This document shows positions 1-64,000 of a DNA stretch of 64,000 bases, piece by piece. The DNA is taken from positions 65,927-129,926 of the forward strand of contig JAWKKL010000001.1 in NCBI GenBank assembly GCA_041393275.1. The letters run 5' to 3'. This DNA is from Bacteroidales bacterium. GTDB lineage: Bacteria > Bacteroidota > Bacteroidia > Bacteroidales > JAADJA01. Position 1 is the stretch's first letter; every line of letters starts with the position of its first letter. Made by a program: the position numbers and the translations under genes. The notes beneath the pieces were generated by a model. That model did no database searches. It saw only the letters and a list, made by a program, of their open reading frames with translations, and was not told where the DNA came from.

Positions 1-2
1 GC

Positions 3-783
3 TGGTTTAACGAAGGCCAGACCGAAGGCCCTGCAGCCCATTTTCACCGCGAAATGATGGATGCCTTGTATCACGAAAATATGTACTTCATCGGCGAAGC
101 ATTCAAAGAATCAAAAATACAAACCGCTCCCTGGGTTACTGCTCCCGGGCAATGGGAAGAAGGGCATTGCGCTGGAACTTTTATGATATTAACATTCTGG
201 GCGACCCTGCCATGGCTATCTGGACTAAACGAACCGATGGAAATTGATGTTACCCATTCCGGTGTTTATGCCATGGGAACAAATTCGTATGAGGTCACGG
301 TTTTATTCAGCGGAAATCCGGCGGCAAATCTTAGGTGTGCTTTCCTTTGCGATGGTGAATTATATGGCGTTGGATATACGGATGCATCGGGATTTGTTGA
401 AATCAATATTGAAGGATTGAAAATCCGGGCGATGCCCAACTGGTGGTTTCCGGCAACAATTGTTTCGCCTGAAGCCTTGGATGTGGTCTGTTCGGTAAAT
501 ACCGGAGTTGTGGAAATACTTACGTCGGCAATGAATATTTTCCCTAACCCTGTAACAGATCATTTTACTGTCGAATATACCTTGCCGTCTTCATCCGGTG
601 TGTCTGTCAGAATTCTTGACCATGTGGGCAGAATCTGTTTAGAATTGGTAAATAATGAAATGCAACCGGCTGGAAAGCAAAGCTTTTGATTTTGGAAAAC
701 CCGATTCGTCGGATGGACTCTATCTGATGCAAATCAGAACAGATAATCAAACCATTAATCAGAAATTTATTATTTCTAAATGA
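3..783 (+). pseudogene. C-terminal ~260 codons of a gingipain-like (peptidase C25) surface protease paralog with a T9SS C-terminal sorting domain. The 5' end lies outside the window. The frame is broken 3 times (pseudogene or assembly indels).
   Basis: The frame is open from the window edge. The NILGDPAMAIW and YGVGYTDASG motifs are shared with the downstream C25 gene. The tail NIFPNPVTDHFTVEY...GLYLMQIRTDNQTINQKFIISK is a typical T9SS CTD. Continuity needs +/-1 nt at T-run 179-182, A-run 227-229 and T-run 684-687. Confidence 0.6.
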
Positions 784-818
784 TATCCTTATTAAGTAAA
801 ATATTTAACATTACATTT

Positions 819-3800
819 ATGAAAAAACATTATTCATTTTAAGTATACTCTTTTATCGGTGAGCATTTTTGCGCAGAAAAACTGGGTAGGATTTGCACCA
901 GACTCCCTCCCTTCCAGCGGTGGTAGTTGTTGAACAAAATGCAGAAAAAGTTGTGATGGATATATCTATACCGGGTATGTACATTTCTGAACTTGTTGAA
1001 AACGACATCAATTTTCAGCGCATTGAACTTTATTCCATTTCCAAACAATTAAAAATGTTGGAAAACCTGAATTGCCATTGATCAGTCAGGTAATTGGCAT
1101 ACCAGGAAATAAACTAGTAAATGTGGAGATTTTGGAAACAGAGTCCCGGAAACTTGAAAATTTTACGTTATATCCGTTTCAAACGCCAACGACTGATAAT
1201 CCGGAGGTTTCGACCATGAATTTATCACGGATCAGCAGTTTTACAATCAGTCAAAAAATTATCCGGGCCGCCAGGTTTATATGGATGGATCGGGCATTTG
1301 GAGAGATGTGAAGGTAGCATCATTGCATGTAGTTCCATTTAATTACAATGCTGTTGATAAACAACTGGAAGTGCTTACAAGTATTCGCATTGAGGTTACC
1401 TTATGGGACAGATTATTCAATGATGGTCAACAGGTCGAAAGAAGTATCACCGGTTTTTTATAATATGTATGAATCAAAAATCCTGAATTTTGGCTCTTTA
1501 GATATTCCAAATCCTTTAAAAGTAATAGTGATATTAAATATCTTATTATAACAAACACAGAAGCCTTAACCCATACAACCCTTTATTGATTGGAAAAACC
1601 AGGGTCTCAGGATTGAGGTAAGGACATTAGAATCTGGATTTAACACACCACAGGATTTTAAAAATTATATTAGCGAACTTTATGCCAGTGACGATCTGAA
1701 TATATTCTGATGGTTGGTGATGCTTATCCCAATGGTAGTAATTCTGGTGGCTCAAATGATGTACCTATGTACTGGTGGGCACCTGGGGAGAAGATGCATC
1801 CTATTCTGATAGTTGGTATACCTGCATGGACGGTTCGGATGACCACTATGCTGACATTGCAATTGGACGTATCACGTATGATAACCTGGCAGAACTTGAT
1901 TTGCAGATCCAAAAAACCCTGGATCATTATATGGCTCCGGACGTAAATAGCAACTGGCCGGAGAATACAATTTTAATTGCGCATAAAGAACAGTATCCCG
2001 GAAAATATACACACAATGTTGTGAAGAAATTAGGACTTTTCCTTATTCATTGCAACCCGGTTTTTGAGCAGGCTTATGGCGGTGCGGGGTATACAAATGC
2101 ACAGGTAGTTAATTATGTAAATACAAACGCCTGTGGGATATTTAATTATCGCGGACATGGGAGTGCAACAGAACTTTGGGACTGGGCCCAACGGGAAGTT
2201 TTACAGCTCAACACGTAAACCAATTGACCAATAACGATAAACTTTTTGTTTTCTTCGATGTGTTGCGATAACATGGATATTGTTGCGCATGCCGGAAACT
2301 GCCTTTGTGAAGATTTCATGAAATCACCCGTTGCAGCTGTAGCTGCAAATGGAGCCATCATTCCTTCATATACTATTCCAAATCACGACTATGATAAAGA
2401 GATGTATAAGGCGGTTTTTGAGGAAGGAATTTATAATATCGGATATATAACAAACTTTGCCAACATCACTGTATTGAATGTTCATGGAACCATTGGAAGA
2501 TCTAATGTAAGAACTTATTTGTGGCTGGGAGATGCATCTATGGAACCATGGACATTACAACCTGCCAACCTTTCTGTTACCCATGATGATCAATTATTTT
2601 TAGGCACAGCACAATTCATGGTGACGGTTTTAGGCACAGGTGGTGCTATAGAGAATGCTATGGTTTGTGTCTCTACTGACGATCAGTCAATATATGGCGT
2701 AGGATATACCGATGCAAGTGGAATGGTTCAAATTGTTTTTGATGAAGCAATTCAAAATCCCGGAACGGCAAAAATTACTGTAACGGCTCACAATCACCTG
2801 CCTTATCAGGCCGATGTTCCTGTTATTCCTCAAACTGGGCCTTATGTTATTAAAGAAGCCTATACATTAAACGATCAATTAGGTAATAATGATGGGCTTA
2901 TGGACTATGGTGAATCATTATTGCTTGGTTTATCAATAAAAAATGTTGGTGTATTGGCTGCAACAAACGTTGTGGTTACTCTTTCAACAACAGATCCGTA
3001 TTTAACTTTTACAGATAATACGGAAATTTATGGCGACATTGACCCGGATGAGATTTTGAATATTGTTGATGGTTTTGCATTTGAAGTTGCCCAGGATATT
3101 CCGGATGGACATTATGTTCTTGTTGAAGTTGAGGCCAATGGCAATGGAAAAGAAACATGGAATAGTACATTTACCATCGAAGGCCATGCCCCCGTGTTGG
3201 AACTGAGCGAATTTGAAATCCTCGATCCAACAGGCAATAGCAACGGAAAAATTGATCCGGGTGAAACAGTAGATATTGTAATTACAATTGAAAATACAGG
3301 TTCTTCAGAATCGTTTAATGTGCTTGGTGATTTATCTGTAACTGATCCTAACCTGACCATAAATACTTCGCAGGTTACTTACGGAAATATTGAAGGGGCC
3401 GGTTTTGCCCAGGGAATATTTAATGTAACCGCTTCATCAACTACCCCAACCGGACAGATGATTGAAATTGCCCTGGATATGTCGGCTGATATGGGCATTT
3501 CAGGTTCAGGAACTTTTCAAGTGGTTGTCGGCCAAATACCCGTGTTGATCCTGAATCTGGATGGAAACAACAACTCTGCAGGCGATATGGAAGAGGCTCT
3601 TTTTAACATGGATATTTCTTCTGAGACCCTGACCTTATTCCCTTCAGATTTAAATATTTATTCTTCCATTTTTGTATGTCTTGGTATATACAGCGATAAT
3701 CATGTCCTTTCGTCAGCCGAAGGAACTGCCCTGGCTGCTTATCTGAACAATGGAGGAAATGTATACATGGAAGGCGGCGATACCTGGGCATTTGATAGTC

Positions 3801-4933
3801 CAACAACCGTCCATTCCATGTTTAATATAAATGGATTGCAGGATGGAAGCAGTGATTTGGGAACCCTTGCCGGCCAATCAGGTACGTTTACCGAAGGAAT
3901 GTCTTTTAATTATACTGGTGAAAATAGCTACATTGACCGGCTTAGCCCGATTTCACCGGCGTTTACCCTTTTTGAAAACCAGTCTCCGGTATACGCAACA
4001 GCCATTGCTTACGATGCAGGAAATTATAAAACCATCGGCACTTCTCATGAATTTGGCGGCCTCGTAGATGGTTCATTCCCTTCAACTAAAGCCGGACTGA
4101 TGGCTGAATACTTGAACTTCTTTGGCCTAGCGGCATCTTTCCAGGCTTCCTTTGTTTCAGATTTAACCGAAGTATGTGAGCAAAGTATTGTTGCTTTTAC
4201 CGATTTGTCATCGGGCTCGGCAAACTCCTGGTTATGGACTTTTGAAGGAGGTAGTCCTGCTACTTCAACTCTCCAGAATCCATCCGTAGCTTATTTTACA
4301 GCCGGAACATACGATGTTTCTCTAGAGATTTCTGATGGCTCAGAAACAGCAAGTATTACAATGCCCGATTATATAACAGTTCTGACGATTCCTGGCCAGG
4401 CGGCAACTCCCTTAGGTGATATTGAGATTTGTACAAATACGATCATCTCATCGGATTATACAACAACGGGAGCAACCACAGCAGAGACTTATGTCTGGGA
4501 AATTTTACCGGTGGGTGCCGGAGCCGTAAACGGAACAGGAATGGCAGCAACGGTAGAGTGGACTATGAACTGGGAAGGCTCTGCAACCCTTAAAGTGAAA
4601 GGAATGAATGATTGCGGCGAAGGCGAATTTTCGGAAGAACTTACTATTTTGTGTTCGGTTTGTACCGGAATTGACGAAAGCTCCCTGGAAGCCGGAGTTG
4701 AAGTTTATCCTAATCCATCAAAGGGCATCTTTAATGTGAAATTCAATACAAACATTGGAGAGACCCAAATCAGGATTATGAATATGTTAAACAAAATAGT
4801 TGCAGATAAAACGATTTATTCTAAATCAGGTGACATATTACCTTTGGATATTTCAAGTTTATCCAATGGAATATATATTTTGAGTATCAGGGCCGGTGGT
4901 TCTGAATTGAATAAAAAGCTGATCGTTCATTAA
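819..4933 (+). pseudogene. Gingipain-like peptidase C25 with a PKD-like domain and T9SS CTD. The first ~1.4 kb is broken by about 13 frameshifts. The long intact ORF is 2246-4933.
   Basis: Signal peptide MKKHYSF/KYTLLSVSIFAQ. Propeptide motif VGKPELP near 1060-1080. Catalytic His context FNYRGHGS near 2150. Catalytic Cys context FVFFDV/CCDNMDI near 2255. PKD-like segment FTDLSSGSANSWLWTFEGGSP...YDVSLEISDG. CTD VEVYPNPSKGIFNVKF...GIYILSIRAGGSELNKKLIVH. Confidence 0.75.
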
Positions 4934-4952
4934 AGCATAAAATAAATGTCAG

Positions 4953-5002
4953 CCTGCCATGTTGTTGTTGGGAAAACCTTCAATTGATATGGCAGGTTTT
5001 TT
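4953..5002 (+). terminator. Candidate rho-independent terminator after the C25 gene
   Basis: CCTGCCAT (4953-4960) pairs with ATGGCAGG (4989-4996) and is followed by TTTTTT (4997-5002). The loop is long (~28 nt), so confidence is moderate. Confidence 0.45.
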
Positions 5003-5084
5003 CTTGTTTAAAATAAAAGGAATGTGGTTGTATGAGTGGTTGCATATCAAACCGTAATTTGGGTTTTGTATTTAGCCACAGCAA

Positions 5085-5606
5085 TTATTTAAAATGTTTC
5101 TGCACCAGGGGCAGCCAATCGTCAATTCGTTCATCTGTTTTTTCGGGTTGATGTTCTTCATCAATGGCCAGACCGAAAAACATTTTGTTTTTCATCCCGT
5201 CAGAATCAATAAAGTTATACCCGTCAATTGGCCATTGCCCAACGATATTTGCTTTTCGCGTTTCAAACTCTTCCTGAAAAACACCCAGGCCATCAACAAA
5301 ATGATGGGGGTATAAGATCTGGTCACCTAATCCATAAAAAGCGACAACTTTTTGTGTAAGATCAATTTTATTCAACTTCTTAAAAAATTCAAACCAAATG
5401 TTCGAATCATCGGCATCTTGCCACACATGAGAACCTACCGTTGATCCACCAATGATCCAGTTATTATATTCCTGAAGATCGCTGACGGAAACATTCGCAA
5501 CCGAGACCATTTTAAAATTTGATCTTTCGGACCGGAACGCGAATTTGCTTGCAACTTTTTCTACACTCCCTTCTTCGGGCCAGTAAACTAACAATACCTT
5601 CTTCAT
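5085..5606 (-). CDS. fldA: Long-chain flavodoxin
   Basis: 173 aa. The N-terminus MKKVLLVYWPEEGSVEKVA, plus FYGLGDQILYPHHF, WPIDGYNFIDS and GLAIDEEHQPEKTDERI, fit the flavodoxin FMN-binding pattern. Confidence 0.85.
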   Translation of the reverse strand: MKKVLLVYWPEEGSVEKVASKFAFRSERSNFKMVSVANVSVSDLQEYNNWIIGGSTVGSHVWQDADDSNIWFEFFKKLNKIDLTQKVVAFYGLGDQILYPHHFVDGLGVFQEEFETRKANIVGQWPIDGYNFIDSDGMKNKMFFGLAIDEEHQPEKTDERIDDWLPLVQKHFK

Positions 5607-5673
5607 GCTTAATGACTTAAATTTAACCCCTGGAATTTGAACTGCAAAGATAATAATGTCTTTTAATTTTTTG

Positions 5674-5691
5674 TGATTGTTTTAACAATCA
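5674..5691. promoter_or_regulatory. 18-bp palindrome TGATTGTT-TT-AACAATCA upstream of fldA, a candidate operator
   Basis: Perfect 8-bp inverted arms lie 68-85 nt upstream of the fldA start codon. A GATAATAATG element sits at 5649-5658. Confidence 0.3.
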
Positions 5692-6104
5692 ATTTTATTT
5701 TATTGATTTTCCGCTTTTGTGCCCCCCAAAATAGAACTCGTTAATTTTTAATATTCAGCTTTTGCAGCTAAATGCCAGTATTGATAATTGCAACTTTTTA
5801 ATTGGAATAAAATATTGGATATCGTACCATTATTTTAACTAATGAGCCATTTGGTCAACAGATTATAAGATTGTTCGATTGGGCCATGAAAAGATTTTGG
5901 ATATTGATAAAAAGGAATTCCATATTGAGTAAAAAATATTAAAAATTCTAATGTTAAAAATATTGCCGCCAAATCATAAATTGATTCTAGACAAAATATA
6001 TAAAATGCCTGTAAGCACAATTTCAAAATTATTAGTATTGATATTCGTATAAAGAATTATATGCGCAGGTCGCTGGCAAAATTTCGGAAAAGGGAATTAT
6101 TTAT

Positions 6105-6141
6105 ACCGTAAACTGATTTTCTTCAACCGTAAACTGATTTT
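6105..6141. repeat. 16-nt direct repeat ACCGTAAACTGATTTT x2 with a 21-nt period
   Basis: Copies at 6105-6120 and 6126-6141, about 70 nt upstream of the ORF starting at 6210. Confidence 0.5.
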
Positions 6142-6209
6142 TTCATTTTTCCTAAAAATTTTATACTATATTTACCACCACGTTTTGATTCAGCACTAAA
6201 AATGATTAT

Positions 6210-6659
6210 ATGGAAGAATTATTACCCCTTATTATTGGCATTGTTTGGGTAGTTTATTCCCTCTATACAAGAGGGCAAAAAAAGAAAAGCGGGCGTAAAC
6301 CACAACCCCAGAACGAAAACAGGCAACCATCGCTTTTAGAACAAATTTTATCGGGCCAGGGAATTTCAATCTCCGAACCGGAGGAAACCGATCTTGATTT
6401 TGATTATGAAGTGGAGCCAGTTATAGCAGATAAAGAACCGGTAAAAAAACGACCATTGCCATTTTTAAATTCAGAGTTAAATGAAGTTAAAGGGGAGGGC
6501 CAATCAAGCATTACTAATTATTTTGAATCTGAAAACTTTGCGTTCTCAGAGGATGACGAAAGAGATTGGGAATTTGTAAGGGAGTTAGAAGATTTCGACC
6601 TTAAAAAGGCTGTAATTTATAGCGAAATTCTGAACGCTCCTTATATTGATTATAAATAA
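6210..6659 (+). CDS. Hypothetical protein: one N-terminal TM helix followed by an acidic low-complexity region
   Basis: 149 aa. LLPLIIGIVWVVYSLY is followed by a basic stretch and then D/E-rich sequence. I recognise no family. Confidence 0.45.
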   Translation: MEELLPLIIGIVWVVYSLYTRGQKKKSGRKPQPQNENRQPSLLEQILSGQGISISEPEETDLDFDYEVEPVIADKEPVKKRPLPFLNSELNEVKGEGQSSITNYFESENFAFSEDDERDWEFVRELEDFDLKKAVIYSEILNAPYIDYK

Positions 6660-6768
6660 CTTTTAAAATACAGGGGTGGGAGAAAAATTTTGGAGTTTAC
6701 ATTTTTTTATTATTAACTTTACCCCCTTTTTGAAGCACAGTGTATTATCTTACATAAAAATAAATGGT

Positions 6769-9700
6769 ATGTTAAGAAATTTACTATTAACAATTGGGTT
6801 TATTTTATCAACAACGCTGGTTGTATTTTCTCAATCGGGAACATTAAAAGGTAAAATCATTGATAAAGACACAAAAGAGGCAATTCCTTTTGCCAATGTT
6901 GTGGTTGAGTCGGGCGGAACACAGGCCGGTGGGGCAACAACAGATTTTGATGGTAATTTTGTGATTAAGCCTATTGATCCGGGTACATATGACCTGAGAG
7001 CCTCCTATATAGGCTACAAAACAGTTTTATTAACGGGGCTGGTAATTAACTCCGACCAGATTACATTTTACAATGTGGATATGGAATCAACCACTGCAAC
7101 CCTTGAAGAAATTGTTGTTGAATCGTATTTAATTCCACTGATCGACAAGGACAAACTGTGTCAGGGGGAAGTATTACTGCCGAGGATATCAAGAAAATGC
7201 CGAACAGGGATGCCAACTCTGTGGCAACCTCCGTTGGTGGTGTGTTCTCAGAAGATGGAGAGAGGGCAACGTGAGGGGAGCCCGGGACGATCAAACCGTC
7301 ATGTACATTGATGGGATCAGGGTAATTGGTACATCAAGTGTTCCACAATCATCCATCGAACAGGTATCGGTATATCTTGGAGGATTGCCGGCACAATATG
7401 GTGATGCCCGGGGGGTATTATCAATGTAACAACAAAAGGCCCATCACGAACCTTTGGTGCGGGAGTTGAATTGGAAACTTCTCAATTTCTGGATGCCTTT
7501 GGCCAGAGCCGTTTTGGTTTTAATGTTCAGGGACCACTGATAAAAGGCAAAGAAGAAAGTCAAACCTCATTACTTGGTTTTTTCCTTTCAGGCGACCTGA
7601 AATATTTAGACGACAACAATCCAACAGCAAAAGGAGTTTATGTTTCTCAGGATGATTATTTACAATACCTGCAACAAACCCCTTTACGCCCATCCGGTCT
7701 GGCTGGAGGGGTACATATGCCAATGGTGAATTTACCCTCAGGGAAGATCTTGAAAATCAAAAAGCAACACCGAATACCAGCCGGTATTCCATAAACCTGT
7801 CTGGTAAAATTGACGTAAGAACTTCTCAAAACACCACCCTGACGTTTGGTGGACAGTATTATTATGATGATGGCAATATGTTTAATTTTAGCCATAGTAT
7901 GTTTAATTATGACAGGAACTTTCTTCAAATGAATAATACTTGGCGTGTTTTTGGACGGTTTACCCAACGTTTCCCAACCGACCGGGAAAGCACATCCGTT
8001 ATTAAAAATGTATATTATAACATTCATGCCGACTATTCGCAGGATCGTCAAAGAAATATGGACCCTTACCACAAGGAAGACCTCTTTAAGTATGGTTACC
8101 TTGGGGAATTTACAACGTACAAACAAAAAGGGTATGATTTTGAGCGGCAGGATATTACTATTGATGGCGTACTTTATGAAAATATGGTGGTGCAGAACAG
8201 TTGGGATTTTGATACAGCCTATATATTTTCTGCCCAAAATTATAATCCTTACCTGGCCAGACATACCAGTATGATTTACGAATTATTTCCTGATAAAGGC
8301 AATTTATTTGCCCCTTTCGGAAACTGGCGTAATGAAGATGACTTGACCCTAAGAGGAGGATTACTAAATGGGCAACAACCCGATTTTTTCTATGGCTTAT
8401 GGGCCCAACCCGGTATGATCCAAACCCGGTATGGTGAAGAAAATAATACACAAATGTCATTTAATGCTTCGGCTGCTGCTGACATAGGAAACCATGAGCT
8501 GAAAATTGGGTTTATTTACGAACAGCGCTCAGAAAGAGGGTATAGTTATAATTCATCGCGCTTGTGGACAATTATGCGAGGTTATACGAATAACCAAATT
8601 CGAGAGCTTGACTTAGACAACCCAATTATCAGTAACGATACGGTAAATTATAACCGTTTATATTCAAACATCGACCAATTCAGGTTCGATAAAAGTTTGC
8701 GTGAAAAACTTGGTTTAGCCGTAGATGGCCTTGATTTTATCCTGGTTGACTCGTATAATTTTGATAACGGCACTATTCTTTATTACGATAAAGATGGTTT
8801 AATGCATACAGCAAAAGTTGATGGAGATTTGTACAGTGTTGATATGTTTAGTGCCGACGAATTATTGGAGAATGGTAATTATACGGCATTTTATTATGGT
8901 TACGATTATAAAGGCAATAAATTCAAAGATCGGCCAAGTGTTGATGACTGTTTCACCGAAAAAGACAGCAGGGGTGATTTTGCCCGCCCAATAGGAGCCT
9001 TTGAACCGATTTATATGGCCGGATACTTTCAGGATAAATTTGCATTTAATGATCTTATCTTTAATGTGGGGGTGCGTGTCGACCGTTTTGATGCCAATCA
9101 GGCGGTATTAAAAGATCCTTTCCTGTTTTATGATGCCAGGAATGTGAATGAAGTATCCATGATAGATGGTCAAACAGTTAACCACCCTGGAAATATGGGA
9201 GGCGATTATGTAGTTTATGTTGATGATCCAAAAGCACCTACGAAGGTAATGGGATATCGTAATGAATATACCTGGTATAATGCTGAAGGGGTAGAAATTC
9301 AGGATCCTAATAATTTGGATGCCGGGAATGGGGTTTCACCATACCTGGTAAACCCAAACCAGGAGCGCATAAACTCCAGCTCATTTAAAGATTATGAACC
9401 TCAATGGACAGTTATGCCAAGGATATCATTTTCTTTTCCGATTTCTGATGAAGCCCTGTTCTTTGCCCATTATGATGTGTTGACTCAAAGGCCGTTAAAC
9501 AGTGTAAGATCAAATATTGCTGACTATTATTATATTAATACAGTGGGAAGCAACGCCATCAATAACCCGGACCTGAAACCTACAAAAACAATTGATTATG
9601 AATTAGGGTTCCAACAAAAACTGTCAAATAAATCCTCCCTGAAATTTGTGGCATTTTATCGTGAAATGCGCGATGACATTCAGATTTACAGATATACAGG

Positions 9701-10484
9701 AGCCTACCCAAGAGATTATACCTCGTTTAACAATATTGACTTTGGTACGGTAAAAGGGTTAACCGTTACTTACGACTTGCGAAGATCTAATAGCAATACC
9801 CGTATGACAGCCAGTTATACGCTTCAGTTTGCCGATGGTACCGGGTCATCTTCTGTTACCGCAGCCTCGCTGATTAATTCAGGGCTTCCAAACCTGAGAA
9901 CAACAAATCCGCTAAACTGGGACAGAAGACATAATTTTAATATCTCACTTGATTACCGTTTCAGGGATGGTAAAGATTATAACGGGCCAACAATTACCAC
10001 CAAAAGAGGTACAGAAAATGAAAAGTCTCACCAGATTCTGAAAAATACAGGCGTTAACTTCCTTATAACAGGTGGTTCGGGAACACCCTATACAGCTCAA
10101 TCAAATATTACCAGCTTTAGGACCGGTGGTACACGTGAATTGAAAGGAACGATAAACGGATCGCGTAAGCCCTGGCAATTCAGAGTAGATATGCGTTTGG
10201 ATAAAGAAATCTTCCTGAAAACTACTTCAGCCGGAAGAAATCCATATTTAAATATTTACCTTCAGGTACTTAACTTATTTAATACACAGAATATCCTTCA
10301 GGTATGGCCCGCTACCGGTGTACCTGACGATGATGGATACCTGGCAGCAGCCGAATGGCAAAGAGAGATTTCAGATCAAACCAATGAGGCATCATACCGT
10401 AACCTTTACGCCCTAAGGATTGATCAACCATGGTGGTACAGCCAGCCCAGGCAAATACGGTTGGGTGTAATGTTTAACTTCTAA
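6769..10484 (+). pseudogene. TonB-dependent receptor with an N-terminal CarboxypepD_reg domain. The plug region is broken by 4 single-base homopolymer deletions. The intact ORF is 7878-10484.
   Basis: Signal peptide MLRNLLLTIGFILSTTLVVFSQ. GTLKGKIIDKDTKEAIPFANVVV...DFDGNFVIKPIDPGTYDL matches CarboxypepD_reg. The plug motifs SITAEDIKKMPNRDANSVA and LGGLPAQYGDARGG(V)INVTTKG appear across shifted frames. There is an 868-aa beta-barrel part. Adding 1 nt at A-run 7153-7155 and at G-runs 7264-7266, 7410-7415 and 7708-7711 restores one 1239-aa ORF. The frame order 1,0,2,1,0 matches. Confidence 0.8.
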
Positions 10485-10529
10485 ACAAAAAATATTTTGC
10501 TGACTAAAAAATTTAAAAATTATATAACG

Positions 10530-12449
10530 ATGAGAAACTTTTACCGCTTTCTGGTTTTAATGCTGTTCTTGTTTGTAATTGTAAACCAGGGCTTTTCCGA
10601 AAAAGTCCAATTTGGTGATTTAAAAGGGACTAAAAACCTTAAATAAACAGCGGCCGGATGTCTGGACCCATCTGGATATAAATTTTTACAAATAAATAAT
10701 ATCAGAGCCAGGATAAATACTGGTGGCGATATGTGGTGGAACCTTGATGTATCGCAGTATTTTGTTCCCGCCGAAACATCAAAAACTTCTTTGTTTTCGG
10801 GTTCGCTGTGGATTGGTGGTCTTGATGTAAATAATCAGCTTAAGTTAGCCGCTTTGAGGTACCGGCAGGTTGGACAAGATTACTGGACTGGGCCGTTAAC
10901 CATTGATGGGACAGCAGCTATTGATGCCGAAACCTGTGCTGAATGGGATAAATTATTTAGCATCAACAGGGCAGACGTGGATCAGTTTATCCAGTGGTAC
11001 AACAGCACCAATAAAGCCGAAGATTTTCCCGGATATGTAATACCTCCGACGATTTTAGAATATCCGGCCCATGGTATTGTTTCGAAAGGCCAAAGTTATT
11101 ATATGGCCCCCTTTAAAGACGTTGATGGCAGTGGTGATTACGACCCCAATAATGGCGACTATCCATATTATGATATTACGAACGACCTTTGCCCCCTTAA
11201 TTATGTTGGAGATCCGAATTATGTGCCTACCCCTACTGCAGAATCCGAACTATATGATGACTATTTTGGAGGTATCCTTGTTGACCAGGTGCTTAAAGGA
11301 GATGAAACTTTATGGTGGGTTTTTAACGACAAAGGAAATATTCATACTGAAACTGATGGTTCTCCAATTGGAATGGAAATTAGGGCACAGGCCTTTGGTT
11401 TTTCGACAAACGATGAGATCAATAATATGACTTTCTACAGTTATGAAATAATTAACCGGTCGACTTACGAACTTACCAATACCTATTTTTGCCCCTGGGT
11501 TGATACGGACCTTGGATATGCATGGGATGATTATGTTGGCTGTGATGTAGAACGTGGCCTTGGTTATTGTTATAATGGTACCGACACCGACGAAGGCGGC
11601 CCTGAGGCATATGGTGAACAACCACCTGCCATTGGTGTGGATTTTTTCCAGGGACCTTATATGGACCCGGATGGCTATGACAACCCGGCATACCATGGAG
11701 TAGGGCTTTTAGGCCCCTCAATCAATGGCTGTGAAATTGTCAGTTTTGATGAACAAATAGTATCACTAACTTATGGTCCAGGAGATACAGCACAGGGAAA
11801 CTTCCTTGTTAGGGCCGAAGCCATCAATGGAGTAAACTTTGGAAACGGTATTAAAGACGATGAACGCTATGGCATGAAACGTTTTGTTTACCATAACAAT
11901 GGGGGTGCAAATTATATGTCCGACCCTTCGGATGCACCTGAGTATTATAACTTCCTTCGTGGCATTTGGAAAGACAATACACAAATGTTGTATGGTGGAA
12001 ATGCACATGCCACTTCCGGAGCCTTAGGCCCGGAATGTAATTTTATGTTCCCGGGTGATTCAGACCCTTGTAACTGGGGTACCGGAGGACTTCCACCAAA
12101 CGGTGGTTTTAATTCAGAAGGTTATTACTGGACCGAAGAGGTTGTCGATAATAATCCGGATGACCGTCGGTTTATGCAATCTGCGGGCCCATTTACCCTA
12201 AAACCCGGTGCTGTTAATTACATTACTGTTGGTATTCCCTGGGCACGTGCTATAGCCGGTGGTCCATGGGCGTCGGTTCAATTGTTGAGGGAAGTCGATG
12301 ACAAATGCCAGGCATTGTTCGATAACTGTTTTAAAGTAATTAACGGACCTGATTCTCCGGACCTTACTTTCCAGGAACTTGACAGGCAACTTATCATTTA
12401 TATTTCAAATAGTAAAAATTCAAATAATTACAAGGAATCATATATCTAA
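10530..12449 (+). CDS. N-terminal part of a large (~1470 codon) secreted T9SS-cargo protein of unknown function. It carries an in-frame TAA at 10644-10646 and ends at an in-frame TAA at 12447-12449.
   Basis: ATG at 10530 gives the signal peptide MRNFYRFLVLMLFLFVIVNQGFS. The same frame continues after the TAA (TAAGCLDPSGYKFLQINNIRARINTGGDMWW...) into ORF 10731-12449. I recognised no catalytic motif. Confidence 0.55.
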
Positions 12450-12542
12450 CTTGATCACCAGATTAAAACTCCCGATTCACTGGTTGGAACCGAAGATGAA
12501 TATGATCCATATTACAGGTTTGAAGGATATCAGATTTTTGAG

Positions 12543-14945
12543 TTGTCCGATGCATCTGTTACTATTTCAGATAGTCGTGATGATCCGGATAAAGTTCGGA
12601 TGATTGCTCAATATGATATTAGAAATGGAGTTGGGCAACTTTTTAATTATACGTTTAACCAGGCACTGGGTGCAAACGTGCCTGTAGAAATGGCAATTGA
12701 TGCTGACAATGGGGTGGTTCACTCCTTTACAGTTACGCAAACAGCATTTCCAATGTCAAACGATAGTCGTCTTGTAAATAATAAGCAATATTATTTTAGT
12801 ATTCTGGCATATGGTTATAACAATTACAAGGAATATGATCAAAATGATCCAACAAAACTTAATGGGCAGAAAAAGCCATACCTCGCCGGACGGAAAAACA
12901 TTAAAAACTATACTGCCATTCCGCACAAGACAGTCAATGGTATGGTAATGAACAGCAACTATGGCGATGGTCCGTCTATTTCCCGCATTGAAGGTAACGG
13001 AAATGGTGGTGTTGCTCTTGAGTTTACTGAAGAATCAATTGAATTATTGTTAAGTAAACCCCCGGCAGGAATAACAGAAAGTGGTGATACTATTGCCTAT
13101 GGGGATGATGATTATCCGTTAATTTATAATCCAGTTTATAAAAATGGAAAAGGGCCGGTTTACATCAAAGTTATCGATCCGTTAAACGTAAAGGAAGCCA
13201 GTTATTTATTAAAATTCGATACAGTATTTTACAGGGTTGTTTATGATAATATTACCAATACTGACGGCATGGTGCCAGGAGGTGATACATTGAGTATTAC
13301 AGCAACACCGGGTTGGCAGATTATTGATCAGGAAACACAGCATGTATATGAAGCGGATACCAGTACGAATATAGAATATGAGCAGTTGTTCCCCGATTTA
13401 GGAATTTCCATAACATTTGGCCCTATTGTTCAAGCAGGGCCATATACGGTGGGTAAAATGGCGGATGCAGAAAACACAGCGGTAAATGCAGTACCTGCGC
13501 CAAATAATGGGTTAATTGAAGCCACAATTTCTTTTTCCGACAGTTCCCAAAGATGGCTTAGTGGTATTGCCGACCAGGATATTATTGGATTTCCAATGAA
13601 CTGGATCCGTTCAGGGACGTATGATGATGACTGGGCAAGTTCAAATGATCCTTGGGATCCGGACGAAGTTTATGAAAAAATGATTGGTGGTACGTGGGCT
13701 CCTTACGCCTTATGTGCTTATAATGGACAGGATTCATACGGTGCTGCCCCTGCATTTGGCGAGGCAGCAGGTACATCAAAATCCCTATCCAACAAAATGA
13801 AAAACGTATATAGTGTGGAGGTCGTTTTCACACCAGATAAATCTAAATGGACCCGCTCGCCCGTTATCGAAATGTGCAACGATCCTTTATTGTCTGTTGG
13901 TGGAGCATCGAAATTTGCATTGCGGCGTTCTGCATCACTCGATAAAAATGGAAATCCCTCAGGTTGGCCGGCCGATAAATCAAAATCGTTTAGTAAGGAT
14001 GATCCGAACTATATTGCGCCTTATGGTATGAGTTGGTTCCCGGGATATGCTGTAAATCTGGAAACAGGAGAGCGCTTAAACATAATTTTTGGAGAAGATT
14101 CTAATTTACCTACGGAAAATGGAAGGGACATGTTATTTAACCCGACATCCTCAGATTTACGCAGACGTGATGATAATAATCAGATTATTACTGACCCGTT
14201 AACTCCATTGTTTGGTGGAAAACATTATGTTTATGTAATGGGAAGTGGTGAGTATGTGCGTTCTTCTGGTGCAGATACCCTGCGGTTTAAATTTAGTGCC
14301 TATGATGCAGGGAGAGGCCTTCAAATGGCATTGGATACACTTCCCCCAAAAGGAGATTCATTTTACCAAATTTATGGGAGCCTTATTTATGCAAGCACGC
14401 AATATGTAAATATTCCATTAGCTGTAGATGATGTTCCATGGCTGGCAAATGAAGTGAAAGTTAGGATTAGCCTTGTTAGGCCCTACAATAGATATTATGC
14501 CAATAGTCCATTACCTTCATCAGCAGGAGAAGGACTGAATAAACATTACCCATTGTATGAGTTTTCGACAAAAGGGATTGCTACAACTGAATATAGCGCC
14601 GATAAAGCCGAAACAGATCTTGATTTGGTTGCTGTTGTTCCTAATCCGTATTATGCTTTTGCTGTGGCCAATGGTTATGAATCTGTTCCGCTTGAAAATC
14701 TGGTAAAAATTATAAACCTGCCGGAAAAAGCAACAGTAACAATTTACAACGTAAACGGAACCCGAATCAGGCAATTAACAAAAGACGATCCGGTAACATT
14801 CCTCGACTGGGATCTTAAAAATCATGCGGGAATTCCTATAGCTGGTGGTGTGTACTTATTTCATGTGAAAGATGAAATCAAAAATAGTGAACGGATTGTT
14901 AAATGGTTTGGGGCACTTAGGGTAGAAGATTTCAATGAATTCTAA
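12543..14945 (+). CDS. C-terminal part of the same large secreted protein, ending in a T9SS/FlgD-Ig-like C-terminal sorting domain
   Basis: It is in the same frame as 10530-12449 and is open from 12450 (LDHQIKTPDSLVGTEDEYDPYYRFEGYQIF...). The tail is VVPNPYYAFA...ATVTIYNVNGTRIRQL...WDLKNHAGIPIAGGVYLFHVK. Confidence 0.65.
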   Translation: MSDASVTISDSRDDPDKVRMIAQYDIRNGVGQLFNYTFNQALGANVPVEMAIDADNGVVHSFTVTQTAFPMSNDSRLVNNKQYYFSILAYGYNNYKEYDQNDPTKLNGQKKPYLAGRKNIKNYTAIPHKTVNGMVMNSNYGDGPSISRIEGNGNGGVALEFTEESIELLLSKPPAGITESGDTIAYGDDDYPLIYNPVYKNGKGPVYIKVIDPLNVKEASYLLKFDTVFYRVVYDNITNTDGMVPGGDTLSITATPGWQIIDQETQHVYEADTSTNIEYEQLFPDLGISITFGPIVQAGPYTVGKMADAENTAVNAVPAPNNGLIEATISFSDSSQRWLSGIADQDIIGFPMNWIRSGTYDDDWASSNDPWDPDEVYEKMIGGTWAPYALCAYNGQDSYGAAPAFGEAAGTSKSLSNKMKNVYSVEVVFTPDKSKWTRSPVIEMCNDPLLSVGGASKFALRRSASLDKNGNPSGWPADKSKSFSKDDPNYIAPYGMSWFPGYAVNLETGERLNIIFGEDSNLPTENGRDMLFNPTSSDLRRRDDNNQIITDPLTPLFGGKHYVYVMGSGEYVRSSGADTLRFKFSAYDAGRGLQMALDTLPPKGDSFYQIYGSLIYASTQYVNIPLAVDDVPWLANEVKVRISLVRPYNRYYANSPLPSSAGEGLNKHYPLYEFSTKGIATTEYSADKAETDLDLVAVVPNPYYAFAVANGYESVPLENLVKIINLPEKATVTIYNVNGTRIRQLTKDDPVTFLDWDLKNHAGIPIAGGVYLFHVKDEIKNSERIVKWFGALRVEDFNEF

Positions 14946-14976
14946 AATTGACAGTAAAACTTTAAAATATAGCAGC

Positions 14977-16044
14977 ATGAAGAATTTTTATAAATACTTG
15001 ATTGCAATATTCATGGTAAGCCTGATGTTTCTTTCTTCTCATAATGCTGTGGCCGGAAACAAAGACCGGGCAGGGCAGGCAGGAGCATCTGAATTACTTA
15101 TTAACCCCTGGGCCGGAAGTTCAGGATGGGGAGGGGTTAGTATAGCTAATGTTAAAGGTTTAGAGGCAATGTATAACAATGTTGCAGGTATTGCATTCAC
15201 AAAGCAAACAGAACTGATATTTGCTTATACTGACTGGTTGAAAGGTGCCGATATCAAATTAATGAGTTTTGGCATTACGCAGCGTGTTGGCGAATCAGGT
15301 GTTTTTGGGCTTAGCGTCATGTCGATGAATTTTGGAGAAATTGACATTACTACCATTGAACTACCCGGAGGAGGTATTGGCAAGTTTTCGCCCCGGTATA
15401 TGACCATTTCAATTGGCTATGGAAAAGCATTTTCAAGTGCTATTTATGGTGGATTAGCCTTGAAAATTGTTAACGAATCCATCGCCGATGCCAACGCACA
15501 AGGCGTTGCCATTGATGCAGGTATACAATATGTAACCGGTGTGCAGGAAAACATTAAGTTTGGCATCTCATTACGAAATATTGGGCCAAAAATGAAATAT
15601 TCTGGTGATGGATTTTCTTTGTCAACTTTTGTTCCCGGAAACGATAATTCATTTACCACAACACAGCGTGGCCAGTCTTTCGAAATGCCGGCCCAGCTTA
15701 ATATTGGGGCATCGTACGATTTTCTATTCGAACAAAAAACCAGATTCACCCTGGCAGGAAGTTTTGCTTCGAATTCATTTAAGAAGGATCAATTCATTTT
15801 TGGTGGTGAATTTTCATTCAGGGATTATGTATTGCTAAGGGCTGGATATGCTTACGAAGAAGGAATAAATAAACCCGTAACAGATCCGGAGAAATCAAAT
15901 GTTAATTCAGGATTTAGTACAGGTTTAACAGTTCAAGTGCCAATGAGTAAAGGCAAAGGTTCTGTATTTGCTGTTGATTATTCATTCAGGCCCACGGATC
16001 ATTTTCAAAATATACATTCAATATCTGCCCGGTTTACCCTGTAA
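14977..16044 (+). CDS. PorV/PorQ-family outer-membrane beta-barrel protein (T9SS-associated family)
   Basis: Signal peptide MKNFYKYLIAIFMVSLMFLSSHNAVA. AGQAGASELLINPWAGSSGWGGVSIA resembles the PorV/PorQ N-terminal signature. The sequence has an alternating beta-strand pattern. The ATG at 14977 is preferred over 14935, which overlaps the upstream gene. Confidence 0.6.
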   Translation: MKNFYKYLIAIFMVSLMFLSSHNAVAGNKDRAGQAGASELLINPWAGSSGWGGVSIANVKGLEAMYNNVAGIAFTKQTELIFAYTDWLKGADIKLMSFGITQRVGESGVFGLSVMSMNFGEIDITTIELPGGGIGKFSPRYMTISIGYGKAFSSAIYGGLALKIVNESIADANAQGVAIDAGIQYVTGVQENIKFGISLRNIGPKMKYSGDGFSLSTFVPGNDNSFTTTQRGQSFEMPAQLNIGASYDFLFEQKTRFTLAGSFASNSFKKDQFIFGGEFSFRDYVLLRAGYAYEEGINKPVTDPEKSNVNSGFSTGLTVQVPMSKGKGSVFAVDYSFRPTDHFQNIHSISARFTL

Positions 16045-16086
16045 ACCAGACCGAAATAAAATAAAAAATATAATATAGATTGAAAG

Positions 16087-16108
16087 GACCCTTTCTCAAG
16101 GGTCTTTT
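16087..16108 (+). terminator. Rho-independent terminator
   Basis: GACCCTT-TCTC-AAGGGTC is followed by TTTT, then CGCATTTTTT. Confidence 0.6.
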
Positions 16109-16150
16109 CGCATTTTTTCAACTTTACTGAAAACGATAGAAATTTGAGTT

Positions 16151-16624
16151 ATGGCGAAAGTAACTTATTATACAGAAGATGGCCTAAACCGGCTGAGAGA
16201 TGAATTGGAATATCTTACCAGGGTGGAGCGACCCTCAATTTCCCAACAAATTGCCGATGCTAGAGATAAGGGAGATTTGTCAGAAAATGCTGAATATGCA
16301 GCAGCCAAAGAAGCACAGGGTTTGCTTGAAATGAAGATTTCAAAAATGCAGGATTTGGTAAATAATGCAAGGATCATTGACGAATCAAAAATGGATACAA
16401 CAAAGGTGTTGATATTATGTACGGTAAAAATTAAAAACCTGAAAAACAATGCCGAAATGACTTATATGTTAGTACCAGAGCAAGAGTCGGATCTTAAAAA
16501 AGGAAAAATTTCCGTATCATCACCCATTGCCAAAGGATTATTGGGGAAAAAAGTAGGCGACAAAGTCGAAATTAAAGTCCCTGCTGGAATTATTCCTTTT
16601 GAGATTATTGAAATTTCGAGATAA
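16151..16624 (+). CDS. greA: Transcription elongation factor GreA
   Basis: 157 aa. GLNRLRDELEYL...RPSISQQIADARDKGDLSENAEYAAAKEAQ, and C-terminal ISVSSPIAKGLLGKKVGD. Confidence 0.9.
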   Translation: MAKVTYYTEDGLNRLRDELEYLTRVERPSISQQIADARDKGDLSENAEYAAAKEAQGLLEMKISKMQDLVNNARIIDESKMDTTKVLILCTVKIKNLKNNAEMTYMLVPEQESDLKKGKISVSSPIAKGLLGKKVGDKVEIKVPAGIIPFEIIEISR

Positions 16625-16635
16625 ATTCAAAAATC

Positions 16636-17037
16636 ATGGCTACTATTTTTACAAAAATTATTCAGGGCGAAATTCCTTCTTACAAAATTGCAGAGGATGA
16701 GAATTATTTTGCCTTCCTCGACATTAACCCCTTATCGATAGGGCACACACTTGTTATACCCAAACAAGAGGTAGATTATATTTTTGATTTAAAGGATGAG
16801 ATTTACCAGGGATTGTTATTATTTGCTAAGAAAGTTGGAAAAGCTATTGAAGCTACAATTGAATGTAAACGATTAGGGTTGGTTGTTTATGGGCTGGATG
16901 TCCCTCATGTCCATATCCATTTAATTCCGCTAAAGGGAATAGGGAACGAAATCAACTTTAGCAATCCAAAAGTAAAAATGGGAAAAGAGGAATTCATTGA
17001 ATTGGCTGGAAAAATCTCAGAAAATTTCAGAAAATAA
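16636..17037 (+). CDS. HIT-family (histidine triad) nucleotide hydrolase
   Basis: 133 aa. IFTKIIQGEIPSYKI and the histidine triad HVHIHLIP. Confidence 0.85.
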   Translation: MATIFTKIIQGEIPSYKIAEDENYFAFLDINPLSIGHTLVIPKQEVDYIFDLKDEIYQGLLLFAKKVGKAIEATIECKRLGLVVYGLDVPHVHIHLIPLKGIGNEINFSNPKVKMGKEEFIELAGKISENFRK

Positions 17038-17039
17038 AG

Positions 17040-18941
17040 TCAATAAGCCCTTACGTTTCTGCCTTCGATATAATTAATAAAAGACCGGTTTACTACCTTA
17101 TTGCCGCCCGGAGTGGGATAATTCCCAGTAAAATACCAATCTCCAGTATGCCCCGGTATTGCTTCATGTAGGTCTTCAATGGTTTGATAAATAATCTGTA
17201 CATCCGTTTTGATCTCTCTTTCCTTTAACATAGAAGAAATTTTCGCGGAAATTTCCAATGCTGAAAACGGTTTGTAAATCTCTTTGACATAATTTACCAT
17301 TTCGTTCATAGGCAGGTTTTCCTGTGCTTTACACTTTTTATAAACCTGGTTTATTATTTCCTGTTGATTGGTGTCTTTCAGGAGTTCAATTGTGGCCCGA
17401 AACGCAATAAAATCATTCAATTTTGCCATATCAATTCCATAACAATCAGGGAAGCGAATTTGGGGAGCCGATGAAGCGATGACTATTTTTTTTGGGCCAA
17501 GGCGGTCAAGTATCCTGATAATACTTCGTTTAAGTGTTGTTCCGCGAACAATGGAGTCATCAAGCACCACGAGGTTATCTTGTCCGGGTTTAAGAATACC
17601 ATATGTAACATCGTAAACGTGACCTACCAGGTCGTCGCGCTGTGTATCCTGCGTAATAAACGTGCGAAGTTTTAAATCCTTCACGGCCACTTTCTCAATC
17701 CGAGGGCGTAAATCAAATATTTTACTGAGTTTTTCTTTTGTAATGTTGCCTTGCAATTCCAATATTTTGTCTTGTTTTACGGTATCGCAAAACCGCTCTA
17801 ATTCTTCGGCCAATCCACGGAAAGCAACGGCAGCAGTGTTAGGAATATAAGAAAATACAGTATTTTCAAGGTCATAATTTACCTCCTTCAAAATGGCAGG
17901 GGCAAGTAGTTTACCAAGTTTTTTTCGTTCGAGGTAAATGTCTTTATCTGTTCCACGCGAAAAATAGATCCGTTCAAAAGAACAGGATTTTTTTTTCAGC
18001 GGTTTTTTAATTTCAACTTCCAGTGAACTCCCGTCCTTTTTAATAATTAGGGCATGCCCGGGAGTTAATTCTCGAATATTTTCCAGCGAAACATCAAACG
18101 CTGTTTGAATAGCCGGACGTTCGGAGGTAGCTACTATAATTTCATCATCCTTGTAATAAAATGCCGGTCTTATCCCTGCCGGATCGCGCAATACAAAAGC
18201 ATCCCCATGGCCAATCATACCGGCAATGGCATAACCTCCATCCCAATGCTGGGCTGATTTGGACAAAATGCTTCGCAGATTCAATTTATTTGAAATTTCT
18301 ACGGTGCTTTCGAGTTTGGTAAATCCCTGCTTCTTTAGATTCCTGTAAAGCAATTCGTTCTCTTCATCTAAAAAGTGGCCGATTTTTTCAAGAATGGTTA
18401 TTGTATCTGAGGTCTCTACCGGATATTGGCCATAATCTACCAGTTTATTAAAAAGCTCATCCACGTTGGTCATATTAAAGTTCCCGGCCAAAACAACGTT
18501 CCGGGTTTTCCAATTATTTGCCCGGATAACAGGGTGGAGATTAACAAGTTCATTTTTACCAAATGTACCGTACCGAAGATGGCCTAAAAATAATTCACCG
18601 GTAAAATCAACATTTTCTTTTAACCAATTAACATCCCGAAGACGGTCAGGATAAGCTGAGCATGATTCGTTTACCTGGTCGTCAACGATACGAAAGATTT
18701 CTTTTATGGGAGATTCTGCATTCGAGCGAAGCCGGTTGATGTATTTTCTTCCCGGCGGGATATTGAGCTTTACACATGCAATCCCAGCTCCATCCTGTCC
18801 CCTGTTGTGTTGTTTCTGCATTAGCAAATGGAGTTTCTTCAGGCCATAAAAGCTGGTACCATATTTAGCCAGGTAGTACTCGAGGGGCTTTAAAAGCCGG
18901 ATGAGAGCAATGCCACATTCGTGTTTTATCTGTTCGCTCAT
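17040..18941 (-). CDS. purF: Amidophosphoribosyltransferase (long Bacteroidota-type PurF)
   Basis: 633 aa. N-terminal nucleophile context MSEQIKHECGIALI. PRTase loop VVLDDSIVRGTTLK. Confidence 0.9.
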   Translation of the reverse strand: MSEQIKHECGIALIRLLKPLEYYLAKYGTSFYGLKKLHLLMQKQHNRGQDGAGIACVKLNIPPGRKYINRLRSNAESPIKEIFRIVDDQVNESCSAYPDRLRDVNWLKENVDFTGELFLGHLRYGTFGKNELVNLHPVIRANNWKTRNVVLAGNFNMTNVDELFNKLVDYGQYPVETSDTITILEKIGHFLDEENELLYRNLKKQGFTKLESTVEISNKLNLRSILSKSAQHWDGGYAIAGMIGHGDAFVLRDPAGIRPAFYYKDDEIIVATSERPAIQTAFDVSLENIRELTPGHALIIKKDGSSLEVEIKKPLKKKSCSFERIYFSRGTDKDIYLERKKLGKLLAPAILKEVNYDLENTVFSYIPNTAAVAFRGLAEELERFCDTVKQDKILELQGNITKEKLSKIFDLRPRIEKVAVKDLKLRTFITQDTQRDDLVGHVYDVTYGILKPGQDNLVVLDDSIVRGTTLKRSIIRILDRLGPKKIVIASSAPQIRFPDCYGIDMAKLNDFIAFRATIELLKDTNQQEIINQVYKKCKAQENLPMNEMVNYVKEIYKPFSALEISAKISSMLKEREIKTDVQIIYQTIEDLHEAIPGHTGDWYFTGNYPTPGGNKVVNRSFINYIEGRNVRAY

Positions 18942-18967
18942 TAAATGATCATTAAAAATCTAATTGC

Positions 18968-19000
18968 ATTTTTGCTACTTTCGCAATACGTTGCAAAAAT
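18968..19000. promoter_or_regulatory. Inverted repeat ATTTTTGC-N17-GCAAAAAT in the 67-nt divergent purF / beta-helix gene spacer
   Basis: The arms are at 18968-18975 and 18993-19000. Function is unknown. Confidence 0.2.
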
Positions 19001-19008
19001 AACATTAA

Positions 19009-20484
19009 ATGAAAAAGAACATCGCTTTTGGTTTTATTTTGATTTGGTTTTCCCAAATCGCATGTGCACAATACATTTCTCCGGGAACAGGTGTGGTTTG
19101 GGATTTCGACGACCTCGTTGAACATGCCCAGGGGGCTTTTGTCTTTGATAGCTCCTACAAAATGGTGGATGACATTACCATTTCTGCAAACGACACCCTT
19201 CGTCATGCGGTTAATGCCATGATGGTTATTGAAGAGGCTATGTTAATGACAATTGAAGGAGTTCTGCAACTAACCCCACCTGATAGTATTGTTATTAGCC
19301 AGGCGAACCAGGAGCAATTTTTTAAAGGATTCCGGTTTGAAAACTCGGCTTCTTCAATAATGGATAAATGTATTATTCATCGAGGAGGAGGTATTAAGCT
19401 TGTATATTCCGATGTTCTATTTACAAATTGTAAATTTAGGGAAAACAGTACGTTAAACTGTACCGGCACAATTGATTTATTCCATTCGAGCCCGGATATT
19501 GTAAATTGTGAATTTATGAATAACCAGGGTCCGGCCGTTCTGAGTGCCGCCAACGGCGAAAGTTCACCTTATATTTACAACAATTTGATGTACAGGAACA
19601 ATACCCTGAATACAAATATGCCCCAAATTAACCTGGGAACATCAGATGGGGTATTGCCAATCCGGATTATAAAGAATACTGTTGAAGGCTTTTATACAAA
19701 CTCAGGAGGTATAGCCATTACAACCCTTGCGGGCGGTTCAGTGGAATGTATTATTGACAGCAACATGATTTTTAACAACCGGTATGGAATAACAGCTTAT
19801 GGATTTGATATTAATTCCATAATATCCAACAATGAAATTTACGATAACAACATAGAAAACCTACCCATGCAGGGTGGGAGCGGGATTAATTATTGGGGAG
19901 GGACTTCAAATACCTCCATGGTATTTAAAAATAAAATTTATGGCAATCTTTGGGGAATAACCATTACGGGTGATGCTTTGCCAAACCTCGGGCAAATCGA
20001 TCCTGACACGATAAATATTGGCCATAATAAGTTTTTTGATAATGGAAATAATGAAGAAATTTTCGCTCTTTATAATAATACGCCCAATGCGATTTATGCT
20101 GAAAATAATTACTGGGGATATTATGACCAGGATTCGGTTGAAAATGTAATTTTCCATTATCCTGATGATGAAACGTTAGGTTTCGTTGATTATCTACCGT
20201 ATGTAGATACACTGCTGACATCTTACAGGGAGCTTATTCCAAAAAATATTTATGTTTTTCCAAACCCGGCCAATAATTATTTTATCATTGAAAGGCCTGA
20301 AGAATTTTCGAAAAATCAAGAGGTTGAACTTTTTATCTATAATTCTTTGGGGAAATTGGTTCATCGGCGCCGGACTTTTTCAACCCAAATTGAAATTGAT
20401 ATTAGTTCATTGCCCGCGGGGCTTTATCCGCTCAGACTTTCAGACGGTATATCCGTTTATTCAACACAGCTTATCAAAAATTAA
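19009..20484 (+). CDS. Right-handed parallel beta-helix repeat protein with T9SS CTD
   Basis: Signal peptide MKKNIAFGFILIWFSQIACAQ. Repeated N-rich beta-helix turns (IFNNRYGITAYG, ISNNEIYDNN, FKNKIYGNLWGITI). CTD YVFPNPANNYFIIE...LPAGLYPLRLSDG. Confidence 0.7.
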   Translation: MKKNIAFGFILIWFSQIACAQYISPGTGVVWDFDDLVEHAQGAFVFDSSYKMVDDITISANDTLRHAVNAMMVIEEAMLMTIEGVLQLTPPDSIVISQANQEQFFKGFRFENSASSIMDKCIIHRGGGIKLVYSDVLFTNCKFRENSTLNCTGTIDLFHSSPDIVNCEFMNNQGPAVLSAANGESSPYIYNNLMYRNNTLNTNMPQINLGTSDGVLPIRIIKNTVEGFYTNSGGIAITTLAGGSVECIIDSNMIFNNRYGITAYGFDINSIISNNEIYDNNIENLPMQGGSGINYWGGTSNTSMVFKNKIYGNLWGITITGDALPNLGQIDPDTINIGHNKFFDNGNNEEIFALYNNTPNAIYAENNYWGYYDQDSVENVIFHYPDDETLGFVDYLPYVDTLLTSYRELIPKNIYVFPNPANNYFIIERPEEFSKNQEVELFIYNSLGKLVHRRRTFSTQIEIDISSLPAGLYPLRLSDGISVYSTQLIKN

Positions 20485-20558
20485 AATTGTTGAATTTGTG
20501 GATTTATCAAACAAGGCAATCGATTATTCTGTAGATTTGTTACCAAGGTAAAAATAAT

Positions 20559-21020
20559 ATGGAAATTAGCGTAGCATTTCCCGAAGATATAGAAAGAATT
20601 GTTGAGTTTCAACAAAAAATGGCACAGGAAACCGAACAGATTTCCCTTGATAATTATACTGTTTCATTAGGAGTTCAGGCTGTTTTTTCAAACCCGGCTA
20701 AAGGAACTTATGTTGTGGCAAAGGACAGAAATACCCTTGTTGCTTCCATGCTACTTACCCCTGAATGGAGTGATTGGCGGAATGCCACCTTTTTATGGAT
20801 ACAATCGTTGTATGTTTTGCCCGAGTACCGTAAAAAGGGAATATTCAGGAAAATGTATGATTATGTTAAAAAGACGGTAAATGATTCGAATCATTATGCG
20901 GGAATAAAACTTTATGTGGCATCTGAAAATGAATTGGCTCAGGAAGTTTATAAAAATGTTGGAATGATTTCAAGTCATTATCGTTTATTTGAATGGAATA
21001 AATTAGAAATTAAAAAATAG
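20559..21020 (+). CDS. GNAT-family N-acetyltransferase
   Basis: 153 aa. The acetyl-CoA binding region is LYVLPEYRKKGIFRKMYDYV. Confidence 0.7.
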   Translation: MEISVAFPEDIERIVEFQQKMAQETEQISLDNYTVSLGVQAVFSNPAKGTYVVAKDRNTLVASMLLTPEWSDWRNATFLWIQSLYVLPEYRKKGIFRKMYDYVKKTVNDSNHYAGIKLYVASENELAQEVYKNVGMISSHYRLFEWNKLEIKK

Positions 21021-21028
21021 GATTCGTT

Positions 21029-22657
21029 ATGTTAAAAGTCAGCTATTTAGTTATTGCTTTAGGATTGATAATTGCAAACTCACTTGTCGCCCAGGTTGAT
21101 AAATCAGACTGGGTAGGCGGTTTTCCGGATGGTTGCACCTCCATCACGGTTGGAAAGGGCGCCAGCGTTGATGGCTCCGTCATTACATCCCATACTGATG
21201 ATAGCCACCGTACACGCTCCTGGATTGATATTCAACCGGCCAAAACGCATGAAAAGGTTGCCACCACAACCATGTATAAAAGAGTAGCAAGCGATTCTCT
21301 TGTTATGCCTACGTATGCTCATATTCCCATAGGAGAAATTCCACAGGTTGAAAACACCTATGGTTTTATTAACACCGCCTATCCCTGTATGAATGAAAAA
21401 CAGCTGGCCATTGGCGAATCTACCTTTGGAGGCCGGGAAGAACTTCAATCGGACAAAGGCCTGATTGATTGTCAAAGGCTTTGCCAGCTTATGCTGGAAC
21501 GTTGTACCACGGCCCGTGATGCCATAAGATTGGCTGACGAGCTAACTAAAAAATACGGTTGGAACGATGCGGGTGAATGTTTGACCATTGCCGATAAAAA
21601 AGAGGTCTGGCATTTTGAAATTCTTGGTTCTGGTAAAGACAAAGTGGGCGCAGTCTGGGCTGCCCAGCGTGTCCCGGATGATCATGTCGGTGTTAATGCT
21701 AATGCAAGCACCATCAAAGAAATTGACTTAAAGAATGCCGATTATTTTATGGCTTCTGAGAATATTTTTGATGTTGCTATTGAAAATGGCTATTGGAAAA
21801 GGGGCGAGAATTTTTCATTTTGTTATGTATATGCACCTCATAGCCGGGAGTCTGTTGCATCAAGACGCCGGGAGTGGCGGGTGTTTGATTTGCTTGCCCC
21901 ATCACTGAATTTACACCCGGATGATAAGGATTATCCTTTTTCAGTTAAGCCCGACAAACAAGTCAGTCTTTCGGATCTGGTATCTGCTTTTAAAGATTAT
22001 TACGAAGGTACTCCTTATGATATGACCCGACTGATAACCGATACGGATGAAGAAGGAAAAACTCAGATTTCCCCGCTGGCAAACCCGTTTTTGCCTTATG
22101 ATCAATTGAACATTCAAAATGTAAATGGAGGATGGTATAGTGTAAATAAAGAAAGTGGTGAAATTCGTTTTCTTGGCGAACGAACAATTGCCCGATGGTA
22201 TACGATGTATGCCACTATCATACAATGCCGCGACTGGCTGCCTGATGAGATAGGTGGTTTGGTTTGGCTTGCCATGGACAATGTGGCAACCTCCATCTAT
22301 GTCCCTGTCTATTGTTCCGTTACAGATTTACCAGAACCATACAAAACACCTGGCCGGCCAAACGGGTATACCACCAAATCGGCCTGGTGGGCATTTAACC
22401 GTTTAGGAACATTAACTGCCCAGCGATGGGGTGATATGCGAAAAGATGTAAATGAAGTATTCAATCCGTGGCAAAAAGAATTATTCGATAATCAAAAAGC
22501 GTTTGAAGCCAAAATCCTTGAAATGTATACTGCCGAAAACCCAGGTGAAACCAGGCAGCATCTTACCAAATATACGTTTGAATGGGGAAATAAAGTAGTA
22601 AGTAAAGCATGGGAATTAGGAGATTATTTATGGACCAAATATGATGAGAAGTTTTAG
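21029..22657 (+). CDS. Secreted C69-family dipeptidase
   Basis: Signal peptide, then GCTSITVGKGASVDGSVITSHTDD (N-terminal Cys nucleophile context of peptidase C69). Confidence 0.8.
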   Translation: MLKVSYLVIALGLIIANSLVAQVDKSDWVGGFPDGCTSITVGKGASVDGSVITSHTDDSHRTRSWIDIQPAKTHEKVATTTMYKRVASDSLVMPTYAHIPIGEIPQVENTYGFINTAYPCMNEKQLAIGESTFGGREELQSDKGLIDCQRLCQLMLERCTTARDAIRLADELTKKYGWNDAGECLTIADKKEVWHFEILGSGKDKVGAVWAAQRVPDDHVGVNANASTIKEIDLKNADYFMASENIFDVAIENGYWKRGENFSFCYVYAPHSRESVASRRREWRVFDLLAPSLNLHPDDKDYPFSVKPDKQVSLSDLVSAFKDYYEGTPYDMTRLITDTDEEGKTQISPLANPFLPYDQLNIQNVNGGWYSVNKESGEIRFLGERTIARWYTMYATIIQCRDWLPDEIGGLVWLAMDNVATSIYVPVYCSVTDLPEPYKTPGRPNGYTTKSAWWAFNRLGTLTAQRWGDMRKDVNEVFNPWQKELFDNQKAFEAKILEMYTAENPGETRQHLTKYTFEWGNKVVSKAWELGDYLWTKYDEKF

Positions 22658-22742
22658 GAAAATTTAATTTATTGAAATAAACAGGAAATCATTTCGTCGA
22701 TAAGATTGTTATATGGTTCATTTTTAAAATTGATTCTCTATT

Positions 22743-23897
22743 ATGCGCAATATCCAGTTTATTATTTTCTTTTCCATCGTATTCAGTATATTCTTTCTAT
22801 TAAGTTATTATATCTATTCAAGGGGGATTCAGGCATTTCCATCGGGAACAAATGGAAGAACGTGGTTTAAATCTGTTTTTATTTTTCTTTCCCTCGCCTA
22901 TCCTGCCGCCCGTTTTTTGGAAAGGCTTTGGATATCACCGGTGTCCGACTTATTGACATGGATAGGCTCATTCTGGCTGGCAGTATTTTTTTATTTTCTT
23001 CTTATTGTTTTGGTAATAGACTTGGTTCGACTTGCAAACTATATAATCCCATTTCTTCCTGAATATGTATCAACATTTGCTTTTAAAAGACAATTTTTTA
23101 TCGTCGTAAGCAGTGCTGTAGGATTATTAATTTTAGTAGGGTTTATCAACAGCATTTCTCCCCGCATTAAAAAACTTGACCTTGAGATTGACAAACAGGT
23201 TAATGGAATGAAAGAACTTACCATTGCATTTGCTTCCGATATCCATCTTGGCACATTGATCGGGCCGCGACGTACGAATCAGATTGTCAAAAAAATAAAC
23301 TCGCTGAACGCCGATTTGATATTGTTGGGCGGCGATATTGTGGATGAAGTCTTAGGCCCTGTCATCCGAAATAACCTTGGCGACTCTTTAAAGAAGCTTC
23401 ACGCACCTTTAGGGGTCGTTGGTATCACTGGCAACCATGAATACATTGGGGGCGCTGAAGCGGCTGTAAAATACCTTACAGAGCATGGCATTAAAATGAT
23501 CAGGGATTCTTTCTTGCTGATAGATGATAAATTTTACATCCTGGGCCGGGAAGACCGCGACAGGCCAAGATTTTCAGGCAACGGTCGAAAAAAAATCAGC
23601 GAATTAATGAAAGGTGTTGACACTTCAAAACCTATTATTTTGCTAGACCATCAACCTTTCGAATTAGATGAAAAAGAAAAACAGGGCATTGACCTGACTT
23701 TGTCCGGGCATACACATCATGGGCAATTGTGGCCGTTAAACTATATTACAAAGGCGATTTACGAAGTAAGCTGGGGATACAAACAAAAAGGGAAAACCAA
23801 TGTGTACGTTTCCTCAGGGGTTGGTGGCTGGGGGCCACCGGTGAGAATTGGCAACCGGCCTGAAGTAGTTTATATCCGAATAAAATTCAAACAATAA
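22743..23897 (+). CDS. Membrane-anchored metallophosphoesterase (YkuE-like)
   Basis: N-terminal TM helices. Motifs ASDIHLG, GGDIVDE, GNHEY and LSGHTHHGQ. Confidence 0.8.
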   Translation: MRNIQFIIFFSIVFSIFFLLSYYIYSRGIQAFPSGTNGRTWFKSVFIFLSLAYPAARFLERLWISPVSDLLTWIGSFWLAVFFYFLLIVLVIDLVRLANYIIPFLPEYVSTFAFKRQFFIVVSSAVGLLILVGFINSISPRIKKLDLEIDKQVNGMKELTIAFASDIHLGTLIGPRRTNQIVKKINSLNADLILLGGDIVDEVLGPVIRNNLGDSLKKLHAPLGVVGITGNHEYIGGAEAAVKYLTEHGIKMIRDSFLLIDDKFYILGREDRDRPRFSGNGRKKISELMKGVDTSKPIILLDHQPFELDEKEKQGIDLTLSGHTHHGQLWPLNYITKAIYEVSWGYKQKGKTNVYVSSGVGGWGPPVRIGNRPEVVYIRIKFKQ

Positions 23898-23942
23898 ACC
23901 ATCCTGAAATTACTATTTTTGCGGATATAAAGAGCCTTCAAT

Positions 23943-25538
23943 ATGTTTAAGAAAATTCCGCATACTTACGTCATCATTTTTTGGGCAATTATTTTTGCAG
24001 CCATCCTTACATGGTTCATTCCGGGTGGTGAATATAACCGTGAATCGAAGATGGTAAATGGTGTTGAAAGGACAGTCATTGATAAAGATTCGTTTCATTA
24101 CACCGAAAGCCATGCCCAGACCTGGCAGGTTTTTTCTGCCTTGTTCACCGGATTTGAGCGACAGGCCGGCATTATTGTCCTCATCCTGATGATCGGCGGG
24201 GGCTTCTGGATCATGAATGCCAGCAAATCAATTGATGTTGGAATTTTTGCCTTTTTAAAATTTACAAAACGGCTTGAACACATGAAATTTTTTAAAGTTC
24301 TGGGCGTAAACAATATGATCATTATTTTGGTGATGGTACTCTTTAGCCTTTTTGGAGCCGTTTTTGGCATGAGTGAAGAAACCATTGCTTTTGTCATTAT
24401 CATTGTCCCCCTGGCCATTTCCATGGGATACGACTCCATTGTTGGGGTGAGTATGGTATATGTTGCGGCCCATCTTGGATTTGCGGCGGCTGTTTTAAAT
24501 CCTTTTACCATTGGCATTGCCCAGGGAATCGCCAACCTTCCGCTTTTTTCCGGCCTTGAATACAGAATATTCTGCTGGTTTGTTCTCAATACGATTGGTA
24601 TAGCCTGGGTTCTTTGGTATGCGAAAAGGGTGAAAGAAAAGCCCGAACATTCGCCCATGTATAAAATTGATGAATACTGGCGAAAAAGGGGAACTGCTGA
24701 GATAGAAAACATCGTATACGTTACTTCCAAAATGGCCTGGTTTATCTATGGATTTATCTTGATTGCCCTGGCGATATTTTCGTGGATTTATCCTCAGACG
24801 GAAATGAAAATCGGGAACTCTTCTACTATTTTTCCAGCTGTTCCCATTACAACAATTTTGTTTGGGCTAACAGGAATTCCTGCGTTGCTTAAATCGGGCC
24901 ATTATTTTGTACTCAATTTATTAGCATTTACTATCGTTTTTCTGGTTATCGGAGTAATGGGCTATAGTTGGTATCTGATGGAAATTGCCTCACTCTTTTT
25001 TGCCATGGGCATATTTTCAGGTCTGGCCATGAATTACGGAGGCAACCATATTACAAAGTTATTTATCGAGGGAAGTAAAGATATCTTGTCTGCGGCCCTT
25101 GTGGTTGGCCTGGCGGGTGGAATATTAGTTGTGTTAGAAAACGGAAGGATCATAGACACCATTTTGTTCAGTGTTTCAAATTCGATGGAGGGTATGGGGA
25201 AAACCGGTTCAATTAGTATCATGTATGCCATTCAGACGTTAATCAATATCATCATTCCATCGGGTTCAGCTAAAGCTGCACTCACCATGCCGGTGATGGC
25301 CCCTTTTTCAGATCTGGTTGGGCTTTCAAGGCAAGCCACGGTCATGGCTTTTCAGTTTGGTGACGGTTTTACCAATATGATTACCCCAACCTCCGGTGTG
25401 TTGATCGGTGCTCTGGGAATTGCTAAAATCCCATATGATAAATGGGTAAAATGGATACTTCCGTTTATGGCCATTTTAATTATTATGGGATGGCTACTCC
25501 TGCTTCCCACTGTTTTCTTAGACTTGAACGGTTTTTAA
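23943..25538 (+). CDS. YfcC/DcuC-like anion/amino-acid transporter family protein
   Basis: 531 aa polytopic membrane protein. The N-terminus KIPHTYVIIFWAIIFAAILTWFIPGGEY is typical of the YfcC family. Confidence 0.7.
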   Translation: MFKKIPHTYVIIFWAIIFAAILTWFIPGGEYNRESKMVNGVERTVIDKDSFHYTESHAQTWQVFSALFTGFERQAGIIVLILMIGGGFWIMNASKSIDVGIFAFLKFTKRLEHMKFFKVLGVNNMIIILVMVLFSLFGAVFGMSEETIAFVIIIVPLAISMGYDSIVGVSMVYVAAHLGFAAAVLNPFTIGIAQGIANLPLFSGLEYRIFCWFVLNTIGIAWVLWYAKRVKEKPEHSPMYKIDEYWRKRGTAEIENIVYVTSKMAWFIYGFILIALAIFSWIYPQTEMKIGNSSTIFPAVPITTILFGLTGIPALLKSGHYFVLNLLAFTIVFLVIGVMGYSWYLMEIASLFFAMGIFSGLAMNYGGNHITKLFIEGSKDILSAALVVGLAGGILVVLENGRIIDTILFSVSNSMEGMGKTGSISIMYAIQTLINIIIPSGSAKAALTMPVMAPFSDLVGLSRQATVMAFQFGDGFTNMITPTSGVLIGALGIAKIPYDKWVKWILPFMAILIIMGWLLLLPTVFLDLNGF

Positions 25539-25594
25539 TAAGCGACATTTTTTTTTAGAGTTGAACCAATTCCTGATAGTTTGGTTTATAATGC

Positions 25595-26671
25595 ATGTTT
25601 TTACACAACCGAATCAACAAAGAAGAGCTTAAACGGCAACTGATGGAAGAGCCTTTTAAGCGCAGGACAATTTCCTTCTATCGTTATGTGATCATCGAAA
25701 ATCCTCATGAATTTCGGGACAGGCTTTATGAAGCCTGGTTTAAGCTGGATTGTTTTGGACGCATATACATTGCCCGTGAGGGAATTAATGCCCAAATGAG
25801 TATTCCTGAAAATCAGCTTGAAGATTTTTTGAAAGAGCTTGATCAAATCACCGAACTTAAAAACATGCCAATAAAATATGCCATTGAAGATGATGGGAAA
25901 TCCTTTTATAAACTGACCATAAAAGTAAGGCCGAAAATTGTTGCTGATGGACTTGATGACAATACCTTTGATGTAACAGATGTCGGGAAACACCTTTCTG
26001 CCCTTGATTTTCATGAGCAGGTTCAAAAACCGGATACGATTGTCGTGGATATGCGTAACCATTACGAAAGTGAAATTGGGCACTTTGAAGGCGCTATTTG
26101 TCCGGATGCTGATACATTCAGGGATGAAATTCAAATGGTGGTAAAAGACCTTGAAGATAAAAAGGATCAAAAAATCCTTTTGTATTGTACAGGTGGTATC
26201 CGTTGTGAAAAAGCCAGTGCCTATTTACGGCATCACGGCTTTAAAGATGTATCCCAATTGCATGGCGGCATCATCGAATATGCCCAGCAAATCAAAAAGC
26301 TTGGGATAGAGTCAATATTTATTGGAAAAAACTTTGTGTTTGACGAACGCCTGGGAGAATCAGTAAACGGACAGGTAATAAGCCATTGTCATCAATGTGG
26401 AAAAACTTCCGATGCTCATACAAATTGTGCGAATGCGGCCTGTCATCTGCTTTTTATTCAATGTGAGGACTGTAGTAAAACTTACGATGGTTGTTGTTCC
26501 AGCGAATGTAAAGAAATTCTAACTTTGCCCATTGAAAAACAAAAGGAAATCAGGGTTCAGATGCAGGAAAAGTATGCTCAAAACAAAATATTCAAAAGCC
26601 GACTAAGGCCTGAGCTTAAAAATCAATTTCATGCATTGACCGGGATTTCAGAGGCAATAAATGGCAACTAG
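25595..26671 (+). CDS. trhO: Rhodanese-domain tRNA uridine(34) hydroxylase (UPF0176/YceA family)
   Basis: ISFYRYV...EGINAQMS. Rhodanese active loop [17 protein letters not shown]. Cys-rich C-terminal tail. Confidence 0.75.
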
Positions 26672-27659
26672 TTTCTGGCACAATTTTAATAAACCGGTAT
26701 TTACATTAGCCCCCATGGAGGATGTAACGGATACCGTATTTCGTGAGATTGTACTTGGAATTTCTGATCCCGAATGTTTACACGTACTTTTTAGCGAATT
26801 TATGTCAACCCATGGATTTGTTCATGCTATTGGAGGTCCCCGGGTTAAACACCGGATACAGATCAATCCTTCTGAATTAGAATTACTAAAGAAGACCGGG
26901 GTGAAAATTGTCGCCCAGATCTGGGGGACAGATCCGGAAAAGTTCGCTCAGACAGCCAGCGAAATTTGTAATGATGGTCATTTTGATGGCATTGATATAA
27001 ACATGGGATGCCCCGTTCGGAAAATCGTCAAACAAGGCGGTTGTTCTGCGCTCATTGGCCAACCTGAATTGGCTAAAGAAATAATTATTGCGACACAGGA
27101 AGCCTCCACTATTCCGGTAAGTATTAAAACAAGGGTAGGGCTTAAAAAAGTCATCACCGAAGAATGGATAAGCCATTTGCTGGAAACTGAACCTGTTCTT
27201 ATTACAATCCATGGCCGCATACAAACCCAACAATCGGAAGGGTTGGCCGATTGGAATGAAGTGGCTAAAGCGGTGAAGCTTCGGGATCGGATGGGCTCAA
27301 AAACACTTATTCACGGCAATGGCGATGTTATGTCGTATGAGGAGGGCCTCAACAAAGCAGCTGAATTTGGTGCAGACGGAATAATGATTGGCCGGGGAAT
27401 TTTTCAAGATCCCTGGTTCTTTAATAAAACAACCATTGAAAAAACACCCGAAGAACGGCTTCAATTATTATGGAAACATGCAACATTGTTTACCGAGACA
27501 TGGCAGGATGAAAAAAGTTTTGCCATTTTAAAACGCTTCTTTAAAATATATACTTCGGGTTTTCATGGAGCAGCAAATATCCGTGCTAAACTCATGGAAA
27601 CAAACTCTATGGATGAATTGAGAAATGTTTTAGAAGAATGTGATTTTTCTGTTTTCTAA
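26661..27659 (+). CDS. tRNA-dihydrouridine synthase family protein
   Basis: [34 protein letters not shown] and ITIHGR. It overlaps trhO by 11 nt. Confidence 0.8.
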
Positions 27660-27815
27660 AAAACTTTTCAAATCGGATAGTAGCCAAACGACAGTATCAG
27701 TAATATTTTAACTGATGAAAATACCGGCTTTAGCTTAATGCTAAGGTTAGTGTCCATACCAACCAATTCTTTATAACCTCAATCAACAAAATAATAACCA
27801 AAGGTAAAATCAAAA

Positions 27816-27833
27816 AGCAGCCTTAAAGCTGCT
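27816..27833. terminator. Hairpin between the convergent dus and fabH genes, a probable (bidirectional) terminator
   Basis: AGCAGC-CTTAAA-GCTGCT. On the minus strand it is followed by TTTTTGATTTT. On the plus strand it is followed by ATGTTTTCT. Confidence 0.5.
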
Positions 27834-27864
27834 ATGTTTTCTACGTGTAGTCGCTATTCAAACG

Positions 27865-28866
27865 CTACTTCTTCCCATCGTAAGCCCATTTAAGGTAAAT
27901 AGAGCCCCACGTAAACCCGCCTCCAAAAGCGGCTAAAATTATATTATCCCCTTTTTTTAGCTTGTCCTCCCATTCGTATAGGCACATGGGGATTGTTCCA
28001 TTGGTGGTATTTCCGTACCGTTGAATATTGATCATTACCTTATCTCGATCGAGCCCCATTCTGCGGGCTGTTGCATCAATAATCCGCAGGTTGGCCTGAT
28101 GGGGAACGAGCCATGCAATGTCATCAGATCCCAGGTTATTTTTTTTCATGATCTCTACCGAAACATCTGCCATATTTGAAACTGCAAACTTAAACACGGC
28201 TTGTCCTTCCTGGTAAACATAATGCTCACGATTAGTCACCGTTTCGATGGATGCCGGCCTGACAGAGCCACCTGCTTTTTGGTGAAGATGAACACGTCCT
28301 GACCCATCTGAACGGGTAATTGAGTCTTGAATCCCCATACCATTTTCAGTCGGTTCAAGAAGAACGGCACCGGCTGCATCCCCAAAAATAACGCAAGTCT
28401 GGCGATCGGTATAATCAACAATGGATGACATTTTATCAGCGCCGACAACAATAATTTTGTTATAAGCTCCTGATTCAATATATTTAGATGCTGTAACCAG
28501 CGCATAAATAAACCCGGAACAAGCCGCATTCAAATCGAAACTAAAGGCATTTTTAATCCCGACTTTATCACTTATAATATTTGCTGTAGCAGGATACACC
28601 ATATCAGGGGATACGGTGGCACAAATGACAAGTTCTATTTCTTCAGGTTTGGTATTTGTTTTTGCCAGCAAGCCTTTGACTGCTTCAACCGCCATGTCGG
28701 AGGTCCCCAATCCTTCACCTTTTTGAATATGTCTTTCTTTTATTCCAGTTCTGGTGGTAATCCACTCGTCAGTGGTGTCAACCATTTTCTCGAGTTCGAT
28801 ATTTGTTAGGACGTAAGGAGGAACATATCCGTGAATTCCGGTTATCGCTGCTTTTATCGTTGCCAT
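27865..28866 (-). CDS. fabH: 3-oxoacyl-ACP synthase III
   Basis: 333 aa. The active-site Cys context is [11 protein letters not shown], with HQANLRII and GNTTNGTIP. Confidence 0.9.
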
Positions 28867-28903
28867 TAAATCAAAATTGTAATTAACATCGTCAAAAATA
28901 ACA

Positions 28904-29860
28904 CTATTTATTTTGGGTATGTTTGTGCATAGCTCGTTTAATCTTTTTTGTTAACCGGGCTTCATGTATATCTTTTGATAGCAGGATCATATTCATGATG
29001 GCTGTTGCGTTTGAAATTCCATGGCCAATGACTACAGAACCGTTAACCCCAAGAATAGGGCTTCCTCCATAATTTTCATAATTGAATTTCCGAATATAGT
29101 CATCCAGAAGATTCCTTTTTACCAACAAACGGTACATGGCTTCAATCTGCTTTAATACAATATTTCCTGTAAAACCGTCGCAAACAATGACATCTGCTTT
29201 ATCTTTAAATAAATCACGGCCTTCGATGTTGCCAAAAAAGTGGAAATCCTCAGAATCCTTCATCAAACGAAAGGCTGACTGGCATAATAAATTCCCCTTT
29301 TCCTCTTCTTCACCGATATTTAATAATCCAACTTTAGGGTTTTTAATATTTAAAACATTTTTTGAATAGATTGAACCAAGAATAGCAAACTGGTAAAGAA
29401 TATCAGGTTTAATGTCAGGATTGGTTCCGATGTCAAGCAAAACGTTCATTCCTCCACTTTCTTTTGGAACAACAGTAAGTGTGCAAGGCCTTATAACGCC
29501 CTGGATATTGTTTACACTGTACATGGCCCCAACCATCGTGGCGCCTGAATTACCGGCACTGGAAAAGGAATCAATCTGTTTCGTTTTAAGAAATCGGAAT
29601 CCTTTGGAAATACTTGAATCGGGTTTTTGGGTGTAGGCTTTAATGGGGCGTTCGCCCATGCCAATAATTTCCGGAGAATGAACAATTGTAAATAGTGACT
29701 TGTCGTATCCTTTTTCAGCAAGTTTATCTTCAATAATTTCCTGTGGCCCAAAAAGAAAAATCCTGTCATCAACTGACAATTTTTTTTGTGCAGACCATGC
29801 TCCCTCAATGGTGGCATCTGGAGCATAATCTCCACCCATTACATCAAGGCCAATTTTCAT
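28904..29860 (-). CDS. plsX: Phosphate acyltransferase PlsX
   Basis: 318 aa. [14 protein letters not shown] and [10 protein letters not shown]. Confidence 0.9.
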
Positions 29861-29898
29861 TAACAGAAATTAAGTTTCACTTAACGTATATTTGTGGT

Positions 29899-30090
29899 TT
29901 ATTCAGCCTCTGTTTTTGAATATACTAGTTTTCCTTTGTAATACAGGTCCCCATCAACATAATAACCCCTGTGATAACGGTGTACTTCACCGGTAGTCTG
30001 GCATTTAGCCAGGGTAGGAGCTTCTGCTTTATAATGGGTTCTCCTTTTGTCTCTTCTGGTTTTTGATATTTTTCTCTTCGGATGAGCCAT
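29899..30090 (-). CDS. rpmF: 50S ribosomal protein L32
   Basis: 63 aa. [19 protein letters not shown]. Confidence 0.9.
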
Positions 30091-30101
30091 TGTTGTAATA
30101 T

Positions 30102-30629
30102 TTAATTATTGTTATCTAATTTAAAATTTTTTAAAACTTCCCATCTGGGATCAATTTCCTTTTTTATAGTTGTTTGATGCAATATCGCTAATGTTTCTTT
30201 ATCACATAATAAGTTTCCCTTTTCATCTTTCCCATGAACTTTTTTAATAGGCAAGGATAAAATAATGAAATCAAAAATCACTTCTGAAATATCAATTTCG
30301 AATTCATTTTCAGGAATAATAAGGATTTCTTCGGATTCTTCTTTTCTTTCATGGCCAAGTTTAATATAGTAGTGTTCATGAATATTTGCCGGAATGATCA
30401 AATTGCCGAGGCAACGATCGCATTCCACTTCCAAGGTTCCGGTGATATTGAATTCCAGTGCAAACATTCGTTCTGTTTTATCCATTTCTAAATGAATTTG
30501 AAGCTGACAATTCAAAATATCCTCATTTTCAAACAACTCAAAGAACCGTTTTGTAATTACCCATTCAAATTGGTGGCTACCCAAATTTAATCCTTTAAAA
30601 GGAATTTTAAACGCTTTCAAATCTTTCAA
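30102..30629 (-). CDS. yceD: DUF177 (YceD-like) protein
   Basis: 175 aa. It sits in the conserved position upstream of rpmF-plsX-fabH and has a CDRCL motif. Confidence 0.7.
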
Positions 30630-30952
30630 CCTGTCTCCGTTTTAGGTAAACCAACAAGGTTTACAAAATTATATCCTGTGCTAATAACACAATGGATGTT
30701 AAATTAAACCCTTCTGATTCAACAAAGAATAAAGGGGTGCAAAGGTAAAAATATTTTTATGAATAGCAAACGAGCAAAATATTTTATAAATGGAGCAACC
30801 CGACATATAAATTTGGTGTTTTATCATAGCTAAACAACACATAATCAGTGACAATGAGTAAAAATCACCTTTTCAAATCAATTTAGAATTTCTTTGAATG
30901 TTTACAAGCGAATGTAAATGAGATTTAAATCTCAACAAGAAAATAGCAAAGA

Positions 30953-31998
30953 ATGTTTGAAGGTTTTGATATATTGAAATTGTTGGCCGGTCCTGGAATT
31001 TTTATGTCTGAGATGTCTTTAATGGAAGAATCCAAAAAAAACTTTCAGGATGGGCTTTAAAATGCTTGAACAGGTTTTATAGCACCGGCAAAATTAAATC
31101 TATATTTTCTGGAATATTAACGACCTCTATTCTTCAGAGTAGTTTTGCGGTATCGTTAATGGTGCTTGTTTTTGTGGGGGCGGGCATCATGACAATGGAA
31201 AATGCCATTGGGGTTATACTTGGCTCTAATATCGGAACTACTGTTACTGCATGGATAGTGGCTACAATTTGTTTTAAGGTAAAAATTGAAAGTTTTGCCC
31301 TGCCCTTTGTGGAACTCTCTTTCCATATCACAAGTCAAATGCATAGCTATAATGAGGCCAAATGCTTGGAGTTGGTTGATAACGAACTCGCAGTTAAAAT
31401 ACTTGAGAAAATGGATTTACATGATGTTGAATTAATTTTAAGACAGTGTAATGAGATTTTTAGCAACAATATGTTAAATGGCCTACCTGCGAAACCTGCA
31501 GCTTTATTAAAGGAAAAACTTTCTCATCCTGTTGATACTGTTGGTGCATTTATGACACCCATTTTATTAAGATTGCGAAAAGAAATTACCATTCAGGAAG
31601 CCATATCTACTAATATACGTGAAAAGGCAAACTTTTCTTCTCAGATTTTCCTGGTAGATGAAGAAGGGAAATTGGAGGGAGTTGTTAATATACACGACTT
31701 ATTGAGCCACGAAAGCACCGCAACTTTATCTTCCATAATGATTGTTGATTTTCCAAAATTTTTCGCTGATACAGATATTGCTTCCGTTGCCAATCATCCG
31801 GGATGGTACGATTTTCACGATATTCCGATAATTGATAGTTCCGAAAGGTTAATCGGTGCCTTACATTTTAAATCAACCCGGAAAGACAAACAAATTATGG
31901 ATGAAAAAGGAACAAATGAAATTATCGTTACCAGTAATGCACTGGGTGAATTGTACCGGATAGGCATGACTGGATTTTTACAAAGTGTAGGTAAATAG
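30953..31998 (+). pseudogene. Chimeric ORF: the N-terminal ~125 aa of a Na+/Pi-cotransporter (NptA family) is joined to an MgtE-N / CBS-pair module that has no membrane domain
   Basis: ATG 30953 gives MFEGFDILKLLAGPGIFMSEMSLMEESKK, then a frameshift in the A8 run at 31034-31041. SGILTTSILQSSFAVSLMVLVFVGAGIMTMENAIGVILGSNIGTTVTAWIVA is the first Na/Pi repeat. After ~31320 the sequence becomes MgtE-N-like (LAVKILEKMDLHDVELIL) followed by CBS-type sequence. Confidence 0.5.
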
Positions 31999-33339
31999 GT
32001 GAGTGAAAATTTTAAAAGCGAAAAAATGGATAAAATAAATACAATAGCTGAACAAAATCTTATCAATGAATTTCTTCTGCAGTTCCCAAGGGAGGCAGCC
32101 CTATCAATGGATTCATTTCCTTCAGAAAAAATATTGAAGTATTTGAAAAGTTTGCCTGTGGAAAAAATGGTTGAAATATTTTCTTTTTTGAATCCTGATG
32201 TGGCAGTTGAAGTCATTCAAATAATGGATGACCTTATATTTATTCAGATTTTCTCTAAAATCAACACGCAATTGGGTGCGCGTTTACTTTCCCGTTTTAG
32301 TAAAAAAAATATCCAGGGCAAATTGAGTTTACTTCCTGGCTTTATTGCCAGGGAAATACAAGACTTCCTCTCCTATCAACCTGATTCGGCTGGGTACCTG
32401 ATGGAATCCATCGTCACAACATTCTATCCTGAAAACAAAGTGGAAGACGTATTGGCAAGGATTCGGAAACTTAGCGACCGAAGAATTACATTGATTTATA
32501 TTATAAATGAAACCGGACTGCTCTTGGGGAAAATACCACTACAGGTTATTGCTATTTCCCAGCCTCATGAAAATTTGAAGGATTTAATGCAGGAGGCTCC
32601 GGCTGTCACAGCTCTGTCATCAACAGAAGATGTATTGCAGCTTCTCGATAATTGGAACCTGCTACAGATTCCAGTCACTGATATCAATGGAAAACTATTA
32701 GGAGTGATCATGAATAAATCTCTCCTCAGTGCTTCAAAACAGGAAATTACACAGGATGTTCAGGCCATGTTTGGCGCAGGCCGTGAAGAACATGCCTTAT
32801 CGAAGGTATCGGTGGCCATAAAGTCGCGACTTCCCTGGTTACAGGTAAACCTTGCCACCGCTTTCCTGGCATCGTTGGTTGTTGGTTTATTTGAAGATAC
32901 AATTGCCCAGATAACTATCCTGGCTGTATTTCTACCCGTAGTGGCCGGTCAATCGGGCAATACAGGCTCACAGGCCCTGGCCGTTACCATTCGTGGCCTT
33001 GCTTTGAGGGAGATAAGGATATCAGAGTGGTTTAGAGTAGCAAGAAAAGAAATCATGGTAGGATTGATAAATGGAATTGCTGTGGCATTAACCACGGGAA
33101 TCATTGTTTATTTTTGGACATCCTCATTAGGTATAGGAATTGTGATTGCCATTTCAATGATAATTTCGATGGTAATTGCAGGTTTTTCAGGTGCAATAAT
33201 TCCCATTGGTTTGAAAGCAATTGGCCAGGACCCTGCCACGTCATCATCCATAATATTGACTACAGTTACCGATATTTGTGGCTTTCTTAGCTTTTTAGGT
33301 TTGGCCACAGCACTTTCAACGGTACTTGGTTTTACCTAA
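31999..33339 (+). CDS. mgtE: Magnesium transporter MgtE
   Basis: 446 aa with an MgtE-N region, a CBS pair and a C-terminal TM domain. PVVAGQSGNTGSQALAVTIRGLAL is the family signature. There is a GTG at 31999 and an alternative ATG at 32026. Confidence 0.85.
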   Translation: MSENFKSEKMDKINTIAEQNLINEFLLQFPREAALSMDSFPSEKILKYLKSLPVEKMVEIFSFLNPDVAVEVIQIMDDLIFIQIFSKINTQLGARLLSRFSKKNIQGKLSLLPGFIAREIQDFLSYQPDSAGYLMESIVTTFYPENKVEDVLARIRKLSDRRITLIYIINETGLLLGKIPLQVIAISQPHENLKDLMQEAPAVTALSSTEDVLQLLDNWNLLQIPVTDINGKLLGVIMNKSLLSASKQEITQDVQAMFGAGREEHALSKVSVAIKSRLPWLQVNLATAFLASLVVGLFEDTIAQITILAVFLPVVAGQSGNTGSQALAVTIRGLALREIRISEWFRVARKEIMVGLINGIAVALTTGIIVYFWTSSLGIGIVIAISMIISMVIAGFSGAIIPIGLKAIGQDPATSSSIILTTVTDICGFLSFLGLATALSTVLGFT

Positions 33340-33409
33340 ACATTTCTCCCTTGTTTATTATCCAAATGTTATTCGCATTATTTCACAAAAGCCACTTTGA
33401 TGGTCATGA

Positions 33410-34792
33410 TTAATCTTTCAATATGGCTTTATCGTGTAAATGAGGGACCATACAGTTCCAGCCAAACCTATCTTTAATTTTAACTCGTAAAACATCTGAT
33501 GCATGGGGCTCGCCATGGATGATAAATACCTTTTCCGGTTTATTTGTAATGTCTGACAACCAATCCAGAATTTCACCCTGGTCGGCGTGCGATGACATAG
33601 TATGAATATGTTCTACGGTTGCCCTGACTTGAAAATAGTGGCCATGAAGTTTTATCTCAGTCGTTCCTTCACTGATCATCCTCCCCCGTGTTCCTGCTGC
33701 CTGGTAGCCTGGGATAATTATCGTTGCATTTGGATCATCCATATGCGATTCAAGATAATGCAGAATCCGCCCGCCATTCATCATGCCACTTCCGGCAATG
33801 ATAATTCGTGGGTGTGGGTTTTTGGCCAGTTTGCGCGTTTCTTCAATGGTGTGTACCATACGTGTACTTATAAAAACCTCCCTGAAAACATCAGGCGCCA
33901 GTTTAAGCCAGTCAGGATATTTTAGGAATAGCTTACTGACATCATTTCCCATGGGGCTGTCAAGATAAACCGGAATGTCGGGAATTTTATTTTCCTGTTT
34001 TAATTTCCAGATAACGTACATAAAATCCTGGGCGCGATCCACCGTAAAGCTTGGAACTATTAGTGGTCCGTGATTTTCAAAACTTTTATTGATAATCTTT
34101 AACAATACATCTTCTGTCGAATCGGATGGGTGGAGCCGGTCTCCATAGGTTGATTCTACAAATATATAATCCGCTTTTTCTGGTTTTTCAGGTGAAAGCA
34201 ACATGGGGTCATTTGGCCGGCCAATATCTCCCGAAAAAACAAAACGTTTTCCGTTAATGTCCATTTCGATAAAGGATGCTCCTGGAATATGGGCATTTTT
34301 ACGAAAACGAAAACGGATGTCATCGTTTATTGAAATAAATTCGTTGAGTGGTTCTGGTTTCAACAATGGCAACGTTTTCTTTACATCCTTCAACGTATAC
34401 AGAGCCAAGGCCGGACTGTGTTTTGAATAACCGCGGGTGTTTGCTTGCTCTGCATCCTCCTCCTGGATTTTGGCGCTATCAGTCAAAATAATTTCAGCTA
34501 AATCCGCCGTTGGAAAAGTACAATAAATGGAACCTTTAAATCCCTGGTTCACCAACCTGGGCAGGTACCCTATATGATCCAGGTGGCCGTGGGTTAAAAT
34601 TACATGGTCTATTTCTGCTGCCGGAAAAGGCAGGTCCATCCAGTTCAGTTCACGTAAATTCTTTAATCCCTGGAATAGGCCGCAATCAACCATCAGAGTT
34701 TGGTTATTGTATGAAATAAGGAATTTTGATCCGGTAACGGTTCCGGCAGCTCCCAGAAATTGAACCGATACAGTATTTGACTTTGCAAGCAT
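33410..34792 (-). CDS. MBL-fold beta-CASP family hydrolase (RNA-metabolising metallo-beta-lactamase type)
   Basis: 460 aa. The HxHxDH motif is in ILTHGHLDHIGYLP. The length and C-terminal HGEP...-type end are typical of beta-CASP proteins. Confidence 0.7.
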   Translation of the reverse strand: MLAKSNTVSVQFLGAAGTVTGSKFLISYNNQTLMVDCGLFQGLKNLRELNWMDLPFPAAEIDHVILTHGHLDHIGYLPRLVNQGFKGSIYCTFPTADLAEIILTDSAKIQEEDAEQANTRGYSKHSPALALYTLKDVKKTLPLLKPEPLNEFISINDDIRFRFRKNAHIPGASFIEMDINGKRFVFSGDIGRPNDPMLLSPEKPEKADYIFVESTYGDRLHPSDSTEDVLLKIINKSFENHGPLIVPSFTVDRAQDFMYVIWKLKQENKIPDIPVYLDSPMGNDVSKLFLKYPDWLKLAPDVFREVFISTRMVHTIEETRKLAKNPHPRIIIAGSGMMNGGRILHYLESHMDDPNATIIIPGYQAAGTRGRMISEGTTEIKLHGHYFQVRATVEHIHTMSSHADQGEILDWLSDITNKPEKVFIIHGEPHASDVLRVKIKDRFGWNCMVPHLHDKAILKD

Positions 34793-34903
34793 GGATTGAA
34801 AGTTATTTGATTGAAAAGGTAAAGATAGTTTAAAAATTCCCTTCCTTAACGTGATAAATTAGTGTAACTTTGGAAAGTCTCCAATCTATAACTACAATCC
34901 ACT

Positions 34904-35809
34904 ATGGAAGAATTTGTAAACACCTGGATATATAATTCCACCATCGGTAAGCTGGTTGCCATCGTTATTGGCGTTGCCGTTATCTGGACCTTAATGAAAA
35001 TTCTGAAACGAAGAATTGCTGGGCCTATTCAAAGTACTGACAACCGCTACAGAACAAAAAAACTTCTCGATTTTACCGGATATTTTCTGATGATCATAAT
35101 GATCACTATTGTTTTCAGCGATAAACTTGGTGGATTAACAGTGGCTCTTGGTGTGGCCGGGGCCGGTATAGCTTTTGCCTTGCAAGAGGTGATTGCCAGT
35201 GTGGCCGGTTGGCTGGCCATTTTGTTTGCCGGCTTTTATAAAACGGGTAACAGGGTACAGCTTGGCGGTATTAAAGGGGATGTGATTGATATTAATGTTT
35301 TACGCACAACGCTCATGGAAACCGGCCAGTGGGTGGATGGTGATCTTTACAATGGCCGAATTGTGCGTATTGCCAACAGTTTTGTTTTTAAGGAGCCGGT
35401 TTTTAATTATTCTGGCGACTTTCCTTTCCTTTGGGATGAAATCAAAATTCCGGTCCAGTTTGGTTCTGACTACGATAAGGCAAGGGATCTTTTTCTAACC
35501 GTAACCCGCGAAGTAACTTCAAAAGAAACCGCAGAATCAGCGGAAACATGGAAACATATTGTCTCAAAATTTATGATTGAAAATGCCCGGACAGAACCCA
35601 TGGTTTCCCTTATTGTCAATGATAACTGGGTGGAATTTACAATCCGCTATGTGGTAAATTTTAAGAAAAGGCGAATAACCAAGGATGAGTTGTTTACCAA
35701 AATCTTAAAAGCCGTTGAAACCGGAGGCAGCCGTATTAAATTTGCCTCCGCCACATTCCAATTGGTTGAAGCGCCAGATTTTAATGTTTCAATTAAGAGT
35801 GGAAAATAA
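34904..35809 (+). CDS. MscS-family mechanosensitive channel
   Basis: 301 aa with three N-terminal TM helices, then GNRVQLGGIKGDVIDINVLRTTLMETG. Confidence 0.75.
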   Translation: MEEFVNTWIYNSTIGKLVAIVIGVAVIWTLMKILKRRIAGPIQSTDNRYRTKKLLDFTGYFLMIIMITIVFSDKLGGLTVALGVAGAGIAFALQEVIASVAGWLAILFAGFYKTGNRVQLGGIKGDVIDINVLRTTLMETGQWVDGDLYNGRIVRIANSFVFKEPVFNYSGDFPFLWDEIKIPVQFGSDYDKARDLFLTVTREVTSKETAESAETWKHIVSKFMIENARTEPMVSLIVNDNWVEFTIRYVVNFKKRRITKDELFTKILKAVETGGSRIKFASATFQLVEAPDFNVSIKSGK

Positions 35810-35832
35810 AAACATTTGTATTTAATTTAACT

Positions 35833-38727
35833 ATGAAAAAAACATACATTGTCATACTTTGCATGCTTATGCCTTTTCTGGTAATGTCGCAAAAATTCGA
35901 CAACAGCCAGATTACAAGCATGGTGGTAAAATTTAGACAAGACCCAAAAGGGCCCTACAAGGATATTCGCTGGTTTTGTAAAGATGGAACTACCCGGCCG
36001 CCTCAGGAACGATGCCCCGAACCGGGTGTGCAACGGGCACGCTATAAAGATGAAGTTGTTTCACTGGCTAAAACCAACCATGTTTTTCTGGGTCAAATTC
36101 TCGCAACAACTGATTTCAGCGAGTTCTGGGATGAAACCAGCTATCATTCCCGGTTAAAACAATACCAGCTTGAAAAATATTTAATAAGAACAAATGATGG
36201 TTGGATTTTGCGAAAAGCACAATATTACCGGGGCGCATTTCAGGCGGAAGATGAAGAAAACTGGGGCGTTGAATTTTTTAACTGGTTGCTGGAAGATAAC
36301 AACCGGTTGAAGCAAAATTTCTTCCTCATCCGCGAAGCCGCCAAAGATATCCCACACCAGGGTGATGATAGCAAAACCCAAATGGTTCGTGCTTTATCAA
36401 AAGAAATTTCGGATAGTGTCCAATCTTTTTTAAACATACGCATCAAAATTCATGGCCAGCCTGAAGCAACTGACATACAAACGGTAAAACAGTTCAGAGA
36501 AGCAAACAAAAACAAACTTTCGGCAACCCAGCTTAAAAAGGTGGACGAACTCATTGCTAATATGGAAATCGTTTATCAGCCGGCTAACCTGAATTCGTTG
36601 AAGAAATACCTGAAAAATATTCCTAAAGAATCCGAGGTGGCTAAATCCATCCAAACCTTAACAGACCAGTATAATACTAAATCCGGGAAGGATAAAATTA
36701 TTGATCTGGCTAATAGGCTTCTACTAATCCGAGAACAAATTACAACCATCCCAAAAAGTTCCGGACGGCTTGCCTTGCTCGATATTTCATTAAAACTCGA
36801 AGAAATCCTGTTTAGGGAGATGAAATCATGGGATAGCAAAACATTGCAAGACCTGCTATCGAAAACCTATTACCTTGGCCTGGCTTCAGCCGGGTGCGGT
36901 TACATTGAAATGTGGGAATGGTCAACCATCAAATACCATTTTGAAAAGCCCATGTATGCATCAATCTCTCTTGCGGACTTGAATAATATCCTTGAGTCTT
37001 CAAGACAACTGGTCGAATGGAGTGCCGGAATGTCAAGGGGTGTTTACAAAGATGCCATTGACCTGTTCAATGGTTTTGAACCTTTAGTCTACGGTTTTAC
37101 TGATGATAGGGTCAGGTCTTCATCCTTGCTCTATTTGGGAAACTGTGTAAGTGAATTAGGAGAATTTATTTCCCATGAAGCCGATCTTTCGAACAAAGTA
37201 ATGGATATTTCGGGACAAAGCCACATCAGGGGAATCAATCCCGGTTTTGCCATGGGTGAATTGGTGGTGTTGAATGAAATAACTGAAAATACAATTATTT
37301 CCGGGGATAAAATTTATGTGTTTGACCATCCTCCCGCAGATTTAAAGCCAGTGGCCGGTATTGCCACGGTTACCGAAGGAAATATGGTTTCTCACGTTCA
37401 GCTTCTCGCCCGTAATCTTGGCATACCCAATGCAGTTGTATCGGCTGATAACCTGGAGCAACTGAAAAAATTCAACGGAAAGAAAGTGTTTTACGCTGTA
37501 TCAAACAAAGGAACGGTTATTATGAAGCCGGCTGAACAGATGACTGCTGAGGAGAAAAAGCTGTTTGAAACAAAAAAGAGAAGTGAAGAAAAAATTACGA
37601 TTCCGGTTGACCGGATGAATTTGAAACAAACCAACATGGTAAACCTACGTGATCTAAATACAAAACAATCAGGAATCCTTTGCGGGCCAAAAGCGGCCAA
37701 TCTCGGCCAGTTAAAACTCATGTTCCCCGACCATGTGGTGGAAGGTTTTGTCATTCCGTTTGGCATTTTCAGGCAGCACATGGAACAAATCATTCCCGGC
37801 AAAAAATTATCCTATTGGGAATTCCTGAATGATATTTTTATAAAGGCAATGGACATGAGTAAGCAAGGCGAATCAGAAAATGATATTGACACCTATGTGC
37901 TTGGGGAGTTGGATGTGTTGCGAAAAGAAATAAAATCCATGAGTCTCACCCCGGAATTTATTGCAGACCTTGAAAAATCCTTTATTAACATTTTAGGAAA
38001 AAAAATTGGCGATATTCCGGTATTCCTTCGCAGCGATACAAATATGGAAGACCTGAAAGATTTTACCGGGGCAGGTTTAAATCTTACCTTATTCAATGTT
38101 GTTGATAGAGAAAAAATCCTCCAGGGAATCAAGGATGTGTGGGCATCACCTTATTCAGAGCGGAGCTATAAATGGCGTCAGCGTTATTTATTAAATCCTG
38201 AAAATGTATATCCTTCTATCCTGGTCATCCCGGCTGTGGATGTTGATTATTCGGGGGTCATGATCACCAAAGGTATTGTTACCAATAACGATGACGACCT
38301 GACCATCGCCTTTAGCCGCGGAGCAGGAGGTGCGGTCGAAGGACAAGCTGCTGAATCGTACCTGCTCAAATTTGATGGGGAGAATCTCCTGTTGTCGCCT
38401 GCGAGAGAGCCTTTTTATATCAAGCTTCCGGCCAAAGGGGGAACGGATAAAACCTTTGCCACGTTTGAGAAACCTATCCTCAGTGAAAATAACTTAATGC
38501 AATTGCGTGATTTTGCCTATAGGATTAAACGCGACATGGCTAAATTACCCGATTCAAAGTCAGAAGGCCCGTTTGATATTGAATTGGGATTTAAAGACAA
38601 TAAAATCTGGTTATTTCAGATCAGACCGTTTGTTGAAAACAAGAATGCTTTAAAAACGGAGTATTTAACTTCCATAACACCGGTAATACCCGAATCGAAA
38701 TTGATAAATTTAAACACAACACTTTAA
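35833..38727 (+). CDS. Signal-peptide-bearing PEP-utiliser family protein: unknown ~440-aa N-domain, then a His swivel (mobile) domain, then a C-terminal PPDK_N-type ATP-grasp
   Basis: MKKTYIVILCMLMPFLVMSQ. Swivel domain VAGIATVTEGNMVSHVQLLARNLGIPN, with the His codon at 37393-37395. ATP-grasp motifs CGPKAANLGQL, FLRSDTNMEDLKDFTGAGL and VWASPYSERSYKWR. Confidence 0.7.
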   Translation: MKKTYIVILCMLMPFLVMSQKFDNSQITSMVVKFRQDPKGPYKDIRWFCKDGTTRPPQERCPEPGVQRARYKDEVVSLAKTNHVFLGQILATTDFSEFWDETSYHSRLKQYQLEKYLIRTNDGWILRKAQYYRGAFQAEDEENWGVEFFNWLLEDNNRLKQNFFLIREAAKDIPHQGDDSKTQMVRALSKEISDSVQSFLNIRIKIHGQPEATDIQTVKQFREANKNKLSATQLKKVDELIANMEIVYQPANLNSLKKYLKNIPKESEVAKSIQTLTDQYNTKSGKDKIIDLANRLLLIREQITTIPKSSGRLALLDISLKLEEILFREMKSWDSKTLQDLLSKTYYLGLASAGCGYIEMWEWSTIKYHFEKPMYASISLADLNNILESSRQLVEWSAGMSRGVYKDAIDLFNGFEPLVYGFTDDRVRSSSLLYLGNCVSELGEFISHEADLSNKVMDISGQSHIRGINPGFAMGELVVLNEITENTIISGDKIYVFDHPPADLKPVAGIATVTEGNMVSHVQLLARNLGIPNAVVSADNLEQLKKFNGKKVFYAVSNKGTVIMKPAEQMTAEEKKLFETKKRSEEKITIPVDRMNLKQTNMVNLRDLNTKQSGILCGPKAANLGQLKLMFPDHVVEGFVIPFGIFRQHMEQIIPGKKLSYWEFLNDIFIKAMDMSKQGESENDIDTYVLGELDVLRKEIKSMSLTPEFIADLEKSFINILGKKIGDIPVFLRSDTNMEDLKDFTGAGLNLTLFNVVDREKILQGIKDVWASPYSERSYKWRQRYLLNPENVYPSILVIPAVDVDYSGVMITKGIVTNNDDDLTIAFSRGAGGAVEGQAAESYLLKFDGENLLLSPAREPFYIKLPAKGGTDKTFATFEKPILSENNLMQLRDFAYRIKRDMAKLPDSKSEGPFDIELGFKDNKIWLFQIRPFVENKNALKTEYLTSITPVIPESKLINLNTTL

Positions 38728-38731
38728 ATAC

Positions 38732-39988
38732 ATGAAAAAGCTAAAGTTTCTATTGCTTTCACTCCTAATTTTTGCTCTTCAGGGAGAATCTTTTGCCTAT
38801 CCCTACGACGGTTACTATATCTCCGGTATACGGCGGTTGGTCCGGCTACAGTTAATTATGATGGGTGCAATCAAAGATACAAAACCTGTTTTGGGCGCTC
38901 AGAAATCCATTATGGACATTCATCTGAATCTGATGAACGAAAAAGGCGATAGCCTTGAAGCTTTTCCAGCGACCGATCCAGCCTTACAAAAATCAATAAA
39001 CGCTCTTTTCCCATACATGCATGAAAGTTATTCGCTTTGTGTAATTGATATTACGTCGGGCAAACCTATCCGGTATGCACAGCGAAATGAAAAACGGGGC
39101 TATATGCCAGGCAGCGTAGCAAAACTTGCTGTGCTTGCAGGATTATTTAACGAACTTCAAAAGCTTTATCCCGATTCGTTTGAATTGAGGCAGCAAGCAA
39201 TGAGAAACAGGTTGGTTAGGGCCGGTAAATGGGCCAACTATGATGAACATACCGTACCATTTTTTAATCCGGAAACACAAAAATTTTACAAAGCCGTTGT
39301 CAAAGAAGGAGACACTTGTTCGCTTTACGAATGGGCCGACCATATGATCTCCGTAAGTAACAATGCAGCTGCCAGCATAGTTTGGAAAGAAGCGCTGCTT
39401 ATGCAGGCATTTGGGGCAAATTATCCACCAACAACTGAAGAAGAAGCTGAGTTTTTTAGTACCACGCCAAAATCAGAACTAACGGCAATGGCCGTGGCGG
39501 TTGTTGATGAACCGCTAAGAAATATGGGGATCACCAAGGAGGAGTTCAGGCTGGGAAGTATGTTTACTCGTGACGCCAAAAAAATCGTTCCGGGCGCCGG
39601 TGGTACCATCGCCAGCCCTTATGGATTGATGAAATACCTTGTAGCCATGGAAAGAGGAAAAATTGTTGACCCTGAATCAAGCCTTGAAATCAAACGGCTG
39701 ATGTATGCCACCGACCGCCGGATACGGTATGCCGCCTCTACTGCCCTGACCGATGCCGCCGTTTATTTTAAATCGGGTAGTTTGTATAAATGCAAACCGG
39801 AAGAGGATTTTAAATGTGGAAAATATATGGGTAATGTAGAAAACTATATGAACTCGGTAGCGATTGTCGAACAACCCGACGGGACAACCTACATGGTCAC
39901 CATGATGTCGAATGTCCTGAAAAAAAATTCAGCTAATGATCATTTTGCCCTGGCTTCTCAGATTGATAAAGTGGTAAGAAAAAAGTGA
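38732..39988 (+). CDS. Exported class-A beta-lactamase-fold serine hydrolase (function unknown)
   Basis: Signal peptide MKKLKFLLLSLLIFALQGESFA. The motifs SVAK (SxxK), SVSNN (SxN) and KSGS (KTG-like) occur in the right order. It starts 4 nt after the upstream gene. Confidence 0.65.
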   Translation: MKKLKFLLLSLLIFALQGESFAYPYDGYYISGIRRLVRLQLIMMGAIKDTKPVLGAQKSIMDIHLNLMNEKGDSLEAFPATDPALQKSINALFPYMHESYSLCVIDITSGKPIRYAQRNEKRGYMPGSVAKLAVLAGLFNELQKLYPDSFELRQQAMRNRLVRAGKWANYDEHTVPFFNPETQKFYKAVVKEGDTCSLYEWADHMISVSNNAAASIVWKEALLMQAFGANYPPTTEEEAEFFSTTPKSELTAMAVAVVDEPLRNMGITKEEFRLGSMFTRDAKKIVPGAGGTIASPYGLMKYLVAMERGKIVDPESSLEIKRLMYATDRRIRYAASTALTDAAVYFKSGSLYKCKPEEDFKCGKYMGNVENYMNSVAIVEQPDGTTYMVTMMSNVLKKNSANDHFALASQIDKVVRKK

Positions 39989-40017
39989 TTATTTTTGGCT
40001 TAATTACTAATTTTTAG

Positions 40018-41184
40018 ATGAGGCAGGACATTTTCATCGGTTTCTTTGATTTATTTATTTTTCTGGGCGTATTTCAGGGAATATTTCTAGCCTGGTTTTT
40101 TATCAAGAATGGCAAAAGTGAGCAACGCGCCAATTTATATCAGGGCCTGCTCTTGTTATTTTTAAGTCTTGGAATATTTGAGGAATTGCTTAACAATACA
40201 GGGTATATTGTTCAAATGTTGCCAATTTCAAACTTTACCGAACCCCTGGCTTTAGCTTTTGCTCCACTTGTCTACTTGTATATTATTAAATCTCTAAATC
40301 CTGACAAAAATGAAAAGGTTTGGCCACATTTTATACTTTCAGTATTCTGGTTGTTTTATATGTATTTTTATTGGGCTCAGGCTAATGATCTAAAGTATAA
40401 TTCCTATATCGGCTCCAAACATCCTGATTGGGAATTCCTTGATGTTGTGCCAAAAATGGACGAGGATCCATTAGGGATAAGGTATTATTTCAATGAAATG
40501 CTGGCCGTCCAATTTATAATTTACATTAGAGTTTCAATGGTTAAGTTGTTACGAAAATTCAGATCACTGAACCAACAGTTGTTTAATACTAAAAATGAGT
40601 TATTAATCACGTTACGTAATACAATTATTCATTTTATTATCATCATTTCTGTATTTCTTATAACCAAACTTTATTTTGGAATGAGGAGTGATATTGGTGG
40701 TTATTGGATTGCAACCTATATTTCATTTATGATCTATGTAACAAGTTATCAGGTTTTAAACAGGTCTGAGTTTTTTAATCATCCAAGTTCTTTTATGGCT
40801 TTCCCTATGCCTAAATATCAAAAATCTTCTCTGTCGGAAGATAATAAGGAATTGATTTTATCCAAAATCAAAAAAGAGATGGAAAGTCGAACTTATTTTT
40901 CAAATAATTTAGCTTCACTTTCAGGGTTGGCAAAACAAATTAATGAGTCATCACATCATGTATCACAGGTAATAAATGAAAAACTAAACAAGAATTTTTT
41001 TGAATTGCTGGCCGAATACAGAGTGGAATACGCACAAAAGCTTATCAGGGAAGACAAAGAAATAAAACTGACCGTGGAAGAGCTGGCGGAAATGGTCGGA
41101 TATAATTCAAAATCGTCTTTCAATACTGCATTTAAAAAAATAACTTCCTTAACACCCACCGAATATAGAAAATCAATATGTTGA
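40018..41184 (+). CDS. AraC-family transcriptional regulator with an N-terminal multi-TM domain
   Basis: 388 aa. The C-terminal HTH region is LAKQINESSHHVSQVINEKL...VGYNSKSSFNTAFKKITSLTPTEYRK. Confidence 0.75.
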   Translation: MRQDIFIGFFDLFIFLGVFQGIFLAWFFIKNGKSEQRANLYQGLLLLFLSLGIFEELLNNTGYIVQMLPISNFTEPLALAFAPLVYLYIIKSLNPDKNEKVWPHFILSVFWLFYMYFYWAQANDLKYNSYIGSKHPDWEFLDVVPKMDEDPLGIRYYFNEMLAVQFIIYIRVSMVKLLRKFRSLNQQLFNTKNELLITLRNTIIHFIIIISVFLITKLYFGMRSDIGGYWIATYISFMIYVTSYQVLNRSEFFNHPSSFMAFPMPKYQKSSLSEDNKELILSKIKKEMESRTYFSNNLASLSGLAKQINESSHHVSQVINEKLNKNFFELLAEYRVEYAQKLIREDKEIKLTVEELAEMVGYNSKSSFNTAFKKITSLTPTEYRKSIC

Positions 41185-41320
41185 TCTTAGTAATTGATAA
41201 TCTTTCTCTTAATCAAATTATAATGTTCTTCCCGATAAGGCCGTACATCGTTCCGATAGGCTAAGTCGTTGCAATTGGCCAAGTGATATTAGGTTTGCCA
41301 GAAATTCAAATCATAATATC

Positions 41321-42550
41321 ATGACAACGGAAAAAATTCAGAAAACAGATCAGAAATCAGAACGTCAATATTACATTGATTGGTTACGTATACTTCTTAT
41401 TTTTAGTGTATTTCTTTTCCATATTGGAATGATTTTTAATTCCTGGGGCTGGCACGTGAAAAATGATGTGACTGCAGGTTCAAAAGGAGTTTTATGGTAC
41501 ATTATGGTCTTTATGCACGAGTGGCGTATGCCATTGCTGATCCTGATATCTGGTGCCGGTACTTATTTTGCCTTGGGTAAACGAACATCCTGGCAATACC
41601 TCGGTGAACGATTTAAACGACTTTTCATACCCTTGTTAGTTGGTGTATTTACGTTAGTTCCTGTTCAGGTATACATTGAGAAATCGGCTCAATTTGGTTC
41701 TTTGATGGAATTTTATCCACATATGTTTGAAGGAATATACCCAAAGGGTAATTTCAGCTGGCATCACTTGTGGTTTATTGCTTATTTATTTTTCATTGCC
41801 CTGATCATTGCCCCATTTTTAAATTTTTTCAGAAGTGGACGATTTGACCTTTTTGTTGGCAGACTGGCCAGGATCGTATCCAAAAAGTTTGGTGCAAATA
41901 TTTTTGTGGTCCCGATGCTTTTATCACAACTCCTTCTCCGTCCTTATTTTCCTGAAAATACACATGGTTTATTCGATGATTGGGCAGAAGTAATGTACTT
42001 TTTGATATTTTTCCTTTCGGGATTCATATTGCTTTCAAACAATAAGATAACTGAATCAATAAGGAAACAAAAATGGTTTTTTTTAGTGGAAGCATTAATC
42101 ACAACCGTTGTACTGGTAACTGTTCCATATATGATAGGTGAAAAAGCCGGCAACCTGCTTTGGGATACCCTGGAACCCTTTGTTGCCTTTTCGTGCGGAC
42201 TGACAGCCATCGGTTTTGCAAAACAATATTTGACCAAAAACAACAAACTTCGTAAACTTGCCAATGAAGCTATTTACCCGTTCTATTTATTGCATCAACC
42301 GTTGATCGTTGTGGTTGGTTATTATATGGTGCAATGGAATATATCTGTTTTTGCGAAAGTACTTTTTATCACCCTCACATCCTTTACCCTAACTGTTGCA
42401 ATCTATTGGTATCTGATCAGACCGTATAATGCCTTGAGGATAATATTCGGGATGAAAATGAACAGGATAGAAAAGGGGGACGAAATACATGGTTTGTCTC
42501 CTTCCCCTGTATCCCTGCTGCAAAATAAAAACATAATCCTGAAAAAGTAA
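41321..42550 (+). CDS. Acyltransferase family 3 (OpgC-like) integral membrane protein
   Basis: 409 aa. YYIDWLRILLIFSVFLFHIGMIF plus about 10 TM helices. Confidence 0.7.
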   Translation: MTTEKIQKTDQKSERQYYIDWLRILLIFSVFLFHIGMIFNSWGWHVKNDVTAGSKGVLWYIMVFMHEWRMPLLILISGAGTYFALGKRTSWQYLGERFKRLFIPLLVGVFTLVPVQVYIEKSAQFGSLMEFYPHMFEGIYPKGNFSWHHLWFIAYLFFIALIIAPFLNFFRSGRFDLFVGRLARIVSKKFGANIFVVPMLLSQLLLRPYFPENTHGLFDDWAEVMYFLIFFLSGFILLSNNKITESIRKQKWFFLVEALITTVVLVTVPYMIGEKAGNLLWDTLEPFVAFSCGLTAIGFAKQYLTKNNKLRKLANEAIYPFYLLHQPLIVVVGYYMVQWNISVFAKVLFITLTSFTLTVAIYWYLIRPYNALRIIFGMKMNRIEKGDEIHGLSPSPVSLLQNKNIILKK

Positions 42551-45397
42551 TTATGTTTTCAACAGCTCAAACAAAGCTTGCTTTGCAAAATTTTCGATCT
42601 TGGGATTTTTATTATTTGTAAAATTAGCAACAAGTGGAATATACTTTTTATCTTTAATTTGAGCAATCAAATAAAGGGTCGCTAAATTTATTTTTACATC
42701 ATGACCGGAAAGCAACATCGAAAGACACTGAAATTCATCCGGTATTTTCAGGTTCAGGTTTTTAATGGCCTCCTCCGAAAGTGTATCCAGCAGTGCTGTT
42801 TCAACAATGGGAACCAACACCCTCTTTAAATTGGTCTCTAACAGGTTGTCTAAAAACTCTACAGCATTTATGCGCATTTCCGGCTTTTTACTTTGTATTC
42901 CCTGGTAAATATTTAAAATATCATCAAAGGGATATTTTAATCCCAACAATCTAAAAATCCGTTCCAGGTTTCCATCCAGCCGACGTTCCAACAGTACGAT
43001 CAAACTTTTTCGAGCCTCAAGTTCTTTTTCGTTTTGCTCCACACCGAAGTTTTTTTCCTCTATATCCTTTACTGTGGATTGGGTATAAAGTGCGGTTAAT
43101 GTTTCAAGATACAAATGGGCTTCATCCAAAATCCGCCTGATCACATCCTTTTGATGGAAGCGAAGATTAGGGTGGTTAATTTTCAATGTATTCAACGAAC
43201 GGAGAGCTTCCATGCGAAGGCCGATATCAGGATGATCGAGCAAAGAAAATAACAGTTCGACCGATTGCTGTGTCCCAATTTGTTCTAAAATGGAAGGAAC
43301 ATGATGCAATAGTTCAATGCCCCATAAATCTTTTTGGATGATTTCAGCAAAATTTTCAACAATGGCCGGACCATAATTTACAAGCGCCATTTTAGCCGAT
43401 GTCCTGAATTCTTCCTGGATAAGAAAATCAGATAAACAATCGATGAATTCAGGACTTAAGGTATTTCCAGCTGATATGATAGCCTGATTTACGATGTCCG
43501 GGTCTTCATCCTTCATGAAGTTTTTGATCTCAATATAAAAAATAGCGATATTAGCTTGTGCAATCGCTTTTAGAATAATCTTTTTTCTGAATTTGATTTC
43601 CTCAGGATCTTTTAACCCAGCCAGGCTATTTATCCTTTTTTCGATGAGTTTTTCAAGGTCAAATTTATTCCTGAGATCAGGATTATTCCGTGATTCAAGG
43701 GCGAGGCTTACAAGGGCAGCACCCCGCACCCTGTAATCTTTATCATGAAGATATTTTGTCAAAAATTCTACCCGGTTTTCGGGAACATGAGCAATGAGGT
43801 ATTCAAAAGCCGCTGATTTTACTTGTTGATTCGGGTCATTGATCAAAAGTAAGACGCTATCTACACTATGTTGATTTCTGAAAAAATACAAACATTGTAG
43901 TGCTTCCGCACGGATGTCAGCCGATGCATGGTCAAGCAATTTGCTCACATCATCAAATAATCTGTCATCAGGGAATTCTTTTATTTTGCGCAGGATGTAT
44001 ATAATTTGAGTCTCAGTTCCCTTCTGCAATACTTTCCGCAGTCCGCTCAGGACAGATTCTTTTGATAAATCCAGCGAGCCTTTTTTCTCATGGTTTCCTT
44101 TTGTTTGTTCAATTTTTAATTTAAACGACCGCACATACTCAAACCGGATTTTTCGTGAAAAATATATCCAAACAAAGAAAAGGGCAAGAATTATAAGGCT
44201 GATAAAGCGGGTGGAAAGATCAAGCCCGTTCACCACAAAAATAAGGATTATCCCGCTAATTCCTGTGGCCGCGCTATCAATAAAAACATCAATAAAACTT
44301 TTTGTTTGGTTTTTAATCTCAAGGGGTATCGGAAGGGCCATAAGCTCAATGGCTGATTTATTTACCGATTGTTTCAGGCTCCCATCTATAAGTTTTAAAA
44401 TAATAACAGCCCAAAGTTCAGGAAAAATCAAAACGAGAAATGCCCCTAGCATGATGCCGAATGGAAGAAAAAAAAGCGATGTGCCTACGCCAAATACACC
44501 TACAATCCTTCGTGTTATAAAAAGCTGAATGATAAGTGAAATGAGGTTAAAGGTCGAAAACCAAAACCCAAAGAAGGCGGTCAAATCATCGGAGTTGGGA
44601 ATTTTTAATGAAGCGATGGCACTGAACTGATAGTCGACAAGCTTTGCGACGATGACACTGATCCCAATTATGGTCGCCAGGTAAGTCAGGTGTTTCGATT
44701 TTCTGATGAGGGCGATGGGGTTAGAATCAAATCCCTTAATCCGTTTTTTGCGTTGAAATTTTGTTTGCGTTGGTAAAACCTCTTTTTTCCATATGGTTTG
44801 TGTAATCGGAATACAAAATGAAAGTAAGATTGCCGCCACAAAAGGGAGGGTTTCGCTACCGATTTGTTCGGCAATGAGCGATGTAAGGTAACCCCCGAAT
44901 ATGCCTCCTGCAATTGCCCCGGCTCCAATAAATCCGAAAAGACGTTTGGCTTCCCTGGCATTAAAAACAATGTTTGCAAGTACCCAAAATTGAGAAGCTG
45001 ATAGTACCGCAAAAATGGCCACCCATATATAAAACAGGTATAAAACCCAGCCCTCAAGGAAATTAAGCCGTAACAATACCCCAAAAACAAAAAGACTCGT
45101 AACAGACCACAGCATGGTTCGTGTAATGATGATGTTAAGGGGCATACGTGATAATAACCTGGAATATAACAATGAAACCAAACCAGCAAAAACAGCAACA
45201 AGTAAAAAAGCATTGGGCAGGTTTTCGGCTCCCATTTTGGCAAGGAACAATCCGTTGACAGCGGGTTTGACTATGAGAAGTGTGGAAATGATCAGGAAGA
45301 TGTTCAATTGCATCAATACTGCACGGCGGTACTCTCCCTCCCGAATATCAAATACATTCCTGAGCAAATGCTCTGCATATTTTTTGATGGTCTCCAT
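42551..45397 (-). CDS. TLC/AAA-family nucleotide (ATP/ADP) translocase-like membrane domain fused to a ~500-aa HEAT-repeat domain
   Basis: 948 aa. FWVLANIVFNAREAKRLFGFIGAGAIAGGIFGG matches the TLC hallmark (FW..AN....EAKR.Y). There are about 11-12 TM helices. C-terminal repeats include LLDHASADIRAEAL, LHDKDYRVRGAAL and LLDHPDIGLRMEAL. Confidence 0.65.
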   Translation of the reverse strand: METIKKYAEHLLRNVFDIREGEYRRAVLMQLNIFLIISTLLIVKPAVNGLFLAKMGAENLPNAFLLVAVFAGLVSLLYSRLLSRMPLNIIITRTMLWSVTSLFVFGVLLRLNFLEGWVLYLFYIWVAIFAVLSASQFWVLANIVFNAREAKRLFGFIGAGAIAGGIFGGYLTSLIAEQIGSETLPFVAAILLSFCIPITQTIWKKEVLPTQTKFQRKKRIKGFDSNPIALIRKSKHLTYLATIIGISVIVAKLVDYQFSAIASLKIPNSDDLTAFFGFWFSTFNLISLIIQLFITRRIVGVFGVGTSLFFLPFGIMLGAFLVLIFPELWAVIILKLIDGSLKQSVNKSAIELMALPIPLEIKNQTKSFIDVFIDSAATGISGIILIFVVNGLDLSTRFISLIILALFFVWIYFSRKIRFEYVRSFKLKIEQTKGNHEKKGSLDLSKESVLSGLRKVLQKGTETQIIYILRKIKEFPDDRLFDDVSKLLDHASADIRAEALQCLYFFRNQHSVDSVLLLINDPNQQVKSAAFEYLIAHVPENRVEFLTKYLHDKDYRVRGAALVSLALESRNNPDLRNKFDLEKLIEKRINSLAGLKDPEEIKFRKKIILKAIAQANIAIFYIEIKNFMKDEDPDIVNQAIISAGNTLSPEFIDCLSDFLIQEEFRTSAKMALVNYGPAIVENFAEIIQKDLWGIELLHHVPSILEQIGTQQSVELLFSLLDHPDIGLRMEALRSLNTLKINHPNLRFHQKDVIRRILDEAHLYLETLTALYTQSTVKDIEEKNFGVEQNEKELEARKSLIVLLERRLDGNLERIFRLLGLKYPFDDILNIYQGIQSKKPEMRINAVEFLDNLLETNLKRVLVPIVETALLDTLSEEAIKNLNLKIPDEFQCLSMLLSGHDVKINLATLYLIAQIKDKKYIPLVANFTNNKNPKIENFAKQALFELLKT

Positions 45398-45468
45398 TTA
45401 CAGGCCTGACTTTGACTTGGCTAAGTTACGAAAAGAATACAGAGAATAAATTCCAGGAAAGGCAGCTT

Positions 45469-46386
45469 TTAATTCTTCAGCACCAGTTCGATTTTGGTGA
45501 CCAGTTCGCGGCATATTTTTTCACCCTCCGCATCTTCGATGAGCGTAACCAGGATATACCTTCTTCCGTCAGGTCCCCAAACAAGAACCGAATCCGTATG
45601 AAAATTTTGCCAGGTTCCCGATTTCCTGAATATTTTTGCCCTTGGGGCCACCTTGTCAAGTGTATTTACAAATTTATGATGCAGCTCTGGATCAACCATC
45701 ATATCAAGCATGATTTTCGACCGTTCAGGACTTACCAGTTTTCCGTAGGCAAGCATATAATAATACCTGCAAACCTGCGAAACAGTGGCTGCATGGCTAA
45801 GCCCTTTCATTGGCTCCGGATACCGTTCGCCATATTTGGCATAACGTTTTCCTACCCATAAACCACCGCCATAATCTTCGTCGTACAGGTCATATTTTGG
45901 GTCGGTTAAAACACTTTCAATCTTTTCGTATCCTAACCTGTCAATCATTCGGGTAGAGGCTGCATTATCAGATTTGCTGATCATTAATCGTAAATCATTT
46001 CTTATTTCATCGGATTCTTCCATTTCTCCTTTTTCAATGGCATCTTCAGCGGCCAATAAAACGGCAATTTTTGGCAGGCTGGCAGCATACATCATTACAT
46101 TCCCATTTACTCTTGCATATTTTACATTTTCAGGATCGCGCAAGTCCACAAGGCCCACCGCCATTTTTTTTTGTTCAATCAATCGTTTCCACTTTTTATT
46201 TTTATTTAATTCAGTAATTAACTTTTCCTGAAAGGGTAAATCAACAAGATTCCTGAGGGGTTTGATATCGGAAATAGCGAGTGGAAGTGTATCAAAATTT
46301 GGTTTGATCTCATCACTTTTTTGTGTACAGCCTGTAGTTCCAAAAAGAATTAGCAAAACAATGGAAATCAGTAATTTGTTTTTCAT
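45469..46386 (-). CDS. Lipoprotein with a class-A beta-lactamase fold (serine hydrolase, function unknown)
   Basis: Lipobox LFGTTGC. SLPK (SxxK), SKSDN (SDN) and KSGT (KTG-like). It lies upstream of, and probably in one operon with, the TLC::HEAT gene. Confidence 0.65.
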   Translation of the reverse strand: MKNKLLISIVLLILFGTTGCTQKSDEIKPNFDTLPLAISDIKPLRNLVDLPFQEKLITELNKNKKWKRLIEQKKMAVGLVDLRDPENVKYARVNGNVMMYAASLPKIAVLLAAEDAIEKGEMEESDEIRNDLRLMISKSDNAASTRMIDRLGYEKIESVLTDPKYDLYDEDYGGGLWVGKRYAKYGERYPEPMKGLSHAATVSQVCRYYYMLAYGKLVSPERSKIMLDMMVDPELHHKFVNTLDKVAPRAKIFRKSGTWQNFHTDSVLVWGPDGRRYILVTLIEDAEGEKICRELVTKIELVLKN

Positions 46387-46666
46387 GTGAGTTTTTTAAA
46401 AAATGTGCGCAAAAATCGTTAAAAAACGGATTCCCGTTACATTTTAGTCTAATTATTGAATAATATTTTACAAAAAAGAATCATGGTTTCAAAAAATGAT
46501 CACCCAATAAAATATATTTAACAATGTGCATGTAATAGGCTAATTTTGAGAAGCGAGGAGTTTGATTTTATCCTGAATTTTAATTTGAATAATACAGGCT
46601 CAGCTTTTTTACCCTTAAATTTTATTAACTTTAGCAACCCTAAATTTTACATTTAAACAATAACGA

Positions 46667-47728
46667 ATGAATCTACTTGATGGTGTTAAATCAGCTGAAA
46701 TCAGAATAACAAAAGAAGTACAAGCCCTGAGTGATTTGGTGAAGGATACCACCCTGTCTGTAGTTGACCGGATTGAATCCTTTGAAGATATCATGAATAT
46801 GGAAATCGGTGATACGTCTTTACACAGGGCCCGCAACCTTGAAAGAGAATTAAATATCCGCCAGTTGTATATAAAATATGAAGGTGAAAATCCTTCAGGC
46901 ACGCAAAAGGACAGAATTGCCTTTGCTCAGGTTCACGATGCTTTCCGCAGAAATTATGAAATTATATCCCTGGCCACATGCGGAAACTACGGCGTAGCCG
47001 TTGCTTATGCCGCTCATCTGGCCGGATTGAAGTGCAAAATATTTATTCCTGAATCGTATCATACAGAGCGCATAAAAGAGATGGAACATTTTAATGCGGA
47101 AATCATTCGGCTGTCCGGTTCGTATGAAGACATAGTTACTGAATCAAGCCGGCTTGCTTACGCCAATGAATGGTACGATGCAAATCCGGGGGGGGCAAAT
47201 ACACCACTGCAAATTTCAGCCTATGCCGAAATTGCCAATGAAATTTATGACCAGTTGCGCGATGCCCCAAAATATATTGCAGCACCGGTTTCAAACGGAA
47301 CCTTACTGGCTGGCGTTTATCGTGGGTTTGTGAGCCTTTATAAACGAGGAAAAACATCAAGGATACCAAAATTTATTGCGGGTTCGGCTGCTTTTAAAAA
47401 TCCTATCATTACATCTTTTAAAGCAGGTCTTGAGGAATGTAAAGATATTGACCCAAAACAAATAAAAGAAACAGCCATTAACGAACCATTGATCAATTGG
47501 CATAGCTTTGATGGCGATGAGGCCCTTTACGCCATCCGACAATCAGATGGGGAAGCACACCACATTAGCGATAAGAAAATGCGTGAAATGAGTTCTTTTT
47601 TATTAAAAAAAGAAGGCTACAGAATATTACCGGCTTCCACTTCAGGCTTAATTGCCCTGCTTGAAATGCATGAAAAAAAAGAAATGATAAATGACAGATA
47701 TGTGGCTATATTAACAGGAAGAAGATAA
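46667..47728 (+). CDS. Fold-type II PLP-dependent enzyme (threonine synthase / cysteine synthase-like)
   Basis: 353 aa. The PLP-lysine context is YEGENPSGTQKDRIAF. The glycine-rich loop is APVSNGTLLAG. Confidence 0.7.
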   Translation: MNLLDGVKSAEIRITKEVQALSDLVKDTTLSVVDRIESFEDIMNMEIGDTSLHRARNLERELNIRQLYIKYEGENPSGTQKDRIAFAQVHDAFRRNYEIISLATCGNYGVAVAYAAHLAGLKCKIFIPESYHTERIKEMEHFNAEIIRLSGSYEDIVTESSRLAYANEWYDANPGGANTPLQISAYAEIANEIYDQLRDAPKYIAAPVSNGTLLAGVYRGFVSLYKRGKTSRIPKFIAGSAAFKNPIITSFKAGLEECKDIDPKQIKETAINEPLINWHSFDGDEALYAIRQSDGEAHHISDKKMREMSSFLLKKEGYRILPASTSGLIALLEMHEKKEMINDRYVAILTGRR

Positions 47729-47730
47729 AC

Positions 47731-48804
47731 ATGGAAACAAAAAAAATAACAACAGTATATTGCGAGGGGGCATACAACACAACCAATGGCAAAACCGCGC
47801 ATGGATTAGTTCGCTTAACAGAAAGATATGATATCCAGTCGGTAATAGATTCCCGTTATGCAGGCCAGGATGCGGGCATGGCACTGGATGGAAAAAATAA
47901 TGGTATTCCCATTGTTGGCTCTTTAGAAGAAGCGATGAAAGTGAATGACAACAAAAAACCATCCCATTTTGTTGTGGGCCTGGCCCCCGATGGCGGGAGA
48001 TTGGATAAGGCCGCAAGGCAGGATGTAAAAGCTGCCATCAAATTGGGCTTAAGCGTTGATTCGGGTTTACACGATTACCTGACCGATGACCCGGAAGTTA
48101 TGAAATTGGCCACTGAGGCTAATGTTCATATACATGATATTAGAAAACCTGCGGCAGTTAAAGACCTCCACTTTTTTACAGGAAATATAGAAAAAGTTAA
48201 AGCTTTAAAAATAGCCGTTTTAGGAACTGATTCAGCCGTTGGTAAAAGAACCACTGCATGGCGGGTTGTATTCGGCTTCAGGGAGGCCGGTTACAAGGCT
48301 GAGTTGATTGGTACCGGCCAGACAGCCTGGCTTCAGGGAGCCAAATATAGCATGGTGATGGACTCAGTGGTCAATGATTTTGTTTCAGGCGAAATTGAAC
48401 ATGCCGTTTATTCATGCTGGGAAAATGAAAAACCCGACGTGATTGTGCTGGAAGGTCAGGGAAGTTTGATGAACCCGGCCTATCCCGGAGGATTTGAATT
48501 ATTAGCCGCCGGCCGGCCAGATATAGTAATCCTTCAACATGCCCCGGCAAGGCTTGAATACGATGGATTTCCCGGTTACCCACTACATCCCATTGATCAC
48601 CAGATCCGTGCTATTGAAGTCCTCTCGGGGAAAAAAGTAGTAGCCATTACGGTAAATCACGAAGACTTAAGAGCTGACCAGATTGATGAAGTCTGCCGGA
48701 GAATTGAAGCTGAAACCGGCCTCCCGACGACTGATGTCTTAGTTCATGGTCAGGAAAAACTTATAAAAGCATTACTCCCTTATTTAAAAATAAAACAGCA
48801 TTAG
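47731..48804 (+). CDS. DUF1611-family protein (DgcN-like)
   Basis: 357 aa. KIAVLGTDSAVGKRTTA and VLEGQGSLMNPAYPG are typical of DUF1611. It starts 2 nt after the PLP gene. Confidence 0.6.
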   Translation: METKKITTVYCEGAYNTTNGKTAHGLVRLTERYDIQSVIDSRYAGQDAGMALDGKNNGIPIVGSLEEAMKVNDNKKPSHFVVGLAPDGGRLDKAARQDVKAAIKLGLSVDSGLHDYLTDDPEVMKLATEANVHIHDIRKPAAVKDLHFFTGNIEKVKALKIAVLGTDSAVGKRTTAWRVVFGFREAGYKAELIGTGQTAWLQGAKYSMVMDSVVNDFVSGEIEHAVYSCWENEKPDVIVLEGQGSLMNPAYPGGFELLAAGRPDIVILQHAPARLEYDGFPGYPLHPIDHQIRAIEVLSGKKVVAITVNHEDLRADQIDEVCRRIEAETGLPTTDVLVHGQEKLIKALLPYLKIKQH

Positions 48805-48808
48805 AAGT

Positions 48809-51157
48809 ATGAAAGAAATTGAATCCGATTATAACAGCGATTCGCTGGCCGTTCTTGAGGTCATTGATGAGTTGGTCGTCGGGCCGGTAGAACTTTTGCC
48901 AAATAAGCTCTCTATGCCCTATACAGTAGTGATTGGGAGTGAGAGATCAACATATAACCTTGAGTATAAATATGAAGAGGATGTATTTGAAGCGAATGAT
49001 GGCGGGCATCAGAACCTGGCTTCGCTGGTGGGGGCACAAGTGGCCCTCAATTATGGCCTGTTTTGCAAAAAAATTCGGTTTATTGGCTTATTTGATAATA
49101 CGGATAAACGCTTCATTGCTGATATGATGGAGAATACATCACGTGAGATCTATGTCGTGAAACTTCTGCACCCGAACCCTTTTCTTATAGGCGATGCCTT
49201 GAATCTACCCCTTATTAAGCAAAAAAAATATACCCGTGCACAATTAGAGTTTGAAGGAACTGGCTCAATAAATAAAGTGAAATGGCAGTTTTGGGAAACG
49301 GACAAGATCAAACATTGTATTTTATCCAGCGGAGGAAAAGATAGTTTACTGAGCTATGGCCTGATCAATGAAATTGGAAAAGAAACCCATCCTATTTTTG
49401 TTAATGAATCTGGTAGACATTGGTTTACAGCGCTAAACAGCTTTAGGCATTTTAAACAAAACGTGCCCAACACAGCCCGGGTATGGACCAACAGCGACCG
49501 TTTGTTCAACTGGATGTTAAGGCATTTGTCTTTCATTCGGAAGGATTTTAATACCATCCGTGCTGATGACTACCCCATTCGTCTCTGGACTGTTGCTGTT
49601 TTTTTATTTGGTGTTTTACCCATAATGAAAAAAAGGGGAATCAGTCGTTTACTGATCGGCGATGAATATGATTCTTCCCAAAAGAGAAGTTTCAACGGAA
49701 TTACACATTATTCCGGCTACTACGATCAAAGCAAATATTTTGATGAAGCCATGAGCCGGTTTTATTTTAAAAAAGGGTGGGCCGTAAGCCAGTTTTCAAT
49801 TTTGCGCCCAATTTCCGAATTGCTGATTCAAAAAATACTAACCAAACGCTATCCCGAAATCCAGCAACACCAGGTATCATGTCATGCAAGCCATCAAAAG
49901 GAAGAGCGGATTTATCCGTGTGGTAAATGCGAAAAATGCCGACGCATCGTAGGCATTTTAAAAGCGGTGGATGAAGATGCCACGCGCTGCGGTTTTTCAA
50001 AGGAACAGATAGAATATTGCCTGAAAGAATTAGAAAATAAAAATGTAAAACAAATCGGTGAAGACGCCCGGCAGCTTTATTTTATGCTCAATCAAAAAGG
50101 GCTTATCAAAAAGGAAGGTGTTTTAAAGGGTAATCCTGAAACTTTAATGCTCCGTTTCGATAATGAGCGTTCACCGATCAACGCCATACCCACGGACTTG
50201 CGTAAGAAAATTTACAACATTTTCCTTGCTTACTCCGATGGAGCGGTAATTAAAAAAGGAAGCAATTGGGAAGATTTTGATGTGTTGAATGATCCTGTAA
50301 CAGAAATTTATTATCCTTTTGAACATGATCCGGCTGTGGCTGAAAAGTTTGCTACCGAAGGTATTCAGGAAATTCAGTCGAAATATTTATGGGCTGAACT
50401 AACCTGGCCCGAAGCCGAGGAAAAATTAAGCACTGTTGATGTAGCTATTTTACCGGTTGGTGCCATTGAACAACATGGCCCCCACTTACCACTGGATGTT
50501 GATTCGTTTGACGCAGACTATTTAGCCCGGCGTGTAGCCGAAGCTTGCAGCGATCCAAAACCGCTGGTTTTGCCTCTTATACCTTATGGCGTATCCTATC
50601 ATCACAATGACTTTAAGGGTACGATCAGCATATCAAATGATGCACTAGCAAAGCTGGTATATGAAGTGGGTCTCAGTCTTGCCCGGAATGGCATTAAAAA
50701 GCTGCTTATCATCAATGGACATGGCGACAATAAACCGACCTTGCAATATGCTGCTCAAATGATTAACCAGGATGCGAGGATTTTTACTTGTGTGGATACG
50801 GGTGAAACCTCTGACTTTGATATTGATAAAATCACTGAAACGATCAATGATGTTCATGCAGGCGAAGTTGAAACAAGCACCAGCCTGGCAACTCGCTCAC
50901 ACCTGGTGAAAATGGATTTGGCCGTTTCCAGCATACCACAGTTTACGACAAGGTATTTGAATTTTTCATCGGTTCGTGGATTACCATGGTATGCATATAC
51001 CAAAAAGTTTTCGGAAACAGGCGTCATGGGCGATCCCACCAAAGCAACAGCAGAAAAGGGGGAAAAAATATGGGAAATGATGATCGCTCACCTCGTGGTT
51101 TTAGTGGAGGATCTTAAAAGACTTTCATTGGAGGAAATATTTCAAAAAGGGTATTAA
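48809..51157 (+). CDS. Fusion protein: unknown N-domain, then a PP-loop ATP-pyrophosphatase-like domain, then a C-terminal creatininase-family metal amidohydrolase
   Basis: 782 aa. PP-loop SGGKDS at nt 49328-49345. Cys cluster YPCGKCEKCRR. Creatininase motifs LPVGAIEQHGPHLPLDVD, IINGHGDN and HAGEVETS (about nt 50380-51154). Confidence 0.65.
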   Translation: MKEIESDYNSDSLAVLEVIDELVVGPVELLPNKLSMPYTVVIGSERSTYNLEYKYEEDVFEANDGGHQNLASLVGAQVALNYGLFCKKIRFIGLFDNTDKRFIADMMENTSREIYVVKLLHPNPFLIGDALNLPLIKQKKYTRAQLEFEGTGSINKVKWQFWETDKIKHCILSSGGKDSLLSYGLINEIGKETHPIFVNESGRHWFTALNSFRHFKQNVPNTARVWTNSDRLFNWMLRHLSFIRKDFNTIRADDYPIRLWTVAVFLFGVLPIMKKRGISRLLIGDEYDSSQKRSFNGITHYSGYYDQSKYFDEAMSRFYFKKGWAVSQFSILRPISELLIQKILTKRYPEIQQHQVSCHASHQKEERIYPCGKCEKCRRIVGILKAVDEDATRCGFSKEQIEYCLKELENKNVKQIGEDARQLYFMLNQKGLIKKEGVLKGNPETLMLRFDNERSPINAIPTDLRKKIYNIFLAYSDGAVIKKGSNWEDFDVLNDPVTEIYYPFEHDPAVAEKFATEGIQEIQSKYLWAELTWPEAEEKLSTVDVAILPVGAIEQHGPHLPLDVDSFDADYLARRVAEACSDPKPLVLPLIPYGVSYHHNDFKGTISISNDALAKLVYEVGLSLARNGIKKLLIINGHGDNKPTLQYAAQMINQDARIFTCVDTGETSDFDIDKITETINDVHAGEVETSTSLATRSHLVKMDLAVSSIPQFTTRYLNFSSVRGLPWYAYTKKFSETGVMGDPTKATAEKGEKIWEMMIAHLVVLVEDLKRLSLEEIFQKGY

Positions 51158-51158
51158 T

Positions 51159-52220
51159 ATGAAAATTACAGGGATTGAATTTTGGGAAGTCAGGATGAAA
51201 CTGGCGGTGCCTTACACCATCGCTTACGAAACGTTTGACTCGGCCGTAAATGTCTTTTTAAGGTTAAAAACAAATTCAGGAATTACCGGTTTTGGTTGCG
51301 GGGCCCCGGCCCCTGAAGTTACGGGGGAAACAGAAAAAGATGTCCTTGAAAAAACAAATCGGGTGGTCGAACCATTTTTAAAAAATACTGATCCTCTTCG
51401 GCTTTCTTTTCTCATCGAAAAACTCAAACCTGAATTAAAAGGCTATCCGGCCACCCAGGCGATGGTTGATGCGGCTCTTTGGGATATCATGGCAAAAAAA
51501 GCAGATATTCCTTTATATAAACTGCTTGGTGGTTTCCGCGACCGCATGAAAACGAGCATCACCATTGGTATCATGCCTGTTTCAGAAACGGTGGTTAATG
51601 CGAACGATTTTATTAGACAGGGATTTAAAGTACTTAAAATAAAAGGAGGAATTGATGTTAATGAAGACATCGAACGCGTCGTTAAAACACGTGAGACTGT
51701 GGGAACCTCCATCGAAATCCGTTTTGATGCCAACCAGGGATATAGCCTGGAGGATACAATCCTGTTTGTGAATGAAACAAAAAAAGTAAAAGTTGAATTG
51801 CTCGAACAACCTACACCTTATGATGAACTTGAAAAAATGGCACAGGTAACCAGCAAAGTTTCAATTCCTATTATGGCAGATGAAAGCCTGCAAAACCTGC
51901 GGGATGTGTTCAACATAGCCAGACGTAACCAGGCCGATATGATCAACATCAAGATCATGAAAGTAGGGGGTATTTATGAAGCCATACACATCAATTCGGT
52001 TGCCCGATCTGCCGGCATCGAAGCAATGGTGGGTTGTATGGATGAATCGGCCCTGGGTATTTCTGCCGGGTTGGCATTTGCTCTCAGCCGACCCAATGTC
52101 CATTATGCCGATCTTGATGGCCACCTCGATTTAATTGGCGATCCGGCCCAAGGAGCTGTCATTTTAAAAGATGGAATTTTATATCCTTCGGCTAAACCGG
52201 GATTGGGAATTGAATTGTAA
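51159..52220 (+). CDS. Enolase-superfamily (MLE subgroup) dipeptide epimerase
   Basis: 353 aa. KIKGG (KxK), metal ligands in FDANQGY / LEQP / MADES, a second Lys in NIKIMKVGG, and a DLD (DxD) motif near the C-terminus. Confidence 0.8.
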   Translation: MKITGIEFWEVRMKLAVPYTIAYETFDSAVNVFLRLKTNSGITGFGCGAPAPEVTGETEKDVLEKTNRVVEPFLKNTDPLRLSFLIEKLKPELKGYPATQAMVDAALWDIMAKKADIPLYKLLGGFRDRMKTSITIGIMPVSETVVNANDFIRQGFKVLKIKGGIDVNEDIERVVKTRETVGTSIEIRFDANQGYSLEDTILFVNETKKVKVELLEQPTPYDELEKMAQVTSKVSIPIMADESLQNLRDVFNIARRNQADMINIKIMKVGGIYEAIHINSVARSAGIEAMVGCMDESALGISAGLAFALSRPNVHYADLDGHLDLIGDPAQGAVILKDGILYPSAKPGLGIEL

Positions 52221-52286
52221 TAATAAGTGAAAGATTGGTGTTTGCAACTTCATAATTATAAATTTGGCCATTTATTGCTAACAGAA

Positions 52287-53048
52287 TTATTTTGTGCAAA
52301 AGTAGATTTCACCACTTGCTGAAGTCAATCCATTCAGAATAGCTTCTTCTTCACTCACAAATTCACTTACGGTAATGGTATCCACTTTGAATCCTGCTTC
52401 GCGAAGCCTGTCGACATAATCAGGGCCATATCTTCGAACATGATCTTCCTGCCCAAAAGCCCGTAGCCGATCCTGTGGCTTCACAATGGATGGATCTTCG
52501 TAAGTTACTTCACTGGTGATAGGAACCAATAATATTGCCCAGCCGTTATTATTCAATACGCGATAAAATTCCTTCATCGCTTTTCTATCGTCTTGAACAT
52601 GCTCAAGTACATGACTGCAATAAATAACATCGAACGATTGGTCGGGGTATTTAATATCTGTAATATCCATATTTACCATTACCCGGGGGTCAATTATATC
52701 GGCTGTTATATAATCGTCTTTTAGTTTCTCCCTTAACCTTTGTTCAAAACAACGCTCGGGTGCTACATGCAGCATCTTTTTTGGAGAGCCATCGAACAGG
52801 TTTGTGTTCCTTAAGAAATAAAGCCACACAAAACGATGTCGTTCGAGTGAACTGCAATGTACACATTGGGCATCCTTTCGCTGAATAATGCCAAATGAGC
52901 GAAACAGACGTGATGAATTACCACACACCGGACAGATTCTTCCTTCACCTGAATATCGAAATTTCCTCAAATTATCCCGTATGGGTAAAAGGTAGTTTTT
53001 TGCCCAGTCGGGCAAATTTGAAGAATAAGGTATATTGTTCTTTTTCAT
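52287..53048 (-). CDS. Class I SAM-dependent methyltransferase with an N-terminal Cys4 ribbon
   Basis: CPVCGN...CVHCSS, then MLHVAPE...FDVIYCSHVLEHVQD (Methyltransf_11-like). Confidence 0.75.
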   Translation of the reverse strand: MKKNNIPYSSNLPDWAKNYLLPIRDNLRKFRYSGEGRICPVCGNSSRLFRSFGIIQRKDAQCVHCSSLERHRFVWLYFLRNTNLFDGSPKKMLHVAPERCFEQRLREKLKDDYITADIIDPRVMVNMDITDIKYPDQSFDVIYCSHVLEHVQDDRKAMKEFYRVLNNNGWAILLVPITSEVTYEDPSIVKPQDRLRAFGQEDHVRRYGPDYVDRLREAGFKVDTITVSEFVSEEEAILNGLTSASGEIYFCTK

Positions 53049-53541
53049 TTAATTATTTGTTAAAAGGATATAACAGAAACTGTTTAATAGTAAAAAATCA
53101 TGAACTTGCAATAATTTTATAATTAGTAATATTATTTTAAAGTTAAATAATTATAAGCTAGTAGCATCACTTTGATGATTTCCAAATATTACCTGTCCTA
53201 ATTTTAAAAGGGAAGAAAATTATGTAGCAGTATGTGGTAAATTAAGTTGTTTAAGGGGATTGGAAGGAGCGCATTGAGTTATAAAGGTGTATGGTTTAAG
53301 TGCCTGGTAATCTATTGATTGGGTAAGTATTTTTAATTTGGAAACAAATCCTTTTTAAAATTTTATTTGGAATTGACAAAGTGTATAAAACATGTCAAAG
53401 AACTATATTTGATATGAATTAATGTATTGTAAGAATATACGTTCAAAAAAAGTTTGCAAATGTAATATAGTTTTCTTGATTATTCAAAAAAATATTTATT
53501 TAGAAAACATGTATTCTGAATCAATAATATTTTATCATTTT

Positions 53542-54395
53542 TTACTTAAGCCGTTTTTCTGATCGAATGAATTTAATTTTTGGCAAAACGATCCTTACCT
53601 CCCGTTCGTCTTCTTTGTCGTACCACCAAACAATAAAATTTATAGTTGCCCTGACCAATGTGTATCCCATATCTATCCATTTATTTAACGACTCTCTTGA
53701 ATTTTTTGAAAATTTCAACACATACTTTTTATTCTGATTCAAAAGTCCATCACACATTGAGGTCATCAGATTCACGAATAATGGTGCCGGCTTTTTCAAC
53801 ATTTTTAACAAGAAAACTATCGGCAAAAAGACGGGGTACGTTTTGCGTTCTTTTTACAAAACCGGCTTCTTCTAATACTGCAATTGCAGTGGTTATCCTT
53901 GTTTCGAGGTCATGCATTTCGGTATCCCATCCGGAATATTTTGCAATTTCGAGAGCTGATTTTATAATTTTTCCTTTCCGGAATTTACTCAGGTATTTCA
54001 ATCCTCTCCATACCTGGGCGATTTCTTTCAGGTTTAAGCGCGAAATATATAACAGTTTGAAATGTTCACTTATATCATTTTCGTCGTACAATACAGAACA
54101 TTCTGCTTTTATGGATTGGTCTCTTCCTGCTCAGCCGGTCTCCCGGATATAGCTCTCAAGCGAAGCAGAAATATCATAATGGATGATGATTTTTATATCG
54201 TCTTTATCCACTCCCATCCCAAAGGCAGGTGTGGCAACAATAATACTGGCTTTTCCGGTCATGAACTTATGCTGAAAACGTCGAATCTTGATATAGAGTT
54301 ATCCGCAAATACAAGCCCATCAAGAACAGCCCCGATTTTCTCAACCTTGTGGTTTTTTTGTTTATTTCAAGGTCGAAGAAAAGAATCCTGGGCAT
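53542..54395 (-). pseudogene. Remnant of a RecQ-like helicase with a DEDD-exonuclease-type N-terminus. It is internally deleted, frameshifted and carries a nonsense codon.
   Basis: The minus strand reads MPRILFFDLEINKK/NHKVEKIGAVLDG, then jumps directly to helicase motifs V/VI ([41 protein letters not shown]). A TGA sits where the conserved Arg of GRAGRD is expected. Motifs I-IV are absent. The downstream part changes frame again near 53750-53830. Confidence 0.6.
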
Positions 54396-55033
54396 GTAGT
54401 TATATTTTCATCAAAATTATTGAAAAAATATGTTGGGAGAAAATGAATATATTAATCTGACGAACTTTAATTGAACACTAAACAATACAACTGATAACTT
54501 TTGGGATTAAATCCATTAAGGGGATCATGAATTGTTGATGGAGTTTAAGGAATTATCAATTCTCTCCAGCTATTAAATGCAATATAGGTTGTTTGGCTAA
54601 AATGTTCTTTCCGTAAATAAAGCATAACGAAGTTATAAAACCTTAGTTGGCATCTTTTGTAATTCGTTTACTTCGGAGCCTTTCATATTGTGATGTAAAA
54701 ATGATCGAGTTTTCATAGGGAATTTTTAATAATTGGGATAATAATGAGGAGAATGCCCTTCAAGTTTAAGGTATGAAAAGTTTAATAGTTTTGTGTTTCT
54801 TCAATTGTTTTCGCTTAGTAACTATGCCCTATTCAAAATTACCAATGAGATATTCCAAAATCAATATTCATATGATAGCCTAAATTACTCAGGATTTGTA
54901 TCCGTTCTTTTTTAATTCCTTAAAAATGTTTCGGTAACATTTTTGAATTTGGCATAGGCTTTTTCATCGGAATAAAATTGTTTGACTTGAAGAAAAATTA
55001 AAGCACAGGGTTTTCATAACAGGTAAACTAAAT

Positions 55034-55763
55034 TCATCGTACCCTTGCCTTTTTCAAATCTTTCTGCGACACGATTTTCCATGTTGGCCACGCGTTTGGA
55101 CCATTTTGCTGTACCATTACCAGGTAGTCTCCAAATGGAAGAGGTTTACTTAATTTGTATACTTGCTTATTATTTAATTTGGTATGTTTGATCACAGCAG
55201 GGTCTACTTGTAATAATTTCGCCCAGATAATTTCGTCAGTCGAGGTAAAGGTATTGTTATAACAAACGTCGTAATTCATTCCGCCGTGTTTAACCCAATA
55301 ATGGCCTGAAAATTTGAAACACTTCAAATCAGAAAAAGAACTTGTTGCAGAAGTAAGCACATTTCATTCCATTTCGAATCGATAATTCGATCCAGGCATG
55401 GTAATAAATTGAGAAGGGTCACTACCATTTGAAAATCCTTGTAACCTAAACATTTTTCGGCAATCCATTTAAAATTATAGTTGAAAGAAGCACAAGCACA
55501 TGCGCATTGCTGTTTCCTTTTCACTATCCACCATCTGCTACTATTCTTCCTGCACTTTGAACCCAGGACCAGTGCTGGCGGCCATATTCATAATAGCTTT
55601 TCATCAACTTTAAAAGTGCCTTTTGAACGGTATCGCCAAAAAGTAATCCTGATCCTGGTATAGGCGGAAGCAGCCTTGCGTTTGAAATAATTTCCCAGGC
55701 AGGCTTATTGATAGTTATACCAAGTTTTCCTATTTTTTCTTTAATTGCTGGTTGAATCGACAT
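55034..55763 (-). pseudogene. Hypothetical ~240-codon gene broken into three frames. It may encode a papain-like Cys/His enzyme.
   Basis: ORFs 55524-55763, 55324-55524 and 55034-55360 abut on the same strand. It has a Cys-rich QQCACACASF segment and a later FSGHYWVKHGGMNYDVCYN segment. The family assignment is uncertain. Confidence 0.35.
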
Positions 55764-55963
55764 AATAAATCGGTTTTTTTATGCTGGCCGTTATAGTCAG
55801 CTGTTAGTATTATTTCCCTGTCAGTTTTTAGCTAATAATATTTTCAAGGGGTAGCTAGTCTTAAATCAGTGAATTCGGGTAATATAAACCATCATCAATA
55901 AATGGATAAGCGGTTTATTCGTTAGTTGGGCCTGGTTAGGAAACAATACAAAAAGGTATTTGT

Positions 55964-57411
55964 TCATGTCAGAGATACATTCAGCCGGATTCTGGATCTA
56001 TTTATTTTCGTTCCTTTATTTATTAAATAAAAAGCAAGAATTAATGCCGAAGTGATAAAGGCTGGAATAAATGAAGATTTGGGTTCATATTGTTCGGGAT
56101 ACAGGGTTCCCAGGTAAAAAGACAAGGTTTACAACAAACCCTGCAATGACACTTAAAACAGCCACTCTGTATTTATAGACCTCTTGCGGAACAATGCCAG
56201 AAAAGTAATAGGAACAATATAACAATTGTAGCTAATCCAACCACCAATAGATCCACAATCCTGGGCAGCAATAAAGCCATCCCGAGGGCGATATCTGAAA
56301 AAATTACAGCCGCTGCCCTGATTTCTTTATGAATATGTTGTTTATCGGCTAGCGAATTTTGTTTTTGCCAACCGGCAAAATCACGAATAGCTGAGATTGC
56401 GATCAGGTTCAGATAACTATCTCCTGAGGACATCAATGCCGACATTAAACCAACCACAGAAAATCCAAGAATAAATTCAGTGCTGTGCCGTTCCAGGAAA
56501 AGATATGCGACGTATTTTGGCTCAATGCTTTCGGTAAGTGCAATTTTTATTGCCATGCCAACCAAAGGGAAAATGATATAAAAAGGCAACATACCCAAAC
56601 CGGATATTATACTCACTCGTACAGCTACTTTTTCATTTTTAGCCGCTAGAATTCGTTGCCAGATATCCATCCGAATTAGAACCGATGGCGATAAAAATAA
56701 TGGCAGACCAATTAAGAAAGCCCACCCATAAAATGTTCCGTTCAGGAAGCTGACTGGAAGTTCCGTAAGTTTGCTCAGATTGTTTGTATCAGATACGATT
56801 CCGGGAATAAATATGACAACGATCATGATGGTAAGAAAAATAAATTGTATCAGATCGGTGATGATTACCCCTGATAATCCTGCAAAAGCAGTGTAGGCAA
56901 TAACAATAAGGCATGAGATGATGGCAGCCGTAAGAAATCCGATGTCGAAGGCAAATTTTAACAAGGAAGCCATGGCCACAAATTGTGCTGCCAAAAGGAA
57001 GAAGAAAATAAAGATATTCACCCCGCTAACGACAGATGAAAATAGCCTGGAAAAACCCTGATCATTTGGAGACGTAAACCTGGAATTGAGAAATTGAGGA
57101 AATGAATATATTTTTTCTTTCCTGCCAATCCGGTTCATCTTTGGAGCGAAATACGACAAAATAAGAAATCCGATTACATAGGCAATACCAATGCTCACCG
57201 CTGCAAGACCGGACTCGTAACCCATAGCCATCAATCCAATGGATGTACCACCACCAACAAATGTCGCCAGGGTTGTAGCAACCAATGGAAATGTTTTAGT
57301 TTTCCGGTTATTGACCAGGTAGTTTTCCAGGTCGCCCGTTTTTACATGACGGGTTGTAAAATACAGGATAAGTAGCAGATATAAAACAATCCAGAATATA
57401 AGCCAGGCCAT
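55964..57411 (-). pseudogene. Sodium:solute symporter (SSS) family transporter. The 3' ~200 nt need two frame corrections. The intact ORF is 56173-57411.
   Basis: The N-terminus ...NYLVNNRKTKTFPLVATTLATFVGGGTSIGLMAMGYESGLA is typical of SSS. Hydrophobic C-terminal segments continue in the other two frames (KYRVAVLSVIAGFVVNLVFL, SSFIPAFITSALILAFYLI) down to a TGA at 55964-55966. Confidence 0.7.
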
Positions 57412-57414
57412 CCT

Positions 57415-57912
57415 TTAGTCTTCGTAAAGTTTAAGATATTCATGTGAATTTCCGGAAAAAGAAAGAAATTTCTCAAAGTCCTCGAATGAAATTACCAGTG
57501 ATGCAGTATTAATGCAAGGATGAAAACTTATGGTTGTTGATTTTTTCAGGTTTTCATCTAAAAACAAGTGTACATGGTTTTCTTTGTCGTTGATAAGTCC
57601 AAAAGGAGTTACCGAACCCGGCGTTACCCCCAAATATTTCATCATCCTTTTTGGTGAAGCAAAAGAAAGTTTACCCTGTTTTAATCGTTTTTCCAAATCG
57701 TGAATATCAAGGTCCTGTGTGTGTTCAAGAATCACCAGGTAATGCCGGTTCCCTTTGTGGTTTCTGAAAAAAATGTTTTTGCAATGGGTGGCCTTCAGGT
57801 CTTTCCAGTATTTTATGGCTTCTTCGATGGTTGGTGCCGGTGGGTGTTCGTAATATTCAAACGGGATGTTTAATTCTTCAAGTATTTTATATAATTCGGG
57901 TTGTCCGTTCAT
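57415..57912 (-). CDS. YbaK/ProX-like (prolyl-tRNA synthetase associated) domain protein
   Basis: 165 aa. HCKNIFFRNHKGNRHYLV and YLGVTPGSVTPFGLIND. Confidence 0.75.
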   Translation of the reverse strand: MNGQPELYKILEELNIPFEYYEHPPAPTIEEAIKYWKDLKATHCKNIFFRNHKGNRHYLVILEHTQDLDIHDLEKRLKQGKLSFASPKRMMKYLGVTPGSVTPFGLINDKENHVHLFLDENLKKSTTISFHPCINTASLVISFEDFEKFLSFSGNSHEYLKLYED

Positions 57913-57937
57913 GAGGATTGTTTAAAATTCCTAGCCA

Positions 57938-57968
57938 AAAATAAGAAAAGTCCCGCACATGGCGGGAC
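57938..57968 (-). terminator. Rho-independent terminator after amt
   Basis: GTCCCGC (57950-57956) pairs with GCGGGAC (57962-57968). On the minus strand it is followed by TTTTCTTATTTT. Confidence 0.6.
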
Positions 57969-58000
57969 TTAAACTAATCTAAATCCAACCTGAATTGCTT

Positions 58001-59212
58001 CTACAGAGCACCTTCATCATACGCTTTTTCGCCATGAAGTGAGTCGTCAAGGCCCAATTCTTCTTCTGCCTCCGACACTTTAACCGGGGTTATGGCATTT
58101 ATAATAATCAGCATTAAATAGGTAAACAAGAAAGCATAAGCTGCCGCTGCAACAACGGCAACCACTTCTTTCATAAAAAAGGCAACGTCTCCTTCGATTA
58201 AGCCAGTTTGGCCTCCAACAGCTTCGACAGCAAATACCCCCAGTAAAATCGTTCCAAGAACACCCCCAATGCCGTGTACTCCCCATACATCAAGTGCGTC
58301 GTCCCATCCAAGTTTATTTTTAAATTGAACGGCGATATAACAGATTGTACCTGCAGAAATACCAATAACGATGGCTGCCCAAAGTGGCACAAATCCAGCT
58401 GCCGGTGTAATAGTTGCCAGTCCTGCGACAGCTCCCGTCAATAATCCAACAAACTTAGGTTTACGATCCCTTGACCATTCGATCACCATCCAGGTTATAG
58501 CTGCAAAAGAGGCGGCCACATCGGTATTTAAAAAGGCAAGGGTAGTTATAGCATCTACATCAAGTTCGCTGCCTGCATTAAATCCGTACCATCCAAACCA
58601 TAGCAAACCGGTTCCAATGGCTACCAGCGGAATGCTGTTTGGTGGGGAAGCCGTATCGCGACGTTTGCCAACATAAAATACGGAAGCGAGTGCTGCAAAT
58701 CCGGCCGTTGCATGGACAACAATTCCTCCGGCAAAGTCTTTAACTCCCCATTCGGCGAGGAATCCACCGCCCCAAATCATATGCACGAAAGGATAATAAA
58801 CAAAGAGTTGCCATACAACGAGGAAAATTAAGTATGCTTTGAATGTTACCCTGTTTACAAATGCACCCGTTATAAGTGCTGGGGTAATTATGGCAAACAT
58901 CATTTGATACGCGACAAAAATATACATGGGATATTTTCCGTTATCAAATGCAGAATCGAACGGAATACCATTTAAAAAGGCCAGGTTGAGATTACCGATA
59001 ATGCCACCTTCACCACCACTAAAACAAAGTGAGAACCCGACGGTTACCCACATGATTGTTGTTATACCTAAAGAAACAAAGGTTTGGATCATAATGCCCA
59101 AAATGTTTCTTTTTCCTGCCAAACCCCCATAGAAAAAGGCCAGACCGGGTGTCATTAGCATCACCAGGCTGGTTGACAGGATCATGAATGTTGTTGTTCC
59201 GCTATCGAACAT
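58001..59212 (-). CDS. amt: Ammonium transporter (Amt family)
   Basis: 403 aa. MLMTPGLAFFYGG, DFAGGIVVHATAG and WGVHGIGGVLGT. Confidence 0.9.
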   Translation of the reverse strand: MFDSGTTTFMILSTSLVMLMTPGLAFFYGGLAGKRNILGIMIQTFVSLGITTIMWVTVGFSLCFSGGEGGIIGNLNLAFLNGIPFDSAFDNGKYPMYIFVAYQMMFAIITPALITGAFVNRVTFKAYLIFLVVWQLFVYYPFVHMIWGGGFLAEWGVKDFAGGIVVHATAGFAALASVFYVGKRRDTASPPNSIPLVAIGTGLLWFGWYGFNAGSELDVDAITTLAFLNTDVAASFAAITWMVIEWSRDRKPKFVGLLTGAVAGLATITPAAGFVPLWAAIVIGISAGTICYIAVQFKNKLGWDDALDVWGVHGIGGVLGTILLGVFAVEAVGGQTGLIEGDVAFFMKEVVAVVAAAAYAFLFTYLMLIIINAITPVKVSEAEEELGLDDSLHGEKAYDEGAL

Positions 59213-59245
59213 AATTTTTATCTCCTATATTTAATTTGTACTATT

Positions 59246-59995
59246 CTAAAGTGAAATGCCAAAAACAAAAAATACATTCTCTTGCATGGGGTTGACGATG
59301 AATGACACGCTCACAGGTAATGAGAACTTTTCTGAGATGGGAATTTCCCTGCCGGCTGTGAGGCCAACGTTGACTATTCCCGCCTTTGGTCCATAATAAC
59401 CAGATTCGCCTTTATCCTTATCCGGATTTGTGGGTGTTCCTCCAATAAAAACATCGAGACTTGTTTTTTGAACGTTCAATGAATACCCAAGTTCGATATA
59501 GGTTGAATACTGTAATTTATTTTCAAAGGTTCTGGCATCTGCACCGGCAAAATTGGTTGCGACCATTACCCACAATGGAACTTTTTCCGTTCCATTAAAT
59601 TTTACCATTCCTTCAAAAATATGGCCTGTACTGTCGCTCTCATAATTCAAATAATCATTATTCGTCGCTCTGCCATCGGGGAAAAAATAATCAGTGACGG
59701 TTAATGTAAGCAGTTCCTTAAAAGTATAGGATGCATACAGGTCAATCTCCTGAAAATTGGCATCATTTGTTGAGAATGAACCCCAGGCGCCCAGGGCAAA
59801 GCCGCCGTAACCCATTTCCAGTGCTGGCTGAATTGCCGGTGAATTACCGAAATCTGTTCCGCGCCAAACATAACGGCTTACGAAATCACCACCCGGCTCA
59901 AGTGAAATTTTGTTTTGAGCAAAAAGCCCGTTCATGGATCCTGTCATGCACATAATTGTTAACAGGAATGCAATACGAATTGTAATTTGTCTCAT
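59246..59995 (-). CDS. Outer-membrane beta-barrel, porin-like protein (possibly TorF-like family)
   Basis: Signal peptide MRQITIRIAFLLTIMCMTGSMNGLFAQ. FVSRYVWRGTDFGNSPAIQP and an alternating strand pattern. It ends 33 nt upstream of the amt start. Confidence 0.45.
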   Translation of the reverse strand: MRQITIRIAFLLTIMCMTGSMNGLFAQNKISLEPGGDFVSRYVWRGTDFGNSPAIQPALEMGYGGFALGAWGSFSTNDANFQEIDLYASYTFKELLTLTVTDYFFPDGRATNNDYLNYESDSTGHIFEGMVKFNGTEKVPLWVMVATNFAGADARTFENKLQYSTYIELGYSLNVQKTSLDVFIGGTPTNPDKDKGESGYYGPKAGIVNVGLTAGREIPISEKFSLPVSVSFIVNPMQENVFFVFGISL

Positions 59996-60131
59996 TGTCT
60001 TTTAAATTTATAATTAACAAGACAAAGGTTTAAATAAGTCTATTGAAAACCAATGGTTTAAATTCGTAAAATGCGTAGGTATCGAACGTAATGTATTATA
60101 CGTGTTTTACGTAAATAGGAAATTTAAATGG

Positions 60132-60785
60132 CTATATTTCAATGATATTGTTTTTAATAGCAAATTTAATAAGCTCAACAGTGGATTTCAGTTCAAGCTT
60201 TTGCATGATGTGGTTTTTATGCGATTCAACAGTGCGGCAACTTATAAAAAGTAAATCCGCAATTTCTTTGTTGCTTTTTCCTTCGGCGAAGAGTTTTAAA
60301 ATTTCCAATTCGCGTTTTGAAAGGGCATTTTCTCTTAATTCATTTTCGTGATTGGATTTTGCTTTTTTGATATAGCTTTTAAGAATTATATTTGAGACAG
60401 GTTCGGTAAAATAGTCTTCTCCCTCAGCTACTTTTAGAATGGCTGTAATAAGCTCCTTCCTGTTGGTATTTTTTGGAAGGTAGGCCATGGCACCGGCTTT
60501 CACCGCATTAAAAATGAAATCTTCATTCAGGTGCATGGATAATATGATGACTTTTATTGCAGGAAATTCAGCCGATAGTTTTTTTGTTATTTCAATCCCC
60601 GAAATGTCAGGAAGGCTGATGTCGAGAATGGCGATGTCGGGTTGTTCTGTTTTTAACAAACAGAAAAACTCAGCAGCTGAAGATGCTTCGTTAATCACTT
60701 CAATTTCTTCTACACTGATCAGTGATTTTATCCCATCCCTGACAATGGCATGATCATCAACCAGGATTACTTTTATTTTAGTCAT
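60132..60785 (-). CDS. NarL/LuxR-family response regulator
   Basis: The receiver domain has DDH...ILDISLPD. The C-terminal HTH region is LSKRELEILKLFAEGKSNKEIADLLFIS.RTVESHK. Confidence 0.85.
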   Translation of the reverse strand: MTKIKVILVDDHAIVRDGIKSLISVEEIEVINEASSAAEFFCLLKTEQPDIAILDISLPDISGIEITKKLSAEFPAIKVIILSMHLNEDFIFNAVKAGAMAYLPKNTNRKELITAILKVAEGEDYFTEPVSNIILKSYIKKAKSNHENELRENALSKRELEILKLFAEGKSNKEIADLLFISCRTVESHKNHIMQKLELKSTVELIKFAIKNNIIEI

Positions 60786-62571
60786 TTTTTAATGTATTAA
60801 GCGGAATCTCAATACTAATTTGAGTTCCGATTCCTGATTCGGAGAGAATTTCAATTTTACCATCAAGCAGCCTGATGCGCTCGCGCATATTTGGAATTCC
60901 ATTTCCTGTATTTTTATGGGGACGATCGACATTCCATCCTTTGCCGTTATCAAAAATTTTCATCAGGACAAGGTGTTGTTGGCGGATCAAATGAATTTCA
61001 GCATCAGATGCCTTCGCATGCTTAACAATGTTATTTATCGCCTCCTGCATGATCCTAAAGAGATAGATGGTCAATTTTTTATCAAGATCATTAAACTTCC
61101 CTTCATAAGCAAAGCGCAGATCGATATTCGCGTTTTCAGAAATTTCTTCGCACATATTTTTTAATGCGGTCATCAGGCCAAATTCATCCAAAACAGCCGG
61201 CATCAAATCGTTTGAAATACGCCTGATTTCATTTATTGTTCCATCAACATTTGTTTTCACTTCTTTTATTGTTTTATTGATGGCACATACATCTTTACCA
61301 TGAATGGTTTCCAACTTTAATTTTAACGCAATCAATGATTGCCCAAGTCCGTCATGCAATTCACGAGACAGGCGTTGCCTTTCCATTTCCTGCCCATCGA
61401 TCATGGCTGTAATCCGTTTATTTCGTTCACTCTTAAGTTCATTTTCTTTATCCCTAAGGCTTTCGGCCATGCTATTAAAAGAAGTTGTTAACTGGCCGAT
61501 TTCATCGTGTGCAATACGGGGAAGACGAACATTCAGGTTACCACTTTTAATATTCGCTGCGGCTTCGCTTAGATTCATCAACGGTGAGGTAATTCTCTTC
61601 GAGAAGATAAATGAAATTACAAATACGATAAAAGATACCAGAATGGTAAGAAACAAAATATTGTTCCGGATAAAATAGATTGATTTAATGGCTTCGTTAT
61701 AGTCAATCTCCGCAAGAATAACCCAATCAAGTGCTGGCACATCTAGTTTACTATAGGAGCTTAAAACTTTGATCCCCCGGTAGTCATCAATGACAGAAGT
61801 TCCCGTAATATCATTATAGGCCTTTTCAACTCCGTCTGTTAAAACCTGTGTGTGCATGATAGAAACGGGTTGGAATCGTGAAACACTCCGCATGAATTTA
61901 TCAGGACCCACAATGTACGATTCGCCTGACGTGCCCAGTCCGTCATTAGGGTTTTGTTCAAGCATGATGGCATTGATAGCATCAATGGAAATTTCGAGAG
62001 CGATTTTTTTTTTGATTGATTTTTCATTGTCGATTGAATAGCCTGAAATAAACATTCTGGGCTTATGTTTAATGGAATCAAACAGATAATCATGAATTAT
62101 AAATGAATCATTGACTGAAACGCGATTAAAAATGGTAGAAATAAATTGCCGTTCTTTTTTTTCTAAGATGTAAAATCCGATGTTTCCCTGTTTTTCAAGG
62201 TTATAGCCGGCAATTATATCTTGTTCAACTTCAATAAACATCCTGTTGAAATATTTACCGTTGGCAAGGTGATTTAAAAGATTTTGTTTAAACGGTCCTG
62301 TTTGTTGCGTATTTGGTTCGTTGCTAGCTATGGCAATCCTTGAAATTTCGGCTGTGGTGCTAATCAGTTTAAATTCGCTGATCCGGTCATTAAAAAATTG
62401 TTCAACCTGGTTTTTTTTTACAACTCTTACCGAAGTTAGCTGATCAAACGTTCGTTGAAGAAGAGCATTTTTTGAAGTATAAAACGAATAGGTGCTAACA
62501 ATGGCAATAGCAGTAACCCCAATTATTACAAAATATAAAACGATTTTATCTGAAAGCGACCTTATCCGCAT
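60778..62571 (-). CDS. Sensor histidine kinase: periplasmic Cache-like domain, HAMP, HisKA_3 and HATPase
   Basis: 597 aa with two TM helices flanking a ~270-aa extracytoplasmic domain. HAMP region ...HDEIGQLTTSFNSMAESL. H-box LSRELHDGLGQSL. C-terminal GNGIPNMRER. It overlaps the regulator gene by 8 nt. Confidence 0.8.
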   Translation of the reverse strand: MRIRSLSDKIVLYFVIIGVTAIAIVSTYSFYTSKNALLQRTFDQLTSVRVVKKNQVEQFFNDRISEFKLISTTAEISRIAIASNEPNTQQTGPFKQNLLNHLANGKYFNRMFIEVEQDIIAGYNLEKQGNIGFYILEKKERQFISTIFNRVSVNDSFIIHDYLFDSIKHKPRMFISGYSIDNEKSIKKKIALEISIDAINAIMLEQNPNDGLGTSGESYIVGPDKFMRSVSRFQPVSIMHTQVLTDGVEKAYNDITGTSVIDDYRGIKVLSSYSKLDVPALDWVILAEIDYNEAIKSIYFIRNNILFLTILVSFIVFVISFIFSKRITSPLMNLSEAAANIKSGNLNVRLPRIAHDEIGQLTTSFNSMAESLRDKENELKSERNKRITAMIDGQEMERQRLSRELHDGLGQSLIALKLKLETIHGKDVCAINKTIKEVKTNVDGTINEIRRISNDLMPAVLDEFGLMTALKNMCEEISENANIDLRFAYEGKFNDLDKKLTIYLFRIMQEAINNIVKHAKASDAEIHLIRQQHLVLMKIFDNGKGWNVDRPHKNTGNGIPNMRERIRLLDGKIEILSESGIGTQISIEIPLNTLKND

Positions 62572-62647
62572 TTTGTTTGAAAATGACCAAATGTATAAAG
62601 TTTTCTTTCACAGAAAAGGAAATAGGTAAATAATTATTTGGCTTCAC

Positions 62648-63298
62648 TCAGATTTTCTGGATCTCATCTGATTCGAAAATTCGAATGGATTCATTCTTAT
62701 TTATGGCCGTGTTTAGCATAGCCATAGCCACCTGTCGGGCTTGTATTCCTTTGTATTTTCTGAGTTTTCCTACAAATAGTGGATTGATTATTTTGTAAAC
62801 AGCAACGGCGGTTTTTTCACCGGCCCTCTGTTCTTTTCGGTTTCCCATTAGTAAAGATGGCCTGAAAATAAAGAGATGTGGCAAACCAAGTTCTTTCAAT
62901 GCGTTTTCTATTTCTCCTTTTACCCTGCTATAAAAAATGGCTGACGTTGCATTTGCTCCAAGCGAGCTAACCATTAGGAATTTTTCAGAATTCCACTCTT
63001 TCGCTTTGCGGCCAAGAGCCAGCACATAGTCATAATCAACTTTTCTGAAATTTTCTTTTGTTTTGGCTTTTTTTATGGTAGTACCAAGGGTGCAAAATAC
63101 ATGATCAATTTTTTCATTGATTTCAACACTTTCCAACTCATCAAAATTGATTTGATGGACAATGATTTTTTTGGATTTGACATCAATCGGATTTCTGACC
63201 AATACATGAATTTGTGAATACTCATTATCTTTCATCAATTGTTGAAGGAGCTCTGAACCAACCAATCCTGTTGCTCCTGCTATTAACGCTGTTTTCAT
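62648..63298 (-). CDS. NAD(P)H-binding (atypical SDR / NmrA-like) protein
   Basis: 216 aa. ALIAGATGLVGSELL Rossmann motif. Confidence 0.7.
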   Translation of the reverse strand: MKTALIAGATGLVGSELLQQLMKDNEYSQIHVLVRNPIDVKSKKIIVHQINFDELESVEINEKIDHVFCTLGTTIKKAKTKENFRKVDYDYVLALGRKAKEWNSEKFLMVSSLGANATSAIFYSRVKGEIENALKELGLPHLFIFRPSLLMGNRKEQRAGEKTAVAVYKIINPLFVGKLRKYKGIQARQVAMAMLNTAINKNESIRIFESDEIQKI

Positions 63299-63458
63299 TT
63301 TGAATAATTATTATTTGGAACACTGATACCGCTGATTTGGCACATAATCGCTGATAAATTAATTGGCGTAAATCAACAAAATCTGCGTTATCCGCGTTCT
63401 ATTCATTTCCGCATAAAATTAATCATTAAATTTATTGCTCATTTCTCGATCGGAAATT

Positions 63459-63851
63459 ATGAGTAAATTCAAACTGTTAATATTGCTTTCTTTAATCGTT
63501 ATTGTCCCCATTGGATTTTTAACCAAGTTTTACACAGGTCCTGCACAGGACTGGGTGAATGATTCTCTGGGAGGATTGTTTTATGAAATATTCTGGTGCC
63601 TGGGTTTTGCTTTTTTATTCAGTAAAGTTAATCCTGTTAAAATTGCGATTTGGGTCTTCGCCGCTACTTGTATGCTTGAATTTCTTCAATTGTTTCACTG
63701 GCCAATTCTGGACATAATCCGTAGCCAATTTATCGGACGAACAATTTTAGGAAACTCCTTCAACTGGATGGATTTCCCTTACTATATCGCAGGAAGTGTA
63801 ATTGGCTTTTTCTGGCTGATGGCCATCCGAAAATTAAGCATTGTAAATTAG
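63459..63851 (+). CDS. DUF2809-like small integral membrane protein
   Basis: About 130 aa with four hydrophobic helices. FYTGPAQDWVNDSLGGLFYEIFW and ILGNSFNWMDFPYY. The ATG at 63459 is preferred over the TTG at 63435. Confidence 0.55.
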   Translation: MSKFKLLILLSLIVIVPIGFLTKFYTGPAQDWVNDSLGGLFYEIFWCLGFAFLFSKVNPVKIAIWVFAATCMLEFLQLFHWPILDIIRSQFIGRTILGNSFNWMDFPYYIAGSVIGFFWLMAIRKLSIVN

Positions 63852-64000
63852 CCTAAATCCATTAATTCAACAATGCTGCCCATTTCTTCTTCCGTAAGTT
63901 TGAAGTTTGCCCCTCTGACTTTATTTTTTAACATGGTATCGAGGATCAATTGTTTTTTATCAGACGAAATTCCGGCATCTGAAAGCCTTACAGGGCTGGC
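63848..64000 (-). CDS. 3' end (50 codons) of an unidentified gene that continues beyond the window
   Basis: The minus strand is open from the window edge and reads ...LSDAGISSDKKQLILDTMLKNKVRGANFKLTEEEMGSIVELMDLG* with its stop at 63848-63850. I recognise no family. Confidence 0.3.
   Translation of the reverse strand, partial: ASPVRLSDAGISSDKKQLILDTMLKNKVRGANFKLTEEEMGSIVELMDLG

Follow-up and report, generated by a model that had tools for sequence, protein, structure and literature searches.

PP-loop synthetases that are fused to a hydrolase, such as GuaA, NadE, and AsnB, are classically amidotransferases, and QatC and Cap9 attach a deazaguanine to the N terminus of a partner protein. Enzymes of the creatininase family catalyze ring opening, formyl removal, or peptide-bond cleavage; one of them, MftE, is a peptidase that hydrolyzes a peptide bond. 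An operon of Geobacillus combines an N-succinyltransferase, an N-succinylamino-acid racemase, and a desuccinylase. The biosynthesis of D-cycloserine runs in the order acetyltransferase, PLP enzyme, racemase, and ATP-dependent cyclase, and arginine biosynthesis makes use of N-acetyl protection. D-Glutamate is acylated by DgcN (D-glutamate N-acetyltransferase, EC 2.3.1.312) and then racemized by DgcA (EC 5.1.1.25) (PMC11747546, PMC10845958). The ATP-dependent peptide epimerase MurL, which turns a C-terminal residue from L to D, needs ATP and Mg2+, forms AMP, and has been proposed to adenylate the alpha-carboxylate at the C terminus of an N-acylated amino acid; in papers from 2018 and 2021, it was described as lacking recognizable domains (PMC5808125, PMC8788868).

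The window, by which we mean the whole 64,000-nucleotide stretch of Bacteroidales DNA that was analyzed, contains a cassette of four genes in the order PLP enzyme (PALP), DgcN-like DUF1611 protein, fusion, and dipeptide epimerase (MR_MLE). The intergenic gaps measure 2, 4, and 1 nt (genes 1-2, 2-3, and 3-4, respectively).

46667..47728, + strand: gene 1, fold-type II PLP enzyme of 353 aa, threonine-synthase/CysK-like (Pfam PALP, E 7e-54)
47731..48804, + strand: gene 2, DUF1611 protein of 357 aa, DgcN-related (DUF1611_N, E 4e-26; DUF1611, E 1e-63)
48809..51157, + strand: gene 3, predicted bifunctional protein of 782 aa, MurL/QueC-like PP-loop unit plus creatininase-family hydrolase
51159..52220, + strand: gene 4, enolase-superfamily dipeptide epimerase of 353 aa (Pfam MR_MLE_N and MR_MLE_C)

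Gene 3 is one uninterrupted frame of 782 codons plus a stop. The original prediction, which was made from this sequence, had described such a single ORF, and all of the motifs that it quoted were recovered: SGGKDS (aa 174-179, nt 49328-49345), YPCGKCEKCRR (aa 369-379, nt 49913-49945), EQHGPHLPLDVD (aa 554-565), NGHGDN (aa 636-641), and HAGEVETS (aa 683-690). It had also divided the protein into three parts, beginning with an unknown 160-aa N-domain as a separate module. The fusion itself is genuine and recurrent, but it has two parts, residues 1-500 and a creatininase-family domain at 529-765, because residues 1-500 (referred to here as the X unit) form a single evolutionary unit that is also found alone, in both bacteria and archaea. 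The following features were assigned within gene 3.

48836..49288, + strand: N-terminal domain, aa ~10-160; alpha/beta, at best RNase-H-like topology; always joined to the PP-loop core
49301..49858, + strand: predicted PP-loop ATP-pyrophosphatase core, aa ~165-350, containing SGGKDS
49880..49939, + strand: Cys4 zinc ribbon (C358, C371, C374, C377) in a QueC-type arrangement
49949..50308, + strand: C-terminal extension of the X unit, aa ~381-500; helical with a small sheet
50309..50392, + strand: inter-domain linker, aa ~501-528; variable in sequence, constant in length
50393..51103, + strand: predicted creatininase-family metallo-amidohydrolase domain (Pfam PF02633), aa 529-765

An assembly or annotation artifact, in which a missed stop or a frameshift near 50300-50400 merged two adjacent genes, was a possibility raised together with the original prediction. 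Stops are scattered throughout both alternative frames of the junction (50200-50500), which closes them to translation. More than 120 independent full-length homologues of the gene 3 protein (~780-800 aa) were found in different assemblies and phyla, and 76 of the 80 genome loci inspected encode the two halves as a single ORF. Among the fusion loci compared, the linker keeps a length of 27 to 32 residues, typically ~29, although its family consensus contains no conserved residue and the AlphaFold model indicates flexibility (pLDDT <50 from aa 507). Beyond the a priori possibility, the artifact can call only on locus L047, where the hydrolase is split, probably by a local sequencing error. We rejected it on the comparative data, which leave it a negligible probability. 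Relatives were counted in the genomes of at least 588 species, which belong to more than 10 phyla; from one phylum to another, the PP-loop core retains ~70-75% identity, as does the hydrolase. PP-loop plus PF02633 is thus a recurrent architecture, and the fusion is genuine and ancient. It also appears to be uncharacterized, as had been supposed: no model in Pfam, NCBIfam, or PADLOC covers the X unit, and our literature search found no paper on a characterized PP-loop-creatininase fusion.

The X unit is made up of the N-domain, a QueC-fold PP-loop core, the Cys4 zinc ribbon, and a helical extension. Sequence profiles alone support its placement in the PP-loop ATP-pyrophosphatase superfamily weakly: Pfam QueC scored 18.2 bits against gene 3 (cut-off, 22) with a match limited to aa 299-379, and a profile of the X family reached the PP-loop proteins TtuA, MJ0690, Cap9, and MnmA at E values of 0.07 to 0.2. 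The predicted structure, however, confirms it. When an AlphaFold model of aa 1-522 (pLDDT 81, pTM 0.83) was searched with Foldseek, QatC, Cap9, and QueC were all returned at a probability of 1.00, with TtuA, MnmA, and ThiI ranking lower, and the PP-loop core superposed on QueC (2pg3 and 3bl5) with TM scores of 0.62-0.67 normalized to the target. In the model, SGGKDS directly follows a strand at residues 165-173. Residues S174, G175, G176, and S179 are at least 90% conserved among 23 distant X-family members, and the core carries the additional family motifs NESGRHW, RVWxNSDR, YPIRLW, GDEYD, and HYxGxYDQS. The predicted QueC-like cysteine cluster was likewise found, with C358, C371, and C374 invariant and C377 at least 90% conserved in the same 23 members, and with all four cysteines invariant within the fusion family. 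This stretch is covered both by the subthreshold Pfam QueC match and by a match to MurL.

Outside the core, the N-terminal domain was modeled with a pLDDT of 83 (AF2), and its top Foldseek match was RNase HI at an E value of 2e-4, yet with a TM of only 0.30-0.36. Far from being a separate module, this domain travels with the PP-loop core in every stand-alone X homologue inspected; these homologues extend to ~aa 490 of the gene 3 protein. MurL profile positions 97-172 align before and across the PP-loop of the X-family protein P0174, and we infer that the N-terminal domain accompanies the core in MurL too. The C-terminal extension has a pLDDT of mostly 80-97 (AF2).

The only named family matched by X members was MurL (NF041275), which was hit by 11 of 23 members, at best with 37.9 bits and an E value of 7e-10. 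That best match spans MurL positions 130-354 of 447, from the PP-loop through the zinc ribbon. The gene 3 protein itself scored 15-16 bits (E 0.003-0.005) against a cut-off of 700. The original prediction had noted a QueC-like Cys cluster; the QueC fold and zinc site were confirmed, but the nearest named relative of the N-terminal half in sequence is MurL and not QueC proper. These profile matches point to a remote homology between X and MurL and not to orthology. The best sequences bridging the two families lie in a phage-like context, and we therefore treat MurL-like chemistry as an analogy.

The C-terminal ~255 residues form a predicted creatininase-family metal hydrolase with conserved putative catalytic residues, matching PF02633 over profile positions 1-237 of 238 (E 1.4e-70, 237.9 bits; cut-off, 31.3). 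Its predicted ligands and catalytic residues, E554, H556, D565, H638, H683, and E688, are invariant in 20 orthologues, and the first five align with E34, H36, D45, H120, and H178 of Pseudomonas putida creatininase. The description of the site as a complete creatininase metal site holds for these five aligned positions but not for the equivalent of creatininase Glu122, which is Asp640 in gene 3 and Gly in many orthologues. The top NCBIfam subfamily was MftE (TIGR03964), with 145.6 bits against a cut-off of 172, and creatinine amidohydrolase proper (TIGR04448; 106.1 bits; cut-off, 235), IolN (76 bits; cut-off, 245), and ArfB (25 bits; cut-off, 180) also fell short. Neither the window operon nor the ~90 surveyed loci contain radical-SAM or mycofactocin genes.

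The operon, which the original prediction had left unused, is the strongest clue to the function of gene 3. The complete PALP-DUF1611-fusion-MR_MLE cassette was present in 47 of the 58 loci with room on both sides of the fusion gene. In nearly all loci, a PLP enzyme gene precedes the gene for the fusion or for stand-alone X. The PLP enzyme and X are the most constant pair; minimal PALP-fusion(-YitT) clusters and archaeal PALP-DUF1611-X trios also occur. In the protein P0125, DUF1611 is fused to an X unit, and stand-alone X genes adjoin GNAT acetyltransferases in 5 independent contexts. At one archaeal X locus, a D-aminoacyl-tRNA deacylase gene is located directly upstream. Apart from a YitT-family membrane protein in Desulfobacterota, no transporter was conserved with the cassette in the surveyed loci, a pattern that would suit biosynthesis no less than salvage. 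At some loci, a translationally coupled gene for a YitT membrane protein, or TetR and MFS genes, are present.

Gene 1 encodes the lysine motif NPSGTQKDRIA. It matched the NCBIfam model PRK06381 ("threonine synthase") with 428 bits but the true thrC model with only 100 bits (cut-off, 167), and its nearest PDB entries are threonine synthases at an E value of only 1e-22. The gene 2 product belongs with DgcN to the DUF1611 family without being its orthologue (160 bits against the NCBIfam DgcN cut-off of 480), and its PDB relatives are 2g0t, 2obn, and 7xrj.

The nearest PDB entries to gene 4 are the dipeptide epimerases 3jva, 1jpm/1tkk, and 3rit (E 1e-65 to 1e-61), and its predicted sites are intact, including the catalytic KxK, the second Lys, the Asp/Glu/Asp metal ligands, and the DxD ammonium-binding motif. 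The segments LKIKGG, FDANQ, LEQP, MADES, NIKIMK, and ADLDG align with YkfB (1jpm) and are conserved in 57 orthologues; we presume that they have the same roles as in YkfB, namely catalytic lysines, Mg ligands, and a DxD motif binding the alpha-ammonium group of the dipeptide. The specificity position differs. YkfB has Arg24, in the 20s loop, which binds the side-chain carboxylate of Glu, and gene 4 has Glu24, which is kept in 54 of the 57 operon orthologues; an MDES motif is present in all 57. The NCBIfam models A_G_epim (228 bits; cut-off, 500) and DgcA (152 bits; cut-off, 400) were not reached. In the replacement of Arg24 and in its A_G_epim score, gene 4 departs from the L-Ala-D/L-Glu epimerases of the YkfB/YcjG type. 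Since the specificity residues of the epimerase are conserved and acidic, they suggest that it may favor a basic, cationic amino acid.

The earlier assumption of a generic cyclic-amide substrate does not agree with these partners. Because the operon contains a PLP enzyme, a DgcN-like DUF1611 protein, and a dipeptide epimerase, the substrate would be an amino acid or dipeptide with a D/L theme, the latter because DUF1611 resembles DgcN and MR_MLE resembles DgcA and dipeptide epimerases. Most likely, the four-gene cassette acts on an amino acid or dipeptide, which it would convert or edit. Our main reading, to which we give a probability of roughly 0.35, is that the N-terminal half adenylates an N-acyl amino acid or dipeptide at its alpha-carboxylate and that the hydrolase cleaves a ring or amide bond in that molecule, resulting in an irreversible stereochemical conversion. 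The original proposal of sequential action on one substrate is reasonable here and fits the fusion, its flexible ~29-residue linker, and the tight operon. Under the main reading, an amino acid would be N-acylated by the DUF1611 protein, or possibly by a GNAT enzyme in other lineages, and the X unit would then adenylate the alpha-carboxylate of the N-acyl amino acid or dipeptide. On chemical reasoning, such an adenylate would readily cyclize to an oxazolone-type ring with a labile C-alpha proton, and the creatininase-type domain could stereoselectively hydrolyze this five-membered ring, a creatinine look-alike, or the N-acyl or peptide bond. The reversible enolase-type epimerase would equilibrate the C-terminal residue, the PLP enzyme would supply or consume the converted amino acid, and the net result would be an ATP-driven, irreversible D/L conversion. 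Several points count against this scheme: the similarity to MurL is remote, epimerizing twice, with MR_MLE and a MurL-like unit in one operon, looks redundant, the PLP enzyme, the most constant partner of X, is given no defined role, and the transporter pattern does not favor salvage over biosynthesis.

Two other readings are each unlikely. The creatininase-type domain might hydrolyze an amide donor and pass ammonia or an amine to the acyl-adenylate formed by the PP-loop unit, yielding an amide or peptide; stand-alone X would then be an ammonia-dependent form, like NH3-dependent NadE or QueC. Such amidotransferase logic has precedent in the fusions of GuaA, NadE, and AsnB, and the nearest structures, QueC, Cap9, and QatC, all turn a carboxylate adenylate into an amide. 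The hydrolase domain is optional across the X family, as in the NadE family, and the flexible linker together with the strong co-conservation of the halves would suit coupled active sites. We know of no creatininase-family member, however, that releases free ammonia; among named families, X is closest in sequence to an epimerase and not to an amide synthetase, and the dipeptide epimerase and the DgcN-like protein would be left without a role. In the other reading, which we estimate to be equally doubtful, the cassette makes a small metabolite such as a modified amino acid, a dipeptide, or a cyclic compound. The acyltransferase would activate or protect an amino acid, the PLP enzyme would generate a nonprotein, possibly diamino, acid by beta-replacement, X would ligate or ring-close it with ATP, the hydrolase would remove the acyl group or reopen the ring at the other amide bond, and the epimerase would set a D-center. 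This sequence mirrors the enzyme order of the D-cycloserine pathway and the N-acetyl protection of the arginine pathway, but the cycloserine parallel is one of logic alone, the enzymes being nonhomologous. The constancy of the PLP enzyme-X pair down to the minimal clusters and archaeal trios, the CysK-like KDRIA lysine motif, an epimerase apparently tuned to a cationic residue, and the lack of a conserved uptake system, with YitT or TetR and MFS at some loci able to serve export, all favor biosynthesis. The cassette is, however, very highly conserved and occurs in archaea as well as in at least 588 species from more than 10 phyla, which would be unusual in secondary metabolism. In its simplest form, moreover, the scheme would be a futile one, with the ligase fused to a hydrolase that attacks the bond just made.

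Far less probable is a role in deazapurine- or pterin-type nucleobase metabolism, with a QueC paralogue acting on a carboxylate like 7-carboxy-7-deazaguanine, coupled to an ArfB-like formamide hydrolase whose substrate would be a GTP-derived formamidopyrimidine. The QueC fold and zinc ribbon, the weak ArfB match, and the JGI automatic annotation of some homologues as 7-cyano-7-deazaguanine synthase would agree with it. Against this, the Pfam QueC match is below threshold and the NCBIfam QueC models are matched by no X-family member, the ArfB score is far under its cut-off, the operon partners are all amino-acid enzymes, and neither queD, queE, and queF nor other 7-deazaguanine or GTP cyclohydrolase genes occur in the window operon or the ~90 loci. 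A protein-conjugating or antiphage enzyme like QatC or Cap9 is very improbable even though these two gave the top Foldseek matches, with a QatC alignment of 490 columns to the X model. TM to QatC is low, PADLOC returned no match for any of the four operon proteins, QatA, QatB, QatD, and CD-NTase neighbors are missing from the ~90 loci, and the cassette is a fixed metabolic operon outside defense islands.

The X unit defines a family of ~500 residues for which neither Pfam nor NCBIfam has a model. It is found in hundreds of uncultured species, both bacterial and archaeal, and recurs with PLP and DUF1611 partners. The link between this family and MurL offers a structural frame for the latter, a QueC-like PP-loop plus zinc ribbon, and suggests for ATP-dependent, carboxyl-adenylating "peptide editors" a distribution far wider than the Xanthomonas cell-wall case. 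We tentatively propose a new enzyme class in a widespread, unrecognized pathway of anaerobic sediment bacteria and archaea: a MurL-type PP-loop module would activate an N-acyl amino acid or dipeptide at the alpha-carboxylate, and a creatininase-fold domain would resolve the activated (cyclic) intermediate. The outcome could be an ATP-driven one-way amino-acid stereo-inverter or the first amidotransferase with a creatininase-fold donor domain, and in either case the fold of the "domain-less" MurL and its general chemistry would come to light as well. A D/L conversion, if true, would bear on the use or production of D-amino acids by sediment microbes. As the four-gene cassette is compact and very highly conserved and could be directly reconstituted, the role of these DUF1611/dipeptide-epimerase clusters becomes testable.

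Of the known systems, MurL resembles the X unit in its size (447 aa) and in having ~150 residues ahead of the PP-loop, but it has no creatininase domain and pairs with MurD2. Members of the X family are also encoded by archaea, organisms without murein, and no MurD2, Mur ligase, or cell-wall genes were found in or near the cassette in the window or the surveyed loci. QueC (PF06508) shares the SGGxDS PP-loop and the C...CxxCxxC zinc site and is the best-superposing solved fold, whereas X adds a ~160-aa N-domain and a ~120-aa C-terminal extension. QatC of QatABCD and Cap9 of type IV CBASS (9y02_B, E 3.5e-5; 9nto_B), the top Foldseek matches, are likewise larger QueC-like proteins that convert a carboxylate adenylate into an amide, but with a TM of only 0.35-0.43, and the cassette consists of small-molecule enzymes. 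Creatinine amidohydrolase, MftE, ArfB, and IolN share with the gene 3 hydrolase a full-length family match, the Glu/His/Asp/His ligands, and a catalytic His; the hydrolase stays below every equivalog cut-off and is fused to a PP-loop enzyme. The acylate-racemize-deacylate routes similarly place a DgcN-like acyltransferase, an enolase-superfamily racemase or epimerase, and an amidohydrolase in one operon, although the cassette has an epimerase of the dipeptide-epimerase type with DxD, a hydrolase from another family, and an additional ATP-consuming PP-loop enzyme and PLP enzyme. GuaA, glutamine-dependent NadE, and AsnB, finally, link an amide hydrolase to a PP-loop adenylating domain and have hydrolase-free versions; the gene 3 hydrolase differs in its creatininase fold, and the resemblance is one of design.

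The fusion gene occupies 48809-51157 on the forward strand and is, as originally predicted, one unbroken frame of 782 codons; the remaining two frames are closed near the proposed junction. The motifs named for its two halves lie where they had been placed, with SGGKDS at residues 174-179 (nt 49328-49345) and YPCGKCEKCRR at 369-379 in the PP-loop half, and EQHGPHLPLDVD at 554-565, NGHGDN at 636-641 and HAGEVETS at 683-690 in the creatininase-family half. Among 5.8 billion proteins searched, more than 120 were full-length fusion homologues of about 780-800 residues with at least 60% identity, and those named by source came from Bacteroidales, Ignavibacteriales, Melioribacteraceae and Desulfobacterales. 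When one genome per species was scanned, at least 588 species carried a relative. The best 80 of these, all metagenome-assembled genomes and together covering more than 10 phyla, served as our locus set. Both halves were encoded in a single ORF at 76 of these best 80 loci, and contig ends cut three of the four exceptions, so the combination of a PP-loop domain with PF02633 is a recurrent architecture. These comparative data rule out a frameshift, a missed stop codon or a gene merge, and we consider the chance that two genes were joined artefactually to be negligible. Between phyla, the PP-loop core and the hydrolase each retain about 70 to 75% identity, and the linker between the halves (residues ~501-528) is variable in sequence and steady in length at 27 to 32 residues.

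The N-terminal half is covered by no Pfam, NCBIfam or PADLOC model. The sole Pfam signal outside the creatininase domain was a sub-threshold QueC match at residues 299-379 (18.2 bits against a cut-off of 22). In an exhaustive HMMER comparison of residues 1-520 with 1.84 billion cluster representatives, we recovered 403 relatives only, many of which are stand-alone proteins of 460 to 520 residues spanning query residues ~16-490. This coverage makes the N-domain, PP-loop core and C-terminal extension a single evolutionary unit, here called X; the N-domain is part of this unit and not the separate third module that had been proposed. Sequence searches against the PDB were uninformative, yielding only noise for the single sequence and only borderline PP-loop motif matches for the family profile, and structure prediction was therefore needed. 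The AlphaFold model of residues 1-522 was confident (pLDDT 81, pTM 0.83), and Foldseek ranked QatC first among PDB structures (9y02_B, E = 3.5e-5), followed by Cap9 and then QueC. The QueC structures 2pg3 and 3bl5 gave TM-scores of 0.62 to 0.67 on the target, and weaker matches included TtuA, MnmA, ThiI and asparagine synthetase. The matches of the predicted structure to QatC, Cap9 and QueC thus support the PP-loop assignment of the middle region. Four cysteines (C358, C371, C374 and C377), conserved family-wide, have the same arrangement as the zinc site of QueC. Two full-length members of the X alignment, P0132 and P0210, in which the PP-loop SSGGKDSLL has degenerated to VESGTNDLL and LNAAPEAVL, may, judging by these residues, be ATP-inactive paralogues. 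Modelled alone, the N-domain reached a pLDDT of 83. An RNase HI identity for it was rejected: the Foldseek probability was 0.99, yet the TM-score was 0.30 to 0.36 and the rmsd about 10 Å, which we read as a hint of topology and from which we draw no function.

A second relationship of X emerged from the NCBIfam model of MurL, an ATP-dependent peptide epimerase. This model matched residues 326-379 of the window protein faintly, and its matches among X-family members always fell in the same region. The best was P0238, a relative bridging X and MurL (E = 7e-10, MurL positions 130-354 of 447), which matched the window protein at E = 5.6e-27. In one X-family member, MurL positions 97-172 aligned before and across the PP-loop, implying that MurL too has about 150 residues preceding the loop. 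On these alignments, the relation between X and MurL is one of remote homology, not orthology; a search with P0238 as the query for named MurL sequences gave only six matches, none of them named. A relative of P0238, the X/MurL-like protein P0271, is encoded amid more than 20 small same-strand ORFs without Pfam matches, in a stretch (L093) resembling phage or mobile-element DNA. MurL requires ATP and Mg2+, forms AMP and acts in the L-to-D direction only, and adenylation of the terminal Glu alpha-carboxylate has been proposed (PMC5808125, PMC8788868). Our literature search found no MurL papers after 2021.

The C-terminal half contains a full-length Pfam Creatininase domain (residues 529-765, E = 1.4e-70). 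Among NCBIfam hydrolase models, MftE was nearest (146 bits, cut-off 172), followed by creatininase, IolN and ArfB, and every score was below its cut-off. Alignment to Pseudomonas putida creatininase placed E554, H556, D565, H638 and H683 at the positions of E34, H36, D45, H120 and H178; these residues are invariant in 20 orthologues, and the ETS motif after the H178 equivalent is likewise conserved. The equivalent of E122 is Asp640 in the window protein and Gly in many orthologues. Thus, the creatininase metal site, predicted to be complete, is kept at five positions and altered at E122. From this pattern of conservation, the hydrolase domain should be catalytically competent.

The fusion lies in a tightly packed four-gene cassette with intergenic gaps of 2, 4 and 1 nt:

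46667-47728, (+), PLP enzyme (PALP), cassette gene 1
47731-48804, (+), DUF1611 protein, cassette gene 2
48809-51157, (+), fusion, cassette gene 3
51159-52220, (+), enolase-superfamily epimerase (MR_MLE), cassette gene 4

The same gene order was found at 47 of the 58 loci with room on both sides. Desulfobacterota have a PALP-fusion variant, and a translationally coupled gene for a YitT-family membrane protein often comes next. In these loci, the YitT-family protein, which has a DUF2179 domain, starts -3 to +4 nt from the last cassette gene; it lies downstream of both the four-gene and the PALP-fusion variants (L048, L052, L022, L067, L070, L077 and L081) and may be a pathway transporter. Archaeal loci carry PALP-DUF1611-X trios. 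At one of these (L009/L010, which contains DNA polymerase D), a D-aminoacyl-tRNA deacylase gene (PF04414, 7053-7856) lies directly upstream on the same strand, a single case that fits a D-amino-acid theme. A further variant, DUF1611-X-MR_MLE, is without the hydrolase, and in five independent contexts stand-alone X has a GNAT acetyltransferase as its neighbour, one of them a PALP-DUF1611-X-GNAT operon. The 855-residue protein P0125 is a natural fusion of DUF1611 (residues 44-349) with stand-alone X (380-854), Rosetta-stone evidence that the two work together. The distant X-creatininase fusion P0152 (30% identity; L091/L092) instead neighbours an uncharacterised 421-residue protein and a CofD-family gene (PF01933); the operon inference therefore holds for the main clade only, and the role of the fusion may extend beyond a single pathway.

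Flank clustering of about 80 loci revealed no generally conserved extra neighbours; the only recurrent items were the YitT-family gene in Desulfobacterota, sigma-54 regulators (13 loci) and Usp proteins. Ddl-like ATP-grasp genes and a GNAT-HDAC gene beside L046 were dropped as evidence because they are not conserved elsewhere. No Rfam match to a riboswitch or leader RNA was found in the window or in 46350-46700, and promoter and terminator scans gave only background-level scores. A 280-bp intergenic region separates the operon from a divergently transcribed class-A beta-lactamase-family (PF13354) lipoprotein-like gene (45469-46386, minus strand), kept in four loci only, whose product could by family be a DD-peptidase-type enzyme. 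Beyond it, 42551-45397 (minus strand) encodes a 948-residue protein that unusually combines an N-terminal membrane region weakly matching the TLC ATP/ADP-transporter family (E = 2.6e-9) with HEAT repeats, and that recurs upstream of the cassette at four loci, L012, L013 and L019 among them. Convergent with the operon end is a SAM-dependent methyltransferase gene with an N-terminal zinc-ribbon-like Cys motif (52287-53048, minus strand), absent from the conserved flank clusters of other loci. It is followed by a gene-poor stretch of about 3.1 kb (53049-56172, GC 0.35) with short ORFs only, some resembling pieces of a larger gene; neither a tRNA nor an Rfam match was detected in this stretch, and no repeat reached significance.

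DgcN, a D-glutamate N-acetyltransferase, is a member of the DUF1611 family; the DUF1611 protein of the cassette shares this family but scores 160 bits against the DgcN cut-off of 480. The nearest solved structures to the cassette epimerase are the dipeptide epimerases 3jva, 1jpm/1tkk and 3rit (E = 1e-65 to 1e-61). It keeps the KxK motif, the second Lys, all three ligands of Mg and, for binding a free alpha-ammonium group, the DxD motif. Where YkfB has Arg24, the cassette epimerase has Glu24, kept in 54 of 57 orthologues, and like 3rit it carries an invariant MDES motif; these features speak against an L-Ala-D/L-Glu substrate and hint that the residue is cationic. The PLP enzyme is threonine-synthase/CysK-like and by score not a true ThrC, and the evidence stops short of a more exact reaction.

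Three cassette families have characterised relatives, namely DgcN, DgcA with the dipeptide epimerases (PMC11747546, PMC10845958), and MurL, that take part in D/L conversion of amino acids carried as N-acyl or peptide derivatives. The acyltransferase, racemase and amidohydrolase of the cassette mirror the known acylate-racemise-deacylate scheme. Based on these relatives and this likeness, we favour, at a probability of roughly 0.35, a model in which an N-acyl amino acid or dipeptide would be adenylated by X at its alpha-carboxylate. The creatininase-type domain joined to X would then hydrolyse the oxazolone-like ring so formed, a close creatinine analogue, or cleave the N-acyl or peptide bond, and this hydrolysis would make the conversion irreversible. 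However, two epimerising activities appear redundant, the PLP enzyme is left with no role, and the proteins bridging to MurL occur in a phage-like context.

Amidotransferase-type coupling, in which the hydrolase would supply ammonia or an amine on the pattern of GuaA, NadE and AsnB, seems unlikely to us, and a biosynthetic route to a small product, whether a modified amino acid, a dipeptide or a ring compound, is similarly doubtful. A place in deazapurine metabolism is very improbable, and QueC models matched none of 23 X-family members. A protein conjugation enzyme resembling QatC or Cap9, the top structural matches of X, is more improbable still; defence-system membership was rejected, as PADLOC gave no matches.

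In agreement with the original prediction, which knew of no characterised example, a literature search found no paper on the fusion or the cassette and none joining DUF1611 with creatininase; the only two papers naming creatininase and QueC together were unrelated to the fusion. The components belong to known superfamilies, and the fusion and its cassette present a well-defined, widespread and readily testable case. MurL, described in the literature as without known domains (PMC5808125, PMC8788868), gains a structural home through the X family.
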